A DNA stretch of 64,000 bases, taken from a virus (taxonomy: Duplodnaviria; Caudoviricetes). A program made the position numbers and the translations under genes. Every line of letters begins with the position of its first letter. Position 1 is the stretch's first letter. Below the pieces are notes generated by a model, which had not been told where the DNA came from, made no database searches, and saw only the letters and a program-made list of their open reading frames with translations. Of this stretch, positions 1-64,000 are shown piece after piece. The stretch spans positions 1-64,000 of IMG/VR virus record IMGVR_UViG_3300020045_004648; one strand, given 5' to 3'.

Positions 1-5
1 GTGAA

Positions 6-560
6 ATGAACACCATTGACCGTATCAAAGGTTGTAGACTTATCTGGATCAACCAGAGGTGGAATCTTTACCTGCATGGGGATGAGTCTGTACGCTCTCT
101 TGTAGATGAAGAATTCCAATATAAAGAGAAGTCTAGCACATCAGGTAAAGGAACTTACTATCTTGGCTCTCAAGGTGATGTTTACAGTTTCTTCTTTCAT
201 TCTCCTGATGATGAATCTGGAAGTTATGGGTATGTTAGAAGTGTTGTAATGTTAGATGGGACATCTAGAAAAGTCAAAGGTGTATGGAGCAGTAATACAG
301 ATTCAATCGGAGCTGCATTTGGTGTAGAGTTGTTTGATACATCATTTAATGGTATTGGAACTTATATTTCAATAACCTTGCTAGAACAAATTGCAAAGAA
401 GTTTGGTTTTATCGTCTGTAATACAGGAAAGAAATATTACAAATATGAGATTGAACTTAGTGCAGAGCATGAGGCTATTGTTTCTAAGTTAGGTAAACGT
501 AATCAAGTCTCTTATGGTGATGTAGGTTATTCCAAATGTCATGTTAATATGCAATTCTAA
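6..560 (+). CDS. hypothetical phage protein
   Basis: 184-aa ORF, phage-like codon usage; may extend upstream of the window. Confidence 0.7.
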   Translation: MNTIDRIKGCRLIWINQRWNLYLHGDESVRSLVDEEFQYKEKSSTSGKGTYYLGSQGDVYSFFFHSPDDESGSYGYVRSVVMLDGTSRKVKGVWSSNTDSIGAAFGVELFDTSFNGIGTYISITLLEQIAKKFGFIVCNTGKKYYKYEIELSAEHEAIVSKLGKRNQVSYGDVGYSKCHVNMQF

Positions 561-573
561 GAAAGTAAGTCAT

Positions 574-810
574 ATGACGATTAAACTAGAACTCAAGACT
601 TGGAGTTATACTGATACAGAGAATGAGTACCCAGAGTGTTCTTTAGTGTACTTTAAATCCCTCGGTGAGGGTGCTTACGGTATAGTGGTATTTACACCAA
701 CTGGTGAATTTCACTTAGAAGAGATTACACAATACGGTACAGCACAAAGGTGTTATGGTAAGGTGCAATCTTTGCAAGAAGCCTTAGAAGTTATGGAGGA
801 ATGGGAATGA
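574..810 (+). CDS. hypothetical protein
   Basis: ATG at 574 just after upstream stop; TGA overlaps next ATG (ATGA). Confidence 0.65.
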   Translation: MTIKLELKTWSYTDTENEYPECSLVYFKSLGEGAYGIVVFTPTGEFHLEEITQYGTAQRCYGKVQSLQEALEVMEEWE

Positions 811-1127
811 GCGTAGAAGGACGCAACCCCGTTGGGGCCGCTTTGGAATCTGTCTTATCAGAAATACTTGGTGTATCCTGTGGGAATGTGAAATTTACTC
901 GTGAGAGTTCTTCACAAGATGTCTTGCTGTGCGACATCTATCTTCATGGTGTGATTAGGTGCTACTTGGAGTTCACTACTAGAAGTCCTTTAGCACATCT
1001 CAGGATAGGAAGTATAGTAATCATTACAGCATCTCATGTGAAGAATACTTACTATGCTGAACTTCTCAAAGGAGAAGAGACATCAAGGATTGTTAGGGCT
1101 ATTGCTGATGAGTTGGTGTGTGGATAA
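807..1127 (+). CDS. hypothetical protein
   Basis: ATGA-coupled start at 807. Confidence 0.65.
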   Translation: MSVEGRNPVGAALESVLSEILGVSCGNVKFTRESSSQDVLLCDIYLHGVIRCYLEFTTRSPLAHLRIGSIVIITASHVKNTYYAELLKGEETSRIVRAIADELVCG

Positions 1128-1162
1128 AGAGTGAGTAGATTAACTCAAGAAAGGAAATAAGA

Positions 1163-2014
1163 TTGAAAGAAAATAACGAAGGTCTAAACGTACTAAGTCT
1201 CTTTGATGGCATGTCGTGCGGGATGATTGCACTAGAACGTGCAGGTATCAAAGTAAAGAACTATTATGCTTCTGAGATTGATAAGCATGCAATCAAGGTA
1301 AGTAAAGCTAACTATCCGAATATTATTCAGTTAGGGGATGTTACACAAGTTGATGTGTCTACATTACCTAAGATTGATTTGTTGATTGGTGGTTCTCCTT
1401 GCCAGAGTATTTCTACTCTTGGTGACGGTAGTGGTCTTGAGGGGACTTCAGGATTATTCTATCAGTACTTGAGACTGAAGAAAGAACTAAATCCTAAATA
1501 CTTCCTTCTTGAGAACGTAGTTGGAAATAAGAAAGCTATTAGGACCATCTCTGATCTTATAGGTGTTGAACCTATTTTATTTAATTCCAATCTTGTCTCT
1601 GCTCAGAACCGTTCTAGGTACTACTGGACAAATATCCCTTTTGTGCTACCCGAGGATAAAGGTGTCAAACTGTTGGATGTATTGGATGATCAACCGGATG
1701 AAACATCTGTACTATCCGAAGCTAGACTTCGTTGGTTGCTTTCAGATAAAGGACAAGAGTGCTTGAAGAAACGCTATGCAAGTCTTGATCCTGAGAAAGC
1801 GAGTTGTCTTACAGCAAGGAGCGATGCGAGTTGGAATTGTAATTATGTAACTAGGAATGAAAAGATCACTAAACTGACTTGTTCTGAATATGAGAAGCTT
1901 CAAACTGTTCCTGTTGGTTATACATCTTGTGTTGCACCTTCGCAGAGGTACAAGATGCTAGGCAATGGATGGACTATTGATGTGATTGTGCATATTTTGC
2001 AAGGGTTAAAATAA
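1163..2014 (+). CDS. DNA (cytosine-5) methyltransferase, orphan
   Basis: Motif I LSLFDGMSCG, catalytic GGSPCQ, ENV, C-terminal YKMLGNGW; TTG start with AAGGA SD. Confidence 0.93.
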   Translation: MKENNEGLNVLSLFDGMSCGMIALERAGIKVKNYYASEIDKHAIKVSKANYPNIIQLGDVTQVDVSTLPKIDLLIGGSPCQSISTLGDGSGLEGTSGLFYQYLRLKKELNPKYFLLENVVGNKKAIRTISDLIGVEPILFNSNLVSAQNRSRYYWTNIPFVLPEDKGVKLLDVLDDQPDETSVLSEARLRWLLSDKGQECLKKRYASLDPEKASCLTARSDASWNCNYVTRNEKITKLTCSEYEKLQTVPVGYTSCVAPSQRYKMLGNGWTIDVIVHILQGLK

Positions 2015-2032
2015 AATTTAAAATTCACATAT

Positions 2033-2055
2033 GGGCACCTTCGGGTGCTCTTTTT
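2033..2055 (+). terminator. intrinsic terminator
   Basis: GGGCACC-TTCG-GGTGCTC then T-tract, after the MTase. Confidence 0.9.
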
Positions 2056-2082
2056 GTTTGTGTCTAAACAAAATATCGTGCA

Positions 2083-2186
2083 TTGATTTAAAGGCTCTAC
2101 AATCGTTTAAAACGCTTAGACAGCACTTGGTATCACCTTTGGATTTAAATCGCTCCTAGTGGCTTTAGAAGGCTTCTGAGGGGCTT
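2083..2186. repeat. dispersed ~100-bp intergenic element, copy 1
   Basis: TTGATTTAAAGGCTCTA...GGTATCACCTTT...GATTTAAATC. Confidence 0.6.
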
Positions 2187-2643
2187 TCTTTCGTTGTAAT
2201 TAAATAATACTACTAGGGTTGTGGCATTGTTTTCGTATTGTTGTTTTACTTGAGTAAATATCAAGGCTAAAACCTCTACAGGTAGGCACATGTGTTTGAT
2301 CGGAGTAGTCACACGGCAAAAACCTATTCCCATAAATCGGCAAATATCACCGCTGGTATTATCCACTCCTATATACTCGAAACCACATATAGAACCACTG
2401 GATACGTCATTTTCTGCTCTCTTTTGCTTTAGACTTAACATAATAACCGTCGTATAAAGCCGATCCTAGTACATTTTTCATCGTCCTGTACATGATGCTG
2501 GCCGCATTGGGTGAATTACTGAAGGGTATCATGCAAAAGGGTTGATTGATGGTGAAATGTGGAGTTATTTGGGGATAACAATGCTTATGCCTTTTGCCAT
2601 AATTAGACCAATCAGTACACATATGAACTAACCATGCATTATA

Positions 2644-2678
2644 TAAACCAATAGTACATATACATACTTATTGGTTTA
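2644..2678. repeat. inverted repeat/hairpin
   Basis: TAAACCAATA-GTA..TAC-T-TATTGGTTTA, 13-bp stem with one bulge. Confidence 0.7.
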
Positions 2679-2706
2679 ATTTGCGACTAATCAGTCACCT
2701 TATGAC

Positions 2707-2735
2707 AAAAGAAAACCCGGACTATGCCGGGTTTT
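2707..2735. terminator. bidirectional intrinsic terminator
   Basis: AAAACCCGG-ACTATG-CCGGGTTTT flanked by A- and T-tracts at the end of the minus-strand block. Confidence 0.85.
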
Positions 2736-2752
2736 TACTATATGTTGTTTAC

Positions 2753-2980
2753 TTAGCAGAACTGCGCAGACTGATCATACACTAAACATGCACGTTCAAT
2801 GCACAATTGACGATAAGCTGAACGAGAATGTAATACATAACCTTCAGGCATCCAATCAGAACCTAGGATGTCACTAACCCACGGATAATCATTCTCAGTC
2901 TGTTCATCAAACCTTTTAGCGATCAGATTACCTGCAGCCCAGCCGCTCAGTTTGTAACCTTCTTTATTGTAGAGTGCCAT
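2753..2980 (-). CDS. pre-early hypothetical protein (75 aa)
   Basis: Start moved to ATG 2980 (MALYNKEG) with AAGGA SD. Confidence 0.7.
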   Translation of the reverse strand: MALYNKEGYKLSGWAAGNLIAKRFDEQTENDYPWVSDILGSDWMPEGYVLHSRSAYRQLCIERACLVYDQSAQFC

Positions 2981-3004
2981 TTTTAATCCTTGGTTTATAC
3001 GTAA

Positions 3005-3023
3005 TGAAAGCCCCTTTCGGGGC
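3005..3023 (-). terminator. intrinsic terminator
   Basis: Minus strand GCCCC-GAAA-GGGGC-TTTC. Confidence 0.7.
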
Positions 3024-3032
3024 ATCCTTTGA

Positions 3033-3224
3033 TTATTTGCCGCCCTTATAAAGAAGACTAAAAACAGCAGCTTCAGTATCCCAACCTTTATTAAAAAGGG
3101 TGACAGTAGCTTGATACTCCGAAGCGAAGCCAGTAGCATTGCGAACATATTCAACCTTAGAGAGGTTATAAGATTCCATGCCCTTGATAGCTGTCAGGAG
3201 GGTTGTTTCATTAGAGGTTATCAT
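3033..3224 (-). CDS. pre-early hypothetical protein (63 aa)
   Basis: ATG 3224 (MITSNET). Confidence 0.65.
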   Translation of the reverse strand: MITSNETTLLTAIKGMESYNLSKVEYVRNATGFASEYQATVTLFNKGWDTEAAVFSLLYKGGK

Positions 3225-3328
3225 TTTGTGCTTTCGTTTGTTAGTGTCTAGGGTTTTATTATACCAAAATAAAGCATCCTGTCTGTTGTATTTATGCCTA
3301 AAGTGCATTTATTTTCTAGGTGTAAACC

Positions 3329-3496
3329 CTATTCCCCAATCGAATCAGCCCATGATGCACAGCTAAACATCATCCCAACACAAAACACACACAAAGCATA
3401 ATAATCCATGCTTAACAAGCCTATGCTAGCCCCAATGCCAGACAGACAAGCTACAACAAGGAAAAAGAACGAGAATAACCAGAGGATGATTTGCAT
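3329..3496 (-). CDS. small two-TM membrane protein (55 aa), not in ORF track
   Basis: MQIILWLFSFFFLVVACLSGIGASIGLLSMDYYALCVFCVGMMFSCASWADSIGE. Confidence 0.6.
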   Translation of the reverse strand: MQIILWLFSFFFLVVACLSGIGASIGLLSMDYYALCVFCVGMMFSCASWADSIGE

Positions 3497-3506
3497 GATA
3501 TATTAA

Positions 3507-3605
3507 TTAAAAGACTTGATACAGTTGAACCACTGTTCCTACTACAAAAGCTGACCAAACTACAGCGACTAAGATGCTGTAAGCTGTTTGTATTAGATAC
3601 TTCAT
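3507..3605 (-). CDS. small single-TM peptide (32 aa), not in ORF track
   Basis: MKYLIQTAYSILVAVVWSAFVVGTVVQLYQVF; GGAG SD; directly after a promoter. Confidence 0.55.
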   Translation of the reverse strand: MKYLIQTAYSILVAVVWSAFVVGTVVQLYQVF

Positions 3606-3633
3606 TTTGATGACTCCAGTTATTAAGACCCTC

Positions 3634-3660
3634 ATTCTAGCAGACTATTTGACTAGTCCA
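3634..3660 (-). promoter_or_regulatory. sigma70-like promoter
   Basis: TGGACT-15-TAGAAT with extended -10 TG; spacer is short. Confidence 0.45.
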
Positions 3661-3679
3661 CTAGGTAAAAACCCTAAGA

Positions 3680-3780
3680 TTACGCCACTTTTACACCCCA
3701 TCTTTTAGGGCTAGTCTGCCCCTTATCAATGACCTTCTTCTGACCCTTAGAAAATGCCCGAGCTTTTGAGCGTGTAGGAA
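3680..3780. repeat. dispersed ~100-bp element, copy 2
   Basis: Core GCTAGTCTGCCCCTT at 3710-3724. Confidence 0.45.
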
Positions 3781-3825
3781 AATAAATCAACATGATGTAG
3801 CCCTTTCAGTTAAAAGATTGATAAA

Positions 3826-3987
3826 TTAAACCCAACCGTACCTGACACTCTCACGCAAACCAAAGTAAAACCACAATACCTTGTTATCACCGTTGATCCA
3901 AGCAGTGCGAGTGCTTTTCTTTGTGCACTTGTTACCGTTACACATGAACTTTGCACCAATACACAACGAATCAAATTCAACTTTCAT
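3826..3987 (-). CDS. pre-early hypothetical protein (53 aa), not in ORF track
   Basis: MKVEFDSLCIGAKFMCNGNKCTKKSTRTAW...; GGGG SD; TG-C-TATAAT ~60 nt upstream. Confidence 0.6.
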   Translation of the reverse strand: MKVEFDSLCIGAKFMCNGNKCTKKSTRTAWINGDNKVLWFYFGLRESVRYGWV

Positions 3988-4110
3988 CTCAATTTCCCCT
4001 AGTTAAAAACCACACAATAAGACCTACAGGTGTAAGAGCTAGGATTATAGCATAGCTCAGACAACCCAAGACAATCAAGGAAACGAACAGGCGTTTTCTG
4101 AGTTGATCTA

Positions 4111-4311
4111 TCATGATAATTCAACCTCATTCCGCACCCAGTTGGGATTTACAGCAATAAATGCACCAATTGGGTCATAACGTTTTCTTTTGTCAATCTG
4201 TGCGATAGTCCATGCCTTGAGGCTCCATCCACAAGTCCCACACATGTTTGCAGGTCTAACCATCGAAGATGTTCTAAGGTGAACCACTTCGAGTTTAATT
4301 TTATTTGCCAT
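4111..4311 (-). CDS. pre-early hypothetical protein
   Basis: 66-aa ORF, GGAG SD. Confidence 0.65.
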   Translation of the reverse strand: MANKIKLEVVHLRTSSMVRPANMCGTCGWSLKAWTIAQIDKRKRYDPIGAFIAVNPNWVRNEVELS

Positions 4312-4339
4312 GGTAATTGCTCCAAATAGTCAAGTTAAA

Positions 4340-4678
4340 TCAAAACGCAGCGTAAACAAACCCATCCAGCACTTCACCACAAACTGAAGTGTTTTCCTCC
4401 AGATACTCCCGGACAATCTCCTTGATCTGGTCTTCATCACCGTCAGCATCTGACACGTCAATGTCATAAGAGCTGATGATATCTTCAATACTCGATTCTT
4501 CATATTCACAGCACAGTGCAATAACATCAAGCTCGACGGGTTCGCCTGTTTCGTCGCTGAGATTATCCAAGTAGTCAAAAAGAACTTCTAAGCCATCATA
4601 TGTAAAATTGTCTTTGCGGTTGTAACGCTGGAAAGCATCACGGAATTGATAAAGGCTGACAGTTTGAACGATTGACAT
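4340..4678 (-). CDS. highly acidic protein, candidate DNA mimic
   Basis: Start MSIVQTV at 4678 with GGAG SD; 112 aa, 29 D/E vs 6 K/R. Confidence 0.75.
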   Translation of the reverse strand: MSIVQTVSLYQFRDAFQRYNRKDNFTYDGLEVLFDYLDNLSDETGEPVELDVIALCCEYEESSIEDIISSYDIDVSDADGDEDQIKEIVREYLEENTSVCGEVLDGFVYAAF

Positions 4679-4752
4679 GGTTTTTACTCCTGTTGAAAAT
4701 TCTATCTTACCATAGAACTCTACTGAAAAGTAAAGCTCTACAATAAAACATC

Positions 4753-5019
4753 TTACGCCACCGCCATCGCTTCTTGTTGTTTTTCTACAACGCAATTCCA
4801 TTCAACTCTAAGCCCTGATTTGCCCACAATCTGATAAATCTTCTCAGGGTGTCCTCGCTTACCTTCAGGGCGTGGCACTTCTCCGATGATCTTCGCAACC
4901 CCGTATTGTGCCATAAGTGATAACCCAGGTTGGTTAATCTCCTTTTGATTGACTGTTACACCTGCAAGGATAAATTCTCGCGCTGTGCCTTTGAATGAAC
5001 GATAAGATTGAATAGACAT
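4753..5019 (-). CDS. pre-early basic hypothetical protein
   Basis: Start MSIQSY at 5019, AAGGAG SD. Confidence 0.7.
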   Translation of the reverse strand: MSIQSYRSFKGTAREFILAGVTVNQKEINQPGLSLMAQYGVAKIIGEVPRPEGKRGHPEKIYQIVGKSGLRVEWNCVVEKQQEAMAVA

Positions 5020-5044
5020 TTTTGTGCACTCCTTTAAATGAAAA

Positions 5045-5371
5045 TTAAGAAAAATAGCGACCAACAATAACAGAATCAAAATCATCCACAAAGCGAAACA
5101 AAACTCCAGAAAAATAGCTCTCCGAGACGATGCTATCCCACTTAGACAATGGGTCATCTTTTTGGACTACCATAGCCCAGCCTATAGGGTGATTATTGTC
5201 AACTGAAATGCGCTGGGTGTCGTAAACATCATACCATGCATTTTTATAGTTGACAAAACGATAGTTATATCGATCATCATCTCCAACATAGTCAAAATCT
5301 GACTGTACTTTTTCAGGTAGCTCAAAAAAGGAGACTAATTCACGTTTTTGGTTGTTTGAAATGATCTTCAT
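5045..5371 (-). CDS. pre-early conserved-type phage protein
   Basis: 108-aa ORF with SD. Confidence 0.75.
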   Translation of the reverse strand: MKIISNNQKRELVSFFELPEKVQSDFDYVGDDDRYNYRFVNYKNAWYDVYDTQRISVDNNHPIGWAMVVQKDDPLSKWDSIVSESYFSGVLFRFVDDFDSVIVGRYFS

Positions 5372-5431
5372 GTTAGCCCTTTGATTGATTTGGTAAGACT
5401 TAATTGTATCTTACTTTTACACTTTGTTCTA

Positions 5432-5575
5432 TCACTGAGCCCTTTTATTTTCTCTCGCTTGTTTCCTATCCCTGCTGGGTTTACCCTGAAAACGGGAATC
5501 CTTAGAGGTTTCCGCGCTTTGATTTGTGCGTTTGCTGTTTTCCATAGCGTTAAATTCTCCGAATTTTACTTGCAT
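5432..5575 (-). CDS. small basic peptide (47 aa)
   Basis: Start MQVKFG at 5575 after AAGGAG. Confidence 0.5.
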   Translation of the reverse strand: MQVKFGEFNAMENSKRTNQSAETSKDSRFQGKPSRDRKQARENKRAQ

Positions 5576-5576
5576 G

Positions 5577-5810
5577 TTAACTAACTCCTTTTTCACTGAT
5601 TGTAAATTCTGTGCACTGCCCGTTGACTGCCTGATAAGCCGGGATTTCGATACATGGAGGGTTTCCCTCTGACATTTGAAATTCAGCATCCGAAGCCCAT
5701 GCGTGGATCATTGAGTCATTGTGTGATATCTCGCGGTTAATGAAATACTTATGGTTCGCTTGTAAAAATTCCTTGATCTCATGACGTCCTGTTTCGTTTA
5801 CTGTATGCAT
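5577..5810 (-). CDS. pre-early hypothetical protein
   Basis: Start MHTVNE at 5810. Confidence 0.65.
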   Translation of the reverse strand: MHTVNETGRHEIKEFLQANHKYFINREISHNDSMIHAWASDAEFQMSEGNPPCIEIPAYQAVNGQCTEFTISEKGVS

Positions 5811-5829
5811 GATTTTTGCCTTGGTTAAA

Positions 5830-6039
5830 TTAACGATATTCCGCTTTTGTCTTACCAAAGCCGTGAGAGGTAGCCCACTTGTTAGCCATTTGCAACAAAT
5901 CACCAACGTGCTGACGTTTGAACGTGAAAGAATTCAGACGCTTACCACGATATGTAACTTCAACACTTGCCATGTTCAATGTGCCTTGCACTGGGTCAGT
6001 TACGACTAACTTTGCTGTTTTGGTTCGTTTGGTTTCCAT
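5830..6039 (-). CDS. pre-early hypothetical protein
   Basis: Start METKRT at 6039, TAATG overlap. Confidence 0.6.
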   Translation of the reverse strand: METKRTKTAKLVVTDPVQGTLNMASVEVTYRGKRLNSFTFKRQHVGDLLQMANKWATSHGFGKTKAEYR

Positions 6040-6302
6040 TATGATGCACTCCCATGCGGGTAAAAATTGATAAAACACACCTGACACACTCCAACAGGAT
6101 ACAATGCAATTGTATCACCGTAATTGTCAACACGGCAACGAATGCCAGACCAGCCAATAGCCCTCTTAACCCTGCGCACTGCAGCCAAATCAGAATAGTC
6201 CTCTCCCGGCTTGCATTCAATTTTGCCACGTTTCACCCATGAATAATTGGACTCACCGCCATAGGTGTCGGTCATTTCCCAATGGATATCTGTTTGTATC
6301 AT
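6039..6302 (-). CDS. pre-early hypothetical protein
   Basis: Start MIQTDI at 6302, AAGGGGG SD. Confidence 0.7.
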   Translation of the reverse strand: MIQTDIHWEMTDTYGGESNYSWVKRGKIECKPGEDYSDLAAVRRVKRAIGWSGIRCRVDNYGDTIALYPVGVCQVCFINFYPHGSAS

Positions 6303-6303
6303 G

Positions 6304-6453
6304 TTAAACCCCCTTAGCTGCCTCAAGTTGCCTAGCCAGTCTAACAAGCCTCAAATCAAGGCCATGCCGAACAGAAAAACGCTCTGCAGCGTATCGACCC
6401 CATGTTTTCCAACCTTTGGCGGCCTTGATAGTGTTCGCTGTTTGTTCGCTCAT
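6304..6453 (-). CDS. small pre-early protein (49 aa), not in ORF track
   Basis: MSEQTANTIKAAKGWKTWGRYAAERFSVRHGLDLRLVRLARQLEAAKGV; GGAG SD; first gene after the 6483-6510 promoter. Confidence 0.65.
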   Translation of the reverse strand: MSEQTANTIKAAKGWKTWGRYAAERFSVRHGLDLRLVRLARQLEAAKGV

Positions 6454-6482
6454 GATAAAACTCCAGTGTGTTGATGCTTCGA

Positions 6483-6510
6483 ATTATAGACTGTTTGAAG
6501 GGCTTGTCAA
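6483..6510 (-). promoter_or_regulatory. sigma70 promoter
   Basis: TTGACA-16-TATAAT (perfect hexamers). Confidence 0.8.
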
Positions 6511-6545
6511 TGCGTCTAAAAGGATTATTTTGTAGGTGTAAACCC

Positions 6546-6971
6546 TTAGAAGTTCACCTTGCCATCGTCACCGATATATAAATCAGCTTCGCTAAAGTGC
6601 TTTTGACAAACGCGAGTCAGAGCATCACCTAAAAACTGAGGCAAACCCTCTGATTCTCTATCCCAAAAGCCAACACCATGATGGTTACGTGTTAACGCAA
6701 AATCATGCCCGAATGCAGCCGCAGCGCTGCCAGCGTCTGGATGTTGACCGTAGCCATCATCAAAGCATTCCATAGCTTGATCAAACAATGATCCGCACAA
6801 TGCAACAAATGATGTTGCATCAGCTTTTGCTTTGTTCACTGTTTCCGCTGGCAAGTCTGCCAGATCAATATTGTCTCCTGGGTTTTCGTTGTCATCATCC
6901 CCCGGCATTGTCCAAAGGAGTGCAATAAGGTAGTGCTTTGTAATGGTGTCGATTTGGTCAGGTGTTGCCAT
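6546..6971 (-). CDS. pre-early phage protein with GHDF-LTRN-HG-GFWDR motif
   Basis: 141-aa ORF, GGAG SD. Confidence 0.8.
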   Translation of the reverse strand: MATPDQIDTITKHYLIALLWTMPGDDDNENPGDNIDLADLPAETVNKAKADATSFVALCGSLFDQAMECFDDGYGQHPDAGSAAAAFGHDFALTRNHHGVGFWDRESEGLPQFLGDALTRVCQKHFSEADLYIGDDGKVNF

Positions 6972-7052
6972 GGTGTTTGCTCCAGTTTGTTAGATGGTGA
7001 GTAGACTATAACACAATTAAAGTGCATCATAGTCTAGGGTTTACCCTTAATC

Positions 7053-7331
7053 TTATAGATTGTAGGGCGGTGGATCAATTCCTAACTCTTCGCATCTTGA
7101 TTGGATTTCGAATTGAATTTTGTTCTTTTTAGTCGTGTCAGCAAAAAGCCTGTTTTCTGATGTACGTAAATGACTGATCCTGACTTCTTCGCCGTAGTCC
7201 TTTGCTGGTTGAAAATCAATATCGAGAATCTTTTTCTTTTGTTCTTTTTCTGCAACAATACGGGCGTTCAGTATGCACAATTGTTGTTGCAGATTTTCAA
7301 TTGTGTACTTGTCAAATTCTGGGTAAATCAT
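7053..7331 (-). CDS. coiled-coil hypothetical protein
   Basis: 92-aa ORF, AGGA SD. Confidence 0.7.
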   Translation of the reverse strand: MIYPEFDKYTIENLQQQLCILNARIVAEKEQKKKILDIDFQPAKDYGEEVRISHLRTSENRLFADTTKKNKIQFEIQSRCEELGIDPPPYNL

Positions 7332-7364
7332 GGTGCTTTGTCCTGTTGGTTGATGATGTAGAGA

Positions 7365-7391
7365 ATTCTAGCATAGCTTTGCCCTTGTCAA
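7365..7391 (-). promoter_or_regulatory. sigma70-like promoter
   Basis: TTGACA-15-TAGAAT with extended -10 TG. Confidence 0.55.
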
Positions 7392-7428
7392 CCCCTAAAC
7401 ATCAAAATAGTTCTAACTTTACAATACA

Positions 7429-7530
7429 TTGATTTAAACCCTCTAGGATCAACGATTGACCCTCTAAGCCATAACCATATCACCTTATACCTGTTCGCGC
7501 ATCCTGGGCCATCCTAGTGCGTCTATTTGG
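7429..7530. repeat. dispersed ~100-bp element, copy 3
   Basis: TTGATTTAAACCCTCTA (17 bp identical to 17677); core CATATCACCTT. Confidence 0.65.
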
Positions 7531-7790
7531 CTTTGCAACAGGTCTGAAAATGCAAACTAAGGGTAAACCCTAGTAATGTTGCAGAAAAACGACAGTTGTG
7601 GTGAAAAAGCAACAAAATCGAGAAAAACTGCCCCTATACCATTTTATTCCTAACACCCCAAGAGGGTTTTTGGGTCCAGTTATAGTATATGAGTTTTTGA
7701 AACTGAAATAGTTTTATTCCTATTCTGTAAACCATCTTAATTATTCAGACGGTGTGAGGTTTTGTTTTTCAATTTAATCTATGAGAATTT

Positions 7791-8078
7791 TCAAATCTTA
7801 CCTTCACGGAGTTCTTGAGCAATCTTACGAAGCCAGTCTTCTCGACTATAACGGTAAGGCACATTACTATCTACATATGTCCAAAAACCATCATTGGAGA
7901 TATTATCTCTCTCTAGTAGTGGTTCTATAAACTGACCTGCAGCATAATCAGCCACTCCTGAAGTTTTCATATAGCTGCAATCATCAATTGCAGATGCTAA
8001 TGCATGGCAGCAAAATGTTTGAGTATCAAGCCAGTCAATAGCCCTTTCAATTACTTCTGGTGTAATTTCTTTTATCAT
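7791..8078 (-). CDS. hypothetical protein
   Basis: Start MIKEIT at 8078 with GAGGGAG SD. Confidence 0.65.
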   Translation of the reverse strand: MIKEITPEVIERAIDWLDTQTFCCHALASAIDDCSYMKTSGVADYAAGQFIEPLLERDNISNDGFWTYVDSNVPYRYSREDWLRKIAQELREGKI

Positions 8079-8297
8079 AATTAATTCTCCCTCTTGTGAT
8101 GATTTCTCATGCATAATTTGCATTATATTTACTTCAATTGGTTTCATATTAAATACCTTTCATTAATAATTATTATTACTGATATGCTTTGTTCCCGGTG
8201 CTATCAAGCAGAAATCTAGTGCTTATCAAATCCTGGGTAAAACCAAGAATGTTTCCGAGATTTTCCAGCAATATTTCCGAAATGTCTGTACGATTTT

Positions 8298-8501
8298 TCA
8301 AATGTCCAAATCTACTTGTACTTTATTAACAATATATGTAGCTTTTGTTCCGCTAATTACCTGAAAGCTTACAAGATAAGTACTCACTGAATTAACACAA
8401 ACTCCAGTTTTATTCTGAAATTGATCCAACTCTTTTTGAATAATACTCCGCAAACGATTCTGCAAAGCATCACGTTCTGATTGTAATTCCTGAATATTCA
8501 T
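8298..8501 (-). CDS. hypothetical protein
   Basis: 67-aa ORF with AAGGA SD. Confidence 0.65.
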   Translation of the reverse strand: MNIQELQSERDALQNRLRSIIQKELDQFQNKTGVCVNSVSTYLVSFQVISGTKATYIVNKVQVDLDI

Positions 8502-8522
8502 AGCTTTTCCTTTAAGATTATT

Positions 8523-8834
8523 TCATTTGTCCAAGTATGCTTTCACCTTCTTCTCAAACAAGTCAGACAAACCCTCTAAACTACTTTCAACTGTAATCTC
8601 TCCCAGTTTAAACGGAGACATCATTCCAATGTGTAACATCTCATCGAAATCGTTGATCAACTCCCAGAACTGCACTCTATAAATTTGATCTTCTTGCAGA
8701 TCATTATGAGGATTTTTAAAATGAGGATACTGCTCGTAGAACTTTTTACGCCTTTGATTAAGAAACTCAGCACCCTCTTTAGTCAAGGTTACTGTAACAT
8801 AGTCATTATGATTGAATTTGAATGTGTGCATCAT
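8523..8834 (-). CDS. hypothetical protein
   Basis: AAGGAG SD. Confidence 0.7.
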   Translation of the reverse strand: MMHTFKFNHNDYVTVTLTKEGAEFLNQRRKKFYEQYPHFKNPHNDLQEDQIYRVQFWELINDFDEMLHIGMMSPFKLGEITVESSLEGLSDLFEKKVKAYLDK

Positions 8835-8842
8835 TTACTCCT

Positions 8843-9154
8843 TTACCGCATTTGAATCCAGCAGACTTTCTTACCACCAAACTTACCATCCAAAGAGATA
8901 TCTCCCCAGTCATACAAACCTTCAATCAAGCAGTTCAAATCTTCCTCTGCGTAATCATTGAACTCATCATTTGCGAGGTCTTCAAAGCTGTAGATAATTT
9001 CTTCAAGTTGCTCATCGATGTGCTCTTGCTTGAATTCCTTAAGACTTTTTAGCTTTTCCACTACGATTTTTGCAAACTCTTGAACTGAGAGTTCACCTTT
9101 GTCATATTGCTCTGTGTAAGAGCTGAAATCTACTTTACGCTGCCAATTTGCCAT
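8843..9154 (-). CDS. acidic hypothetical protein
   Basis: GGAGG SD. Confidence 0.7.
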   Translation of the reverse strand: MANWQRKVDFSSYTEQYDKGELSVQEFAKIVVEKLKSLKEFKQEHIDEQLEEIIYSFEDLANDEFNDYAEEDLNCLIEGLYDWGDISLDGKFGGKKVCWIQMR

Positions 9155-9156
9155 GA

Positions 9157-9516
9157 TTAACCTCCTATAAAAACATTCAAGCCTTCACTATACTCCAAAA
9201 ACTGCCCTTCATTCAACACCTTTTCAGGATCAACCTCATCTCCTTCGTTGTTTTCTACTGACAGTACATCCCACGATACAAGATCAGTGTACCCTAAATA
9301 ATCCCAATCAGAATCCTCCGTTGGACTGAATGTACCATGAGTGACTCTATAATTGCACTCAACATACGTAGTCAACTCTTGCTGATACCCTTGTGAGTCC
9401 AAGTAAGAGAAGTAATAATGCTTTGTCTCTGTATGGTAAGAGTGCTTTTTGTTTCCTTTGGGGTAGTCTTCGTCAGTCTGGCCGTATATATTTAGATCAT
9501 CATCTTTAAAAATCAT
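9157..9516 (-). CDS. acidic hypothetical protein
   Basis: GGAG SD. Confidence 0.7.
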   Translation of the reverse strand: MIFKDDDLNIYGQTDEDYPKGNKKHSYHTETKHYYFSYLDSQGYQQELTTYVECNYRVTHGTFSPTEDSDWDYLGYTDLVSWDVLSVENNEGDEVDPEKVLNEGQFLEYSEGLNVFIGG

Positions 9517-9558
9517 AATTACTCCTACTCGTTAACGTTCTTAGCAAAGATACTCACT

Positions 9559-9765
9559 TCAATAATAAAGAATAAACCCTAAGCCACTGCAGTTCTCACA
9601 AAAACCCCATGATAAATTCTCAGGATCAATCCCCGCTGGGCTTGGATTAACCCCCATTCCTGTACTACCATCCCAATACTCCAGCCCTTGATTGTCACAA
9701 CAAGGGCATTTTCTGTATTTGAGTTTACCCAAGATTAAATCACGAACTTCATGTGTGTCTAGCAT
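9559..9765 (-). CDS. small Zn-ribbon protein
   Basis: CPCC...CENC; start MLDTHE at 9765. Confidence 0.65.
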   Translation of the reverse strand: MLDTHEVRDLILGKLKYRKCPCCDNQGLEYWDGSTGMGVNPSPAGIDPENLSWGFCENCSGLGFILYY

Positions 9766-9824
9766 ATAATCCCCTTTCAAAATCCGAAATACTTTTAGGA
9801 ATTGTTTCAAAATCTTTTGACTTT

Positions 9825-10022
9825 TTAATCCCAAACGTACGGTTGTTCAGTAGCATCCATCAGCCCTTGACGATGCCCCTTATCATAGCACTCCTGAGCA
9901 AATTTCTCTAACTTAGAAATCAACCTCATTCCAGCAGGACTAGAGTACCCAATAGACGGTTGATCAGATGGGTAGAGAATCCCAATGGACTCTGCTAATT
10001 CGATTAGTTCTTGTCTGGTCAT
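9825..10022 (-). CDS. hypothetical protein
   Basis: Tightly packed ORF. Confidence 0.6.
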   Translation of the reverse strand: MTRQELIELAESIGILYPSDQPSIGYSSPAGMRLISKLEKFAQECYDKGHRQGLMDATEQPYVWD

Positions 10023-10026
10023 ATCT

Positions 10027-10236
10027 CTACCACTCCCTATCTAAGATTGACATTTGATCAGCAAATATTTTGCAATCAATTTTCTCACCTGTTTGAGTAT
10101 TGATGTACTTAGCCCACTCATCCATTATACAAGATATATCCATCAAATTCCTTGTGTCGTAACCTATAGGAAAGCATGAAGGTGCTCCGTGCCGTTGGGA
10201 AGGATATGATAGCACAAACTTTGGTTCGTACTTCAT
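10027..10236 (-). CDS. hypothetical protein
   Basis: ATGA-coupled ORF. Confidence 0.6.
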   Translation of the reverse strand: MKYEPKFVLSYPSQRHGAPSCFPIGYDTRNLMDISCIMDEWAKYINTQTGEKIDCKIFADQMSILDREW

Positions 10237-10451
10237 GTCTCAACCCTGGATGTACGTTGATTCCATGCATCAATTGCTGTCTGTTCAAAATGATCCCAAT
10301 ACGTAGAGGGTTGATCTTCCTCTGGTTCCGGTGCACGTTCACCTAACATACAGACTCCGCAACTGCATTGAACAACCCAAATCGTTCTATGATCTTCAAG
10401 TTCAGGTTTTGCACCACAAAACGGACAGCGGAGTAATCTTTTAGTTTTCAT
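10233..10451 (-). CDS. Lar-like (restriction alleviation family) Zn-finger protein
   Basis: LLRCPFCG...VVQCSCG pattern. Confidence 0.55.
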   Translation of the reverse strand: MKTKRLLRCPFCGAKPELEDHRTIWVVQCSCGVCMLGERAPEPEEDQPSTYWDHFEQTAIDAWNQRTSRVET

Positions 10452-10457
10452 AGTGTT

Positions 10458-11027
10458 TTACTTACTTAAGATATCTAACTCTTTTTGGAGTTCTTTTTTA
10501 CGTTGCTCTTTCATCTCATCAGCAACCATACCTTTGTGTTTATTAAAGATTCCCCAGAATGCTTCATGAACTGCCTTGGAGTTATCTTCTGTGAAGTACA
10601 AGCAATTATTTGCAGAATCGCAATACTTAGGCTCAAAGGCTTTAAGTTCAGCAAAGAAAGCATCAAAGGTCTTTTTAGGGTATACATTGTTCATATAATT
10701 CCCAAAGATATAAGGCCCAGTTGGGAAACAAATGCAATACAACCATTCATCATTAGGTTGTTTGGCATTGTCCGGCCATGAGATATATCGCTCTACTCCG
10801 TCCATAAAGTTAACCCTCGTCCAATTGTCATAAACACCTTCAACGGAGTAACTTACATCCCCAAATCCATAAGATAAAGGAATACCAAATCTCTCTGATA
10901 TCTCAAGGCGTTGTAGGGTACTTTTTATCTTACTAACATCAAAGTCCCCTTTAAATTCATCAGAGTACTTTTGGAGCACTTTTTGTAGCTCTGTGTAAGC
11001 TTTGATTTTGTTTTGAATATCTTTCAT
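10458..11027 (-). CDS. hypothetical protein
   Basis: 189-aa ORF, GAGGAG SD. Confidence 0.8.
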   Translation of the reverse strand: MKDIQNKIKAYTELQKVLQKYSDEFKGDFDVSKIKSTLQRLEISERFGIPLSYGFGDVSYSVEGVYDNWTRVNFMDGVERYISWPDNAKQPNDEWLYCICFPTGPYIFGNYMNNVYPKKTFDAFFAELKAFEPKYCDSANNCLYFTEDNSKAVHEAFWGIFNKHKGMVADEMKEQRKKELQKELDILSK

Positions 11028-11029
11028 AT

Positions 11030-11656
11030 TTACTCCTCTTCTTGCTCATCACGTTCACAGCCGTACTGTGTACTTTCAAATATAGCCTTCAATCGAAGGT
11101 ACTCATCGTACTCAGGATTTGTTACTTTCTTCAGAGATTGAAGAAGCAAAGTAACAGAATACTCATCCCAACCAAGATCAGTAATGATTGCTTTTCGGAT
11201 GTCTTCTGGTGTGTATACAGTCTCTTGTTGATCCTTTACTTCTGTATGTGATATTACCTCTTTAATGTCGTAACTACAAGACTCAGAACCATCTACAAAA
11301 CCATTACTATACCAATCTTGCCAATTATTACCTAATACTCCAAAGATTGGTTTAGTACTGCTAATACCCCTAGAGATTGTATCTTTCAAATGATCAAGTG
11401 TACAACAAGTGTACTCTTCACCATTCATGCAGATGACCTTATCCCCTGGTTTGGGGGTAAATTGCTTTTCCATGACTTTCTCCTTTTCAATAAGTTCAAA
11501 ACGATGAGGATACCATCCTGTTGTGCCATATCCGTTAAGGATTAAAAAATAATCCACCTGCAAAGAGTCTACAGTATAAGCATCTCCGATAGCTAAGTAC
11601 TCCTCTACATTTGTATTATCAATACACTTGACTTTATCTCCAGCTTTGAATGACAT
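11030..11656 (-). CDS. hypothetical protein with two SH3/KOW-like GDKV modules
   Basis: FKAGDKVKC and PKPGDKVIC repeats. Confidence 0.7.
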   Translation of the reverse strand: MSFKAGDKVKCIDNTNVEEYLAIGDAYTVDSLQVDYFLILNGYGTTGWYPHRFELIEKEKVMEKQFTPKPGDKVICMNGEEYTCCTLDHLKDTISRGISSTKPIFGVLGNNWQDWYSNGFVDGSESCSYDIKEVISHTEVKDQQETVYTPEDIRKAIITDLGWDEYSVTLLLQSLKKVTNPEYDEYLRLKAIFESTQYGCERDEQEEE

Positions 11657-11658
11657 GA

Positions 11659-11862
11659 TTAACTCTCCTTTACATAAACAATAAACTCACCAGCATCAAC
11701 ATCTCGTACAGGATACGTGTACATACGCAAAGTAGGTTGCATGAGCGTAGGTTGAACTTGAATAGTCAAGAATGTCGGACCATCTTCCAACACCACACCA
11801 CGCCTATACGTATTCTCGTATGTATCTAAAACAACAACCTCGTGAAACAGTAAACCTTACAT
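11659..11862 (-). pseudogene. 67-codon frame with TAA at codon 2 (ATG TAA GGT TTA...)
   Basis: AAGGGG SD, ATG, in-frame TAA, then 65 open codons ending at the next gene's SD. Confidence 0.6.
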
Positions 11863-11874
11863 GCTAAATCCCCT

Positions 11875-12009
11875 TTAATCAAACAAAAGATCAACAATAG
11901 CTCCAACAATAATTGCTCCTACTGCTGCACCAATAATAGTAGGAACAGATAGACCAACAGTTGCCCCTAAAATAAGTAAACTCATTAAAAAGTTTAATAG
12001 AACTTGCAT
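11875..12009 (-). CDS. small hydrophobic membrane protein (44 aa), not in ORF track
   Basis: MQVLLNFLMSLLILGATVGLSVPTIIGAAVGAIIVGAIVDLLFD; AAGGAG SD. Confidence 0.65.
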   Translation of the reverse strand: MQVLLNFLMSLLILGATVGLSVPTIIGAAVGAIIVGAIVDLLFD

Positions 12010-12161
12010 TTAAATCTCCTTTAAAAATCAATACGATGGTGCAATCTTAACATCTTTTGTATGGAGTGTTTGTATATTTTCTTCATTGACGTTTTTATAC
12101 CACAAGTCACCAAGAACTAAATTAGGATTATAAATAGAAATTCCAATAAGAATTTTTGAAG

Positions 12162-12389
12162 TTACGCACCTTCACTCAGACCTTCACTATACCCATCTGA
12201 ATAGCCCTCTTCGTAACGATCATCTGTACCTTGTTCTTTTCCAGATTCATAAACCTCTTCAAGCATAGCACGAAGTACATCCAAGTATTCATGATCTAAC
12301 TTATTGAGAAGGCTGTCAAGTTCTGTGAAGGAAATGCTTGAGCAATGCTCATCAACAAGTTCTGTAATGTCTTTACTGTTTATAGTCAT
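12162..12389 (-). CDS. acidic hypothetical protein
   Basis: Start MTINSK; C-terminal YxxGY repeats. Confidence 0.65.
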   Translation of the reverse strand: MTINSKDITELVDEHCSSISFTELDSLLNKLDHEYLDVLRAMLEEVYESGKEQGTDDRYEEGYSDGYSEGLSEGA

Positions 12390-12443
12390 CTCAATGCATC
12401 CTTTCTTTTTCAAATAAACTAACCAATAAATCAAAGGCGACGG

Positions 12444-12644
12444 CTAAAAGCCTAGCCGTCTTGCATTAATTGTAACACCTTCATCAAGGTCTTGTACTTG
12501 CTTAATTAACTCTTTTTCTTGCAGACCTATAGTTTTATACACTTCTGTACTGAAGTAAGCAGGGTTGATCTTGATGATGCTATACATCAAGAGGTAGAGG
12601 GCTAGTTTAGCGTTGGTTAGTTGGTCTTGATGCTCTGGGATCAT
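12444..12644 (-). CDS. hypothetical protein
   Basis: ATGA-coupled. Confidence 0.6.
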   Translation of the reverse strand: MIPEHQDQLTNAKLALYLLMYSIIKINPAYFSTEVYKTIGLQEKELIKQVQDLDEGVTINARRLGF

Positions 12645-12892
12645 CCTGAATTCCTCATCAATTCACCATAAGATTCACGCAACAACAATTTGCCACGCTT
12701 AGTAATTGTTTCATTCTTACCAATCAATTTAAGCTCCTTCATGATTGTAGTAATAGTCCAACCGCAATGGTAACCTGCAGCCTTCTTTAGTACACTTGCA
12801 GAAAGCAAATCTCTGTAATTCGTGTGACCGAAGTTAGTACCTTTGAAGGCTTGTTCAATTTCTTCGTCAGAAATTACAAAGTGTTTAGTCAT
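12641..12892 (-). CDS. hypothetical protein
   Basis: 83-aa ORF. Confidence 0.65.
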   Translation of the reverse strand: MTKHFVISDEEIEQAFKGTNFGHTNYRDLLSASVLKKAAGYHCGWTITTIMKELKLIGKNETITKRGKLLLRESYGELMRNSG

Positions 12893-12904
12893 AATCTGGC
12901 ATTT

Positions 12905-13075
12905 CTAGTCTGTCCAATGACTAACTTCATTGCAAACTGCTTCATATGGTGTTGAGTCTTCGATTCCATATGCTTCAACCCAAGCTTCTGCACAATCCCA
13001 AGCAAAACTAAAAGAAGTATCAACATAGAACTTCATAGTCCACATATATTTAATCTTCCAAATAAAAACTTTCAT
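12905..13075 (-). CDS. 56-aa protein, paralog A, not in ORF track
   Basis: MKVFIWKIKYMWTMKFYVDTSFSFAWDCAEAWVEAYGIEDSTPYEAVCNEVSHWTD. Confidence 0.75.
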   Translation of the reverse strand: MKVFIWKIKYMWTMKFYVDTSFSFAWDCAEAWVEAYGIEDSTPYEAVCNEVSHWTD

Positions 13076-13077
13076 GA

Positions 13078-13305
13078 TCAAACCCCTTCTTCCTCTAGGT
13101 ATTCTTCAATCATATTAATTGCGTGTTGGAAAGCCATTGGATTATTTTCTTGACCATCGCCATATAGGGATGTATTACCAAGACGTTCACACAAAGAACT
13201 AACCTGTAAGAATTGTCCCTCATCTAGTTGACAATCTGTATCTAGATAGCCTAGAGCTAGAATAGCAATCCCTGCATTAAGTTTCTTGGTGTCTTTGTTA
13301 ATCAT
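13078..13305 (-). CDS. hypothetical protein
   Basis: ATGA overlap with upstream gene. Confidence 0.6.
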   Translation of the reverse strand: MINKDTKKLNAGIAILALGYLDTDCQLDEGQFLQVSSLCERLGNTSLYGDGQENNPMAFQHAINMIEEYLEEEGV

Positions 13306-13508
13306 TTGTAACTCCATTTCGTCAAATAGCAGGGGTAAGATATCGTGCCATCAGACTCTAAAACTGCAGGTGCAATGAAGAGCATGTGTTTTGCCTTCAT
13401 CTTACCAAAACCTGTAGGATAGGCAATGAGTTCTTGAATTGACCCTTGGTAGCACATAACAAATACAACTTTACCACCAGTCAATAGTGCCCAAATTTTC
13501 TTCAACAT
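13302..13508 (-). CDS. hypothetical protein
   Basis: AAGGA SD. Confidence 0.6.
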   Translation of the reverse strand: MLKKIWALLTGGKVVFVMCYQGSIQELIAYPTGFGKMKAKHMLFIAPAVLESDGTISYPCYLTKWSYK

Positions 13509-13627
13509 GATTGTCCTTTCTTTGGTTCTTGCATTGTCCAGAAGATTAGTTCTGGGTACTCTGGGTAAACATATCCGTAAAGTCTAATTCCGTTATGCAC
13601 ACGTAGTGCAGGTGTTGCCCACATAGT

Positions 13628-13921
13628 TTACTCATCCTCTTGTTCAGATTCTGAAATGTAATCAAATGGGTTAAATCCGCTAATAGAACTATCTCCATTA
13701 AATGCATCTAAAAGTACTTGGATAACAGATTGATCCTCAGAGATAATATCAATATCTGTTGGGCCAATCTTACCGTAGACCTCAGAGTGCTTACCTAGAA
13801 CTTCCCCAAAGTAAACATTCTTACCAACTACAAGATTAATAGCCTCTTTGTCTGCAATGAAAAGACCATCGAGATCTCCAGAACGCCCACAATCCCAAAA
13901 GAACTTTGCTAAAACTTTCAT
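13628..13921 (-). CDS. hypothetical phage protein
   Basis: 97-aa ORF, AAGGA SD. Confidence 0.75.
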   Translation of the reverse strand: MKVLAKFFWDCGRSGDLDGLFIADKEAINLVVGKNVYFGEVLGKHSEVYGKIGPTDIDIISEDQSVIQVLLDAFNGDSSISGFNPFDYISESEQEDE

Positions 13922-13936
13922 TTAAATTTCCTTTCG

Positions 13937-14395
13937 TTAGTTAATTCCACCGCCTAGACTGTACATCTTTGCTTTGCACACGTCAAGTTCCTGTACAAGT
14001 TTTTCAATCAAATCCACTTGCTGATCCCTAAGTTCTTCACTCATTGCTAGACAGCTTTGAGAGAACATCAAGTTATCCTCTAGGTCTTGTATCTTGCTCT
14101 CAAGTTCTCCGATAGCATCATCATAAGCACTCTCAATGACTTTCAGATATTTCCAATGAATACACCAGAACTTACTTTGAAGTACTTCCATTGTATCGAA
14201 GTCTTGGCTACGTTTCTCTGTAGGAAATTCTACTACACAAGACATAAAACTCAAAGAGTCTATGACAATTCCCTTCGATTGCACTAAAGAACTAAAACGA
14301 CAACCTGTGAGAACTTCAACCGTGTCACCACGTTTTATAGGTAGGGGTTTAGTCATAAGATGTACGGGTATATAGAGAGGTAGAAACCAGAGCAC
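13937..14395 (-). CDS. hypothetical protein with C-terminal coiled coil
   Basis: ORF; true start uncertain. Confidence 0.55.
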   Translation of the reverse strand: MLWFLPLYIPVHLMTKPLPIKRGDTVEVLTGCRFSSLVQSKGIVIDSLSFMSCVVEFPTEKRSQDFDTMEVLQSKFWCIHWKYLKVIESAYDDAIGELESKIQDLEDNLMFSQSCLAMSEELRDQQVDLIEKLVQELDVCKAKMYSLGGGIN

Positions 14396-14492
14396 ACCAA
14401 TGAAACAAGCAATTCTATTGAATCAATACCAAAGACAACAGCAAACAGGGAACAGACACAAACAAGCAGTGTTGCAACAATACCAAATGTTT

Positions 14493-14645
14493 TCATTCCC
14501 ATCCTCTTTTACGTTGACGATCTTTTGAATAATCCTTACGTTTTTCTTTATCTTTGCTCTTTTCTTTGTATGGTGATTCTTTCTTCGCATGACCAAGAAG
14601 GTTTATAGTACGAACAAAGCCAGAGAGTGTGTTGTTAGGTTTCAT
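14493..14645 (-). CDS. small basic protein
   Basis: Start MKPNNT at 14645, K/R-rich tail. Confidence 0.55.
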   Translation of the reverse strand: MKPNNTLSGFVRTINLLGHAKKESPYKEKSKDKEKRKDYSKDRQRKRGWE

Positions 14646-14646
14646 A

Positions 14647-14817
14647 TCAATCTTGCCAAGTACTAACCTCTTCGTAAACAGCTTCACGAGGGTTGTAGTC
14701 TTCAATACCATAAGACTCTACCCAAGATTCTGCACAATCCCAAGCAAGATCAAAAGTCATACCTGTGTAGAACTTCATGACCCACATGTACTCCAATTTC
14801 CAAATAAATGTTTTCAT
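14647..14817 (-). CDS. 56-aa protein, paralog B, not in ORF track
   Basis: MKTFIWKLEYMWVMKFYTGMTFDLAWDCAESWVESYGIEDYNPREAVYEEVSTWQD. Confidence 0.75.
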   Translation of the reverse strand: MKTFIWKLEYMWVMKFYTGMTFDLAWDCAESWVESYGIEDYNPREAVYEEVSTWQD

Positions 14818-14819
14818 AT

Positions 14820-15095
14820 TCAACCTCTCGTAGTAATGTTATAAACCTTCTCCACTCCTCCAACCTCAACAAACGCAGCCTCTGTTGGCGTGAGCACATA
14901 CGGATAGAACTCTTCATTCAAACTCTGTACAAAAGCCATAGCCTTCTCTGCACTTAAATCACTTGCTGCACAGAAGAGAAGTTCACCTTTAGGGTCCACC
15001 CCAAATACATCAAAAAGCAATCGTGAAGTACAGCTACGTCGAATGATGTATCCTGCGATATCGTCTGGGTTGATATAGATTTCATCGTTAAACAT
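14820..15095 (-). CDS. hypothetical protein
   Basis: Start MFNDEI, AAGGAG SD. Confidence 0.7.
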   Translation of the reverse strand: MFNDEIYINPDDIAGYIIRRSCTSRLLFDVFGVDPKGELLFCAASDLSAEKAMAFVQSLNEEFYPYVLTPTEAAFVEVGGVEKVYNITTRG

Positions 15096-15097
15096 GT

Positions 15098-15385
15098 TTA
15101 CTCCTTTGCAATACAACGAGATGTAAAACCGTGTACCTTGTAGCCTGTCCACCACAAAGCCCCATCACAACGTTCAATAGCATAGACTCGGTAAGATGGG
15201 CTGTAATCACCGACCATGCCAACAATCTTTACTCGTGTACCATCTAAGGTGCTATTGGATGTACTGTGAAGTACACCTACTTCGTCTTGAATAAACTTAT
15301 TGTCTTTTGGGAATGCTTTAGGGGCATCAACACATTTGCAATCGTAGTAGCTTTTTCCACATTTATAACAATCATAGTGCGCCAT
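15098..15385 (-). CDS. hypothetical protein with N-terminal Cys cluster
   Basis: CYKC...CKC; AAGGAG SD. Confidence 0.7.
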   Translation of the reverse strand: MAHYDCYKCGKSYYDCKCVDAPKAFPKDNKFIQDEVGVLHSTSNSTLDGTRVKIVGMVGDYSPSYRVYAIERCDGALWWTGYKVHGFTSRCIAKE

Positions 15386-15589
15386 TTATTTCTCCTTATT
15401 TACCAAAACTTATTAATCCGAAAATCATCCTCTTGTGCACTACCCTTGCACCTTGGATTATACCCCAAAGATTCAAAGGCTTCATCTTCATCGTCTTTAT
15501 TGACGTAATAAAAGAAGTCCTGTCCTTCATTCTGTGGCGTTGGGACAACGTTATGACTCTTTTTATGTTCTTTTAGCAAGGTTCCCCCC

Positions 15590-15802
15590 TTATTCTACAT
15601 CAGAAATAACATCAAAAATACTCTTCATTGTTGCGCTTAACACACGCTGTGTATGTTTATCTCCTGGATATACAATCTCAGAAATACTTGCATCCAACCT
15701 CAGCATATCGCGGATTACAGTAAGTTCTTCTGCTGTATCAAAAGTAAGTTCAAATGATATTGGCTTGAAGGATGGTTGAGTTTTGATTTGTTTTACTTGC
15801 AT
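15590..15802 (-). CDS. ~70-aa paralog family member 1
   Basis: MQVKQIKTQPSFKPISFELTF. Confidence 0.7.
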   Translation of the reverse strand: MQVKQIKTQPSFKPISFELTFDTAEELTVIRDMLRLDASISEIVYPGDKHTQRVLSATMKSIFDVISDVE

Positions 15803-15804
15803 GT

Positions 15805-16023
15805 TTACTCCTTTGCCAGTTGTTCAGTGAGGGGTTCACGAATTTGTCGCATCAACACCCCCAGTCTGTTTTGTTTATCTTGGGTTTGATACACTACATT
15901 TGGAACAGATACATTATACCCAAGCATTGTTTCAATCATCCTCGCGTCTTCTAGATTATGAAAAGTAATCTCAAGCGTTACTGGCTTGAATACTACAGTT
16001 TCTTGTTTGATTTTTACTTGCAT
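15805..16023 (-). CDS. ~70-aa paralog family member 2
   Basis: MQVKIKQETVVFKPVTLEITF. Confidence 0.7.
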   Translation of the reverse strand: MQVKIKQETVVFKPVTLEITFHNLEDARMIETMLGYNVSVPNVVYQTQDKQNRLGVLMRQIREPLTEQLAKE

Positions 16024-16055
16024 AATTTAATAACCTTTGGTTTTAATTGCATAAC

Positions 16056-16328
16056 TTACTCCTCCGAGATTGTGATTTTGGAAACCAAGTGGAACTCACC
16101 AACCATTTGACCACAACATTTATCAAATTCTCTTTGAGTAATAGCACTTCTGCTCTGGTAATCTATTGGTCTATCATGAAAATCACCGTCTGGATAGACC
16201 AATACTGCCCTTGCTTGGACATTAGCTAGTAGTACATATTCATTATCTTTAGTTTTATACCAATTACCAATTTTATGTACCACTGGCTTTTCAGTTACTG
16301 CATTTTGTTTAATAGTTACGATTGTCAT
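16056..16328 (-). CDS. hypothetical protein
   Basis: AAGGAG SD. Confidence 0.7.
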   Translation of the reverse strand: MTIVTIKQNAVTEKPVVHKIGNWYKTKDNEYVLLANVQARAVLVYPDGDFHDRPIDYQSRSAITQREFDKCCGQMVGEFHLVSKITISEE

Positions 16329-16344
16329 GATTTACTCCTTAAAT

Positions 16345-16555
16345 ATTACGGTACGAAACACCCCTGATTTGATCAGGACTCTTTTTAGAGGCGTCAACCT
16401 CGTTGAGGCCGACTTGCAATTGCTGAAGATGAAACTCCAGATGCACGCTATGGGCATCAAATGATCGCTCTACGAAGCCAGAAGGATTCTTCTCTTGGAA
16501 AGAGATACGATGAGTAAAGCTTTGCTTTGCGAATGCCGCAAGGCGGATGGTTTTA
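16345..16555. ncRNA. candidate structured RNA overlapping the doubtful ORF 16339-16572
   Basis: ~45% GC island in AT-rich flanks with six or more hairpins. Confidence 0.35.
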
Positions 16556-16576
16556 GTTTGAAATTTCTTCATATAC

Positions 16577-16825
16577 TCAAATAATCCTAGTCCGGTTGTT
16601 ATTAATATTTAAATAGACTTCATCCATTAAGGGGTGGCAAGGTACTTTAGTTTTGTCAGTAGTACACACTACTTTCCAAGAATTATTTGCTGTAATTTCT
16701 ACAACCTCTTTAAGAACATAATGGTAAATAGAGTCTTTAACTTTTCTATAACCTTCAATACAATCATCAGGAGAAAACTCCCAGATTGATAGTTGATCCC
16801 AGTATATTTCACCTAATTTCATCAC
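16577..16825 (-). CDS. hypothetical protein
   Basis: ATGA-coupled. Confidence 0.6.
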   Translation of the reverse strand: MMKLGEIYWDQLSIWEFSPDDCIEGYRKVKDSIYHYVLKEVVEITANNSWKVVCTTDKTKVPCHPLMDEVYLNINNNRTRII

Positions 16826-17061
16826 AACACCTCCGATTCAACATCTTCGTAGTTTTCAGTGTACTTTAAATTTCCAAGTCCTTCAACAAAACTTCTATCG
16901 AATCGTGCAATGTACTGTGCAGCGTACTCAAAGAGTTCTTCTTGTTGGTGAACATGGAACATATCAAAACTAAATTCCTCAAGATATTCATCTGTCAACA
17001 TCTCATCAGGAATCTCAACTTCAAGGCTCTTTGTGATGGTTACGATTACGGTCTTTTTCAT
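16822..17061 (-). CDS. acidic hypothetical protein
   Basis: AAGGAG SD. Confidence 0.7.
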   Translation of the reverse strand: MKKTVIVTITKSLEVEIPDEMLTDEYLEEFSFDMFHVHQQEELFEYAAQYIARFDRSFVEGLGNLKYTENYEDVESEVL

Positions 17062-17261
17062 TTCATCTCCTTCTCATTAAATGAACTTTCAATCTGGCTA
17101 ATCAGTTCTTGTCTCTCAACATGGAGTTTATCCCAGTACATGTGATGCCTCGACTCTTCCCAAGATGAAAGAGTGTTACTATTGTACCAATCCTCATACT
17201 CCCTATTAAGGAGGTTGTCATACAAATCATGGACTTTGTCAATTAATTCATCCTTAGTCAT
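17058..17261 (-). CDS. hypothetical protein
   Basis: AAGGAG SD, ATGA coupling. Confidence 0.65.
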   Translation of the reverse strand: MTKDELIDKVHDLYDNLLNREYEDWYNSNTLSSWEESRHHMYWDKLHVERQELISQIESSFNEKEMK

Positions 17262-17458
17262 TTCATCTCCTTTTTGTTAATTGAATCCTTTGCATTATAC
17301 ACCCGAATCTTACCTGTCTTCGTGATGTAGATTTCAATACAGTCTTTGGGTGTTGTCACACCAAGATAGCACCAACCTTTTTTATCATCAGAGGCTAGAC
17401 GCTCAATCTTGGCACAGTTCCAGTTAAAACCATATTGTGTTTGTTGTAACGTACTCAT
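17258..17458 (-). CDS. hypothetical protein
   Basis: AAGGAG SD, ATGA coupling. Confidence 0.65.
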   Translation of the reverse strand: MSTLQQTQYGFNWNCAKIERLASDDKKGWCYLGVTTPKDCIEIYITKTGKIRVYNAKDSINKKEMK

Positions 17459-17655
17459 GATTTCTCCTTTAAGTTAAGTTCATCTACATCATAGCACGTA
17501 ACAGCCTCACCAAAAGGTACAACTGCATAAACTCTTACAGAATTTGTCAAATAAGAGATGCCTTTGATCACTCCTTGTTCATCAGGGTTGAGTTTACTCT
17601 GGACTTTATCCCCGATCTTGAAGGGAAAGCCTGTCGGTGTGGGGGTGTCTTGCAT
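17455..17655 (-). CDS. small SH3-like protein
   Basis: Start MQDTPT at 17655; FKIGDKV motif. Confidence 0.6.
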   Translation of the reverse strand: MQDTPTPTGFPFKIGDKVQSKLNPDEQGVIKGISYLTNSVRVYAVVPFGEAVTCYDVDELNLKEKS

Positions 17656-17676
17656 TTTCTTTTCCTTTCTTCCACT

Positions 17677-17780
17677 TTGATTTAAACCCTCTATAAGCCT
17701 CTGTAACACCTTCAGGCTATATGCCCCTTAACTCTATGTCATTATGGGCTTACATGGCTTTCTGGTGTGTTTTAGAAGCC
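17677..17780. repeat. dispersed ~100-bp element, copy 4
   Basis: TTGATTTAAACCCTCTA; core GCTATATGCCCCTT at 17716-17729. Confidence 0.65.
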
Positions 17781-17981
17781 CTTCTGAAGTAGCGCCAGCA
17801 TCTTACGCAGAATCATGCCTTCATCTTTTGTAATTACACCCACATCAATCAACACTCTGGAAACTGTAATTTCATGCCAGAAAACTCTCTGCAAGACATG
17901 GTGTTCCTCTGCGCTCTCTATTGTAATCTTGAGTTCAATAGGTTGGAATGCTGGTTGACCTTGGGTTTTGGTTACTTTCAT
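17772..17981 (-). CDS. ~70-aa paralog family member 3
   Basis: MKVTKTQGQPAFQPIELKITI. Confidence 0.7.
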   Translation of the reverse strand: MKVTKTQGQPAFQPIELKITIESAEEHHVLQRVFWHEITVSRVLIDVGVITKDEGMILRKMLALLQKGF

Positions 17982-17994
17982 GACTTAGCCTTTC

Positions 17995-18339
17995 TTAAAG
18001 TGATTCCACAAGAGCATTCAACACCTTATCATTGGGGTATTGTTGCTGGATGTACAGGAGAAGGAGGGGTTTAATTATAAGTGAAGTTGCATTACTTGCC
18101 TTCTCTGAGGACTGTGATGTAGATTCTACTGGTACTAAGTGCTCTAGTTCAACAGCAATTCCACCATCTCCAGAGAGTAAAGTACCCTCTGGACCAGAGA
18201 TGTGTTCAAACCAAGGACAGGTACTTCCGTCATCACGAACGAATTTCATAATCCCATCAATTTTGTAGTATTCTGAGTATGTGTCAATAACACGATACAG
18301 TTCACCAATTTTAAATCCACGGTTAGTTGCGATAGTCAT
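17995..18339 (-). CDS. hypothetical protein
   Basis: AAGGAG SD. Confidence 0.7.
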   Translation of the reverse strand: MTIATNRGFKIGELYRVIDTYSEYYKIDGIMKFVRDDGSTCPWFEHISGPEGTLLSGDGGIAVELEHLVPVESTSQSSEKASNATSLIIKPLLLLYIQQQYPNDKVLNALVESL

Positions 18340-18389
18340 GAGGTTTCTCCTTAGTTAAGAAAAGATTGAAAGATTGAATGCGTAAAGAC

Positions 18390-18419
18390 ATTGTACCCGA
18401 AGTACACCGTCAAAAGCAA
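18390..18419 (-). promoter_or_regulatory. sigma70-like promoter
   Basis: TTGCTT-18-TACAAT. Confidence 0.5.
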
Positions 18420-18533
18420 CAAGTACATCTTACAGAAGACATTAATACCAGTGTTTACATGCCACTTAATAAAAAGAAATGCAACAAAGAGACAAGAGAA
18501 GGCGTAAAAAGTGATAGTCATGATAGGTTCCTT

Positions 18534-18818
18534 TCAGTCAAACAGGTGTTTAGTGATTGTATCAAGAATAATCAGCTTTACAAGGCTCTTACCAAATTCT
18601 GTTAAGATAATTTCTTCTGAGTCACCGCTATAAATCTTGTGAGTATACACAAGTTCTTTGCCTTGGTAGCAGAGAATGTCACCCCAGTCACCCTCTTCTC
18701 CATCTACATAAATAAACCCAGAATCATCTTTTGTAAAAGTGTCTTCTAATTCGTCCAGGGCGTCTTGAATTTTGTATTGCATGGGGTACATAAATTGATC
18801 CATGAATGAGCTAAGCAT
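18534..18818 (-). CDS. hypothetical protein
   Basis: AAGGA SD. Confidence 0.65.
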   Translation of the reverse strand: MLSSFMDQFMYPMQYKIQDALDELEDTFTKDDSGFIYVDGEEGDWGDILCYQGKELVYTHKIYSGDSEEIILTEFGKSLVKLIILDTITKHLFD

Positions 18819-19133
18819 GTTAATTTCCTTTCAAAGTTTAGATGTCTGCATCGTAGCACAAAGCAATCAGTCTTTGGACTTCTCTTTCAGCTTGCACTAG
18901 ATACGACCCTTCGTGGATTTTTACATCAGCGAAGTAGACGTAGTAAAAGCAGCGGTGTTTTACGAGGTGGTACATGTTTAGCTTACTTCGATTTCTTGTT
19001 CAACAAGTAGGTAGCCCTCAAAAGTACGTGATAGGTATTCGTTTACACCATCGTAAGAGAACGGTCCTGCAATGTACTCAACATTGTCTCGCCCACAGCT
19101 TCTCACGACATAGTACAGTTTCATCTTCATGGT

Positions 19134-19334
19134 TTACTCCTTAATTCCAAAGTGTTGTTTAATTTTCTCATGTGAAACATTGTCTTCAGTTGAGTTCAAC
19201 CGTGCCCTGTGTGCACACTCTTTGATGATCAGTTCTGCGAACCTCTCCTTGTTGAATCGGCGAAACTCTGCACGATCCTCAGTGAATTTTGTCTCGGTAC
19301 ACTGTGTAATCAACGCTTCAATTCGTTTGTTCAT
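19134..19334 (-). CDS. hypothetical phage protein
   Basis: AAGGAG SD; ERFAELII..C pattern. Confidence 0.7.
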   Translation of the reverse strand: MNKRIEALITQCTETKFTEDRAEFRRFNKERFAELIIKECAHRARLNSTEDNVSHEKIKQHFGIKE

Positions 19335-19345
19335 TTGATTTCTCC

Positions 19346-19582
19346 TTAAGCCAAAAATAAAACTGCTGCAATCCCTGCAACAACACCAATCACCAAAGCA
19401 ATGTTTGTGTTCCGTGGAACATTCTTACCGTAAGAACGCCCTTTATTGAGAAGTTGGTTAGCAGCAAGGAACACACAAAAGAACACTACAACACCTGCGA
19501 TCACAGGGAAGAATGAACCATCCATGATTGCGTTCCACATTACTGCTTCTACTGGATTACGATAGATGATGATTTCTTGCAT
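19346..19582 (-). CDS. two-TM membrane protein
   Basis: Start probably MQEIII after AGGAG; two hydrophobic segments. Confidence 0.65.
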   Translation of the reverse strand: MQEIIIYRNPVEAVMWNAIMDGSFFPVIAGVVVFFCVFLAANQLLNKGRSYGKNVPRNTNIALVIGVVAGIAAVLFLA

Positions 19583-19613
19583 TTGATTTCTCCTAAAGTT
19601 GTTTGCGTTAAAG

Positions 19614-19802
19614 TTACCGACTGATACCTGCATCATTACGAGTTGTTTCTAGCACAACACGTTGCAACATCAGATCGAATATGGGGTGTACATCGTACAA
19701 GTCTTCATTTCCTCCTGTATACTGCCACACAGTGACTTCAACATCACCACCGAGGGTTTCTTTCAGTGCGTTTAGATCAGATATCAATTCATCAATTGTC
19801 AT
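19614..19802 (-). CDS. hypothetical protein
   Basis: GGAG SD, first gene after a promoter. Confidence 0.7.
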   Translation of the reverse strand: MTIDELISDLNALKETLGGDVEVTVWQYTGGNEDLYDVHPIFDLMLQRVVLETTRNDAGISR

Positions 19803-19835
19803 GTTTGTTCTCCAGTTGGTTAAGTTGATGTAGGT

Positions 19836-19863
19836 AGTGTAGTTGATTTTTCTAGCATGTCAA
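19836..19863 (-). promoter_or_regulatory. sigma70 promoter
   Basis: TTGACA-16-TACACT. Confidence 0.6.
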
Positions 19864-19915
19864 CACTTATTTCACTCTTTTGTTAATATTTATGCTTGTA
19901 GCGATTTCACAACAG

Positions 19916-21160
19916 TTACAGAACGATCTTCTTCTCAAACACACTCTTGTCTGAATCCCTCCATTTGATTGACATAGGCACAGGGCAATCAATCTTGAAC
20001 CTCTCTCTAAACTTATCTGCCATAGTCAAGACAAGAAGTTCAAGGTGTTCTTTTGCTACAACAAAGCTATCATGCACACAAAGGATAGGGATTTCCTTCA
20101 ACACAAAGACTTCAAGGATGTCTGCTGCTAGGTGACTGTCTAGATTTTGGAGGACTCTACCAAAGGGTTCCATAGCAAAAAACAACCCTTCAAAGTCAGG
20201 GTAACTCTGTAGGATCAAGGCCATAACGGATCGTGCATTGCCTAGTGTGTAGATGGTCTTATCTTCTTCTGATAGTGTATTAATCTCACTCTGTATAGCT
20301 CGTTTAGCCGTATCACTCCGGTCACAATTGAACATGATGTTTACTGCGAGTTTCACAGTACGACGATCCACCTTGTTTGTGACATCTTCAAGGATGTCTG
20401 CGTACATATCTAGAGGGACTTCTTCCATAGGCACACCACATACCACAGCAGCAATACGGAAATGCAAGTTCTGAAAGTCTACCTCTACAACGGGCTTACC
20501 ATCAATAGTAATATCCAAACGCTGATCACCATCTTTGGAGTGCAACTGAAGAATATCAGCACGATAAAACCTCCCGCCCAGATCAAATGACTCATTGAAG
20601 ATTCGACTGTACACATTCGATAGTCTTTCACCATCTCTAGTTAGAACAGTGGCTTTCTCGTTCATTAAGTTAAGTTTGACAACCAGTGACTTCATCTTTT
20701 CAGTCTTATCATTGTGAGCATAACGCACAGGCTCCTTTTCTTTGTTCCTAAGAATAATGCTTTCTACAGCCTCAAGGTAGGCACGTTCAGTCTCCTCCAT
20801 CTCAATTTCAGACAGGATAGGGAATTCTTTCATAAATTTCTCCGTTGGTAGGATTGTACTAATAGTACGGTTTTCAGGAATGGGTGAGCCTCTGCCAACC
20901 AAGTTAGTAATGTAGCCCTGTTCTTCAAGAAAGTCAACAGCGTTCATGACTTGCCATACAGAAATGCCTCTCTTGGTTGTAGTGGAGTTCGATCCTTTGT
21001 TTCTAGAATACACAATAGCATTATTCTTTCGTATACCTGCTAAAAGATTAGTGATGACTACACCTAACACTACAGTGTCTTTGTACCTAAATTTTCTTAG
21101 TTTGTTTCTTACATGTTGTGGTATGGTTATGTCATAAGTGAGTAGTTTAGTGTTGAACAT
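19916..21160 (-). CDS. minimal superfamily-A polymerase-like protein (TV-Pol/T7-RNAP-like) with N-terminal wHTH
   Basis: Start MFNTKL with AGGAGG SD; motifs in order DLGGRFY, EVDFQNLH (A), RRTVK (B), LQNLDS, CVHDSF (C). Confidence 0.75.
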   Translation of the reverse strand: MFNTKLLTYDITIPQHVRNKLRKFRYKDTVVLGVVITNLLAGIRKNNAIVYSRNKGSNSTTTKRGISVWQVMNAVDFLEEQGYITNLVGRGSPIPENRTISTILPTEKFMKEFPILSEIEMEETERAYLEAVESIILRNKEKEPVRYAHNDKTEKMKSLVVKLNLMNEKATVLTRDGERLSNVYSRIFNESFDLGGRFYRADILQLHSKDGDQRLDITIDGKPVVEVDFQNLHFRIAAVVCGVPMEEVPLDMYADILEDVTNKVDRRTVKLAVNIMFNCDRSDTAKRAIQSEINTLSEEDKTIYTLGNARSVMALILQSYPDFEGLFFAMEPFGRVLQNLDSHLAADILEVFVLKEIPILCVHDSFVVAKEHLELLVLTMADKFRERFKIDCPVPMSIKWRDSDKSVFEKKIVL

Positions 21161-21349
21161 CGCAATCGCATTCCTCCTTGTTACGATAAAAACAAGAGTA
21201 TAACACAAGCAGACGGACATCCTCGTCCCTTCGGTGTACCCATATAAGGAAACAATCCCACAAGATCATGTGGAACTTTCAACGCTAGAGCTGAATTTTT
21301 AGACAAATAAATCTCTATAATTGTCGTAAACAAACAACACTCATTTCAC

Positions 21350-21379
21350 TTGACCTCCTTTCTTTAAAGGTGCTATGAT
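21350..21379 (+). promoter_or_regulatory. sigma70 promoter
   Basis: TTGACC-18-TATGAT, extended -10 TG. Confidence 0.6.
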
Positions 21380-21416
21380 AGCATAAATGAGACACGTCCT
21401 GCAAGTAAAATTTCTG

Positions 21417-21445
21417 TTGACGACCAGAAAAAGGTGTGTTACACT
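21417..21445 (+). promoter_or_regulatory. sigma70 promoter
   Basis: TTGACG-17-TACACT, extended -10 TG. Confidence 0.75.
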
Positions 21446-21473
21446 GCAAATATCAATGTACAAAGGAGAAGAA

Positions 21474-21695
21474 ATGACACCAACAGCAGAACAAGGAACT
21501 TACCTACCCCAAGCACATCGTTGGTCGTGGTGTGACTTCTGTGAAGCAGAGATAGTGATTTGCGGTACATGCGGAAACAACTGCTGTAATGGTGGTTATG
21601 GTGAAGTTATGGGACCAGAACCTGGAACTACGATGACTTGCCCTGATTGTCCATCTGCTTATCTGCTGCAATCAAATGGCTTGACACCATCCTAA
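21474..21695 (+). CDS. Cys-rich small protein
   Basis: Start MTPTAE, AAGGAG SD; CDFC, CGTC, CC, CPDC. Confidence 0.7.
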   Translation: MTPTAEQGTYLPQAHRWSWCDFCEAEIVICGTCGNNCCNGGYGEVMGPEPGTTMTCPDCPSAYLLQSNGLTPS

Positions 21696-21745
21696 GATTC
21701 GTGCATAATTTAAGCATATCAACAAACCAACTGAGAGGAACCTTC

Positions 21746-21946
21746 ATGAAAGTCTATACAATCCAAATCAACTACAAATCCGGCATCTCTATGACTGCTG
21801 AATTTACAAAGTTCAGCGTCAAGAATGGTACATGGGAATGGGAAGTCTATAGCCCAAGTACCTCCAATCCCGTGCTTCTCGGAGTGGACAACATTGAGTC
21901 TGTTTGGCAACTCTCTTTCCGTGAAGTACAGGAAGTATTAGAATGA
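21746..21946 (+). CDS. hypothetical protein
   Basis: Start MKVYTI, GAGG SD. Confidence 0.65.
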   Translation: MKVYTIQINYKSGISMTAEFTKFSVKNGTWEWEVYSPSTSNPVLLGVDNIESVWQLSFREVQEVLE

Positions 21947-22248
21947 ACCTACATAGCGGACACAACAAAGTTGTATCCTTGCAACAAGCCCTAGACGCAT
22001 CACGTTCTCTTGCAAAGCACAATCCCTTTGTTAGAATGACAGGGGATGAGCAAAAGATAGCTAACCAAGCTAGTGCTGTACTGAAGAAGGCCGCTAACAA
22101 GGCAGCAACACCGCCGGATGGCCTTCGGCCAGCAGAGCTGTCCTCACCGTTGGTGCCGCTTTGCACAGAAGAGTTACAGGATTTAATGAGAGGGATACCA
22201 AAGTGGCAGACTGAATGGAATAATGAAAAATACAAATCTTTGTTTTAA
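21943..22248 (+). CDS. hypothetical protein
   Basis: ATGA-coupled. Confidence 0.6.
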   Translation: MNLHSGHNKVVSLQQALDASRSLAKHNPFVRMTGDEQKIANQASAVLKKAANKAATPPDGLRPAELSSPLVPLCTEELQDLMRGIPKWQTEWNNEKYKSLF

Positions 22249-22293
22249 TTTAAGTGAGTAGCTTTGCTACGAACGATACAGAAGGAGTAAATT

Positions 22294-22492
22294 ATGGATA
22301 TCTATGCACTTAAAGGAACGAAAGTAAAATTCCTAAATGACAACGGTTATGACCATGACAGAAAATTTGCACTTGAAAAAGGGTTGGAGCAAGGACAAAA
22401 TTACGAAGTGCAATTGTTCATATGTATTCCTTGCGGGATTCAATGTAGGGTTCAATACCGTAATGTTTTCACAAGAAGGTTATGACGATTAA
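22294..22492 (+). pseudogene. possibly frameshifted small gene
   Basis: Protein-like C-terminus SYVFLAGFNVGFNTVMF lies in the +1 frame. Confidence 0.3.
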
Positions 22493-22519
22493 TACAAAAC
22501 TAAAGTTAAGGAGTAAATT

Positions 22520-22762
22520 ATGCCGAAAGTCATAGGTTATGAAACCAGTATGGATAAACATTACACTTGCAAGAGTTGTACTGCAATTAATGAGTTCACT
22601 CCAAATGATCTTCGAGATATCAATACGAACTATGACTATCTTGGAGACTATGATATCTACAAAGGTTTTAACTGTGCAGGTTGTGGTAAAGAGATTTTTA
22701 CAGAAAGGGTAAATTATGCAAATACTAAAACCAGAATACTTCCACAACAAGACTTCGTATGA
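22520..22762 (+). CDS. Zn-ribbon protein
   Basis: CKSC...CAGC; AAGGAG SD. Confidence 0.7.
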   Translation: MPKVIGYETSMDKHYTCKSCTAINEFTPNDLRDINTNYDYLGDYDIYKGFNCAGCGKEIFTERVNYANTKTRILPQQDFV

Positions 22763-23045
22763 AGCATTCCTATACGCTCTAATCCTTGTTGATAAAATCA
22801 AGCAAGCACAGAGTGAAGGTGCTATCATCTACGACACAGAAGGAATCTTGACAGGAGAGTGGGTTGTGAGGTATGATCCAGATGAGCCCTGGATTGGTGT
22901 TAAACATGATAATTGCTGGTTTGGATATGTTGGTGGGTGCTGGGATGTACGCTCCGGCAGGATGTACTGCACCAAGAAAGAAGTCAAAGAGGCTTTCAAG
23001 GGTATTTCTTGGGTTTACCCCAAGGATTTTCATAAACTGTTTTAA
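22716..23045 (+). CDS. hypothetical protein
   Basis: 109-aa ORF. Confidence 0.65.
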   Translation: MQILKPEYFHNKTSYEAFLYALILVDKIKQAQSEGAIIYDTEGILTGEWVVRYDPDEPWIGVKHDNCWFGYVGGCWDVRSGRMYCTKKEVKEAFKGISWVYPKDFHKLF

Positions 23046-23053
23046 GGAATCAC

Positions 23054-23284
23054 ATGAGTTATATTATTGTCAAACATGCAGCAGATGGTGCTTGGGAGTC
23101 ACACTTTGAAGACGACCCTAAAATTGGGTGTCACGTAAGTTATAGTGCACATAGCACTTACGCAGGTAAACAATGTGGCCTTCGTCGTTCTTACGCAACA
23201 CTGGAATTTGCTACATGGGATTTAATGAGGATACTTGACAGAAACCCTTGCGGAAACTATGATATCTGTCCTGTGATTTCTTAA
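23054..23284 (+). CDS. hypothetical protein
   Basis: AAGGA SD. Confidence 0.65.
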   Translation: MSYIIVKHAADGAWESHFEDDPKIGCHVSYSAHSTYAGKQCGLRRSYATLEFATWDLMRILDRNPCGNYDICPVIS

Positions 23285-23304
23285 ACTGTTTTAAGGAGAA
23301 TAAA

Positions 23305-23748
23305 ATGCACAAGAGTAAAGAAGATACAAACCCAGAGCAAGACGAGTTTCAGGTTGGTGATGTTGTGTGGGATGTTGCTATTGGAGAGGGTAAGGTCATC
23401 AACATCTATGAAAATGACTACTACCCGATACATGTGGAGTTTGTTGAGGGTAACTATGAAACTTATAGAAAAGGTGGAAATATTGATGACGGTAGACCTC
23501 GTACACTATTCTTCTCAGAACCAAAGATTGAAGCTGCAGTAACTCGACCTTTTGTTCCTACGTTAGTCGGGAAGAGGGTTGTTGTGGTTCCAAAATATGA
23601 CACAAACCTACGTTGGCTTCATACGGTATATGAAGAATATGCAGATAGAATCTACATAAATGAAAGCTGTTCAGAGGGAAGCTATTACAGGAAAGAAGAC
23701 CTCTACGCAATTTATGAAGTACAACCAGAAAACCTTTTGAAGAAGTAA
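23305..23748 (+). CDS. hypothetical protein, SH3-like N-terminus
   Basis: FQVGDVVWD motif; AAGGAG SD. Confidence 0.7.
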   Translation: MHKSKEDTNPEQDEFQVGDVVWDVAIGEGKVINIYENDYYPIHVEFVEGNYETYRKGGNIDDGRPRTLFFSEPKIEAAVTRPFVPTLVGKRVVVVPKYDTNLRWLHTVYEEYADRIYINESCSEGSYYRKEDLYAIYEVQPENLLKK

Positions 23749-23776
23749 AAACATTAGCCCAAAGTAAAGGATTAAG

Positions 23777-24208
23777 ATGACTAAGACAGAAGATATTTTC
23801 AAGACAAACGGTTGTCCATTTAATAACCGTTCACAAGGTATAGACACTCGCATTGTGTTTGTCTGTTCGGCTGGGATGTTACGTTCGCCAACAGCAGCAC
23901 GTATTGCAGCAGAATACGGGGTCAATGCCCGTAGTGCAGGCAGTCATTTGCATTATGCGTTGATTCCTCTATCAGCAAACCTCATTAAATGGGCGCATTG
24001 GGTTGTATTCCTGAATCCTGAGAATGCATTAGAAGTTAAATCAAATATTTCTGACGTTGATTTATGGGATGAGTTGCAGAGTAAAAGCATTGTGTGGGAT
24101 ATTGAAGACTGGTACAATTATATGGATGACGGGTTAGTGCGTAATCTTCGTGCTAACATTGAAAATACTTTTGATGTAGCACTCAGTACAACATCTAGAT
24201 CAGCATAA
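23777..24208 (+). CDS. low-molecular-weight protein-tyrosine-phosphatase-like protein
   Basis: P-loop VFVCSAGMLRSPTA (CX5R); distal IEDWYNYMD acid loop. Confidence 0.85.
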   Translation: MTKTEDIFKTNGCPFNNRSQGIDTRIVFVCSAGMLRSPTAARIAAEYGVNARSAGSHLHYALIPLSANLIKWAHWVVFLNPENALEVKSNISDVDLWDELQSKSIVWDIEDWYNYMDDGLVRNLRANIENTFDVALSTTSRSA

Positions 24209-24237
24209 AACTTCATCACTAAATTAAGGAGAACACT

Positions 24238-24603
24238 ATGAACACTACGCAAAAACCATTTCAACCCATCCGTAATTTCTTTAAATCATTCTTCCAGCCA
24301 ATCTGGAATGATGAACAAGAATATTGGTACACGTATACAGATCGTTCAAGATTTGGTTACTATCCTAATGATTCGGCTTATTTGAGCCAACGTGAACTTC
24401 AATTACTTCAAAGTGTTCTAGCAAGGAATATCCGAGTAGTTGATCAAGTACGAAAAGAGATCAAAGAAGAAGCACTCATGTATGAAGTTGGTGATATCGG
24501 GCGTAGCCATCTTTTCAAAGAGCACCGAGAAGTTAAGGCTTACTTGAAGAAATTAGCAGAATTGCAACATCGGTTGAAGCATAAGATTGCGGCTATTGGT
24601 TAG
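24238..24603 (+). CDS. hypothetical protein
   Basis: AAGGAG SD. Confidence 0.7.
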   Translation: MNTTQKPFQPIRNFFKSFFQPIWNDEQEYWYTYTDRSRFGYYPNDSAYLSQRELQLLQSVLARNIRVVDQVRKEIKEEALMYEVGDIGRSHLFKEHREVKAYLKKLAELQHRLKHKIAAIG

Positions 24604-24675
24604 AGGATCAGCAAGGCACTTTATAACCCCTACAAGCCTTGTTTAGGTACAAGGTAAGGGGTGTGTAGCTTAGAT
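24604..24675 (-). repeat. dispersed element, copy 5 (reverse orientation, partial)
   Basis: Reverse-complement core GCTACACACCCCTT at 24656-24669. Confidence 0.45.
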
Positions 24676-24703
24676 AGTAAATAATTAAATAGAAAGGGTT
24701 TAA

Positions 24704-25261
24704 ATGAAAGTACATATTGGAGATTACGTGCCGTGGTACGGTCCCTACCAAATTGCAAAATTGATTCTGTTTTGGAAAGATGAAGAGAAAGATGAAAGCG
24801 TGCATCAATTTGGTAAGTGGTTAGCAACTGATAAGAATGGTAACGAATCAGTGTTTGCTGAAGTATGTGAATGGTTGCATTCCAAAAAGAAGCGCAAGAT
24901 CAAAGTTAGGATTGATGATTATGATTTATTTTCTATGGATAGCACTTTGTGCTATATCATTCATCCAATGCTGATCAAACTCAAAGAAGCCAAAGCTGGA
25001 ACACCAGCAGTAGACAAAGCAGATGTTCCTGAAGAACTACATAGCACTTATGGAACACTAGGAGATTTTACAGATACCTTCAGTGAAGAGGCTTGGTCGT
25101 GGGTACTAGATGAAATGACCTGGAGTTTTGATCCTGATTGGGAAGAAAAGTACGGGTTTGGTGCATCTGGTCATGACTTTGATAAGTACCAAGAGAATAA
25201 CAAAAGGATGGAAAATGGGCATAGACTTTTTGGGTGTTACCTGTCTTCGATGTGGACATAG
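24704..25261 (+). CDS. conserved-type phage hypothetical protein
   Basis: 185-aa ORF with AAGGG SD. Confidence 0.8.
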   Translation: MKVHIGDYVPWYGPYQIAKLILFWKDEEKDESVHQFGKWLATDKNGNESVFAEVCEWLHSKKKRKIKVRIDDYDLFSMDSTLCYIIHPMLIKLKEAKAGTPAVDKADVPEELHSTYGTLGDFTDTFSEEAWSWVLDEMTWSFDPDWEEKYGFGASGHDFDKYQENNKRMENGHRLFGCYLSSMWT

Positions 25262-25272
25262 GAGGATTTATT

Positions 25273-25431
25273 ATGGAATTCTATAGTGTTTACAAACTCT
25301 GTGAGGGTGGCGGTGGAGTTGGGTATGTGTACTTCTTGGACTTTGATAAGGCTCGTGAATGCCAAAAAGAGTGGCAAGAGTCAGAACCTTACAGCACTGT
25401 GTTGCTGGATTATGAATGCACGGAGGATTAA
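25273..25431 (+). CDS. hypothetical protein
   Basis: Start MEFYSV after GGAGG. Confidence 0.6.
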   Translation: MEFYSVYKLCEGGGGVGYVYFLDFDKARECQKEWQESEPYSTVLLDYECTED

Positions 25432-25872
25432 ATGCCAACACAACAAGAGACTGACTCTGTTTACATGGGAGTAGCATGGCTGCACGCTAGACTCTCTAAA
25501 GGAAAAAGACTCAAAGTTGGGGCTTGTCTCGTTCTTGAATCCGGTGTCATGATTGGGGCTACAAATGGACTTCCTACTCAATTAGGGAATGAACTTGAAC
25601 TGCTTGATGAGAGTACAAGAGAACTTGTTACCAAAAAAGAAGTTATTCATGCAGAACAGCAGTGCCTTAATAAGTCGTGTCTTGAGGGTGTTAGTACAAA
25701 GAACTCTAAAATGTGGGTAACGCACATTCCTTGTAGGCATTGCTGCTCAAACATGATTGCTGCAGGTGTAACACAGGTAACGTGGCAAGAAACATATAGG
25801 GACACATCAGGTCTTGATTTATTGAAAGAAGCTGGTATAATGCAGAGACAGTTTCAATTGAATAAGGAGTAA
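25432..25872 (+). CDS. dCMP deaminase
   Basis: KVGA, HAE and PCRHC zinc motifs. Confidence 0.9.
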   Translation: MPTQQETDSVYMGVAWLHARLSKGKRLKVGACLVLESGVMIGATNGLPTQLGNELELLDESTRELVTKKEVIHAEQQCLNKSCLEGVSTKNSKMWVTHIPCRHCCSNMIAAGVTQVTWQETYRDTSGLDLLKEAGIMQRQFQLNKE

Positions 25873-25877
25873 ACACT

Positions 25878-26366
25878 ATGACGTTAGCTTTTAGAGCAAT
25901 GCAATTTGCACGAGAAGTTCACAAGGAGCAAGTACGAAAGTACACAGGAAATCCATACACAGATCATCTTGCAGAAGTTGCAGGGATTGTTTCTACAGTT
26001 TGTAAAGATAAATACAGTGTTGCGGTAGCATGGTTACATGATTGTGTAGAGGATTGTGATGTTACCGAACAGCAATTGTATTACTTCTTCGATAATACAG
26101 TTACAAAAGGTGTTATGATGCTATCAGACCTTGAACAAGGAAATCGTAAAGAACGCAAGGCTGCATCTCGTGCAAGGCTTTGTACTGCACCAGATTGGAT
26201 ACAGACAATTAAAGTTGCTGATTTGATTAGTAACACAAGTTCTATCGTAAAGCATGATCCTAAGTTTGCTGAAGTTTATCTTGAAGAGAAGCGACTGCTT
26301 CTTGATGTTCTGACCAAGGCAGATCACGGATTACTTGAGATTGCACGTAATCAAGTGAAGGAGTAA
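25878..26366 (+). CDS. RelA/SpoT-type HD hydrolase (small alarmone hydrolase-like)
   Basis: HKEQVRKYTGNPYTDHL, WLHDCVED, IKVAD. Confidence 0.85.
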   Translation: MTLAFRAMQFAREVHKEQVRKYTGNPYTDHLAEVAGIVSTVCKDKYSVAVAWLHDCVEDCDVTEQQLYYFFDNTVTKGVMMLSDLEQGNRKERKAASRARLCTAPDWIQTIKVADLISNTSSIVKHDPKFAEVYLEEKRLLLDVLTKADHGLLEIARNQVKE

Positions 26367-26368
26367 AC

Positions 26369-26617
26369 ATGCAATCAATCCTAGAATTCTTTCGAGAGAA
26401 GAAAGGGACTTTTGTAAAAACTAATGTCAGTCGTGAGAATTACACCCCAGCATGGGTTAATACACACAGCGCAACATGGTGGCCTTCACAGTGGGATGAA
26501 GTACAGGTAGAAGAAATTGACTGGGAAGCTTTTGAAGAAGCTGTGGTAGAATTTGAAGCGTCTTTCCAAAAAGGTGGAGAGAACTCACATCGTAATCCGT
26601 TGAATAAAGGAGAATAA
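26369..26617 (+). CDS. hypothetical protein
   Basis: AAGGAG SD. Confidence 0.7.
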   Translation: MQSILEFFREKKGTFVKTNVSRENYTPAWVNTHSATWWPSQWDEVQVEEIDWEAFEEAVVEFEASFQKGGENSHRNPLNKGE

Positions 26618-26620
26618 ACA

Positions 26621-27256
26621 ATGCAAGATTTTAAAGTTGGTGATAAGGTAATTGTAGTGGAGCCTGACGCTGCTCTGCTGATTGGTTCTGTTCATGTAGT
26701 GCACGATATCCGTGAAAACATGGGGTATACTTATGTGTATTTATCTGAGTCTGATAAGAGAGTTCACAAAGGATGGCTAGCTAGCCGATTTGTTAAATAC
26801 GAAGAAAAGGGGAAGAATATGCAAGAGAACAACAAAGTTGCGAACGCTGTAAAAGTTGAAATGGGTAAGAAATACCGCAGGACTGGTACGCATGAATCTG
26901 TTAGGATTATTTGCACAGATAGGGAAGATACCCATATACCTTGTATTGGTCTATATCGGGGTGAGTCTGGAGGTGAAGGTGTACTATACCTCGATGCTTA
27001 CGGTAAAGACCCATTTGATTCCAGTAAAGCCATTGAAGAAATCCCAGTAGTAGATTGGAGTAAAGTTAAAGTGGATGCACCGATTTGGATTCGAGATAGT
27101 CATTACTTAGATTTATATAAACGGCATTTTAATAAGTTTGATGGAAAATTTGTGTACTTCTGGCCTTGCGGTACAACTTCTTTTTCTTGTGAAGACCCTA
27201 CACTTAGACTATATACTGCTAATCCAAAAAACTGCTTTCTTGAGGAACCAAAATGA
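26621..27256 (+). CDS. multi-module SH3-like hypothetical protein
   Basis: FKVGDKV; possible internal start MQENN after AAGGGG. Confidence 0.7.
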   Translation: MQDFKVGDKVIVVEPDAALLIGSVHVVHDIRENMGYTYVYLSESDKRVHKGWLASRFVKYEEKGKNMQENNKVANAVKVEMGKKYRRTGTHESVRIICTDREDTHIPCIGLYRGESGGEGVLYLDAYGKDPFDSSKAIEEIPVVDWSKVKVDAPIWIRDSHYLDLYKRHFNKFDGKFVYFWPCGTTSFSCEDPTLRLYTANPKNCFLEEPK

Positions 27257-27281
27257 AAATGCAAGATGAAGGAGTACAATT

Positions 27282-27518
27282 ATGAAAGTATATTACGAAA
27301 AACCTGTACTTACAGCAGAGAAGTTAATCAAAGACATTTTAGAAATCTCTGAGAGGTATGAAACAATCACAGGAAAAGCCCCGAATAAACTTGTGTTGAC
27401 AAAGGAGGAGTTCATGGTACTTGATAAGTACTTCAGTCAATATCTTTCCTATCAAGCAGAGAAAGAAAAAGCAGATTATTTGATCTTTGAAGGAATGGAG
27501 GTTATCCTTGAGGAGTAA
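27282..27518 (+). CDS. hypothetical protein
   Basis: AAGGAG SD. Confidence 0.65.
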   Translation: MKVYYEKPVLTAEKLIKDILEISERYETITGKAPNKLVLTKEEFMVLDKYFSQYLSYQAEKEKADYLIFEGMEVILEE

Positions 27519-27522
27519 ATAT

Positions 27523-27729
27523 ATGAAATCTTTTATTATTATTTTAGTCACTTGTGCTAGTCTAAGTGGTTGTTACCAGCAAACTAGTAACTTTGATATA
27601 CATCGGGCTATTAAATTCTGTGGTTCAGTAGAGAATATTGCGTATATTAATGTAATGGCTGATGGTAACGAATCTGTAAAGTGCATGGATCAAACATACT
27701 CACTGTTGCACGAGGTGAAGGGTAAATGA
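27523..27729 (+). CDS. putative lipoprotein
   Basis: MKSFIIILVTCASLSGC lipobox; GAGGAG SD. Confidence 0.7.
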   Translation: MKSFIIILVTCASLSGCYQQTSNFDIHRAIKFCGSVENIAYINVMADGNESVKCMDQTYSLLHEVKGK

Positions 27730-28046
27730 CAACCAAAATTTTCCCAAAAGACCTAGCAAAGGCTATGTCAAATGCATCCGAAAAGATGTACACTATCTAC
27801 GAGTGTCAGGATTTCTTGGATATCTTTCGTAAGACGATTGAAGAACTTATGCTTGAAGGGTATCAGGTTAGTCTTACAGGATTTGGCACGTTCAGTCCAA
27901 AATACAGCAAGCCAAGGGTGATGCACTCAGGGCTTACGGGAAAGGATTATGAAGTTCCTGCTGGGATGACAATGAAGTTTGTTGTGTCTCCTGCTTTTCA
28001 GGAGGAGATTAAGAGGAAGTTTTTGGAACGAAAGGAAGTATCATGA
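27726..28046 (+). CDS. HU/IHF-like DNA-binding protein
   Basis: VSLTGFGTF...R..H...TG...VPA...KF motif. Confidence 0.88.
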   Translation: MTTKIFPKDLAKAMSNASEKMYTIYECQDFLDIFRKTIEELMLEGYQVSLTGFGTFSPKYSKPRVMHSGLTGKDYEVPAGMTMKFVVSPAFQEEIKRKFLERKEVS

Positions 28047-28366
28047 GCATTCTGCACAATATGCCACTGAGACTTATTGAGATTTGTGGTGTACCTATTA
28101 CAATCAGCAAGGACTACAAAGGAGAGTGGTATCTTGATTTCAACACTGGAATGAAATCAGAATTGCACTTGTACTTTATTGATGGCAAATACATTGCTAA
28201 GTGCAGATATGGTCGTGAAGACGTTATTGAAACTTTTCATGATTTTCACTACTGCCTTAAACAGTGCATGGCTGGCAGGGACTTTATGGGTGCAGGTTGG
28301 GTTGATATTTACAACGAGGGATTCGGGGAGTTTTCTTGGGATGACATTAAAGGAGACTCAAAATGA
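28043..28366 (+). CDS. hypothetical protein
   Basis: ATGA-coupled. Confidence 0.7.
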   Translation: MSILHNMPLRLIEICGVPITISKDYKGEWYLDFNTGMKSELHLYFIDGKYIAKCRYGREDVIETFHDFHYCLKQCMAGRDFMGAGWVDIYNEGFGEFSWDDIKGDSK

Positions 28367-28524
28367 GTGAAGATACACAAGATACACGGTCAGAGATAGA
28401 GAAGATGTATGATGCGATTGCTCTGAAGTTTGGTGTGAAGCGAAAGTTCAGCGAGTTACATCCTATGGAAGTACAGATGCTTTGTCAAGCAGCAACTATG
28501 GTTATGCAAGTCGTGAGGGATTGA
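28363..28524 (+). CDS. hypothetical protein (53 aa), not in ORF track
   Basis: MSEDTQDTRSEIEKMYDAIALKFG...; AAGGAG SD. Confidence 0.6.
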   Translation: MSEDTQDTRSEIEKMYDAIALKFGVKRKFSELHPMEVQMLCQAATMVMQVVRD

Positions 28525-28525
28525 T

Positions 28526-28918
28526 ATGGAAGATATTCAAGAACGTAAACTAATTGCTAATATTTGGCGTACACCAACTGGTGAAATTCTCCAGAGTAAA
28601 CACAGACACGATTTTGTAATGGATGAGGATGGAAACTTCCTCGATGGTGGTATTGGGGATTATGCACGACTTGGTGGATCACGTTCAGTAGACTGGGATA
28701 ACCTTTGTGTGTATTCTGATGATTCTCACGAGAAGAAGCGGGAATCCTTCTTTTGGGGGACTCGTGGGCCTAGTGGAGATCAACCTATTAAGTGGTTGCT
28801 TTTAAAGGAAATGCACACAGATCACATCGAATCTATCCTTGAAACACAGTGGCATATCTCTGAGCATATCCGGGATATGTTTGTTGATGAAATAGAATAT
28901 AGGAAGGGGCTTGTATGA
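28526..28918 (+). CDS. conserved-type phage protein
   Basis: L.S.HRHDF...DGG..Y motif. Confidence 0.8.
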   Translation: MEDIQERKLIANIWRTPTGEILQSKHRHDFVMDEDGNFLDGGIGDYARLGGSRSVDWDNLCVYSDDSHEKKRESFFWGTRGPSGDQPIKWLLLKEMHTDHIESILETQWHISEHIRDMFVDEIEYRKGLV

Positions 28919-28995
28919 AAGGATTATTTACTTGGAGATGTCCATTTTGTGATCGTCCACAGTGGGAATGTCGTTGTAGTGGTTGTAAGAAGTAA
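28915..28995 (+). CDS. 26-aa Cys-rich micropeptide, not in ORF track
   Basis: MKGLFTWRCPFCDRPQWECRCSGCKK; AAGGGG SD; ATGA overlap. Confidence 0.55.
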   Translation: MKGLFTWRCPFCDRPQWECRCSGCKK

Positions 28996-29004
28996 GGAAC
29001 AACC

Positions 29005-29355
29005 ATGCTAACAGTACAAAATTGGCTTGACGCTGGCTATAAGCGTTATGACGGTAAGAATCTAAATCACGCAGATTTCCTCTTGCAGAAACGTTTTGAT
29101 GATACCGAAGGTAAGAAGTATTTCCTTGACGTATGGGCTTATGACAACAGAAAATTTGAGTTCTATAGGAATAATCCTGAGTTATCTGCTTGGAGTTATC
29201 AGCCTGAAGTGCAGTTTCAAAGACGAGATGATATTACTTTAAATATTACTCTATTGATAAATGAAAGTAGTACTATTCAGGAGATTGAACAAGAAGTTGA
29301 GAAACTGTGGTTGTTTTTGGAGAAACCTTATTATGAGAGATTCAACGAATGTTGA
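29005..29355 (+). CDS. hypothetical protein
   Basis: AAGGA SD. Confidence 0.7.
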   Translation: MLTVQNWLDAGYKRYDGKNLNHADFLLQKRFDDTEGKKYFLDVWAYDNRKFEFYRNNPELSAWSYQPEVQFQRRDDITLNITLLINESSTIQEIEQEVEKLWLFLEKPYYERFNEC

Positions 29356-29391
29356 ATCAAACAAGTGAAACAGAGAAATGGATTGGATAAT

Positions 29392-29634
29392 ATGACAGTC
29401 AAAGTAAAAATCAAAGGTGATAAGATTAAAGTTCAAGCAGGAGAAGGATACTCTCATTTTGTAGAAGACTTAATGCTCCTTAAGGATAACGGTAATGGAT
29501 ACTATGTAAAGACTAAGAGTTATACATCGGTTAATCCTGATCATACATTTAACTTGGATTATTCCGAACTTGAGTATCTGTACTTTGCTTACAAGGCTAT
29601 TCTGGAGAAAGAAGGTAAAAATGAAGAATCTTGA
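29392..29634 (+). CDS. hypothetical protein
   Basis: Start MTVKVK. Confidence 0.6.
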   Translation: MTVKVKIKGDKIKVQAGEGYSHFVEDLMLLKDNGNGYYVKTKSYTSVNPDHTFNLDYSELEYLYFAYKAILEKEGKNEES

Positions 29635-29968
29635 AATCTACGATAATATATTCTACGTACTAAGCAGTGCTGCATATACTTTCGATAACCTTGATTTTAT
29701 TCTTACATGTAGTGCTTGTCCTGAACAATACGATGTAGTCTTGGTTAAGGATTATAAACGCTATCAAGTAGGGTATGTTCGTCTACGTGGTGGAAGGCTC
29801 AGTGTGGAGTGCCCTGGTGTGTTCGGAGAAGAAGTCTACTCTTGTATTTTTGATGATGCTTGGAAGGGGTGCTTTGATGATGAAGAGGAGCGGTTAGAGT
29901 ATTTGGAGAATGCAGCAGAAGCTATTCAGGAGTGGTTGAAAGGAGAGGATTATGAGTATTGCAGCTAA
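29621..29968 (+). CDS. hypothetical phage protein
   Basis: TCSACPEQYDV...VGYVRLRGG motif. Confidence 0.75.
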   Translation: MKNLEIYDNIFYVLSSAAYTFDNLDFILTCSACPEQYDVVLVKDYKRYQVGYVRLRGGRLSVECPGVFGEEVYSCIFDDAWKGCFDDEEERLEYLENAAEAIQEWLKGEDYEYCS

Positions 29969-30236
29969 ACTAATATATGGGATTCGCTACAAATATCTAC
30001 CAGAAGAAATAAAAGGTACAGTACAATATATGGTGGATAACGGTGAACTAGACTACGCCAGCCCTTACTATGATTCAGAGATTGATTCCTGGATTGTTGG
30101 GGTGGAGATTCCTTGCCGGGGTAAGGATCAGTATGTTCTCGGGTGTGAAGTAAATCATGTAGATGATACTATACCAGACATTCTTCGTAGGGATGATATT
30201 GAATTGTGGATGTATGTTACACCGCATGTGAGTTAG
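29952..30236 (+). CDS. hypothetical protein
   Basis: GGAGAGG SD. Confidence 0.7.
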   Translation: MSIAAKLIYGIRYKYLPEEIKGTVQYMVDNGELDYASPYYDSEIDSWIVGVEIPCRGKDQYVLGCEVNHVDDTIPDILRRDDIELWMYVTPHVS

Positions 30237-30244
30237 GGGGTTTA

Positions 30245-31897
30245 ATGAGTTATGATCGAAAGTTCAACGAAAGGAGTGCAGTGCAAAAAACTACACCAAA
30301 AGAAACAGTAAAAGAAGTTCTCAAGTACCCGTTTGTAGAAGCGAAGGATCGTAAGGTTCGTAAGGAGACTTGTGAACGCTTTGGCATCCGTGCAGCTTTA
30401 TCTGAGAAAGATGGGAAGACTGTAGAGGCTTATTACTTTCCTTCTTATAATCAAAAGGGACAAGTTGTTGGCTTCATGAAGCAGGACATTACAAAGGGTA
30501 AAGAGGAAGATGGTCACTGGACAGCAGTAGGTTCTGTAAATATCCAGAATAAGCTCTTCGGTCAGGATGTGGCTGAAAGTATTAACCGCAAGCGTGTTAA
30601 CCTAGTTTGCACTGAAGGGGCCTGGGATTGTGCTAGCACATTTCAAGCACTTGTAGATAGTGTAAAGGGTACTAAGTACGAAGGTATGGAACCTCAAGTA
30701 GTTTCTATCCCTTTGGGCACAAAGAACGCAGTAGAAGCTATCCTTCACAATGAAGCCTACGTGACATCTCACGACGCTCTGACTATTTATTTTGATGATG
30801 ATCACTGCACACCAGCAGAGACTAAGAAAGGCATCATGAAAGGCCATGAGGCTCGGGAGGCTGTGGCAGGGGCTTTGATTGATTCTGGGTTATCTATGAT
30901 GACTGTAACGGCTCAAGATGGCTTTAAGGATGCTTCTGATTATTTGCAAGCTGGGAAATCTTCTGAGTTGGCTAAACTGGTGCAGTTTGGGAAGAAGGTG
31001 TTTAGCACTGAGAAGATTGTACGGGCATCTGAGATTAGTTTTGATACGCTCATTGAAGAACAGCCAAAGGGTGTTATGATTGATTGCTTCCCAAAGCTGA
31101 TGGAGAGGCTCTACGGGTTCCGCGAAAAGGAACTCACAATGATTCTTGCCCCGGTAGGCGTCGGAAAATCAACTGTATGTTCTATTCTTGCGGACAATTT
31201 CATGAAAGCAGGCCACAAGGTTGGGATGATCTTCCTAGAGGAAGGTAACAAGGATACTTTTCAGCGATTGATTGCAGCAGAGCTGAAAGTTAATTATTTA
31301 AAGTTTAAACGAAACCCCCTCTCTGTATCTTCACGGGAAGCAATCAAGGAAGTTTACGATAAGATTACGGGTAATAATCAACTTGTGCTTTTAGACCACT
31401 TCGGAAGTATGCCAATTGATAGCTTGATGTCTAAAGTCAAGCACATGGTTCTTGTAGAAGGTTGTAAGTACATTCTACTGGATCATCTTTCGATGGTCGT
31501 GTCCGGGAATGAAGTAGAAAACGAACGAAAAGAGTTGGACATGGTGATGACTGCACTTGCAAGTTTCTGTGCGGCCAACTCGGTCCACTTGATAGTTGTG
31601 TGTCACATTAATAGAACGGACTCTGCACAATTTCTTCCACCAAAAGGAAAAGAAGGAGAACCATTCTGGGTTAATGTGCGTAAAGAATCTGCACGGGGTA
31701 GCGCAGCGTTGGAGCAATGTAGTTGGAATATTTTAGGTATTGAACCTGAAATTCTTCCTGACTTCTCACGAGGACGTGTTAGAATTAAAGTTCTGAAAAC
31801 CCGGTTTGGGGATTCTTTAGGGATCGCGGATGTTTTCACGCTTAATCCAGATACATGGGAAGTGGTATTGGATGATGGAGGTTCTGATAATTTTTAA
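30245..31897 (+). CDS. T7 gp4-like primase-helicase lacking the N-terminal Zn-binding domain
   Basis: TOPRIM TEG, YFDDD, KDASD; SF4 helicase Walker A APVGVGKS, LLDHL, HINR, ARGSAALEQ. Confidence 0.92.
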   Translation: MSYDRKFNERSAVQKTTPKETVKEVLKYPFVEAKDRKVRKETCERFGIRAALSEKDGKTVEAYYFPSYNQKGQVVGFMKQDITKGKEEDGHWTAVGSVNIQNKLFGQDVAESINRKRVNLVCTEGAWDCASTFQALVDSVKGTKYEGMEPQVVSIPLGTKNAVEAILHNEAYVTSHDALTIYFDDDHCTPAETKKGIMKGHEAREAVAGALIDSGLSMMTVTAQDGFKDASDYLQAGKSSELAKLVQFGKKVFSTEKIVRASEISFDTLIEEQPKGVMIDCFPKLMERLYGFREKELTMILAPVGVGKSTVCSILADNFMKAGHKVGMIFLEEGNKDTFQRLIAAELKVNYLKFKRNPLSVSSREAIKEVYDKITGNNQLVLLDHFGSMPIDSLMSKVKHMVLVEGCKYILLDHLSMVVSGNEVENERKELDMVMTALASFCAANSVHLIVVCHINRTDSAQFLPPKGKEGEPFWVNVRKESARGSAALEQCSWNILGIEPEILPDFSRGRVRIKVLKTRFGDSLGIADVFTLNPDTWEVVLDDGGSDNF

Positions 31898-31909
31898 AAA
31901 GGAATTTAG

Positions 31910-34680
31910 ATGGACATGAATGAAACTGTAGATATTGTGCATGATGCAGAAGCCTCTGGGCTTTTGGATGATAGTACAGTAGACTACACAGCAAGTCCTT
32001 GGAAACTCAAGGACTCTTTTAAGATGCACATCGTGTCTGTTCAAGAGTTTCCAAGTCAAGAGTTTATTGCATTTTACGATGGTCCTAAAATTATTCTAGA
32101 CGGAAGAACTCACAGTCAAGAAATTGAAGGCGTGGAATACAGGCTGGAGGATTACGAGCCGTTGGAATACAAGCATTTTCCACTTGCAAAGTTTAAGGAT
32201 TACATCAAGAAGCGAAAGATTAATAAAGCTATTGCACACAATGGCATCAACTATGACTTGCTTGCGTATAAGGCTTACTTTGGTCTTGACTATTCCGTAC
32301 GGGAAGAAGGCGATACGTGGGCAGGTAATATTGTGGAACACGTTGACACAATGATCCTTTCAAAAGTACTTAATCCAGATCGTATCGGTGGGCATAGTCT
32401 TGAGAATGTAGCCAAGCAGGCAGGAGGTGTGCAGAAGAAAGAGTTTCGTTATGGAATGTCTAAAGACCTTCGGTTTAAGCACTTTGCTGCGGACATGTTG
32501 CATTACAATCTGTTTGATTTGAAGTCTAATAAGTCCGTCTATAGCTACTTGATGAAGGAAAAGGGTAATCATGATTGGAGTAGTGCTATCACTACAGAGA
32601 AGTGCATTGCCGATATCATTACGCGACAAGCCCACCGGGGGTTTGCTTTTGATGCAGAACTTGCGGAAAAGAATGTTAAAGAACTTGATGTAATGATGCA
32701 TGAGGCACGTATTAAGGTTGAACCTATTCTTCCACCTAAGACTGCTACCAAGGGGTTCATGAAGGACTTCACGCCTCCAAAGAATCAATACAAGAAGGAT
32801 GGTTCTTTGTCACATCACATGGAGAACTTCATTGAGAAGTTGCAAGCTAAGAAGATTGAGCAAGATGGTAAGGTTATTGGTATTGAATTCCAAGGTAAGA
32901 CTTATGAACTTCCATTAGAAGAAGGAAAAGCCTTAGTAACAGAAGTCCCTGCTACCTTAAATGATACTACTCACATCAAAGAGTGGTTGGTTAGTCTAGG
33001 ATGGTCGCCATCAGAGTACAAGGAAAAAGACCTAACCCTGAAGACTGGAACTAAGATTAAACTAACACAAGAGGAGTATACCAAGACGGTAGATAAGTAC
33101 GTAGAACAGACTTTGAACTCTAGCCTCATGGAAGATCGTTGTGAGTTCTTAGAATGTACCCCTCGTACCCTAAAAAGTAAATTACTTTCTGTTAAGAATG
33201 GTAGGGGTATGAGGGTACGTACTAATCCTAGTTTTACTAAAGGCCAGGACAAGGAAATGTGTACGCACCTTGAGGCACTTGGAGAGAAGTTCCCGTTTGC
33301 TACTGATATTGTGAAATACTTGACGTATAAGCATAGGCGTAATTCTATCCTTGGGGGTGGTGCTGATTGGGACGATGAGGAAGATGCTGAGAAGGGCTTT
33401 ATATCTGCTGTAAGGGCAGACGGACGAATCCCAACTCCAGCGGATACTTGTGGATGTGCTACCTCACGCATGAAGCACAAATTAGTAGCAAACATTGCTC
33501 GTGTAACTTCCCTTTATGGGGAGCCTATGAGGGCTATGTTTATGGCTGATCCAGAAGATTGCTACCAGATTGGTTACGATTTTGCTAGTCTTGAGGCTGT
33601 TATTGAAGCGCACTATTGTTTTAAGTATGAAAGTCCTAATGAAGAAGGCACTAGAGAGTATTGCACATCTCTTCTACAAGAAAAGCCTAATGATGTTCAT
33701 ACTAAGATGAGCCAGAAGATTTCAGGGATCATTGGAAGTAAGTTTGAACGTGGCCCTGCAAAGAGCGTAAAATATGGTTGTACCTATGGGGCACAAGCAG
33801 CTAAGGTTGCTAAGACAATTGGTTCAGATTTGCAGGTAGGTCAGCAAGTCTTTGATGCCTTCTGGCAAGCTGCAGCACCACTAAAGAGACTAAAAGATGC
33901 CTTGCAAAAGCACTGGGAGAGTAACGATAAAAAGTACATCCTTACTATGGATAATAGAAAGGTTCCTACTCGTGCTGCACATGCCATCTTAAATAGTTTA
34001 TTTCAGTCTGCTGGTGTTATTTGTGCAAAGAAGACGATGATTATCTGGGAGCGGAAGATGCGAGAGCATGGACTACTAGTAGACTTCTGGACGGAGGATT
34101 GGAAGAACAAGTTGTGGGCACAACAGATGATAGCCTACCATAAATAATTGTGGCTTTGTATCGTGAGGTACATCGAAAAATCTTTTTAATTGCTGGAAAA
34201 CTAAGGGCGAAAGCCTATGTCAATCAGCAGGGAAGCCTAGAAATAGGAACCTTCAGAGACTATCCCGAGAGGGAGTAGGTTGCAAGTGCAATCGAAATGG
34301 AAGAGGTCTTACTAAGTAAGATCGTGAGATAGTCCGATCCTGCGGGAAACCGTAAGGCTGCAAGTAAAGTTGCGGGAGAGATTAACGAACTCTCTGAACT
34401 GTTGGATGAGGCGCAAATCGAAGTGTCCAAGAAGTTGGTGAAATTTAAAACTTTTGCCAGCAAGGAAGAATGTAACGAGTTCCGAAAGGAACAATATGAG
34501 ACTAATGGGTTAATTTGGGCTGAGACTCATGAAAGTCCAAAAGGTGGTTGGTTCACAGCCTATAGTTTACCTGGGCAATTAGTAGTAGAGGCTGTAAGAG
34601 AGACAACGGAGTTTTATAAACTAAATTGTCCTTTATCCGCTGATTATGTTTTGGGAACCAGTTGGGCAAATTGCCATTAA
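31910..34680 (+). CDS. polA: family A DNA polymerase with 3'-5' exonuclease, spliced join(31910..34141,34405..34680), 835 aa
   Basis: ExoI DAEASG, TSR, motif A GYDFASLE, motif B RGPAKSVKYGCTYG; motif C YH|DE is restored only after intron removal. Confidence 0.95.
34142..34404 (+). ncRNA. group I self-splicing intron (263 nt, ORF-less)
   Basis: Exon ends in U, intron ends in G; P1 CCAU/GUGG; P AAUUGCUGGAAA, Q AAUCAGCAGG, R UUCAGAGACUA, S GAGAUAGUCC; P7 GACUA/UAGUC; GNRA loops. Confidence 0.93.
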
Positions 34681-34694
34681 TAAAAAGGAAAAAG

Positions 34695-35276
34695 ATGAAA
34701 CAAATAATTTTTAAAGGTAGAGTTGTAGATAAGTGGATCACTAAGGAGGGTAAAGTCCTAGACGCAGAAGGGGCGGAAATGCTACTGTCTGATAATGGAA
34801 TGGGCTATCTATCTGCGTATCTTTACCCATATAAGAAGGATGGTGTGTGCAAAAGTCAGAGGGAGTATGTGCATCGCTTAGTCGCAATGATGTTTCTTGA
34901 AAATCCAGAAAACTTGCCACAAGTAAACCACATAGATTGTGATAAATCTAACAATCATGTTGATAATTTAGAATGGGCAAGTAAACCATACAACATTGCA
35001 GAGGCACACAAAAATGGAAGAATGCAAAAGCGTTATGATGTTGGTCCTGTGGTATACTTAACACCAGAAGAAGTCAGAGATGTCTACACTTCTGTGGTCA
35101 CTGGTAAAGAGGGCATATCTGAAGTAGGTAGACGGATTGGACGTTCACGTACTACAATCAGTAGTATTATCAATAAGAGAAGCAGGAGGGACATCACTGA
35201 CTTGATTGACAAGGAACTAAACTTATGCAAAAACCTTTCAAATACCTATACAACAACAAGTTTTCCTGTATACTAA
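34695..35276 (+). mobile_element. free-standing HNH homing endonuclease (I-HmuI-like)
   Basis: YVHRLVA..F...P..LPQVNHIDCDKSNNHVDNLEW plus C-terminal HTH; start moved to ATG 34695. Confidence 0.9.
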
Positions 35277-35396
35277 AGATAACTCAATCAGGGGAAATCG
35301 TCCAACGTTTCTTCATTCAGAGATGTGACCTGATGGCTCTAGCCTTGGTTTGCTGGGATAATTCAATTGATAAACTTAATTTAGAAATGGAATAAA

Positions 35397-35594
35397 ATGA
35401 TTTGGGAAAAGACTGACTATGACGATAAATACCATCACTCTATTTGGTTTGCTCAATCTTCAAAGAGTGCTAATGATTGGATTCCTCCTGTTGAAGTGAG
35501 GTTCTCTGCAAGCACACTTGAAGGTTTACTGTCCCGCAGGCAAGAAATAATCAATAAAAAACTGAAAAGCTTTAAAATAGGAGTATGCGCATGA
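35397..35594 (+). CDS. hypothetical protein
   Basis: 65-aa ORF. Confidence 0.55.
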   Translation: MIWEKTDYDDKYHHSIWFAQSSKSANDWIPPVEVRFSASTLEGLLSRRQEIINKKLKSFKIGVCA

Positions 35595-35944
35595 AAGATG
35601 TACTACAAAGAGAAGTCCAAGTTGGACATTACATCTGCTATGCTCTTACCGTTGGACGATCAGCGAATCTTGCTGTATACCAAGTGAAGGAAGTACTTAA
35701 GGATAAGATTAAGGCTACTAAACTTGAATCATCTTATGGACATTGGGCCGATGGTATACATACATTTGCGTCTGGATTAACAGTTCCTTGGAAGTACATA
35801 AAGTGGGACAAGAAGCTTGAAGCGCATCTTGAAATGACTGAAGAAGAAAAAGATAAGGTCAATAACAAGACTTCAACTCTTTCTATGCCAGAGAGGATTT
35901 TTATTCTTGATGGGTTTACGCCGCAACTGTTTGAAAAGGAATAA
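35591..35944 (+). CDS. hypothetical protein
   Basis: AGGAG SD, start MKDVLQ. Confidence 0.7.
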   Translation: MKDVLQREVQVGHYICYALTVGRSANLAVYQVKEVLKDKIKATKLESSYGHWADGIHTFASGLTVPWKYIKWDKKLEAHLEMTEEEKDKVNNKTSTLSMPERIFILDGFTPQLFEKE

Positions 35945-35946
35945 TT

Positions 35947-36261
35947 ATGTCAGATACTAATGCTAAAGATGAATTTATTAAACACGTTAAAGACCGAAAG
36001 ATTCTTTGTGCTAAAGTCTCTCATGGAAGTGAGTGTGAGGAGTACGGTACTAAGTTCTTGCTTAAACAGGGTTATACCGGAACTGAATACCGGAGTTTTC
36101 TAAGGAAGTTAGACTTTGACTATGACTCAGGTTTTGGTGGTCAAGAACTCTACGGTTTAATTTGGTACACAGATGGAACTTGGAGTTCTCGTGGTGAGTA
36201 TGATGGCTCTGAGTGGTGGGATTACAAACGTGTGCCGGACGTTCCAGAAGAGTTGAAATAA
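35947..36261 (+). CDS. conserved-type phage protein
   Basis: YDSGFGGQEL.G.IW..DG.W..RGEYDGSEWW motif. Confidence 0.8.
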   Translation: MSDTNAKDEFIKHVKDRKILCAKVSHGSECEEYGTKFLLKQGYTGTEYRSFLRKLDFDYDSGFGGQELYGLIWYTDGTWSSRGEYDGSEWWDYKRVPDVPEELK

Positions 36262-36431
36262 TGTCATTAGCATGTCTCCCTTGGTGGGTTTATGAAGTAG
36301 AATACGAAGAACATGAAGCAAGGATTCTAGGTGCTTTTGAAGAAGAACTTCAAGCGGGTTATGTAAGGAGTTTACCTATGTATGTTGTGGAAATGATACA
36401 AAGAGAGAAAAAGGAGAATACCGATGAGTAA
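36261..36431 (+). CDS. hypothetical protein
   Basis: TAATG overlap, start MSLACL. Confidence 0.5.
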   Translation: MSLACLPWWVYEVEYEEHEARILGAFEEELQAGYVRSLPMYVVEMIQREKKENTDE

Positions 36432-36445
36432 AGTTACAAAATCTG

Positions 36446-36454
36446 TGCTATAAT
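36446..36454 (+). promoter_or_regulatory. extended -10 promoter
   Basis: TG-C-TATAAT upstream of the lipoprotein/tRNA unit. Confidence 0.5.
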
Positions 36455-36483
36455 TCGGTTTAACAAACACGAAAGGAAATAAG

Positions 36484-36735
36484 ATGAAACAATTGTTAGT
36501 TATCGCAGCTATTGCGCTACTCTCTGCTGGTTGTACACAACCTGATCACGCTCTAAAAGTTCTTGAATCACAAGGTTATACAGACATTCGTATGGGCGGG
36601 TATGACTGGTTGAACTGCTCAAAAGATGATACGTACCACGACAAATTTACAGCAAAAGGACCAACTGGTAAGGAAGTGTCTGGTGTAGTTTGTGCTGGGT
36701 TGTTCTTTAGGGGTTCGACTGTTCGGCTTGACTGA
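36484..36735 (+). CDS. phage lipoprotein
   Basis: MKQLLVIAAIALLSAGC lipobox. Confidence 0.8.
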   Translation: MKQLLVIAAIALLSAGCTQPDHALKVLESQGYTDIRMGGYDWLNCSKDDTYHDKFTAKGPTGKEVSGVVCAGLFFRGSTVRLD

Positions 36736-36880
36736 AATAAGACTATATTTAAATGCTTCGGAGTCATTCTCCGATAATCTCGGAAGTCGTAACGACATCA
36801 GGAAAAACGAGTTGAACCAATAGGCCCTTTGACTCAAGATTAAGTTCTTAGAATACAGGGGTAAATCCTGACCATTTTTA

Positions 36881-36966
36881 GCAAGTGTGGTGGAATTGGT
36901 AGACATACGGTGAAATCCCGTCCGAGTAAAACTCGGTTGAAGGTTCAAGTCCTTCCGCTTGCACCA
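36881..36966 (+). tRNA. tRNA-Leu-like gene with aberrant, shortened anticodon arm
   Basis: 7-bp acceptor GCAAGTG/CGCTTGC + ACCA; Leu-type D loop GGAATTGGTAGAC; long variable arm CCGAG/CTCGG; T arm GAAGG-TTCAAGT-CCTTC; anticodon arm only ACGG-TGAAATC-CCGT. Confidence 0.75.
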
Positions 36967-37075
36967 AGTTTCCTATTTAGTTAGAAATTTATGTAGTTAG
37001 TCCTTCTACTGTAAAGAGGACAAAGCAGTTATGAACGTTCTGCGGTAAAAACGTGCTTAACTTAAAGGAGAAAAT

Positions 37076-38098
37076 ATGTTTGAAGTTTATGGTGCAGCAC
37101 AGAGTGCGGGTAAGAAGCAATCTAATGTTGACTGGGATGCTTATCATCAGTACATCATTGAGACAGCTAATCTGGAAAACAGGGAAGTGATGCAAGGTGT
37201 GATTACTTTCATGGCCGATCTGGGTGTACAAAAACAACCAGATGCAGAGTTTGTATTCACTGGCGATGAAGATGATGAAGCACTTGAGATTGAAAAGAAT
37301 CCAGGGACTTATTTCAAGACTCAATTGAATCAAGAAACAAAGAAGATGGCACGGTTTAAGTGCTACCCTCAGAAGCCCATTCAAGCTGTTGCTATTGCAG
37401 TGGACTTCCCTGAGATTCAGCTTGATCATGGGCAGTTCTTTGGCGATACCTCTGGTCAAACAAAACCCTTGCGGATGTGGCTTGGGGGTAATTTCTATCA
37501 AGAGAACTTGGGAATGATTGTCGCACGACCAATGTTTCTGAAGGCCAATAAGAAACTTGGTAATTGGTCATTTGATCAAAAGAGCGTACCGTATCAAATT
37601 GCAGTGGCCTCTAAGATCATCAAACCGGGGGAAGTGTTTGATACTAAGCGTATCGGTGAGATTCTTGGTAAGACAGTGAATTGGACTGTTCAGGTGTACA
37701 ATAAAGAAGCTAAAGGAAACAAGAGCTACTTTACTGAATACATCAAGTTTGCAAGCGGTTTGTCTCGTGGTCAGAAAGAAATTGATTACGAAGGTAAGTT
37801 GCATGTAACTGGTTTCAATCGTGATAATGACGAAGACTCCTTGAAGGAACTTCGTAATCACATTCGAAACACCATGAAGGATGCATCTAACTACGAAGGC
37901 AGCAAGATTCAAAAACAACTTGATTCTTTGTATGACAACAGTCAACGGGATACACCTCAAGATGATGATTCTGATGGTGCAGATGATGGTAATGGTGGTG
38001 AAGTGAAAGTGCCAGAGAAAGCAAAGGCTAAGGTTGTTCCGAAGAAGGCAGCACCCAAACCTACCTTTGATGACATGGACGATGACCTGCCGTTCTGA
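37076..38098 (+). CDS. putative single-stranded DNA-binding protein
   Basis: Acidic disordered tail ending DMDDDLPF; lies in the replication module. Confidence 0.7.
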   Translation: MFEVYGAAQSAGKKQSNVDWDAYHQYIIETANLENREVMQGVITFMADLGVQKQPDAEFVFTGDEDDEALEIEKNPGTYFKTQLNQETKKMARFKCYPQKPIQAVAIAVDFPEIQLDHGQFFGDTSGQTKPLRMWLGGNFYQENLGMIVARPMFLKANKKLGNWSFDQKSVPYQIAVASKIIKPGEVFDTKRIGEILGKTVNWTVQVYNKEAKGNKSYFTEYIKFASGLSRGQKEIDYEGKLHVTGFNRDNDEDSLKELRNHIRNTMKDASNYEGSKIQKQLDSLYDNSQRDTPQDDDSDGADDGNGGEVKVPEKAKAKVVPKKAAPKPTFDDMDDDLPF

Positions 38099-38100
38099 TC

Positions 38101-38198
38101 TGATTTAAACGCCCTCAGTTAGACTTTCTAGGTTCAAGGTACGCACCCTTAGCCTAGATCGTTTAGGGGGCTTACAACAGGCTCTAGGGCCTTTAGAT
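38101..38198. repeat. dispersed ~100-bp element, copy 6
   Basis: TGATTTAAACGCCCTC; core GGTACGCACCCTT at 38138-38150. Confidence 0.6.
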
Positions 38199-38202
38199 TG
38201 AC

Positions 38203-38277
38203 TCCCGATTCTTCTAACGGAAAAGAAACCCCTCTTCTAAAGGGGCAATGTTTGTTCGATTCAAACATCGGGAACCA
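38203..38277 (+). tRNA. tRNA-Arg(UCU)
   Basis: Cloverleaf TCCCGAT/ATCGGGA, D TTCT/AGAA, anticodon stem CCCCT/AGGGG with loop CT-TCT-AA, T arm GTTTG-TTCGATT-CAAAC, encoded CCA. Confidence 0.93.
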
Positions 38278-38324
38278 ATATAAGGGTCTTAGAGTAAATG
38301 AATAATTTTTGTAAAGGAGATTTT

Positions 38325-38480
38325 ATGCAAAACACAAAACAACGCTACGTGGCTAAGTTCGTAAATGGCTTCCACGTCTCATTCGACACAGAAGCCTACG
38401 AGAACACACGAGTGTTTTACTTGAAGCGTGATACCGATGAAGCGGTTAAACGGATGAACAACCAACAAGGAGGTAAGTGA
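38325..38480 (+). CDS. hypothetical protein
   Basis: Start MQNTKQ, AAGGAG SD. Confidence 0.6.
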   Translation: MQNTKQRYVAKFVNGFHVSFDTEAYENTRVFYLKRDTDEAVKRMNNQQGGK

Positions 38481-38620
38481 AAATGAGTGAACAAGAGATT
38501 TTGGACGATATGCGCAAAGAAGCCAAAGGGCGTAACGAAGCGGAGAAGAAACGTGCAGCAGATCGTCTGCGTAAGAATGCAGAGTATAACAAGGCTAACA
38601 AACCTAAGAAGTAAAGGAAT

Positions 38621-38890
38621 ATGCAGGCAGTAACTTCGAGTATTGTTTCCCGTACAGCACATGAGTACATCAAGAGTACAGACGCATTAAGTTTTGGTGC
38701 TGGCTTACTTCACGGGATTAATCAAGTCTGTAGATGCTGTAAATCTACAGATACTAGACAACTTCATGGTGAAGAACTAAGACCTTGGAGTGAATTTTAT
38801 ACAACGTTAGAGTTCAAAGCCTATCGTTGTAATGTATGTGACTATCCATTTAGTTGGTATAAGGGGAAACAGAATGAAACAAAGTACTAA
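38621..38890 (+). CDS. Zn-ribbon protein
   Basis: CRCC...CNVC. Confidence 0.65.
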   Translation: MQAVTSSIVSRTAHEYIKSTDALSFGAGLLHGINQVCRCCKSTDTRQLHGEELRPWSEFYTTLEFKAYRCNVCDYPFSWYKGKQNETKY

Positions 38891-39092
38891 AGTTAAAAAT
38901 GCCATTAGCAAGGCAGCACGAGAAATTCCTATTATTGCATGGGCAGTAGAAGCAGATGGGATTATTAATCCTGTATACGTTTACCGTACACGCTCAACAG
39001 CACGACAACTGTGTAATGACTTGGAGGTTTATGGAAAGGAAAGAAAAGTCCATGTTCGCAAAGTTGCAATGTATGTTATTCCAGGGCGGTGA
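38874..39092 (+). CDS. hypothetical protein
   Basis: Start MKQSTK, AAGGGG SD. Confidence 0.6.
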   Translation: MKQSTKVKNAISKAAREIPIIAWAVEADGIINPVYVYRTRSTARQLCNDLEVYGKERKVHVRKVAMYVIPGR

Positions 39093-39303
39093 TTATGAAT
39101 ACCAAGTTTGGAACAAAGGAGTTATATTGAGTACTTACGAAAAATTCACTTGGGTAGTTGAGTACACCCTTTCAATAATCCTAATGTTGATTGTGTTTGG
39201 TGTAGGAGGTGTTCTTACACTTATATCAGTCGGAATTGTTATGGGTGTGCATTACTTGTTGTATGGAGTTAATTTACTGCTTGGTAAATTGTTGAAACGT
39301 TAA
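39052..39303 (+). CDS. membrane protein
   Basis: Start MFAKLQ; long hydrophobic segment. Confidence 0.55.
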   Translation: MFAKLQCMLFQGGDYEYQVWNKGVILSTYEKFTWVVEYTLSIILMLIVFGVGGVLTLISVGIVMGVHYLLYGVNLLLGKLLKR

Positions 39304-39320
39304 CTTAAAGGAAATTAAAA

Positions 39321-39593
39321 ATGAAAGAGAATAACGGAGTTATGAACAATGTGGCTGAAGAACAAAAGATACATCAATCACAAAAAGATATTGTTGCACG
39401 CTTAGTGCGTTTGTACAGTGCACAGGATTCGATCAATGAGGAGGTGAAAGAAGTGAAAGGTGATGCCAAGAAAATTGGCTATAAATCTGCACTGCTTGCC
39501 AAAGTTGCAAAAGCGATCTGTGCAGCAAAGACTGGTGAGTTGCTTGCACAGTCTGAAGAGATTCAGGAGATTATTGAAGAGGTTCGGAGTTAA
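39321..39593 (+). CDS. GapR/T4 DsbA-like dsDNA-binding protein
   Basis: I.RL.RL....D.INEEVKEV..DAK..GY....L.K pattern. Confidence 0.7.
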   Translation: MKENNGVMNNVAEEQKIHQSQKDIVARLVRLYSAQDSINEEVKEVKGDAKKIGYKSALLAKVAKAICAAKTGELLAQSEEIQEIIEEVRS

Positions 39594-39598
39594 AGATT

Positions 39599-39616
39599 GA
39601 CCCTTCGGGGTCTTTC
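39599..39616 (+). terminator. intrinsic terminator
   Basis: GACCC-TTCG-GGGTC-TTTC. Confidence 0.75.
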
Positions 39617-39636
39617 TGTGAAGAAAGGAGGGACTA

Positions 39637-40614
39637 TTGAGTAAGATTTTATGCTTCGATTACGATGCAGTGATTCACAGAAGTTCTGCAATGGCCCAAA
39701 AGAATAGTATTTCATGTTTGCACAAACCTACAGGAGAAGTTTTTACTTTTGGTACTCGCACTGAATTCTATGGGCGTGACAAGAAGAAATCTGGTGGGTG
39801 GTTATCTGGTCAAGATGGTTTTATTCTGGAAGACTTTGAAATTCAGAATGTAGTGACACCTGAACCTGTAGAAAATGCACTGCATACAGTCAAGGTAACT
39901 ATTGGAGCTATTCTTGATAAGTTTGATTGCAAGAACTATTATGGTTATGTAGGTGGAACTGGAAACTTTAGACTTGACATTGCTACTTTACTTCCCTATA
40001 AGGGAAACAGAACAGCACCAAAACCAGTCCATCATGCAGCGTGTAGAGATTATGTGATTTCAAATCATAATGCAAGAGTAGCTAACGGTTCCGAGAGTGA
40101 CGATCATCTCGTGACTGATGCTTACAACGCATTAAAAGAGAAGAAGCCGTGGCTTGGGATTATTGCTGAAAAGGACTACAAAGGTTGTGACGGTGACTGG
40201 TATGATTACACCAAGCAGGATATGAAGAAGATCAGAGGTTTTGGTAAGTTATGGAGGGGACCAGATGGTGTCGATGGTTACGGTAGGATGTTTAAGTACT
40301 ACCAGGCTTGCAGCTCTGACGATTCGGACAACTACAGAGCACATTGCTTCTCTGACAAAGAGAATGGTCCTGTAACAGCGTACAACGCCCTCAAGGACTG
40401 CAAGAACGACACAGAAGCTTTTATTGCTATGAGGGATCACTTTAAGTATCTATACCCTGAGCCGAAGGTAATCACAAATTGGCGTAACGAGTCTCTTGAA
40501 ATTGATTGGTTTTATGTGATGCGTGAGATGTTTGATTTAGCACATCTACAAAGATGGCCTAATGACCGAATAGACCTAAAGAAAGCTTTTAAAGGATTGG
40601 GGGTTGAAATATGA
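39637..40614 (+). CDS. 5'-3' exonuclease/flap endonuclease (T7 gp6/T5 D15-like)
   Basis: FDYD, NFR, YKGNR, ESDD, EKD, SDDSDNY motifs. Confidence 0.85.
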   Translation: MSKILCFDYDAVIHRSSAMAQKNSISCLHKPTGEVFTFGTRTEFYGRDKKKSGGWLSGQDGFILEDFEIQNVVTPEPVENALHTVKVTIGAILDKFDCKNYYGYVGGTGNFRLDIATLLPYKGNRTAPKPVHHAACRDYVISNHNARVANGSESDDHLVTDAYNALKEKKPWLGIIAEKDYKGCDGDWYDYTKQDMKKIRGFGKLWRGPDGVDGYGRMFKYYQACSSDDSDNYRAHCFSDKENGPVTAYNALKDCKNDTEAFIAMRDHFKYLYPEPKVITNWRNESLEIDWFYVMREMFDLAHLQRWPNDRIDLKKAFKGLGVEI

Positions 40615-40934
40615 ATAACTTTGAGAGCCTGCAAGACTGGTCTAAGAATTTTGGGGCTAAACAGGAACGATTGCAAGGAATCTTAGACAGTAAATTCTTT
40701 AAAGGGTTAATTCAAAGAAGCCAAGCAAAGAAAGAAGAATCTTCTAATGTTACCTACATTTCAATTTTACTTGCAGATTGTATACAGAACGGACAACTGA
40801 TAGAGAAATCTGATGGGCAGTTTACAGGAGGTTATTCCGTTAGTGTATACCGTTACAATGATGAAGTAATTGAGTTCGGATACCAAGATGGTAGGGTATA
40901 TGATATGACTAGGTTTGATGGGGAGTTATATTGA
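40611..40934 (+). CDS. hypothetical protein
   Basis: ATGA-coupled. Confidence 0.65.
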   Translation: MNNFESLQDWSKNFGAKQERLQGILDSKFFKGLIQRSQAKKEESSNVTYISILLADCIQNGQLIEKSDGQFTGGYSVSVYRYNDEVIEFGYQDGRVYDMTRFDGELY

Positions 40935-41434
40935 CAAAAGAGTTGTACAACCCAAGGGATAAAGCAGAAGTACGAGATTTACTCCTTAAAGAGCAAGGAA
41001 ACAAGTGCGTAATCACTGGCCTGCCACTAGACAAGCGTGAATCAGTTTTGGAACATGCTCACGACGATGAGATGTTTGTACGTGGGGTAGCCAGTAGAGC
41101 AGCTAATAGCGCCTTGGGAGTACTAGAGAATGCGTTTAAACGGTATTGTGCGTGGTGGTTCCCCGGTACACTCAGTGAGTTCTTGAGGAAGTGTGCAAGT
41201 TTCCTAGAACGCCCTGTTGATAAACGATTCAGGCATGATCAGTGGTTGAAGAAATCCGGGATTTTGTTCAACAAGTTATCAGAAGGACAAAAGAAAGAAG
41301 TTCTGCACTTACTAGGGCAACCTCAAGGAAGTAACGCTACTGAGCGTAAGAAACTCTTTCGTTCTGCCCTGATGACTCGAAAGTTTAGTTATGAAGATGT
41401 AAAGAAGATTATTCAACAAAGGAAACAAGCATGA
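40931..41434 (+). CDS. recombination endonuclease VII-like nuclease
   Basis: Q..KC...VLEHAH...VRGV....N..LG (DHDH/VRGLLC variant). Confidence 0.7.
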   Translation: MTKELYNPRDKAEVRDLLLKEQGNKCVITGLPLDKRESVLEHAHDDEMFVRGVASRAANSALGVLENAFKRYCAWWFPGTLSEFLRKCASFLERPVDKRFRHDQWLKKSGILFNKLSEGQKKEVLHLLGQPQGSNATERKKLFRSALMTRKFSYEDVKKIIQQRKQA

Positions 41435-41655
41435 AATTTAAACTACAATCCACAGATGGTGATGGTACTATTGTCACGCACGAATTTGAGTCAGAAACTT
41501 GGTATGAAAGCCTTGATCAATTTGTAAGATTTCTCCGTGGTAGTGGATATCTTTTGAAGAATGACAGTGTAGGTATCAATCTTGCTGCAGGGCATAGGTT
41601 TGTTACAGAAGAAGAATATTACAATGTTACTTACTTTAATTCTGAGGAGGAATAA
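41431..41655 (+). CDS. hypothetical protein
   Basis: HEFE...W...L..F..FLRG.GY pattern. Confidence 0.7.
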   Translation: MKFKLQSTDGDGTIVTHEFESETWYESLDQFVRFLRGSGYLLKNDSVGINLAAGHRFVTEEEYYNVTYFNSEEE

Positions 41656-41658
41656 GCA

Positions 41659-42579
41659 TTGTATTCACAAGAAACAAAGGATAAATTTGTAGCCCTAAAG
41701 AAACTTGGGTTATCTTCTAGGGAAATTGCTAAGGCTGTCCTTGGGTCAGAAAGTAAAAAGAGTAGTGTGAATAACATTTTGAATTCGGGAAGCAAGAATA
41801 CAAAGTCTGAACCTACTGAGAAGAAAGGCTTGAAGATTCTCTTCGTGCCTGACTGTCAAGTCCGTAAAGGTGTAGACACTACTTATCTTTCAGCGATTGG
41901 TCAGTACATCGTTGACAAGAAACCTGATGTCGTTGTAAATATAGGTGATTTCTATGATATGCCTAGTCTGTCAATTTACGATAAGGGTAAACTAAGTTTT
42001 GAAGGACGTAGGCTTGCTGAGGATATTGCTGCTGGTAAAGAAGGAATGAAGAAGTTCTTGAAACCTCTACGAGATTACCAGAGGACTGATCCTTCATATC
42101 AACCCAGGATGGTATTCTGTTTAGGAAATCACGAAGAACGTTTGCAACGAGTTCCTAGCAACAACAGTGAATTTGAAGGTTTTATTGGGTATCACTTGCT
42201 TGAACTGGAGAAAGACTGGGAAGTTGTAGATTATTTAAAACCTATCAATATCCAAGGTATCAACTTTGTACATTACCTTAGCCATCCGATGACAGGTAAA
42301 CCCTACGGGGGTACAGCAGCGTCAATGCTCAAGAATGTAGGATGTTCTTTCTGTGTTGGTCACAAACAAACACTTGAAGTAGCAATTCAACCTGTTATGG
42401 ATGGTACAATGCGGCTAGGGATTGTTGCTGGAGCTAGCTACTTGTTTGATGAGCCTTATAAGAATGCAGGATTTGGTAATCTGCATTTCAGAGGTGTTGT
42501 AATGCTTCATGATGCTAAGAATGGATTTGCTGATCCTAGTTTTATTTCTACTAAGTTTTTAATAGAGAGGTTGGGATGA
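41659..42579 (+). CDS. calcineurin-like metallophosphoesterase with N-terminal HTH
   Basis: VPD, IGDFYD, LGNHE, HY, VGHKQ motifs. Confidence 0.85.
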   Translation: MYSQETKDKFVALKKLGLSSREIAKAVLGSESKKSSVNNILNSGSKNTKSEPTEKKGLKILFVPDCQVRKGVDTTYLSAIGQYIVDKKPDVVVNIGDFYDMPSLSIYDKGKLSFEGRRLAEDIAAGKEGMKKFLKPLRDYQRTDPSYQPRMVFCLGNHEERLQRVPSNNSEFEGFIGYHLLELEKDWEVVDYLKPINIQGINFVHYLSHPMTGKPYGGTAASMLKNVGCSFCVGHKQTLEVAIQPVMDGTMRLGIVAGASYLFDEPYKNAGFGNLHFRGVVMLHDAKNGFADPSFISTKFLIERLG

Positions 42580-42776
42580 AAATCAAAATAACAAATTGTA
42601 GTGATAGCCTCTTTTGGTATAGAGGTAATATCGGAAAAGTATTCCAAGTGTACCGACTAGACACAGACAGATACTGGACTAGAGAGCAAAACGAAACAGG
42701 TTATCTTAACTTTGTTTTGTTTAAAGATTGTGAAGTTTATAAGGAGAAGCAGAAAGATGAGACTAATTGTCAATGA
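42576..42776 (+). CDS. hypothetical protein
   Basis: ATGA-coupled. Confidence 0.65.
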   Translation: MKIKITNCSDSLFWYRGNIGKVFQVYRLDTDRYWTREQNETGYLNFVLFKDCEVYKEKQKDETNCQ

Positions 42777-43017
42777 TACTTGCTATACTCACTTAATGTG
42801 GATGCTAACATTCAGATCGCGTGAGTTTTCAAAGGCTGTTTATAAGTATGAATGCAGTAGTCCAAGATTTGATTTTGAAGGGATTGCTGGTTATATAGAA
42901 TGTGAACTATCCTTTGAGATTCAAGACCTTGCACTGTTTTCTAAAATATTCTTTGAGTGGTATACTACAGAAAATCGATCTGAGTTTTATGATCAGATTG
43001 TAAGAGAACAATGTTAA
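42757..43017 (+). CDS. hypothetical protein
   Basis: Start MRLIVN. Confidence 0.55.
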   Translation: MRLIVNDTCYTHLMWMLTFRSREFSKAVYKYECSSPRFDFEGIAGYIECELSFEIQDLALFSKIFFEWYTTENRSEFYDQIVREQC

Positions 43018-43033
43018 TTTATAAGGAAGAAAA

Positions 43034-43504
43034 TTGAAAGAACTAACCTATCTATATGAGAACTCTTTACGTGCTTGTGAGATGGCAGGACAAGATAAAG
43101 AGGTAACACCAAAGTACCGAAAACAACAACTATCTTATATCCAAAGTGAAGTAGCAGAACTACAAGATTCTCTAGATTTTGAAGACCTCGCAGAAGAGTT
43201 AGACGCTTGTATAGACATCTTAGTAACTGTCTTTGGTTACCTCGGTAAACTAGAACGTCTAGGAGCAAGGGTTGATAAAGCAATGGTAAAGACTGCTGAT
43301 AATAACCTCTCTAAGTTTCCAACAACTATTGAAGAAGTCAAACAGACACAGAAGTTTTACAACGAAGTTAAACACAAGGATACTACTTTCGGTTATAATT
43401 CTGACTACAAACGCTATGTGGTCCGAGATATGAATGGTAAGTACTTAAAACCAAGTAGCTTTGTAGAGAATGATTTGAGTGACTGTTTTAGTAAGGAGGA
43501 TTAA
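43034..43504 (+). CDS. MazG-like nucleotide pyrophosphohydrolase
   Basis: SEVAEL...EELDACID...NNLSK...GKYLKP. Confidence 0.8.
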   Translation: MKELTYLYENSLRACEMAGQDKEVTPKYRKQQLSYIQSEVAELQDSLDFEDLAEELDACIDILVTVFGYLGKLERLGARVDKAMVKTADNNLSKFPTTIEEVKQTQKFYNEVKHKDTTFGYNSDYKRYVVRDMNGKYLKPSSFVENDLSDCFSKED

Positions 43505-43869
43505 TGATTGAAGCAACAGGGATCAAAAATGACTCAGATAAACGCCAGTGGTGGTATATGGATTCTTTCTGGCCTGATCTTGAAGAGGTGGTAGAAGTTC
43601 TGGAGATTGGTGACACTAAGTATCCTGCAGAGGATGGCAGCAATTGGAAGCGTCTAGATAATCCCCAGAAACGCTTCAATGATGCTTTGTTTAGGCACAT
43701 GAAGGAGTACAGAACAGGTAATAAAATTGATAGTGAAACAGGTAAGAGTCACCTTGCTCACTTGATTACTAATGCACTATTTCTTATGTACTTTGACCGT
43801 CAGCAGGAGGACAGCAAAACTGTAGATCAAAAGGTTCTAAAGAAGTATTTGAAATGGAGTAAACAATGA
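43504..43869 (+). CDS. DUF5664 dATP/dGTP diphosphohydrolase-like protein
   Basis: V.VL..G..KY...NW......DA..RH......D.ETG.SHLAH...N.LFL. Confidence 0.82.
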   Translation: MIEATGIKNDSDKRQWWYMDSFWPDLEEVVEVLEIGDTKYPAEDGSNWKRLDNPQKRFNDALFRHMKEYRTGNKIDSETGKSHLAHLITNALFLMYFDRQQEDSKTVDQKVLKKYLKWSKQ

Positions 43870-44093
43870 CACAAAAGATTGGCACTAACCCACCACCGAC
43901 TTATTCAAAGCCACCTCCACCTAAAGCCAACAAGGGATATGAGGGGATGAGTAACGCAGAAGTATACGGAGCACTCGCTTTAATTTTGATCGAGTTGCAA
44001 GAGATTAACGCAAGGCTTGACAATATGGTCAATAGTAAAGAACCAACTGAGATTGGCATTACGTTTAACAATACCATGAAAGGAACTAAATGA
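43866..44093 (+). CDS. hypothetical protein
   Basis: ATGA-coupled. Confidence 0.55.
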   Translation: MTQKIGTNPPPTYSKPPPPKANKGYEGMSNAEVYGALALILIELQEINARLDNMVNSKEPTEIGITFNNTMKGTK

Positions 44094-44296
44094 AAGAAGA
44101 TAACAAAGCAGTGAGCGATAAGACTAAAGAACCCAAGAAAACCTCTGAGAAGAAAACCTATAAACTAAGGGATGAAGTGAAATACAAAGGGGGAGACTAC
44201 AAAGTAGTTGAAGTGCTAGAAGATGAAAAGGTTCATTTGAAGAATCTGAATAGCCCTCGGAGTAGTTTTATTGTAAGTGAAAGTGAAATTGGATGA
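44090..44296 (+). CDS. hypothetical protein
   Basis: ATGA-coupled. Confidence 0.6.
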   Translation: MKEDNKAVSDKTKEPKKTSEKKTYKLRDEVKYKGGDYKVVEVLEDEKVHLKNLNSPRSSFIVSESEIG

Positions 44297-45228
44297 GTTT
44301 TAATTCAGTAAAAGTAATCCAAGATAGCATTAACACTTCCGGTAATCGCTTGATTACTTACGAGATTGAGACTTACCGCTACATTTGGGCAGAGGTGCTT
44401 ACACACAAGATGCTCAATAAGAATGCGCAATCTTCCAGGGCTGTTCCTGTTAAGTCCGTCTTAAGTATCAATGAATCTGATCCTATAACACCTATTGTAT
44501 GGGGGAAGAACAAAGGGGGTATGTCAGCTACTGAACAGTTTGAGGGTGAAGAACTAAAAGTAGTTAAAGCCTTGTGGATAGAAGCAGCAAGGAATGCTTT
44601 TGATTCATCCAGAAAACTCTCAGAGGCTGGTCTACATAAGATGTGGGCAAATCGAGGCACAGAGGCTTACAGTCGTATCAAGGTTGTAATGTCTGGTACA
44701 GAGTGGGATAACTTTGAATGGCTTCGAGATGATCCTGCTGCAGCACAACCTGAGATTGTTGACCTTGCACGGAAAATTAAAGCGGCTAAAGCGGATAGTT
44801 CACCTTTTCTGTTATTCCCAGGACAAGCACATGTCCCTTACGTTGAAAGACAACCTTCAGATTTTGGTGATAATCCAAGGGATGTGCATTACTACATTCC
44901 CGGTGAAGGCAGGGTTGGATTAGACATCGCTTTGAAGATCAGTGCCAGTTGTACAGGGCAGATTTCATATAGAAAACTTGATGACTCTTTTGATAAAGCG
45001 ATGCAAATTTATGACCGACTGTTCGATGGGCCTAAACCACATTTTTCCCCTTCGGAGCACCAGGGCATTGCAATGCAAAATACAAAGCAAGGGTTAATCA
45101 GCCGTGTGTTTAATCTTCCTTGGGAAGAAGGTGTAAGCCATGTTGACCGAGAGGGTTACTTCTGGAGTGCAAATCTGAAAGGTTTTATTCAGCACCGAAA
45201 GTTGATTGAGAACCGAATTAACTTGTAA
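44293..45228 (+). CDS. thyX: FAD-dependent thymidylate synthase
   Basis: Variant ThyX signature THKMLNKNAQSSRA, W.NF..LR, HFSPSEH. Confidence 0.8.
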   Translation: MSFNSVKVIQDSINTSGNRLITYEIETYRYIWAEVLTHKMLNKNAQSSRAVPVKSVLSINESDPITPIVWGKNKGGMSATEQFEGEELKVVKALWIEAARNAFDSSRKLSEAGLHKMWANRGTEAYSRIKVVMSGTEWDNFEWLRDDPAAAQPEIVDLARKIKAAKADSSPFLLFPGQAHVPYVERQPSDFGDNPRDVHYYIPGEGRVGLDIALKISASCTGQISYRKLDDSFDKAMQIYDRLFDGPKPHFSPSEHQGIAMQNTKQGLISRVFNLPWEEGVSHVDREGYFWSANLKGFIQHRKLIENRINL

Positions 45229-45251
45229 TTATCATGAAGATATGGTAGAAT
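45223..45251 (+). promoter_or_regulatory. sigma70 promoter
   Basis: TTGTAA-17-TAGAAT. Confidence 0.6.
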
Positions 45252-45292
45252 TGAGGTTCTGCCGTTCTTCCTAAAAAGAATAAAGGAGTAAT

Positions 45293-45637
45293 ATGGCCCT
45301 AAATATTGCGGCAATAGTTTATATCAGTCTTAGCGAGATTCAAACGGTCGCTGACTGGATAACAGAGGAATTTATTGAAGAGAACCCGGATGTATTTCAG
45401 AAGATGCTATATGACTTAGGGATGGATATTTATAACTACCCCTGTTCTATTCAGAACGTAACACATCGTAATCGCTTCGGAAATCTTATCACTTGCCCAC
45501 GGTGGGTTGGTAATGAACGAGTCGATCAAAATTGGGTGAGTAGTCCGTACAGTAGTGTTGAGGCTAGGGATAAGAGTTTGAACAACAGAATTTTGACTGA
45601 CCTCTACAAGAGCAAGGGAATGGTAGAGATTGAGTAA
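45293..45637 (+). CDS. hypothetical protein preceding RNR
   Basis: AAGGAG SD. Confidence 0.75.
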   Translation: MALNIAAIVYISLSEIQTVADWITEEFIEENPDVFQKMLYDLGMDIYNYPCSIQNVTHRNRFGNLITCPRWVGNERVDQNWVSSPYSSVEARDKSLNNRILTDLYKSKGMVEIE

Positions 45638-45661
45638 GATTTATAACAACAAAGGAAATTA

Positions 45662-47929
45662 ATGCAACAAATTGATAATATTGGCAAGAAGATGCTATCT
45701 GAGAGTAAGTTTTTTATGGGTTACTCCCGCTGGGATGAAGTTGAAAATCGTTTTGAAACTTGGGATGAGGCGGTAGGTCGGGTGATGAACATGCACCGAC
45801 AAAAGTACAAAACCAAGATGGCACCTCAACTTGAGGAACTTATCTCTTTTGCCGAAAAAGCGTATAAAGAAAAACGTGTGCTAGGTGCACAAAGAGCGTT
45901 GCAATTCGGGGGTGAACAACTGTTTAAACATGAAGCACGGATGTATAATTGCTGCGTAAGTCCAGCAGATCGTGCAAGGTTTTTCCAAGAGACAATGTAC
46001 ATGCTTCTTTGTGGTTGTGGGGTGGGGTTTTCAGTTCAACACCAACATATTGCAAAACTCCCTAAGATCAAGAAAAGGTTTGATAAGAAAAGTAAAGTAT
46101 TTATTATCCCAGACTCTATTGAGGGGTGGGCAGATGCTTTTGGTGTTCTCCTATCAAGCTATTTTGTAGGTGGTGGTACTTTCCCAGAGTACGAAGGTTG
46201 TCAAGTACATTTTGATTTTAGTAAGATTCGCCCAAAAGGTGCATTGATTTCAGGTGGGTTTAAAGCCCCCGGTCCAGATGGGCTAAGGGATGCGCTAGTT
46301 AAGTGTGAACGACTACTGGACAACGAATTGAAGATTGCGGCTAAACTTGGCAAAGGTGGTGTACCGAAGATAGCAGGAGATGAAATTCCAATTCGACCCA
46401 TCACGGCTTATGATTTTGTTATGCACATGTCAGATGCTGTTCTCTCTGGTGGTGTTCGCAGAAGTGCAACTATTTGCCTGTTCAGTAAAGATGACAAGGA
46501 AATGCTTACTGCTAAGACGGGCAACTGGCATCTTGTTAATCCCCAGCGTGGTCGAAGTAACAACTCTGTGATGCTTATTCGTGATGAGGTAACTCGTGAA
46601 GAGTGGGCTGAAATTATGAAGAGTGTTAGGGATTTCGGTGAGCCGGGGTTTATCTTTACAGACAACTTAGACTTCCATTTCAACCCTTGCGTAGAGATTG
46701 GAATGTTACCTTTTGACCAACAAACAGGCGAAAGCGGCTGGCAAGTGTGTAACCTAACAGAGCAAAGCGGAGCACAATGTACGTCAAAAGAAGCCCTTAT
46801 GATTTCTTGCAAAGCAGCAAGTATTCTAGGCACACTTCAAGCAGGTTACACGAATTTTAGCTACCTGACACCTGTGTCAAAGAAGATCATTGAAAATGAA
46901 GCTTTGATTGGTGTATCAATCACCGGGTGGATGAACAATCCTGATGTGCTGTTTGACAAGCAGAACATGATTGCTGCAGCAGAAGAAGTAAAGAAGTGGA
47001 ACCGTGAAGTTGCTGGTTTGATTGGAATTAATGTTGCAGCTAGGACTACTTGTGTGAAGCCTTCTGGCAACGCATCTGTTCTGCTAAACACGGCATCTGG
47101 TATCCACGGTGAGCACTCTAAACGGTACTTTCGTAATGTCCAGATGAACGAACAAGACGATGTTCTTTCTTTACTTCAAGATGTAAATCCTGAGATGGTA
47201 GAGCCTAGTGTTTGGTCAAGTACTGGTACTGATTATGTTGTGAGTTTTCCTGTTGAGACTGTACCGGGGAGTATCACTAAAGATGAACTTCTTGGAGTCA
47301 AGCAGTTAGAGTATGTTAAACTTGCACAGCAGTACTGGGTTGAGCATGGTACAAATGTTGACTTGTGTGTTGACAAGAACCTTCGTCACAACGTCAGCAA
47401 TACGATCACTGTAGACAACTGGGATGAAGTTGAGCAATACATCTTTGACAACCGTAAGTGGTTCGCTGGTATCTCTTTGTTGAGTGCAATGGGGGATAAA
47501 GCTTATCCACAAGCACCTTTCACTGAAGTGTTTACTGCAGAAGAAATTATGCAAAAGTACGGTGCTGCAAGTATGCTAGCAAGTGGCTTGATTGTAGACG
47601 CGCTGAGTACCTTTAATCAGAACCTATGGGGTGCTTGTGATACAGTGAATGGTTGGGGTGAAAAACTTGAAGCAGGACGTAAAGAACATCTTTTGAAGAA
47701 TGATTGGATTCGCAGGGCAAAGAACTTTGCTGGTAATTATTTTAATGCTAATGTTCTTGAAATGACCAACTGCTTGAAGGATTGCCACAACCTACACAAG
47801 TGGCTGACTGTCCAGCGTACAATGAAAGACATTTCTTTTTCGGAGGAATTGAAAGAAAAACACTTTGTTGATGCTGATACGCTTGCAAGTCAAGGGTGCG
47901 CTGGTGGGGTGTGCGAGATAGCGTGGTGA
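45662..47929 (+). CDS. nrdJ: ribonucleotide reductase, probably class II (AdoCbl, monomeric type)
   Basis: NPCVEI finger loop, VKPSG, C-terminal CAGGVC; no class I YY pair and no beta subunit in the window. Confidence 0.78.
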   Translation: MQQIDNIGKKMLSESKFFMGYSRWDEVENRFETWDEAVGRVMNMHRQKYKTKMAPQLEELISFAEKAYKEKRVLGAQRALQFGGEQLFKHEARMYNCCVSPADRARFFQETMYMLLCGCGVGFSVQHQHIAKLPKIKKRFDKKSKVFIIPDSIEGWADAFGVLLSSYFVGGGTFPEYEGCQVHFDFSKIRPKGALISGGFKAPGPDGLRDALVKCERLLDNELKIAAKLGKGGVPKIAGDEIPIRPITAYDFVMHMSDAVLSGGVRRSATICLFSKDDKEMLTAKTGNWHLVNPQRGRSNNSVMLIRDEVTREEWAEIMKSVRDFGEPGFIFTDNLDFHFNPCVEIGMLPFDQQTGESGWQVCNLTEQSGAQCTSKEALMISCKAASILGTLQAGYTNFSYLTPVSKKIIENEALIGVSITGWMNNPDVLFDKQNMIAAAEEVKKWNREVAGLIGINVAARTTCVKPSGNASVLLNTASGIHGEHSKRYFRNVQMNEQDDVLSLLQDVNPEMVEPSVWSSTGTDYVVSFPVETVPGSITKDELLGVKQLEYVKLAQQYWVEHGTNVDLCVDKNLRHNVSNTITVDNWDEVEQYIFDNRKWFAGISLLSAMGDKAYPQAPFTEVFTAEEIMQKYGAASMLASGLIVDALSTFNQNLWGACDTVNGWGEKLEAGRKEHLLKNDWIRRAKNFAGNYFNANVLEMTNCLKDCHNLHKWLTVQRTMKDISFSEELKEKHFVDADTLASQGCAGGVCEIAW

Positions 47930-47950
47930 TGTTGCTTTTCAGCAACCCAC

Positions 47951-47979
47951 TTGACAACTAAAATTTAATGCAGTAAGAT
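47951..47979 (+). promoter_or_regulatory. sigma70 promoter
   Basis: TTGACA-17-TAAGAT. Confidence 0.75.
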
Positions 47980-47980
47980 A

Positions 47981-48019
47981 CCCAACATGGATCGCAAGGT
48001 CTTTGTTGGGTTTTCTTTT
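47981..48019 (+). terminator. intrinsic terminator
   Basis: CCCAACA...TGTTGGG stem with inner GATC-GCAA-GGTC, then T-tract. Confidence 0.8.
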
Positions 48020-48041
48020 ATCTAAACGAAAGGAGTTTGAA

Positions 48042-48326
48042 ATGACTACACTAAGCGATGACCTGCCAAGTCTTTATGACATGACAGGCAAGATTACAGA
48101 TCACAATACACTGCTGATCAATCGGAATACTCTGAGAAAATTGGAGGTTGAGGCTGTGATGTATCAGTTCCTCCGTAGGCATGTGGTTTTTGGCTATCCA
48201 AGTAGTGAAGGAAGTTCTAGTAAAGATGTATATCTTGTAGTTACCGGATATGGTGATTATGAAAGTGATGTTTTGACTGACAAAGCCATTGACGTAAAAA
48301 TGAAAGGCCAATCATGCAAGCAGTAA
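48042..48326 (+). CDS. hypothetical protein
   Basis: Start MTTLSD, AAGGAG SD. Confidence 0.65.
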   Translation: MTTLSDDLPSLYDMTGKITDHNTLLINRNTLRKLEVEAVMYQFLRRHVVFGYPSSEGSSSKDVYLVVTGYGDYESDVLTDKAIDVKMKGQSCKQ

Positions 48327-48414
48327 TCACTTACACCATTATCTATCTCGTACTCTGCCCTATACTCGCTGTACTTGTGGGTAAGTGCATCAACTTTGGA
48401 ATGGGGGATAAATA

Positions 48415-48609
48415 ATGATCCAAGCCATCTTAGCAATCTTGACAGTAGCATCCGCTTTAGGGGCAGAAACACCTACGCTTGTCAAACCCTTCACATCAGT
48501 CGAATCTTGTTTGATTGAAGCACAGAAACAAAACAATCAAAACAGCGAAGAGTTACAAAAACAAGGTGCTGGGTTTGTTTGTTTAGTGCTTACTGCCCCT
48601 ATGATTTGA
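48415..48609 (+). CDS. secreted/membrane small protein
   Basis: Signal-peptide-like N-terminus, F.S..SC...C. Confidence 0.65.
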   Translation: MIQAILAILTVASALGAETPTLVKPFTSVESCLIEAQKQNNQNSEELQKQGAGFVCLVLTAPMI

Positions 48610-48618
48610 AAGGTAAAT

Positions 48619-48879
48619 ATGAAACAGAGTAAACCTAAAGTACAAGTTTATTTAAAGAAGCACGAGTACATTATTGCAGTCACCCCTGAGTATTGCCATG
48701 GGCCAGGGTGGGGTAATTCTTTGTTAAAAGTACATATTGCAGACACTAACCTTTCAACTTATAGAGTAGAGTACATTCAGCCAGAGGATCAAAACAGAGA
48801 TCAAGCAGTACTGTTCCATGCTGGTGAAGCAATGCAAAGAGCGTTGGTTGAGTCTTTAATAATTAAACAGGAGAAGTGA
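48619..48879 (+). CDS. hypothetical protein
   Basis: AAGG SD. Confidence 0.65.
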   Translation: MKQSKPKVQVYLKKHEYIIAVTPEYCHGPGWGNSLLKVHIADTNLSTYRVEYIQPEDQNRDQAVLFHAGEAMQRALVESLIIKQEK

Positions 48880-49015
48880 TGATCAATCTAACAAAACAAG
48901 AGATTGAATATTGTACACTACAGGCTCATGTCAAGATGTATCAAGAGTACATGATGTTATTGCAGGATGGTATGGGAAGATGTTTATTGATGTTAAAACT
49001 AATATAGGGGGATAG

Positions 49016-49366
49016 ATGAAAGATTTAGTTAGAGTTCAGGACTACCAAGAGTACCTTCAAACACGATTGAAACACTGGGAGATTAAAAACGCCGAAGTGA
49101 AGTCACAATACACAAAATGTAAGGTTGTGTATGAAGATAAATTTCTGCCTAAATTACTAAGATGGAAGTTTGAAGATTCTTATGGTGGTGATACATCTTG
49201 GATTGGGTGTTGGGATTTCTTTGATGCTCAAGTAAATAATTGCAAAGCTGAAATTAGTCGGTGTGTATACCAAGGAAAAATTGGGCATACGTTCATCATC
49301 ATTGGAGATAACTTTCTTCCTAGTGGATTTTATAAATGGTGTTCAGAGAATGGTATTCCATATTAA
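49016..49366 (+). CDS. hypothetical protein
   Basis: AGGGGG SD. Confidence 0.7.
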   Translation: MKDLVRVQDYQEYLQTRLKHWEIKNAEVKSQYTKCKVVYEDKFLPKLLRWKFEDSYGGDTSWIGCWDFFDAQVNNCKAEISRCVYQGKIGHTFIIIGDNFLPSGFYKWCSENGIPY

Positions 49367-49383
49367 CAAAGTAAATTTTAGAC

Positions 49384-49431
49384 AAAAGAAAACCCTACTA
49401 TAGAGGCCGTAAAGCTTCCGTAGTAGGGTTT
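49384..49431. terminator. bidirectional terminator at the convergent junction
   Basis: AAACCCTACTA/TAGTAGGGTTT 11-bp stem. Confidence 0.8.
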
Positions 49432-49440
49432 AGTCATTTG

Positions 49441-49517
49441 GGGCATACTACCCCTTGGTTTTTATTCTAAGGCTCTTCTAGACCCGTTTAAATCGATTCT
49501 AGAGGCATTGCTTAGGG
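49441..49517. repeat. dispersed element, copy 7
   Basis: Core GCATACTACCCCTT; TTTAAATC at 49487. Confidence 0.5.
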
Positions 49518-50042
49518 TCATTCAGCCTTGCTCTGGTTATCTCTCTTAAACTGGTCTAAGGTTTCCTTAGCAGTATCATAGGACTTATAGCAAGTCAGAA
49601 GTTCTTCTTTGATCAATTCTGCTCTGGCAGCTTCCCCGATAAAAGCAATTGCATCCTCTCGATAAAGCTGGGCTCCAGTTGCTCCTTGTTGATCTTCTTG
49701 AGTTCCGGGATTGTCGGAAACTCCGCTTGACTCTGCACGAGAGGGACGTGATTGCAAGCTGTTAACGAGAGAAGCAACACGAGTGTTAAGAGATTGGATT
49801 TTAGCATTCTTTTCCTTTTGAATATTATCGAAAGATTCTTGCAGAGCAATCTGAGTGTCCAAGGAACGTTCTTTTAGCCTGAAGTTTTCTTTTACTTGTT
49901 GAGTCTGGATATCTGATACGGCCTCTGTAACCGCTTCATGTACTAAGACTTTGTGGTAAGTGAATAGACTAGCAAAAACAACTAACACAATAGCTAACTT
50001 AACTTTCCAATCAAGAAAGAATGTTAATACTTCTTTAATCAT
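49518..50042 (-). CDS. Rz: inner-membrane spanin
   Basis: N-terminal TM plus coiled coil, downstream of the endolysin. Confidence 0.85.
   Translation of the reverse strand: MIKEVLTFFLDWKVKLAIVLVVFASLFTYHKVLVHEAVTEAVSDIQTQQVKENFRLKERSLDTQIALQESFDNIQKEKNAKIQSLNTRVASLVNSLQSRPSRAESSGVSDNPGTQEDQQGATGAQLYREDAIAFIGEAARAELIKEELLTCYKSYDTAKETLDQFKRDNQSKAE
49613..49807 (-). CDS. Rz1: outer-membrane spanin lipoprotein, fully embedded in Rz
   Basis: MLKSNLLTLVLLLSLTAC lipobox, Pro-containing mature part, own SD. Confidence 0.85.
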   Translation of the reverse strand: MLKSNLLTLVLLLSLTACNHVPLVQSQAEFPTIPELKKINKEQLEPSFIERMQLLLSGKLPEQN

Positions 50043-50578
50043 CTTACATCCTTTAAGCAGATATTCATTTCATCAATTCTCCGATTGTGCAACCCTTTAT
50101 AGAACTTCCCATCGGAATAGCTCCATGCTGGTGTTTTACCATCGTACTGATATGCCAGTAGTTGACAACCAATTCTATAATTCCCTAGGTTCCATTGCTT
50201 CATAGCAACAGAACCACAAGTCTTATTTACACCAAAATTCCAAGCATGAGATGTAGCAGCGTCGAAGACTGATTGGTAAGGTAATTTAGTAAAACACAAA
50301 GCAAGTTTATTCTGAAGATTTCCTAGAGCGTAATCTTCATTTTCATTACATTCTTGCTGTGTCCACTTGTCACCTTTGATTAGTTTCTTATCGCTCACTG
50401 CATTGGTTATACCGCTGCAGACTGTAAGCGTGTTAGAAGCAATCTTATCTTCGTACACATAAAGATGAGCATCAGGAGAACCCTTAGCAGGCTCCCACTT
50501 GTGTAGAATACCTAAAGTTGAAGCACTTGCTAAGATCAAGGAACCAGCAATATGCGGAAAGTATTTTAGTTTAGACAT
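50039..50578 (-). CDS. GH24 lysozyme, probable SAR endolysin
   Basis: Weakly hydrophobic N-terminus; WE...Y.D...TVCSGIT, FDA..S...NFG, GL.NRR..E. Confidence 0.88.
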   Translation of the reverse strand: MSKLKYFPHIAGSLILASASTLGILHKWEPAKGSPDAHLYVYEDKIASNTLTVCSGITNAVSDKKLIKGDKWTQQECNENEDYALGNLQNKLALCFTKLPYQSVFDAATSHAWNFGVNKTCGSVAMKQWNLGNYRIGCQLLAYQYDGKTPAWSYSDGKFYKGLHNRRIDEMNICLKDVR

Positions 50579-50606
50579 ATACTGATTCCTTTTCTTTCTT
50601 TCTCTG

Positions 50607-50969
50607 TTACATCAACCCCAAGAACTTAGCTGCAAACATCCCAACTAAGGCTACGATACCTGTTACAGCACTGATAACCCAGTTACGAATCTGCCTGTTC
50701 ATCGGAACATCTCTCTCGAGATCATCTAGGCGCTTTTCTAGTTCATCACATCGGGACACTTGCTTGTCTTGTAGTTCGACTAATCGTATATGAGCCTGCA
50801 TCATGTGAACTTGCCCCTCTTCAATTTTGACTAACTTGTTTACAGCAGTAGCCATCTCTTTCATGCTTTCCTTCATTGAGTCTCTAAGGTCACTGATGTG
50901 ACTATGAAGATTATCAATGCGTTCAGCGATTACTTGAACTGTGCTATCATCTTTTCGTTTATATTCCAT
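50607..50969 (-). CDS. putative holin
   Basis: Directly upstream of the endolysin; coiled coil plus one C-terminal TM. Confidence 0.65.
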   Translation of the reverse strand: MEYKRKDDSTVQVIAERIDNLHSHISDLRDSMKESMKEMATAVNKLVKIEEGQVHMMQAHIRLVELQDKQVSRCDELEKRLDDLERDVPMNRQIRNWVISAVTGIVALVGMFAAKFLGLM

Positions 50970-50998
50970 GATTTTTCTTGTGTACTATTTAAACAAAA

Positions 50999-53605
50999 TT
51001 AGATTGATGCAAGCATCAGGGCGTATAACTCATCGTACCGCACACCAAGGCGTTCAACAGCTTCTTGTGTAATGTTACCTTGCTCATCCCGTACTTCTGG
51101 TAGAGTATCAAGACAAAGAACGCCGTACTTAAAACCATCCAATCCCTCAGCGTCAAACAGTGCTTTAACCTCTTGGGCAATAACACCAAAATGCAGCCGG
51201 GCATTGTCTCCCTTTTCGGCTACAGCAGACTTGTACTTGAATCTTCGTATCCTGATTGCACGTCCGATGCGCAATTCGGCTTCTGATAGGTATTCACTAT
51301 CCTGTTTTTCGCGTCCATCGGATGTGATGATGGTGCTGCTTGCGGCTCTAACGACACTCCATCGATTGAATTCACCCCCGAGAGACATCTGATTATCTAC
51401 TGATGGTTGAAATACACTCAACACGCCCGCTGCCAGAAAGTCCACAAGTAACCCAGACAGAGGTGCAGGTGTGAGTTCACCAGTAGACAAATAAGCGGCG
51501 ACAGGGATTGCATTGTGATAGCCAATACTCATTTTAACAGGGGCACCACCAGTACCTTTATTCACCACTAAGGAGTACTGAACTGTACCACTCCCCGAAT
51601 CAATCGCACCAGCACCTGCCCCAAACACTGCCAGTACTTTATTAGTGATTGCAGCACCATAACCTGCGTTGTAAAGACTACGCACGGGTGTGTCATTTGG
51701 CAGCGTCAACCCGTAACCGACTACAGAGCCCGCGTTGTACATGGCGGGCTTTTCACTAAGTGAAGAATATCCTGAGTATAGGTTAGTGTCTGCGATTGTG
51801 AGGTGTCCATTGGGACCTGTTATCCCAATCGCACCGCGAACTATTGATCCGGCGTTAGTCTCAATCAGGGTTTCGCCAGTCATATCAATGTCTGCCCAAA
51901 ATTGGTCCACATAGGAAGCAATTCCAGAAGATACCGTAATCAATCCATTAGTACTGCCATACACTTCATTGTTAATCAATCGGAAGTTTTGGGAGTACGC
52001 ACTAAGCCAGAAACATGCCCCTTGGTGATTTTCGATGACTGTGTTATCCATTACCCCCTTGTACACCCAGCATGTAATCTGGTTAATACTAGTGTTGATT
52101 GACTGGACAAGTGCTCTAGCACCAGTTCCATCTTGTGTAATAGGTGTCCACTGCATAAAAGCGGAAGCATCAGGCACATTGAACGTAGCAATACTACCCA
52201 CAAGCAGATGTGATGATGGTGTCTGTGCAATAATCTGCCCGCATGTGTCTACCCAGTTTGTCTCAATGAGGAACGTATCATTGAAATTCCATGTTTCTGT
52301 AGGACTTGTTGGGACCGTCTTAGTACCAAATAAGCAGATGCCCATGTGGTTGTCTTTGACCGTCTGGATAGACCCCGCTGGATGAACGCAGATATTAAAC
52401 CCACGGATATCATTATTGTGTATAGAACCAGGATAGTATCCGCCGAACTGTGCCCCAACACCAATTGCGGTGTTCGTAGAATTCGCAGTCCACGTACCAT
52501 CTATCCCAAGCCCATACAGTTCAGCACCAATACACCCATAGATATCATTACCATAGTCACCCACGTACACGATAGGATCAGTTGGATCACCACCAATAAA
52601 TACACCACTTGTTCCTGTATAGCCAAGTCGTGTACCCGCAGCACCATCACCATAGAACTTCTGAAGCACTCGCATGTGCAACCCACTATTGCACTTATAA
52701 GAGCCTGTAGGTGCATACACAAACAAACTAGCGTACAAAGCAGCTTGGATAAACAAGGTATTGTTTGTACCACTACCTGTACCTATAACATAATCAGGTA
52801 CAGCCCCAAACCACTGAATGCTAACTGCACCTTCATAGACACGCTTCCAACGGCGGCCAGATGCGTCAACAATGAGGGTGCCTCCGTTGTCAACAGTCAT
52901 TGACATTGAAGCAACCGTAGCCGATGCTGATAAGGTATAAGTACCAGTACCACCTGTGCCAGTTCCCAACGCTGTAATCCAACCAATAAAAGCTCCAGTA
53001 TCTGGGCGACTAACAGCCTGCCCTAATGAAAGAGTACCGTTCGTGATGACTGAAACAGTTAGTGTTGTTCCGCTTTGTGCTGCCGTGATAACCGCACCAC
53101 TGGTAGTATCTGAATCATCGCGTAAAAAGAATCCTGCGACGCGTTTCTGTGTAACTCTGATTCCACTAGCCCGACCTGTGTATGCACGCATTGCTGTATA
53201 GCTTTGCATGGGCTTTGCATGATCGAGCACGTCTTGAACAGTACCATCATCAAACCCAATCAGGTCTGATCCACCTGATGCACTCAATTCCTCGCGTGTT
53301 GCCCCTTGGTGAATCGTAACTTTTCCATCCGCAAGGTCAGCAGCTACCGTTGTTGATGTATGTGCTGTGACTGTGACATATGCATAGTCTAAATACGTGT
53401 AAACATCTTTGATTGCGTATGCCGTAGCACCAGCAAAAGCCCCTCTGGGATTGAAAGCCTTGAGGCTATCAACTGCACCCTGTACGGTTGACTTGACATG
53501 ACCGAGCCTATCTGTAGCTGTTGGAAGCTGGCTAGTTGCAACATCTGCAACGTGATCTACGTCAATCTTAGCATTATTGAGGTCACTAATAGTTATAGCT
53601 GTCAT
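50999..53605 (-). CDS. tailspike/tail fibre with beta-helix and C-terminal S74 intramolecular chaperone
   Basis: [10 protein letters not shown]...N...IQAAL pectin-lyase-type entry; SDGREK...HFGVIAQEV...GVRYDEL. Confidence 0.88.
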
Positions 53606-53621
53606 TTTATTTTTACTTTCT

Positions 53622-56399
53622 TTAGTTTATAATAGAATCTCTGGAGGGCACTGGAGTAGTGTCTCCGATATAATAAGTACTACTATAATTAATAGCACGT
53701 AGAGTAACGTATTGAGGATCAGTAATATCAACCTCTTGCACAAGATAAGCCATAGCACCTCGTGCAATATCTGCTGCAAAGCTAAAGATAGTACGGATAC
53801 CAGATTGCCCGTATTGAGTAACAATACTCTCTGTAGGAAGGCTGGTTAGTATCACCTTATTAGTGGCACTTCCTGCTGTACAAGTAATACTCTGCAAGCT
53901 ACCATCTCTTCGCATTAGCATAATGCTGTGGCTAGTGCTAGGAGTAAACTCCACGTTTCGGCTTAATGTAAGTTCTAAACCACTTTGATTCAGTACTTCA
54001 CCATCAAAGCTTTTGAATCGAGTGTTATCTACAATATCAATACGGCTGTTAGGTAGTAAACTACGAGCATCAAGAGTAGTAGTAGTTTCAATACTAATAC
54101 GTTGCCCTCGTAACTTAGCGTATTCTCGGCTAGCTCTGTACCAAGCTTGTGTGAAATTACGTATACCTGCAATCTCAAACTTCTTATACTTAGTAGCACT
54201 ACCATCCACGGGAAGACTAATTGTTTCGCTAGTTTCACTATCTGGGTCTACGTATACAAACTCTACACCGTCATAGTCAGCGTCGTTAGCAAACGTCCGA
54301 GTTATAGTTTCACTCTTTGGTTTTTTATTACGATGAGTAAATAAAGCAGTAGAGGAAGTTTGTAACTTATCAAACGCTAAACGTACCTTACCATTTTGCC
54401 TGTAGGCAATGCAAAAACCTGCATTAGCAATCAGTACTAAAGCCTCTTCAAAACTTGTGTTGTCAGAATCAAATGTATAATTGAACTGACCACACACTGG
54501 ATTCCATGCATCTAGTTGCTGCTGAACACTCCATATTTGTGACATATCAATAGTTGTAGCAAGATTGCAATTCCCGATCTTTGGGTCTGCACTAACAGCA
54601 CCAATGATGTCACATAGTTTGCTAGTAGCAGAGATAGTCCCTGAGATATGCAACCCATTCGCATCAAAGGCAGCACTTGCTGCACTGCCGTTGTATGTTG
54701 GAAGTAAGCGACTTGCAATACAATTAAGCTGGCGTGTCTTGACTGCTGTTGCACGGGTTGTGGCTTGAGTGACAGTATGTACTGTAGTTTTATTCCCGAA
54801 ATGCATTTTGCTCACAGGAGTTATACTGTACAAATCAGACCATTTTATTTCATCCATTACAGTACCACCCCATGCGTAGTCATAAGGAGTCGCCCTGCGC
54901 ATTCTCACCCTTGCTGGGCCTGTCCATGCTGTAGTATGTTCAACGGTATCTGCACGTTCATCAGTTACAGAGCCGGATAATGAACTTGTGACTGTTTCTA
55001 CTACACCTATTGGTATGAAGGTAGTGGCATTTAGCTTCTCAATTTCAATGTCAAACTCTACAGTAGCCGTTGATTTTCCACCGTTGTCTTTATACATACC
55101 ACTAGGTGCTGTAATATTGCACCACACTTGAGTACGATCTTTAGCTGGTAAAGTAACCCAGTCCGTCCACTCGGCTACATCGGCCACTTGGACACTGCAA
55201 ATCTTATCAAAAGAACGCGGCCATGTCGTACCCAGTAGAGTTACATTAGCGTCATCAATTATGTCTATCTCATACGTTCCACTATAGTTTTGCGGAGGGA
55301 TAGTAACTGTAACCGAAGGTGCTGTTTCATCAATCTGTAAACCTGTACTTACTGTAATCTCTCCAGACACCCACACTGAAAATGCAACAGACCCCGGAGT
55401 AAATGCTGTGACTGTAAATGTTCCATTATTACCAGGATTCACAAATCCTGAAATTGTCACACTATCTCCTACTTGGATACCGACAAAAGGGTTAGCTTCA
55501 GTATCTGAGTAAACTTTCGTCAGTGCCACTACTGAGACTTCACCAGTACTGGTAGGCTGATAATCCGTCATTGTAATTATCAGTTCATCACCAACACTAG
55601 CAATTGAGTTTAGGTTCGGTTGTCGAACTTCTTGTGTAATAGTTCCACTTACATCAAAATTATAAGTTGCGCTTGTTGGTAGTTGTATCTGATTGAGAGC
55701 CTTGAGTGTAATCCCATCGACTTCTACGGCCCTTGCTACTGTCAGCACATCATCAGTAATAGTATCACCAACTTGTAGTATAGGTGTACCACTGTTAGGA
55801 CTAGTGAATGGATGGTAAACAGCAGCACTAGCTCCTGTAATATCACTAATCAATGTATCACCATCCTGAAGGTCATCTACGTTGCAGTATCCACGGCTAA
55901 TGCAATAATACCCATATTCGTACTTCTTGTGGCTGATATACTTGTTATACGTTGGCATCATTAGACTAGGGATACTTTTTACTGTACCGTAAATGTCCTC
56001 TACTCGCTCAAGCATTCGTACTTTGTTCTCCCGAGATGCTAGTGCATTATTGGGACTACTTTGAGTGCGATTAAACAGTGCACCGGGCATCTCTGGCTTA
56101 GGAATGAGGAGTATAGCTGCTGTAGCCGCGATGGCTACCCATACATACCATGCCCAACTTGCAGGATCAAAACCTCCAGGGCTTTGCAGCACCGTGTAAA
56201 ACTCTGCATCACCTGCAATCAATGCACTGATGTTTTCAGTGATTTCACTCTCAGTACTTGGTTCACCAATAAACACTTGTACTTTTACTGCAGGTGTTTC
56301 CCCATAGTAATCTAACAACCACTGCGCAAGGCTAGGGGCTTCAATTTCTTGCGGTGCTGTAACAACAAAGGGGTTCTCAAATAGTATAATTCTCGTCAT
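53622..56399 (-). CDS. central tail tip / host-specificity protein (lambda J-like)
   Basis: 925 aa; ERVEDIYG.V...P, position after the NlpC gene. Confidence 0.85.
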
Positions 56400-56767
56400 A
56401 GTTTAGCCCAAAATTGCACAACTTCAAATGTATCATTGACTACACTTAAAGGTTCAAACATAGTAATTCCTGGCATAGCGTGCAGTACTGAACCATCGTA
56501 GTAGATGCCACAATGATGAATACCTACACGGGCGTGTTTAGCTAACAACACAATACACAAGTCAATAGGTTCAATGACTTGTACGAAACCATGATTACTT
56601 TTATGTATTGCAAGACGAAAGGCAGAGGCCATTTCACGTACTGACCTGTTAACAGTCTTGTAGTCAATCGGCAATGCCGAAAGTTCTGTGTTATATACGT
56701 CTGCCACCAATTCCCAGCACGGTTGAGGTCCGTAGGTCTTGGCTAGATAGTTATTGATATCAATCAT
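56396..56767 (-). CDS. NlpC/P60-family tail assembly protein
   Basis: CWELV...HCGIY...VLH. Confidence 0.85.
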   Translation of the reverse strand: MIDINNYLAKTYGPQPCWELVADVYNTELSALPIDYKTVNRSVREMASAFRLAIHKSNHGFVQVIEPIDLCIVLLAKHARVGIHHCGIYYDGSVLHAMPGITMFEPLSVVNDTFEVVQFWAKL

Positions 56768-57258
56768 AGAAAACCTCTTAACATAGGGATATCACGCGGG
56801 GTATAGAGTTCACCTGTGCGTGTAACGTTGAAGCGTGGGGCTACTGCACTGATATTGGCAGCACCCTTAATGAAACTTACTGACTCAACTTGTAGGGTAG
56901 CCGTAGCTTCTGCTGCCGTTAAGTCATCGCTTAAAAACTCCCGGTAAATAATGATGATCTTTTCAGTAGTATTAATCGGGATGCTATCCATTTCTGTACG
57001 GAACTCATCTTCAATATCTACTGTACCTAGACTGATTTCATATTTCTGATCTAAGTTCCCCGTTGACCCTGCTAGTTTGATTTCAATATTACAAGGCTGC
57101 ATAGTGTTTCCACCGGCCACTCCCACGTAAGGCTCACGCCATAAATGCCACACTTGGCTCATAGCACTATGACTGATTTGTAGCGTAGCAATAGAATGTA
57201 TAGTTTGTGGAGCACTTGCCAAGAAAGTACGCAAGCGTGTTTCTAAATCAAGACTCAT
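56764..57258 (-). CDS. minor tail protein (DUF1833/lambda L-like)
   Basis: Synteny Dit-L-NlpC-J; LYTP...P.L C-terminus. Confidence 0.75.
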   Translation of the reverse strand: MSLDLETRLRTFLASAPQTIHSIATLQISHSAMSQVWHLWREPYVGVAGGNTMQPCNIEIKLAGSTGNLDQKYEISLGTVDIEDEFRTEMDSIPINTTEKIIIIYREFLSDDLTAAEATATLQVESVSFIKGAANISAVAPRFNVTRTGELYTPRDIPMLRGFL

Positions 57259-57743
57259 GGTAAATCCAGAACTAAAGTATCTACATTAGCAAACTGAGCA
57301 AGTCTAGCAAGCAGTGCATTAGTATCTTCACCGTACTCATCATATAGGTCAACTAGACTTTGGCCGTCAGTTTCAGTCATATCATAAACCTGATTTTCTG
57401 CTTCTACAATAAAAGAAACAATACTTGTGTTTACATTAGCACGAGTTACAGAATATGAACCAGGAATAATAGTACTAGTATGCAGGCTCATACCAAAGCC
57501 ACTATCAAGGGGCATCTCAAAACTGATTGACCCCTTTTTAATGACATGATGATAGAACGCAGTCCATACTGAAAACCGCAGTTCACTCATAGCAAAAGTA
57601 ACACTGAAACGTTGCGGACCACGATCCCACTCCATAGCGTAGCGAGGTGCACCACCTGCAACTTCAGTACGCATTACGCCCCCCGGCTCGTCAATATTAT
57701 AGCTAGAGACGATAGGATATAATCCACTTGGTAATGTAGGCAT
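57255..57743 (-). CDS. distal tail protein
   Basis: RTEVAGG..R, F..FY...I.KG...F..PLD; follows the TMP. Confidence 0.78.
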   Translation of the reverse strand: MPTLPSGLYPIVSSYNIDEPGGVMRTEVAGGAPRYAMEWDRGPQRFSVTFAMSELRFSVWTAFYHHVIKKGSISFEMPLDSGFGMSLHTSTIIPGSYSVTRANVNTSIVSFIVEAENQVYDMTETDGQSLVDLYDEYGEDTNALLARLAQFANVDTLVLDLP

Positions 57744-60700
57744 TTATCGACTCCTTTGTATAGAGAAGTTACGGGACATCTGTTTGGATGTTTTACTGTT
57801 TGGATCAGACATTGCAGCGTTAATCCTTGCTTCAGCAGCTTGCGTTGCTTCTTCAATAATCAAAACACGCTCACCGTCACTCATGCGTTGTTCGGTTACT
57901 TTTCCGATCTTTGCGCTGGTGTTGTTGACGATTGTTATGGTGCTGCTGCCTGTATTACCATTCTTTGCCATATCACGGATGACATTAGCTTGTGGTTTTG
58001 GTAGCACCATTTCTTGTTCATGTAGTTGTGTCATTGGATTAACACCTGCGGGGATGTCGTAACCGCCCTCTGCACTGGCAACACTAGCCATTGCCATGGC
58101 AGACGTTGTAGCTGCGAAGCCTTCTGCGATAGCCGTTGCAGTAGCAGCTGCCCCCGGAGCCATAAGAGGCCCAATCATTGGTATCGCAGCAGTAGCGGCA
58201 AATGCATTTAGCCCAGCCATAGCAACCATAGCCTGAGACTCCATAGCCATGGTAGCAGCATACCCAGTTTGTGCAGTCTTATCAATCAGCAGTTTTTGAA
58301 TCTGAATCTTAATAAACGAAGTAATGAACGCATCGGCAACATTCATGGCTACACTTCGCAAGCTATCTTCTAGACTTTTACCTTGCAGAATAGCTGCTGA
58401 AATACTCGATGCTACACCATCAGTCATTCCTTGAAAAGCAGTAGTGAACATATCTGAAGTTGACTTAGCTATGTTTTGAGCTTCTGAGAAGTAATTAGCC
58501 ATTGCTTCAGATGCGCCAACTGTCCAATCAGACTCTTGCTTCAATCGTTCTGCGTAGTAAGAGTCATACTCAGATAAAGACGCCTCTTTAAACCGTTTAA
58601 TACGATCTAGTTCATTGTTGTACTTATCTTGTGCATCAGCACCAAATGTTCCATTAATCTCAGCATCACTCTTAGTCTTTTCTAGATTACGAAGTTGTAG
58701 AGAAAACTGGTCCTCTTTCTGGCTTCGACCGGATAAACGATTACGTTCAGCAGTTCCTAAACCTATTCCAGATAATTCACGGGTCTGAGCAAGACGTTGA
58801 GCATCCAGAGAAGATTGCGCAGCATATTCAGCATCCCTGTATGACTGTGCTAGTTTCTTGTTAGCATCTCCTTCTTGCAGAGATAGGAGAGTCATCTTGT
58901 GTGTAGATTTCTCTTTAGCAAGAGCAAGTTTAGCTGTTGCTTCTGCAATCTTCTTATCGTTATCAATCTTATCTGTACCTATAAGTACTTCTTTTTTAAG
59001 CCTATCTATTTCTTTTTGTAAAGCATCTTCACTGGCTTGATCAGTCAATTCAAGGAACATCTTTTTTGATGTGTAGTAGTCTTGCATATCAACAAGACCA
59101 GCACTACGCAATGCTTCTAGAACGGATTCACCATCAGAGTAGGCTTTTACTTCAGCTTCTGATGTCTTTCGGATGTTAGATATATCTTTGTCTAGTTGAT
59201 GCTTTGCAATATTTCCAGAGTCTAGTTTAGATGAACCTTTTTTCTGATTCTTCTTAAACTCAATACCAGCTTGCTTTTCTAGTAATGTTATCAGTTCAGT
59301 GTTGAGTTTAAGTTTTTCAACATCTACTCCTTTTTCCTTAGCTGCTTCTTTTAACTTATCCTCAACAAAAGACTTTCTAAAATCTGCAAGGGTTTGAGTT
59401 TTACCTGTTTCTTTTTCTATGGCATCCAAAGCACTCTTACGTATTTTAAGAGCAGCGTCTTCATACTTTGCGCTCTCTGCATTAGCAAGTTTGATCTTAT
59501 CTTCTTCACCTTGTAATCTAACAGTTGCACTGATTCTGGACTGGAGGATTCTCTCTTGATCTTCAAGTCCTTTCAGTTCATCACCTCTCCCGAGCGAACC
59601 AAATGTTTTTATTTCCTTTATCTTACCTTGGATAATCCCTAATTGATTTTCAAGCTGTCTTGATGGTGAAGTTGATAGAAACAAAGCCTTAAAAGTATCA
59701 CTGAAGAATTGTTTAATACCTTGACCAAGTTGAATTATAAACAAAGAAAAACCATTATAGTCTTCCTTCATTTGAGCTAACTTTTCTCTATTAACATCAG
59801 CATAAGTCTTCATAGCTAATGCAGCAGCATCAGAAGTCTTTCCTGCACGCTCAAGTTCCATTACCATCTTGATGATTTCAGGACTAACCATGCCGCTTGT
59901 CTTAGCGATTTCAAGCAAGGCTTCTACAGGTTTTTCTTTTAGCTTTGCAAATTCTTTTACGGTATCACCGATTGCAATACCAAAGCCTTTTTGCATCTGA
60001 ATTGCAGAATCACTTACAAGAAGAATTTCTTTAGATGTGAACGTACCTGCTTTAGCCATAGCTACTAAGGCTTCCGTGGCTTGCCCTGTGGTTGCACCGG
60101 AAGCAGCTAAGGTTTTGACGTAATCAATTACCTGAGCATGAGAGGCACCAATGGAACCACCAGATAAAGCGAAGGCTTTTGCTAGATCATTATTTTCTGT
60201 GATGACTTGTTTTATACCTACAGCAAGGGCAGCTAGACCTGCAATGATTACAAATATACCTGCACCGAAAGTTGCAGACGCCACTGTACCAAGAGTATTC
60301 AAGACTTTAGAGAATTGTGTAGCTCTGCCACCAACAAGAAAAAGTAAGTCATCAGTACTTTGGAGGACCTTGTTCATCCCGGTTACATTACCAATGAAGT
60401 TTGTTATACCTTTACCGGCGTCGTAGAATAGACCGAAGATCAGTCCAGTTAACCCCTTAGCAACGGTAGCCATTGCTGGCACCATACTATAAAATGCACG
60501 CTTAGTCGCCTCTGCAAATTTATCAGCAGCTACACCAGAGAGTTGAAAAATATCTAATATCTGACCAGATTGTTGCAGTAAAACAGTAAGTGGATTTTGC
60601 CCTGAGTATAATGAGACTCCAATATCGGTAAATTGTGCAGGCAGTGCCCGTGCTAAATGTTGCTCACTACGTTTTGCCTCTTGTGCTTGAACTTGAGCAA

Positions 60701-61601
60701 GTTGAATCTTATATGTAGAAAGTTTTTGTGTAACTACATCTTGTGCAAGTCCTGATTTACGTAAAGCAGATTCATACCTTACAAGTGAATCTGTTCCTGA
60801 CTTATCCAGAGCCATGTTGGAAGTGCTTAATGCAGCACTCATTTTTTGGTCTGCTGTGGTTAAATAATTAGTAGCATTTACAGCATCCTTACGGCTTTTA
60901 ATCACTGCATCTTCTGCTGATGTCATCTTATTGTAAGATGAAGCAAGAGTCACATATTCGTCATTGTGAGCACGGACAGCCTTACGGATATCTGAAAATG
61001 AAGCGCCTTCTACCTTCATCTTTTCAATCAGACGTTCTTTATCTCTAGCTAACTCCCGCGTTTGTTTTACAGACAAATTAGAATCTGTTGCGTACTGACG
61101 AACAGACTCTTTAAGTTCAGTGTATTGATTTTGGAGAGATTTGATACCTGACAGGGACTTATCAAATGGGTCTGAACCCATCAGCTTACGTTGAGTTTCT
61201 AATACTTTTCCAAGTTCATTAATATCAGCAGATACAAGTCCAGCGGCTTTGCCGTAAGCTAAAATACTTGACTGTCCCTTGGAGAACCCTTGAGTCTGAA
61301 ATTCAAGTATGTTCTTTTGGCGTTCAAGTATGCTCGTGTTTCTAGCCACTTCAGTGGCTGCACTTTTCTGAGCTTTTTCGGCGCTCTCAACAGCCTTAGC
61401 ACTTACTACCTGAGCTTTAGCATTATTAACAGCGGCAGATGCGTTGTCCTTAGCAGCCTTAGCAAGAGTCGCTTCAGTTCTTGCTGCGGTTTGAGATGCC
61501 TTGTCAAGTTTTGCCATACTACTGACGACACCCTCTAAGGCTTTACCGGCCCTCTCAAGGCCCGAAGTTTCGGTTTTGAAGACCAGTGTACTCAAGTCCA
61601 T
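57744..61601 (-). CDS. tape measure protein
   Basis: 1285 aa, Ala-rich helical, AQFTDI..SL..GQNPL.VLLQQ motif. Confidence 0.93.
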   Translation of the reverse strand: MDLSTLVFKTETSGLERAGKALEGVVSSMAKLDKASQTAARTEATLAKAAKDNASAAVNNAKAQVVSAKAVESAEKAQKSAATEVARNTSILERQKNILEFQTQGFSKGQSSILAYGKAAGLVSADINELGKVLETQRKLMGSDPFDKSLSGIKSLQNQYTELKESVRQYATDSNLSVKQTRELARDKERLIEKMKVEGASFSDIRKAVRAHNDEYVTLASSYNKMTSAEDAVIKSRKDAVNATNYLTTADQKMSAALSTSNMALDKSGTDSLVRYESALRKSGLAQDVVTQKLSTYKIQLAQVQAQEAKRSEQHLARALPAQFTDIGVSLYSGQNPLTVLLQQSGQILDIFQLSGVAADKFAEATKRAFYSMVPAMATVAKGLTGLIFGLFYDAGKGITNFIGNVTGMNKVLQSTDDLLFLVGGRATQFSKVLNTLGTVASATFGAGIFVIIAGLAALAVGIKQVITENNDLAKAFALSGGSIGASHAQVIDYVKTLAASGATTGQATEALVAMAKAGTFTSKEILLVSDSAIQMQKGFGIAIGDTVKEFAKLKEKPVEALLEIAKTSGMVSPEIIKMVMELERAGKTSDAAALAMKTYADVNREKLAQMKEDYNGFSLFIIQLGQGIKQFFSDTFKALFLSTSPSRQLENQLGIIQGKIKEIKTFGSLGRGDELKGLEDQERILQSRISATVRLQGEEDKIKLANAESAKYEDAALKIRKSALDAIEKETGKTQTLADFRKSFVEDKLKEAAKEKGVDVEKLKLNTELITLLEKQAGIEFKKNQKKGSSKLDSGNIAKHQLDKDISNIRKTSEAEVKAYSDGESVLEALRSAGLVDMQDYYTSKKMFLELTDQASEDALQKEIDRLKKEVLIGTDKIDNDKKIAEATAKLALAKEKSTHKMTLLSLQEGDANKKLAQSYRDAEYAAQSSLDAQRLAQTRELSGIGLGTAERNRLSGRSQKEDQFSLQLRNLEKTKSDAEINGTFGADAQDKYNNELDRIKRFKEASLSEYDSYYAERLKQESDWTVGASEAMANYFSEAQNIAKSTSDMFTTAFQGMTDGVASSISAAILQGKSLEDSLRSVAMNVADAFITSFIKIQIQKLLIDKTAQTGYAATMAMESQAMVAMAGLNAFAATAAIPMIGPLMAPGAAATATAIAEGFAATTSAMAMASVASAEGGYDIPAGVNPMTQLHEQEMVLPKPQANVIRDMAKNGNTGSSTITIVNNTSAKIGKVTEQRMSDGERVLIIEEATQAAEARINAAMSDPNSKTSKQMSRNFSIQRSR

Positions 61602-61638
61602 AATTTTCTTTCTTTACTGTCTTTGTTGTTTTTATGTA

Positions 61639-61667
61639 TTGACAACCTAAAAATTGTCTGATAGAGT
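61639..61667 (+). promoter_or_regulatory. sigma70 promoter of the moron
   Basis: TTGACA-17-TAGAGT, extended -10 TG. Confidence 0.75.
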
Positions 61668-61700
61668 CAAGCCTTCTTTTACCAACTAAGGAGTTTTCAA

Positions 61701-62000
61701 ATGAAGTTTATTAAATCGGCGATCATTGCACTCGTGCTGACTGCATCAACGGTAATCCATGCAGCAGGGATTGAGGAGACTTGTCAGGGATTTGTAGAGG
61801 CTGATGTGGCTGTTAGGCATCTACTTCAGATTAGCCCAGATGGGTTAGAAATCATGCTTCGCTCTACTGACAAAGAGAAAAACCCAAAGATTAAGTCAAT
61901 CATGCGTGAACGTATATTCTGGACATCCAATCGTTTAGATTTACCCGAAGATACTTTTCGTCGTCTTTCGTTTCTGCGTTGTTTTATTGTTATGCAATAA
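61701..62000 (+). CDS. moron-like exported protein, antisense to the tail operon
   Basis: Signal peptide MKFIKSAIIALVLTASTVIHA; AAGGAG SD; own promoter and terminator. Confidence 0.8.
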   Translation: MKFIKSAIIALVLTASTVIHAAGIEETCQGFVEADVAVRHLLQISPDGLEIMLRSTDKEKNPKIKSIMRERIFWTSNRLDLPEDTFRRLSFLRCFIVMQ

Positions 62001-62041
62001 TTCTTACTATAGAGTCTATAAGTAAACTACACAGTAAGAAC

Positions 62042-62062
62042 GCCCCTTGCGGGGCTATCTTT
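62042..62062. terminator. bidirectional terminator
   Basis: GCCCC-TTGC-GGGGC. Confidence 0.7.
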
Positions 62063-62439
62063 ATTTCTTCTTCAGTTCTTTTTCTTCTTGCTTTGAGTAG
62101 TGCCTCATGGCTACTCTATCAAATGCTTCAATGATTTCTATCTCGTAACTCTCAGGAGAAACATTAATGAGTTCAAAGAAGTTACGCATTTCGGTATAAG
62201 AAATTGCTGATATCCCCATCCCTGAAGGTCTACGGTTAGAAAGTCTTAGAAACCAATTCCAGTATTCCTTCATACAAGCAGGTAGTTCAACTAAGTTCTC
62301 TAACTCTTTAGGTACTTTCCGAGTCTGCCTTTGTACATTAAGTAAAGCAGCTTTTAGAGTATTACCATCAGGTTGTAATTCTGATAGTTGAAATTCCTGC
62401 TCTGCGTATTCTAGGGCTTGTTCTACGGCTTCAAGAACA
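62061..62439 (-). CDS. tail assembly chaperone, frameshifted C-terminal part (GT-like)
   Basis: In +1 frame to the upstream gene; no start codon in the ~55 codons after the overlap; LP....W.WF..L...R..G pattern. Confidence 0.75.
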
Positions 62440-62838
62440 AAAATTCTCAGAAGCGTTACTGACCTCCAGAACTTGAGCGCGAATCCAATCGTATTCTTCA
62501 AAGAGAGTAATTGCAGCTTCTACACTGAATGGAATATCAACACCATCCTTTTGGATTTTACGCCAAGAGATAACACGCATTGCTGCAGCTTCATTTGCGT
62601 TTTCAAGGTAGTCTTCTACAAGCTTAATCTTTGTTTCTTTATTGCCCTTACGTGCAGCAATAGCATCTTCTTTGAATTGTTGATTGATTTGCTTGCGTTG
62701 GTAAGCAACTACTTCTTTGCTGCGTTCGCCTCGAACGGTAATAAATCCATCAAGACCCTCACCTGTATCGGGGTGGGTAATCTCGAACTCGAAACCGTTC
62801 TCGGCTGCTTTTGCAAGGTTATATTTAGAAATGTCCAT
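62431..62838 (-). CDS. tail assembly chaperone (G-like)
   Basis: Start MDISKY with AAGGA SD; between tail tube and TMP. Confidence 0.85.
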   Translation of the reverse strand: MDISKYNLAKAAENGFEFEITHPDTGEGLDGFITVRGERSKEVVAYQRKQINQQFKEDAIAARKGNKETKIKLVEDYLENANEAAAMRVISWRKIQKDGVDIPFSVEAAITLFEEYDWIRAQVLEVSNASENFCS

Positions 62839-62865
62839 GTGTTTTCCTTTCAATTTGTTAAAACG

Positions 62866-62898
62866 AACAAAAGCCCTTGACTAAAAAGCGAAGGGCTT
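62866..62898 (-). terminator. terminator-like hairpin upstream of the chaperone
   Basis: AAGCCCTT/AAGGGCTT 8-bp stem plus U-tract on the minus strand. Confidence 0.65.
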
Positions 62899-62939
62899 AA
62901 GTACTTGATTGACTAGATTTTATTATCTATCAAGACTCT

Positions 62940-62968
62940 ATTATATCATATGGAAAACAAGAAAGCAA
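62940..62968 (-). promoter_or_regulatory. sigma70 promoter
   Basis: TTGCTT-17-TATAAT. Confidence 0.75.
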
Positions 62969-62992
62969 GGGAATTATTCAAGAGTACAAATG

Positions 62993-63029
62993 AAAAATCC
63001 TCCTAAAGCAATTAAGCTAAAGGAGGATT
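62993..63029 (-). terminator. intrinsic terminator after the tail tube gene
   Basis: AATCCTCCT/AGGAGGATT 9-bp stem plus U-tract. Confidence 0.75.
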
Positions 63030-63053
63030 ATATAAGAGTAGTTAGTTCGTCAA

Positions 63054-64000
63054 TTACAGAGTAGAATCCTGAATTGCAATAGTAGTTGCAGGGAGGCCTG
63101 CTGTAGTAACGGGATTTAGCAAGCCAACAAAACTATGTGATTGGATAATCCCAAGTTCTGCATCAGCTTTATCAGCAGAACCTACTTTAATTTTTGGAAT
63201 TGTAAAACTCATCACATCAGCATTTTTATCACTGCTGGTGGTGAATGCAACAACCAAAGAAATAGTAGACTCGTTATCAAAGTAATCACGGAACACAGCA
63301 TCAGTAAAATACGTGCTAAAATTGCCAGTGACACGGATTCGACCAGTGAACATATCAGCAGCTACATTCTGTCCAACTACATTAGCAGCCTCAAGCCCAC
63401 GTTCAATAGAAAAATCGGCTGCTGTTATTAAGCCAACAGGAGCACCATTAACAACCAAAGCACCAGAGACTGCTGCAAAGATACCTGTAGTACCTGCTGC
63501 TGTAGGGGATGTGTGATAAGCCGAAGTACCCTTGATCGAACGGTCGCGGCCTTTGAAAGTAATATCAGTAGTAACCAATCCCGAGGTCGGCAGTTGTACA
63601 GCTACTGTACCAACCTTGTTGCCAACGTAGACTTCTGATTGAGCAATATCGGAATACCACTCTTCAACCGTATACGCATCATCTGTATGACCAGTCAAGG
63701 GTGCATAGGTAACCTTACCACGGACAGTTGCAGTAACAGTAGAAATTGGGCCTTCAGCAACCAAAGTAGTGCTGGAAAGTACAGCAACAGTAGCAACAGT
63801 AGCAGACAAACCTACAGCCAAGAGGTTATTACTTACATTAGCAGCATTCAATCCTGCACCAGTAAGGGCAATTACATTACCAACGGTAACACCATCAGTA
63901 ATCCATGATCCAGATGCACGAGTTACAGTAAACAAAGTACCTGATGTAGCAATGGTAACTGACAAACCAGTAATAGCAGTCACTGCTGTAAAATCCCGAG
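63054..64000 (-). CDS. major tail (tube) protein, 5'-truncated by the window edge
   Basis: Frame open to position 64000; phage_tube-like FTVEEW, GRIRVTG...YF motifs. Confidence 0.88.
   Translation of the reverse strand, partial: RDFTAVTAITGLSVTIATSGTLFTVTRASGSWITDGVTVGNVIALTGAGLNAANVSNNLLAVGLSATVATVAVLSSTTLVAEGPISTVTATVRGKVTYAPLTGHTDDAYTVEEWYSDIAQSEVYVGNKVGTVAVQLPTSGLVTTDITFKGRDRSIKGTSAYHTSPTAAGTTGIFAAVSGALVVNGAPVGLITAADFSIERGLEAANVVGQNVAADMFTGRIRVTGNFSTYFTDAVFRDYFDNESTISLVVAFTTSSDKNADVMSFTIPKIKVGSADKADAELGIIQSHSFVGLLNPVTTAGLPATTIAIQDSTL

Follow-up and report, generated by a model that had tools for sequence, protein, structure and literature searches.

The divPolA2 family of polymerases was described by Yutin, Tolstoy, Mutz, Wolf, Krupovic and Koonin (2024, Virol J 21:200; PMC11348598). 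Its prototypes are gp034 of a Rheinheimera barbavirus and the Vibrio phage protein AUR84708, and its members occur in barbaviruses and other Caudoviricetes, with one to three paralogues per genome. The gene neighbourhood is variable, a role in repair or as an RNA polymerase was suggested, and no similarity of the N-terminal domain to known domains was found by these authors (PMC11348598). The TV-Pol family (Iyer, Abhiman and Aravind 2008; PMC2579912) sits in part on integrase/resolvase elements, and its N-terminal domain was predicted to be all-helical. CCPol, an exonuclease-less family-A polymerase, becomes a DNA primase once bound to MP, and retains the Glu and Phe residues of PolA (PMC7581432).

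The window analysed here is a stretch of 64,000 nucleotides of DNA of a tailed phage. It contains on the minus strand a gene for a divPolA2-type polymerase (P0001; 19916..21160, stop codon included), which according to the ORF list and its translation encodes 414 amino acids. The minus-strand ORF covers 19916..21220 and has 434 codons if counted from the first ATG. Translation probably begins at the ATG at 21160, because the homologues share the N-terminus MFNTKLL. A GGAGG is located 12 nt upstream of this ATG, at 21177-21173. The protein matches phrog_4756 (E 3e-57).

Alignment by hhalign with Barba18A gp034 gave a probability of 98.3 (E 1.4e-14, 250 columns). With tblastn, 115 Barba records were matched (E 3e-7), and in BFVD the Barba31A 'DNA polymerase' was found at E 5e-18, ordinary PolAs being at 1e-7 or weaker. 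The window polymerase thus almost certainly belongs to divPolA2 as a divergent member; its identity to the barbavirus prototype is only about 26-28%. It shares with the family a length of about 415-435 aa, palm and fingers of the PolA type that carry motifs A, B and C, the lack of an exonuclease and of a canonical thumb, and an N-terminal globular domain. A separate regular replicative polymerase in the same genome and structural matches to DNA polymerases and to mitochondrial and N4 RNA polymerases are also common to both. There are differences as well. The window phage pairs the polymerase with PolA and a gp4-like primase-helicase, and not with PolB; position D+5 of motif A is His here and Trp in the barbavirus prototype; and the N-terminal domain, left unassigned in the divPolA2 paper (PMC11348598), is here a predicted winged helix. 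An earlier note on this DNA had taken the gene for the best candidate for an undescribed system. This no longer holds, as the family was published in 2024 (PMC11348598) and the window polymerase matches its barbavirus prototype.

The polymerase has 207 word-sharing homologues, the best having E 1e-107 among the 120 matches listed. At a threshold of E<=1e-3 with clustering at 50% identity, the family comprises 6,743 clusters. All of 107 diverse representatives have R197, R214, E226, D228, Y253, K270, H363 and D364, and at least 90% of them have G196, H233, D251, R266, N278 and S365. Both catalytic aspartates, D228 and D364, are thus retained in all 107 relatives. The motif conservation and the number of homologues are far above chance.

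Searches outside the family yielded little. In Pfam, nothing was found for the window polymerase at E<=10 except a chance match to Volactin, and the window polymerase and ten distant relatives taken together had only sub-threshold matches at chance level (Volactin, DUF7277). Searches of PDB sequences by phmmer and by profile retrieved no polymerase; the matches were to winged-helix proteins, all of them below significance. The narrow family profile, aligned by hhalign to single sequences, gave a probability of 0.1 with T7 RNAP and 8.5 with N4 gp16, and its alignment with the window's own PolA was not significant. The kinship of the protein to PolA and to RNA polymerases is seen at the level of predicted structure only. 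The matches in the ESM Atlas were unnamed clusters only. A search, itself weak, for longer fused forms of the polymerase (726-2070 aa) found none.

The AlphaFold model of the polymerase has pLDDT 90.9 and pTM 0.87. Foldseek against the PDB retrieved PolA enzymes at E 8e-6 to 1e-3 with probability about 1.0. In VIA-align, the model was matched to the apicoplast polymerase apPol (Z 14.6, 245 aligned, rmsd 4.0), Pol nu (Z 14.4) and Klenow (Z 13.5), and also to the RNA polymerases of yeast mitochondria (Z 13.1), T7 (11.2) and N4 (RNAPII, 7.8). The PolA match spans residues about 125-410. The right-hand family-A fold is therefore present in the model as a palm and fingers core (PolA Z 13.5-14.6), and both programs indicate that this fold itself is common to the window polymerase and canonical DNA_pol_A. 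The model also bears out the absence of an exonuclease, a thumb insert and a specificity loop from the 414-aa protein. We have little doubt about its identity as a polymerase, and the core, consisting of palm and fingers only, is predicted to be catalytically competent.

Residues about 13-117 (20810..21124, minus strand) form a predicted winged-helix (wHTH-like) domain. Folded alone, this domain is compact (pLDDT 88.8). All 50 top VIA matches are winged-helix proteins, with Z up to 6.8, and include the GntR, MarR, PadR, HxlR, Fur, ribosomal and ORC wH classes. Foldseek found MarR/PadR at E 0.01 with probability 0.98. Profile matches to PadR-like 1xma (E 0.088) and to the RPA32 C-terminal wH (E 0.24) do not reach significance. 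The winged helix suggested earlier is supported by the domain model together with these structure matches. It differs from the N-terminal domain of TV-Pol, which was predicted to be all-helical (PMC2579912).

The winged helix is followed by a short helical linker in the thumb's place (residues about 118-180; 20621..20809, minus strand), as seen in the secondary structure of the model. Its helices, 118-131 and 151-169, both precede the beta-hairpin described below. A canonical thumb is absent, and many of the best PolA alignments start at about residue 122-136. The linker may be a vestigial two-helix thumb; in TV-Pol the thumb is a two-helix antiparallel coiled coil. The beta-hairpin with GGRFY (residues 185-199; 20564..20608, minus strand; strands 185-189 and 196-199) contains the invariant R197, which by position is Klenow R668 and T7 RNAP R425. 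The counterpart of the hairpin motif in T7 RNAP is DWRGRVY.

The motif strings of the earlier note were all found in the 414-aa protein with the spacing given there, namely ISVWQVMNAVDFLEEQGYI at residue 66, DLGGRFY at 193, EVDFQNLH at 226, RRTVK at 266, LQNLDS at 337 and VHDSF at 362. Motif A (VVEVDFQNLHFR, residues 222-235; 20456..20497, minus strand) contains the invariant E226 and the catalytic D228, which in the predicted secondary structure closes a strand and is followed by a helix. By motif spacing, H233 at D+5 occupies the position of the steric-gate Glu of PolA. The corresponding motif is YDFASLEAV in the window PolA, FDGSCSGIQH in T7 RNAP and DYSQLWPR in the barbavirus prototype. 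Motif B (residues 263-278; 20327..20374, minus strand) is an O-helix in the model and has the pattern R266xxxK270xxxN274xxxN278, with neither Tyr nor Phe; the equivalent segments are RSVTKRSVMTLAYG in T7 RNAP and RGPAKSVKYGCTYG in the window's PolA. The usual YG is indeed lacking, N278 being, by motif spacing, at the place of Klenow Y766 and T7 RNAP Y639. Motif C (CVHDSFVV, residues 360-369; 20054..20083, minus strand) is a hairpin with the invariant H363 and the catalytic D364, also invariant, at the turn in the model; motif C of T7 RNAP is IHDSFGT. The predicted secondary structure fits the assignment of the three motifs.

The signature is mixed, as had been proposed: HDSF of motif C and DxxGRxY resemble T7 RNAP, and the frame of motif A is PolA-like. 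The protein departs from canonical DNA_pol_A in having no PF00476 match, His for Glu, and Asn274/Asn278 for Phe/Tyr. It could be a minimal single-subunit RNA polymerase for a subset of the phage genes, with the winged helix recognising promoters in place of the N-terminal domain and specificity loop of T7 RNAP. The T7-like enzymes, including N4 RNAPII, share with the window polymerase HDSF, the GRxY hairpin, the fold (Z 11-13 for the T7 and mitochondrial enzymes) and the early-gene position. The parallels of VHDSF with IHDSFGT and of DLGGRFY with DWRGRVY, the structural matches to the mitochondrial, T7 and N4 enzymes, and the lack of the steric-gate Glu and of the motif B Phe/Tyr of PolA all agree with this possibility. 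It was also raised by Yutin et al. (PMC11348598), and the one to three paralogues per genome are consistent with it. The HDSF and GRxY motifs would lean toward the RNA polymerase branch. However, the residues used by T7 RNAP for rNTPs are not present, as the bulky H233 (Trp in barbaviruses) is at the place of Gly542 and N278 at that of the 2'-OH-sensing Tyr639, positions that follow the sequence register and not a superposition. A bulky residue at the steric-gate position would lean toward dNTPs. The promoter-binding N-terminal domain, specificity loop and intercalating hairpin of T7-like RNAPs are absent, and no sequence-level similarity was observed to T7 RNAP, to N4 gp16 or to the Pfam RNA_pol profile PF00940.

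The genomic position bears on the same question. The leftward arm opens with the polymerase gene, which adjoins a 226-bp divergent intergenic region (21161..21386 on the arm map) that separates it from the rightward, replication arm; its location at the divergence point was thus described correctly. Rightward sigma-70-like sites are found at 21350-21379 and 21417-21445. On the minus strand, an extended -10-like TGtTATACT at 21205-21197 was read by eye, as was the GGAGG, and both are unscored by the promoter scan. The gene is also first after the divergent region in two relatives of about 85-90 kb (49-51% identity), and its homologue is the second gene in barbavirus. Being promoter-proximal in the early arm, it resembles the RNA polymerase genes of T7 and N4. 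The cumulative GC skew has its minimum at about 21-22 kb, where it is confounded by the switch of the transcribed strand.

No conserved promoter-like word emerged when the 48 intergenic gaps of the 84-kb genome were searched for k-mers with one mismatch allowed; such a search is blind to promoters as weakly conserved as those of the N4 middle type. The best 11-mers were A-rich or Shine-Dalgarno-like. The extended -10 TGGTATAAT is present in 12 of the 48 gaps, and therefore transcription by host sigma-70 looks general. Both observations speak against a dedicated transcriptase, as do the small integrase/resolvase elements with relatives of the polymerase, which should not need a transcriptase of their own. 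We consider an RNA polymerase role rather unlikely, though a serious rival to the priming role proposed below.

Beside the polymerase gene, and also beside its homologue in L088, L089 and Barba18A, the search for iterons gave short two-copy matches only. The dyad AGGGTNNACCCT was considered as a target and rejected: it has 4 matches in the window, a number reached in 3 of 100 shuffles, and none of them is near the polymerase. The suggestion that the polymerase recognises one of the repeated DNA motifs is not supported, there being neither iterons next to the gene nor an enriched motif. Around the polymerase gene there are many small early genes without an assigned function. The ORFs that lie downstream (62 and 96 aa) hit only PHROGs that lack a functional annotation. 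No recurring neighbour such as a helicase, an SSB or an MP-like partner was observed beside the polymerase in its relatives. A gene for a UvrD-like helicase follows the homologue in Vibrio phage HNL01.

The replication arm contains a gp4-like primase-helicase without the N-terminal zinc-binding domain (30245..31897, plus strand; phrog_239, E 9e-123). The phrog_239 match begins at profile position 87, Pfam finds only DnaB_C, and there are no CxxC pairs ahead of the TOPRIM part. No match to the primase zinc-ribbon families PF08273 and PF01807 was found in the complete genome. The zinc-binding domain is thus missing from the protein and from the rest of the complete genome, in agreement with the earlier observation. 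The idea that the gene exists in order to substitute for a crippled primase is not supported, since the zinc motif of the primase is retained in a relative whose orthologous polymerase is 49% identical to that of the window, and the barbavirus primase-helicase also carries a Cys motif. Because relatives with the zinc motif carry the polymerase too, a covering role is not family-wide, and because their primase is intact in this motif, a second primase is not obviously needed. In the window phage itself, the polymerase may cover for the primase that lacks the zinc finger.

The regular PolA, with exonuclease and polymerase, is encoded downstream (31910..34147, plus strand; phrog_17, PF00476). Its open frame stops at motif C, ending in MIAYHK and the stop codon. 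A group I intron (Rfam RF00028, 77.5 bits, E 4e-20) is found at 34131-34356, and the downstream frame 34333-34680 carries DEAQIEV. A full PolA, as claimed before, is present in the phage, but it is complete only after splicing of the group I intron located at motif C.

We tentatively propose, as a possibility somewhat short of even, that the polymerase is directed to a site where it would begin the nucleic-acid chains needed to initiate replication, acting as an initiation or priming polymerase. The enzyme would be made early, from a host-type promoter; the winged helix would hold or position the DNA; the polymerase core would start or extend a short chain; and the phage replisome would then take over. 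The place of the gene right after a divergent region, here and in the relatives, speaks for this reading, as do the minimum of the GC skew (with the confounding noted above), the precedent of CCPol-MP and, in this genome, the primase-helicase that has no zinc-binding domain. The proposed action can be compared with that of ColE2 Rep, of CCPol-MP, and of T7 or mitochondrial RNA polymerase at origins. In the case of ColE2 Rep, a plasmid origin-binding primase, one protein recognises the site and makes the first primer, after which other polymerases complete the synthesis. The likeness of the window polymerase to Rep is one of concept; the catalytic fold is a different one and no homology is claimed. 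To our knowledge, family-A polymerases are thought to be primer-dependent, CCPol-MP being the one exception.

CCPol-MP (Bebel et al. 2020, eLife) is experimental proof that an exonuclease-less family-A core can start DNA chains (PMC7581432). CCPol, encoded on the SCCmec mobile element, resembles the window polymerase in belonging to family A and in lacking the exonuclease. It is close to Pol I, having Glu as the steric gate and Phe in motif B, neither of which occurs in the window polymerase. It also depends on MP, a small OB-fold partner, and acts together with the Cch2 helicase; going by PHROG matches and by recurrence in relatives, neither was identified among the neighbours of the window polymerase. 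CCPol is thus a loose analogy, because it keeps the Glu and Phe that are absent in the winged-helix polymerase family.

The lack of a recurrent helicase, SSB or MP-like partner counts against the priming role, and so do the lack of iterons or repeated sites beside the gene, the relatives that keep the primase zinc motif, the variable neighbourhood described by Yutin et al. (PMC11348598) and the absence of any helicase fusion in the weak search for fused forms. The HDSF and GRxY motifs would fit a transcriptase equally well, and the winged helix, with Z of 6-7, could be a thumb substitute that has no sequence specificity. If it served only in this way, gripping the duplex, the protein could be an accessory DNA polymerase that has no part in initiation and acts in repair or gap filling, in the bypass of lesions or in synthesis that depends on recombination. 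The residues N38, Y51, R53 and S101 of the winged helix are invariant in the close set, and they would fit a fixed contact, structural or with the backbone, better than the reading of varied sequences. The absence of an exonuclease domain, the constant presence of a separate replicative polymerase, and the bulky residue at the steric-gate position, which fits the use of dNTPs, are also in agreement with such a function, as is the UvrD-like helicase of phage HNL01. Repair was proposed by Yutin et al. (PMC11348598). On the other hand, gap filling is already available from the replicative PolA, and a repair gene would not usually be the first of the early arm, a position also kept in the relatives of about 85-90 kb. 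It is also hard to explain by repair why the polymerase should be the chief gene conserved next to the recombinase on integrative elements. An accessory role of this kind seems to us unlikely, though it too is a serious rival.

The bacterial relatives of the window polymerase are longer winged-helix proteins found in Rhodobacterales, Sphingomonadales, Desulfobacterales and other groups. Among 78 bacterial loci, with the three nearest ORFs on either side considered, a tyrosine integrase is present beside the polymerase relative in 34 and a gamma-delta-type resolvase in 12. Restriction-modification cargo is found nearby. In one Loktanella element, the divergent neighbour of the polymerase relative is a gene for a DnaG-type zinc-ribbon protein. 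Contig L001, in which the long form is located beside an integrase, was considered as a complete circular element and rejected, having no terminal overlap. The bacterial-element polymerases and divPolA2 are related. For the proposed initiation of replication, the integrase/resolvase setting counts in favour as a replication-type context, and elements this small have little use for their own transcriptase.

This setting also agrees with the likeness to TV-Pol noticed before, the comparison being made with the published description of that family. Shared with TV-Pol are the hairpin Arg (R197), the two catalytic Asp, the fingers Asp (D251, in at least 90%), RxxxK (R266, K270) and the lack of a nuclease. 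The element context of TV-Pol is seen in the bacterial relatives only, as no integrase or resolvase lies by the polymerase in the window phage. No D5-like helicase was seen as a neighbour of the window polymerase or its relatives, nor as a fusion in the weak search for longer forms, and Ma-LMM01 and Sputnik were absent from the phage tblastn matches and from the BFVD top 50. One may still ask whether the protein is a polymerase outside core replication and transcription, either a remnant of a TV-Pol-type element or an enzyme whose product is used against host defence. The bacterial relatives on mobile elements amid restriction-modification cargo, the variable neighbourhoods and paralogues in phages (PMC11348598), and the place of the gene among small early genes of unknown function would be in line with this. 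However, no integrase or resolvase is near the gene in the window phage, and the relatives examined (49-51% identity) keep it in the same genomic position. We regard such a selfish or conflict role as very improbable.

A broader reading is that winged-helix polymerases make up a third class of primases or initiators of replication, widespread in nature, which would have allowed the primase of the window phage to lose its zinc finger. This is rather doubtful. If true, a single polypeptide would locate its site through the winged helix and, using a family-A active site, initiate a chain de novo, and this would apply to divPolA2 and to the forms on bacterial integrative elements, about 6,700 clusters at 50% identity. 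The winged-helix, core-only family is well worth searching for a novel mechanism that initiates the replication of phages and integrative elements, and is also a candidate for the smallest promoter-guided RNA polymerase. The family itself was already in the literature, with no assignment of the N-terminal domain. New here are the pairing of a divPolA2 member with PolA and a primase lacking the zinc finger, the predicted winged-helix assignment of the N-terminal domain, the link of divPolA2 to bacterial integrase and resolvase elements, and the cultivable relatives, which are ICP1 ORF100, Vibrio phage HNL01 and the Barba phages. A literature search on ICP1 gp100 found nothing relevant. Among the sequencing runs, which list no RNA run, small shares are seen in wastewater and freshwater metagenome contigs.

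The 414-aa polymerase (19916-21160, minus strand) is a divergent member of divPolA2, a described but uncharacterised family. This family was reported from 110 barbaviruses and other Caudoviricetes (Yutin et al. 2024, PMC11348598); each genome has one to three paralogues, and their neighbourhood varies. Its palm appears active, the thumb and exonuclease are absent, and for the globular domain at the N terminus the paper gives 'no detectable similarity' to any known domain (PMC11348598). Membership follows from matches to barbaviruses: tblastn matched 115 Rheinheimera Barba records, hhalign against the prototype Barba18A gp034 gave probability 98.3 and E 1.4e-14, and in BFVD a Barba31A protein model scored E 5e-18, with ordinary PolAs at 1e-7 or weaker. 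The system is thus not undescribed, as the earlier note had claimed.

The AlphaFold2 model, built on a 39-sequence alignment, has pLDDT 90.9 and pTM 0.87. Foldseek against the PDB matched it exclusively to family-A polymerases (E 8e-6 to 1e-3). In VIA-align (48,161 chains compared) the Z scores were 14.6 for apicoplast Pol, 14.4 for Pol nu, 13.5 for Klenow, 13.3 for Aquifex Pol I, 13.1 for yeast mitochondrial RNAP, 12.5 for T7 DNAP, 11.2 for T7 RNAP and 7.8 for N4 RNAPII. Many top PolA matches aligned over residues ~125-410, and residues ~15-130 gave a lower block of winged-helix proteins (Z 6-7). The N-terminal 135 residues were modelled separately (pLDDT 88.8), and their 50 best VIA matches are all winged-helix proteins, with Z at most 6.8: GntR, HxlR, MarR, PadR, Fur, ribosomal S19e/S25e-type, ORC, ScpA and MotA. 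Foldseek with this isolated domain gave E 0.01 and probability 0.98. Matches in the same register, helix 3 plus wing, also came from profile searches but stayed below significance: E 0.088 for a PadR-like regulator and E 0.24 for the winged helix at the C terminus of RPA32. The scores are moderate, but the match lists are uniform, and thus the predicted winged-helix fold is credible. This assignment is new for a divPolA2-type polymerase.

Among 107 representatives (22-48% identity to the window polymerase), residues R197, R214, E226, D228, Y253, K270, H363 and D364 are invariant, a set not previously defined; G196, H233, D251, R266, N278, L337 and S365 are conserved in at least 90%. In the model secondary structure R197 lies in a hairpin ahead of the palm motifs, motif A has D228 at the end of a strand that leads into a helix, R266 and K270 belong to the O-helix (263-278), and H363/D364 of motif C sit at a hairpin turn. 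The fold and the conserved catalytic D228 and D364 confirm the original observation of a minimal family-A core with a winged helix, and all motif strings quoted with it occur in the protein in the order and spacing described.

Compared with T7 RNAP and the phage's own PolA, the motifs are a mosaic. The hairpin reads DLGGRFY (T7 RNAP DWRGRVY; no PolA string), motif A VDFQNLHFR (FDGSCSGIQH and YDFASLEAV, respectively), motif B RRTVKLAVNIMFN (RSVTKRSVMTLAYG and RGPAKSVKYGCTYG), and motif C VHDSF (IHDSF in T7 RNAP; the PolA frame stops at AYH, followed by an intron). The motif A frame is of the DNA-polymerase type. At D+5 the steric-gate Glu is replaced by His in the window polymerase and the bacterial forms, and by Trp in the barbavirus; motif B has neither the DNA-polymerase Phe/Tyr nor the RNA-polymerase Tyr. 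Placed by motif register rather than superposition, the bulky gate residue suggests that the 2'-OH would be excluded. The divPolA2 authors suggested a role in repair or as an RNA polymerase (PMC11348598). The RNA-polymerase-like motifs speak for a transcribing enzyme; however, this is rather unlikely, since extended -10 sites are common, no repeated promoter-like word turned up in 48 intergenic gaps, and the positions that select the sugar hold other residues.

The minus-strand ORF spans 19916..21220 with an internal ATG at 21160. Homologues begin at this ATG (MFNTKLL), and GGAGG lies 12 nt upstream; thus the likely product is 414 aa, the length initially given. The phage genome is complete (84,368 bp) with a 121-bp terminal repeat, an exact direct repeat at 1-121 and 84248-84368. 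One plus-strand arm spans the contig ends, from 80.2 kb round to 2.2 kb, and a second runs from 21.4 kb to 49.4 kb, the latter with the gp4-like primase-helicase, PolA, exonuclease, thymidylate synthase and ribonucleotide reductase. Minus-strand arms run from 21.2 kb to 2.1 kb, with the polymerase gene first and many small ORFs, and from 80.1 kb to 49.5 kb, with tail genes. As the plus-strand arm of 80.2-84.4 kb carries on at 1-2.2 kb, the assembly may have been closed into a circle. The rightward arm, transcribed away from the polymerase gene, starts with the gene for a Cys-rich 102-aa protein (21387-21695, plus strand; CDFC ... CGTCGNNCC ... CPDC), which has no match in Pfam or PHROG and may bind zinc.

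A family profile search yielded 6,743 clusters at 50% identity. Forms of 450-600 aa retain the N-terminal signature NL..YSRN..DAL.E.GYI and the core motifs, and are set apart by a variable insert. In species-representative bacterial genomes these long forms occur in Rhodobacterales (including Loktanella and Sulfitobacter), Sphingomonadales, Rhizobiales, Desulfobacterales, Ignavibacteria and others. Three nearest ORFs per side were considered at 78 bacterial loci: a tyrosine integrase was found at 34 and a resolvase at 12, and restriction-modification genes surround the loci. This link to integrase and resolvase elements is new for the family. The same context was given for the TV-Pol subset with an N-terminal domain (Iyer et al. 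2008, PMC2579912). A reciprocal search with the Loktanella protein matched the same phage genes. From common core features and context, the family is inferred to belong to TV-Pol. The one characterised TV-Pol, CCPol, is Pol I-like and retains the Glu and Phe (PMC7581432, PMC10201439), unlike the window polymerase; it is thus an analogue, not a close relative.

In the well-studied cholera phage ICP1 (NC_015157.1), ORF100 (L087:6026-7693) encodes a 555-aa homologue of the long form, annotated as hypothetical. A tblastn search with the Loktanella protein picked it up, which makes it a presumptive family member, and it stands third downstream of an annotated sigma-70-type promoter; a literature search found no paper on it. 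Among the matches listed, the nearest isolate relatives are in Vibrio phages HNL01 (37%) and 1.121.O (33%), and metagenomic relatives (45-86% identity) are on contigs of up to ~95 kb, many of 83-95 kb. In HNL01 a UvrD/Rep-type SF1 helicase gene directly follows the homologue (L004:5818-8858). This neighbour and the absence of proofreading would suit a repair enzyme, but the conserved head-of-operon position and the mobile-element context fit it poorly; this role is slightly less probable than transcription.

Tentatively, the polymerase could help to start replication, by priming or initiation. Small integrative elements have it, next to the recombinase, as their principal conserved gene, and in one of them, from Loktanella sp. 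D2R18, its neighbour encodes a DnaG-type zinc-ribbon protein. This divergently transcribed gene (L031:3878-5023, minus strand) gives a 381-aa product that has a CHC2 zinc ribbon and AbiJ N-terminal domain 5 and lacks TOPRIM; two tyrosine integrase genes flank this element. The polymerase gene is the first past the divergent intergenic region here and in two relatives (49-51% identity), and the second in the barbavirus, in the arm leading to primase and PolB. By analogy, CCPol-MP, the primase-polymerase of SCCmec, proves that a family-A core can prime. On the other hand, no iterons were found beside the gene, no partner gene recurs next to it, and a search for helicase fusions, itself weak, found none. 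In the distal part of the leftward arm the dyad AGGGT(NN)ACCCT occurs perfectly twice, at 7036-7047 and 7560-7571 (a spacing of 524 bp); with only four matches at up to one mismatch across the window, it does not exceed chance.

The primase-helicase (30206-31897; MSYDRKF, ATG at 30245) contains no Cys pairs ahead of the TOPRIM part, and the primase zinc-ribbon families PF08273 and PF01807 were not detected anywhere in the whole genome. This agrees with the earlier note and favours replication start, where the note had proposed that the polymerase covers for a crippled primase. However, the related contig L089, with an orthologous polymerase (49% identity), has a primase (L089:11294-13006) retaining a Cys/His ... 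CxxC zinc motif within ~68 extra N-terminal residues, the alignment starting only from its residue 69, and barbavirus gp023 also has a Cys motif. Thus the loss is lineage-specific and does not explain the polymerase family, although in this phage it may be tolerated owing to the winged-helix polymerase. By this test of the zinc-finger idea, compensation fails as a general role; of the earlier interpretation, the fold, the active site and the primase without its zinc-binding domain stand.

The polA frame halts at motif C (...MIAYHK, then stop). The stretch 34131-34356 is a group I intron (Rfam RF00028, 77.5 bits). The downstream stop-to-stop frame (34333-34680) contains DEAQIEV from ~34405, likely the second polA exon, and is followed by an HNH endonuclease gene (34662-35276).
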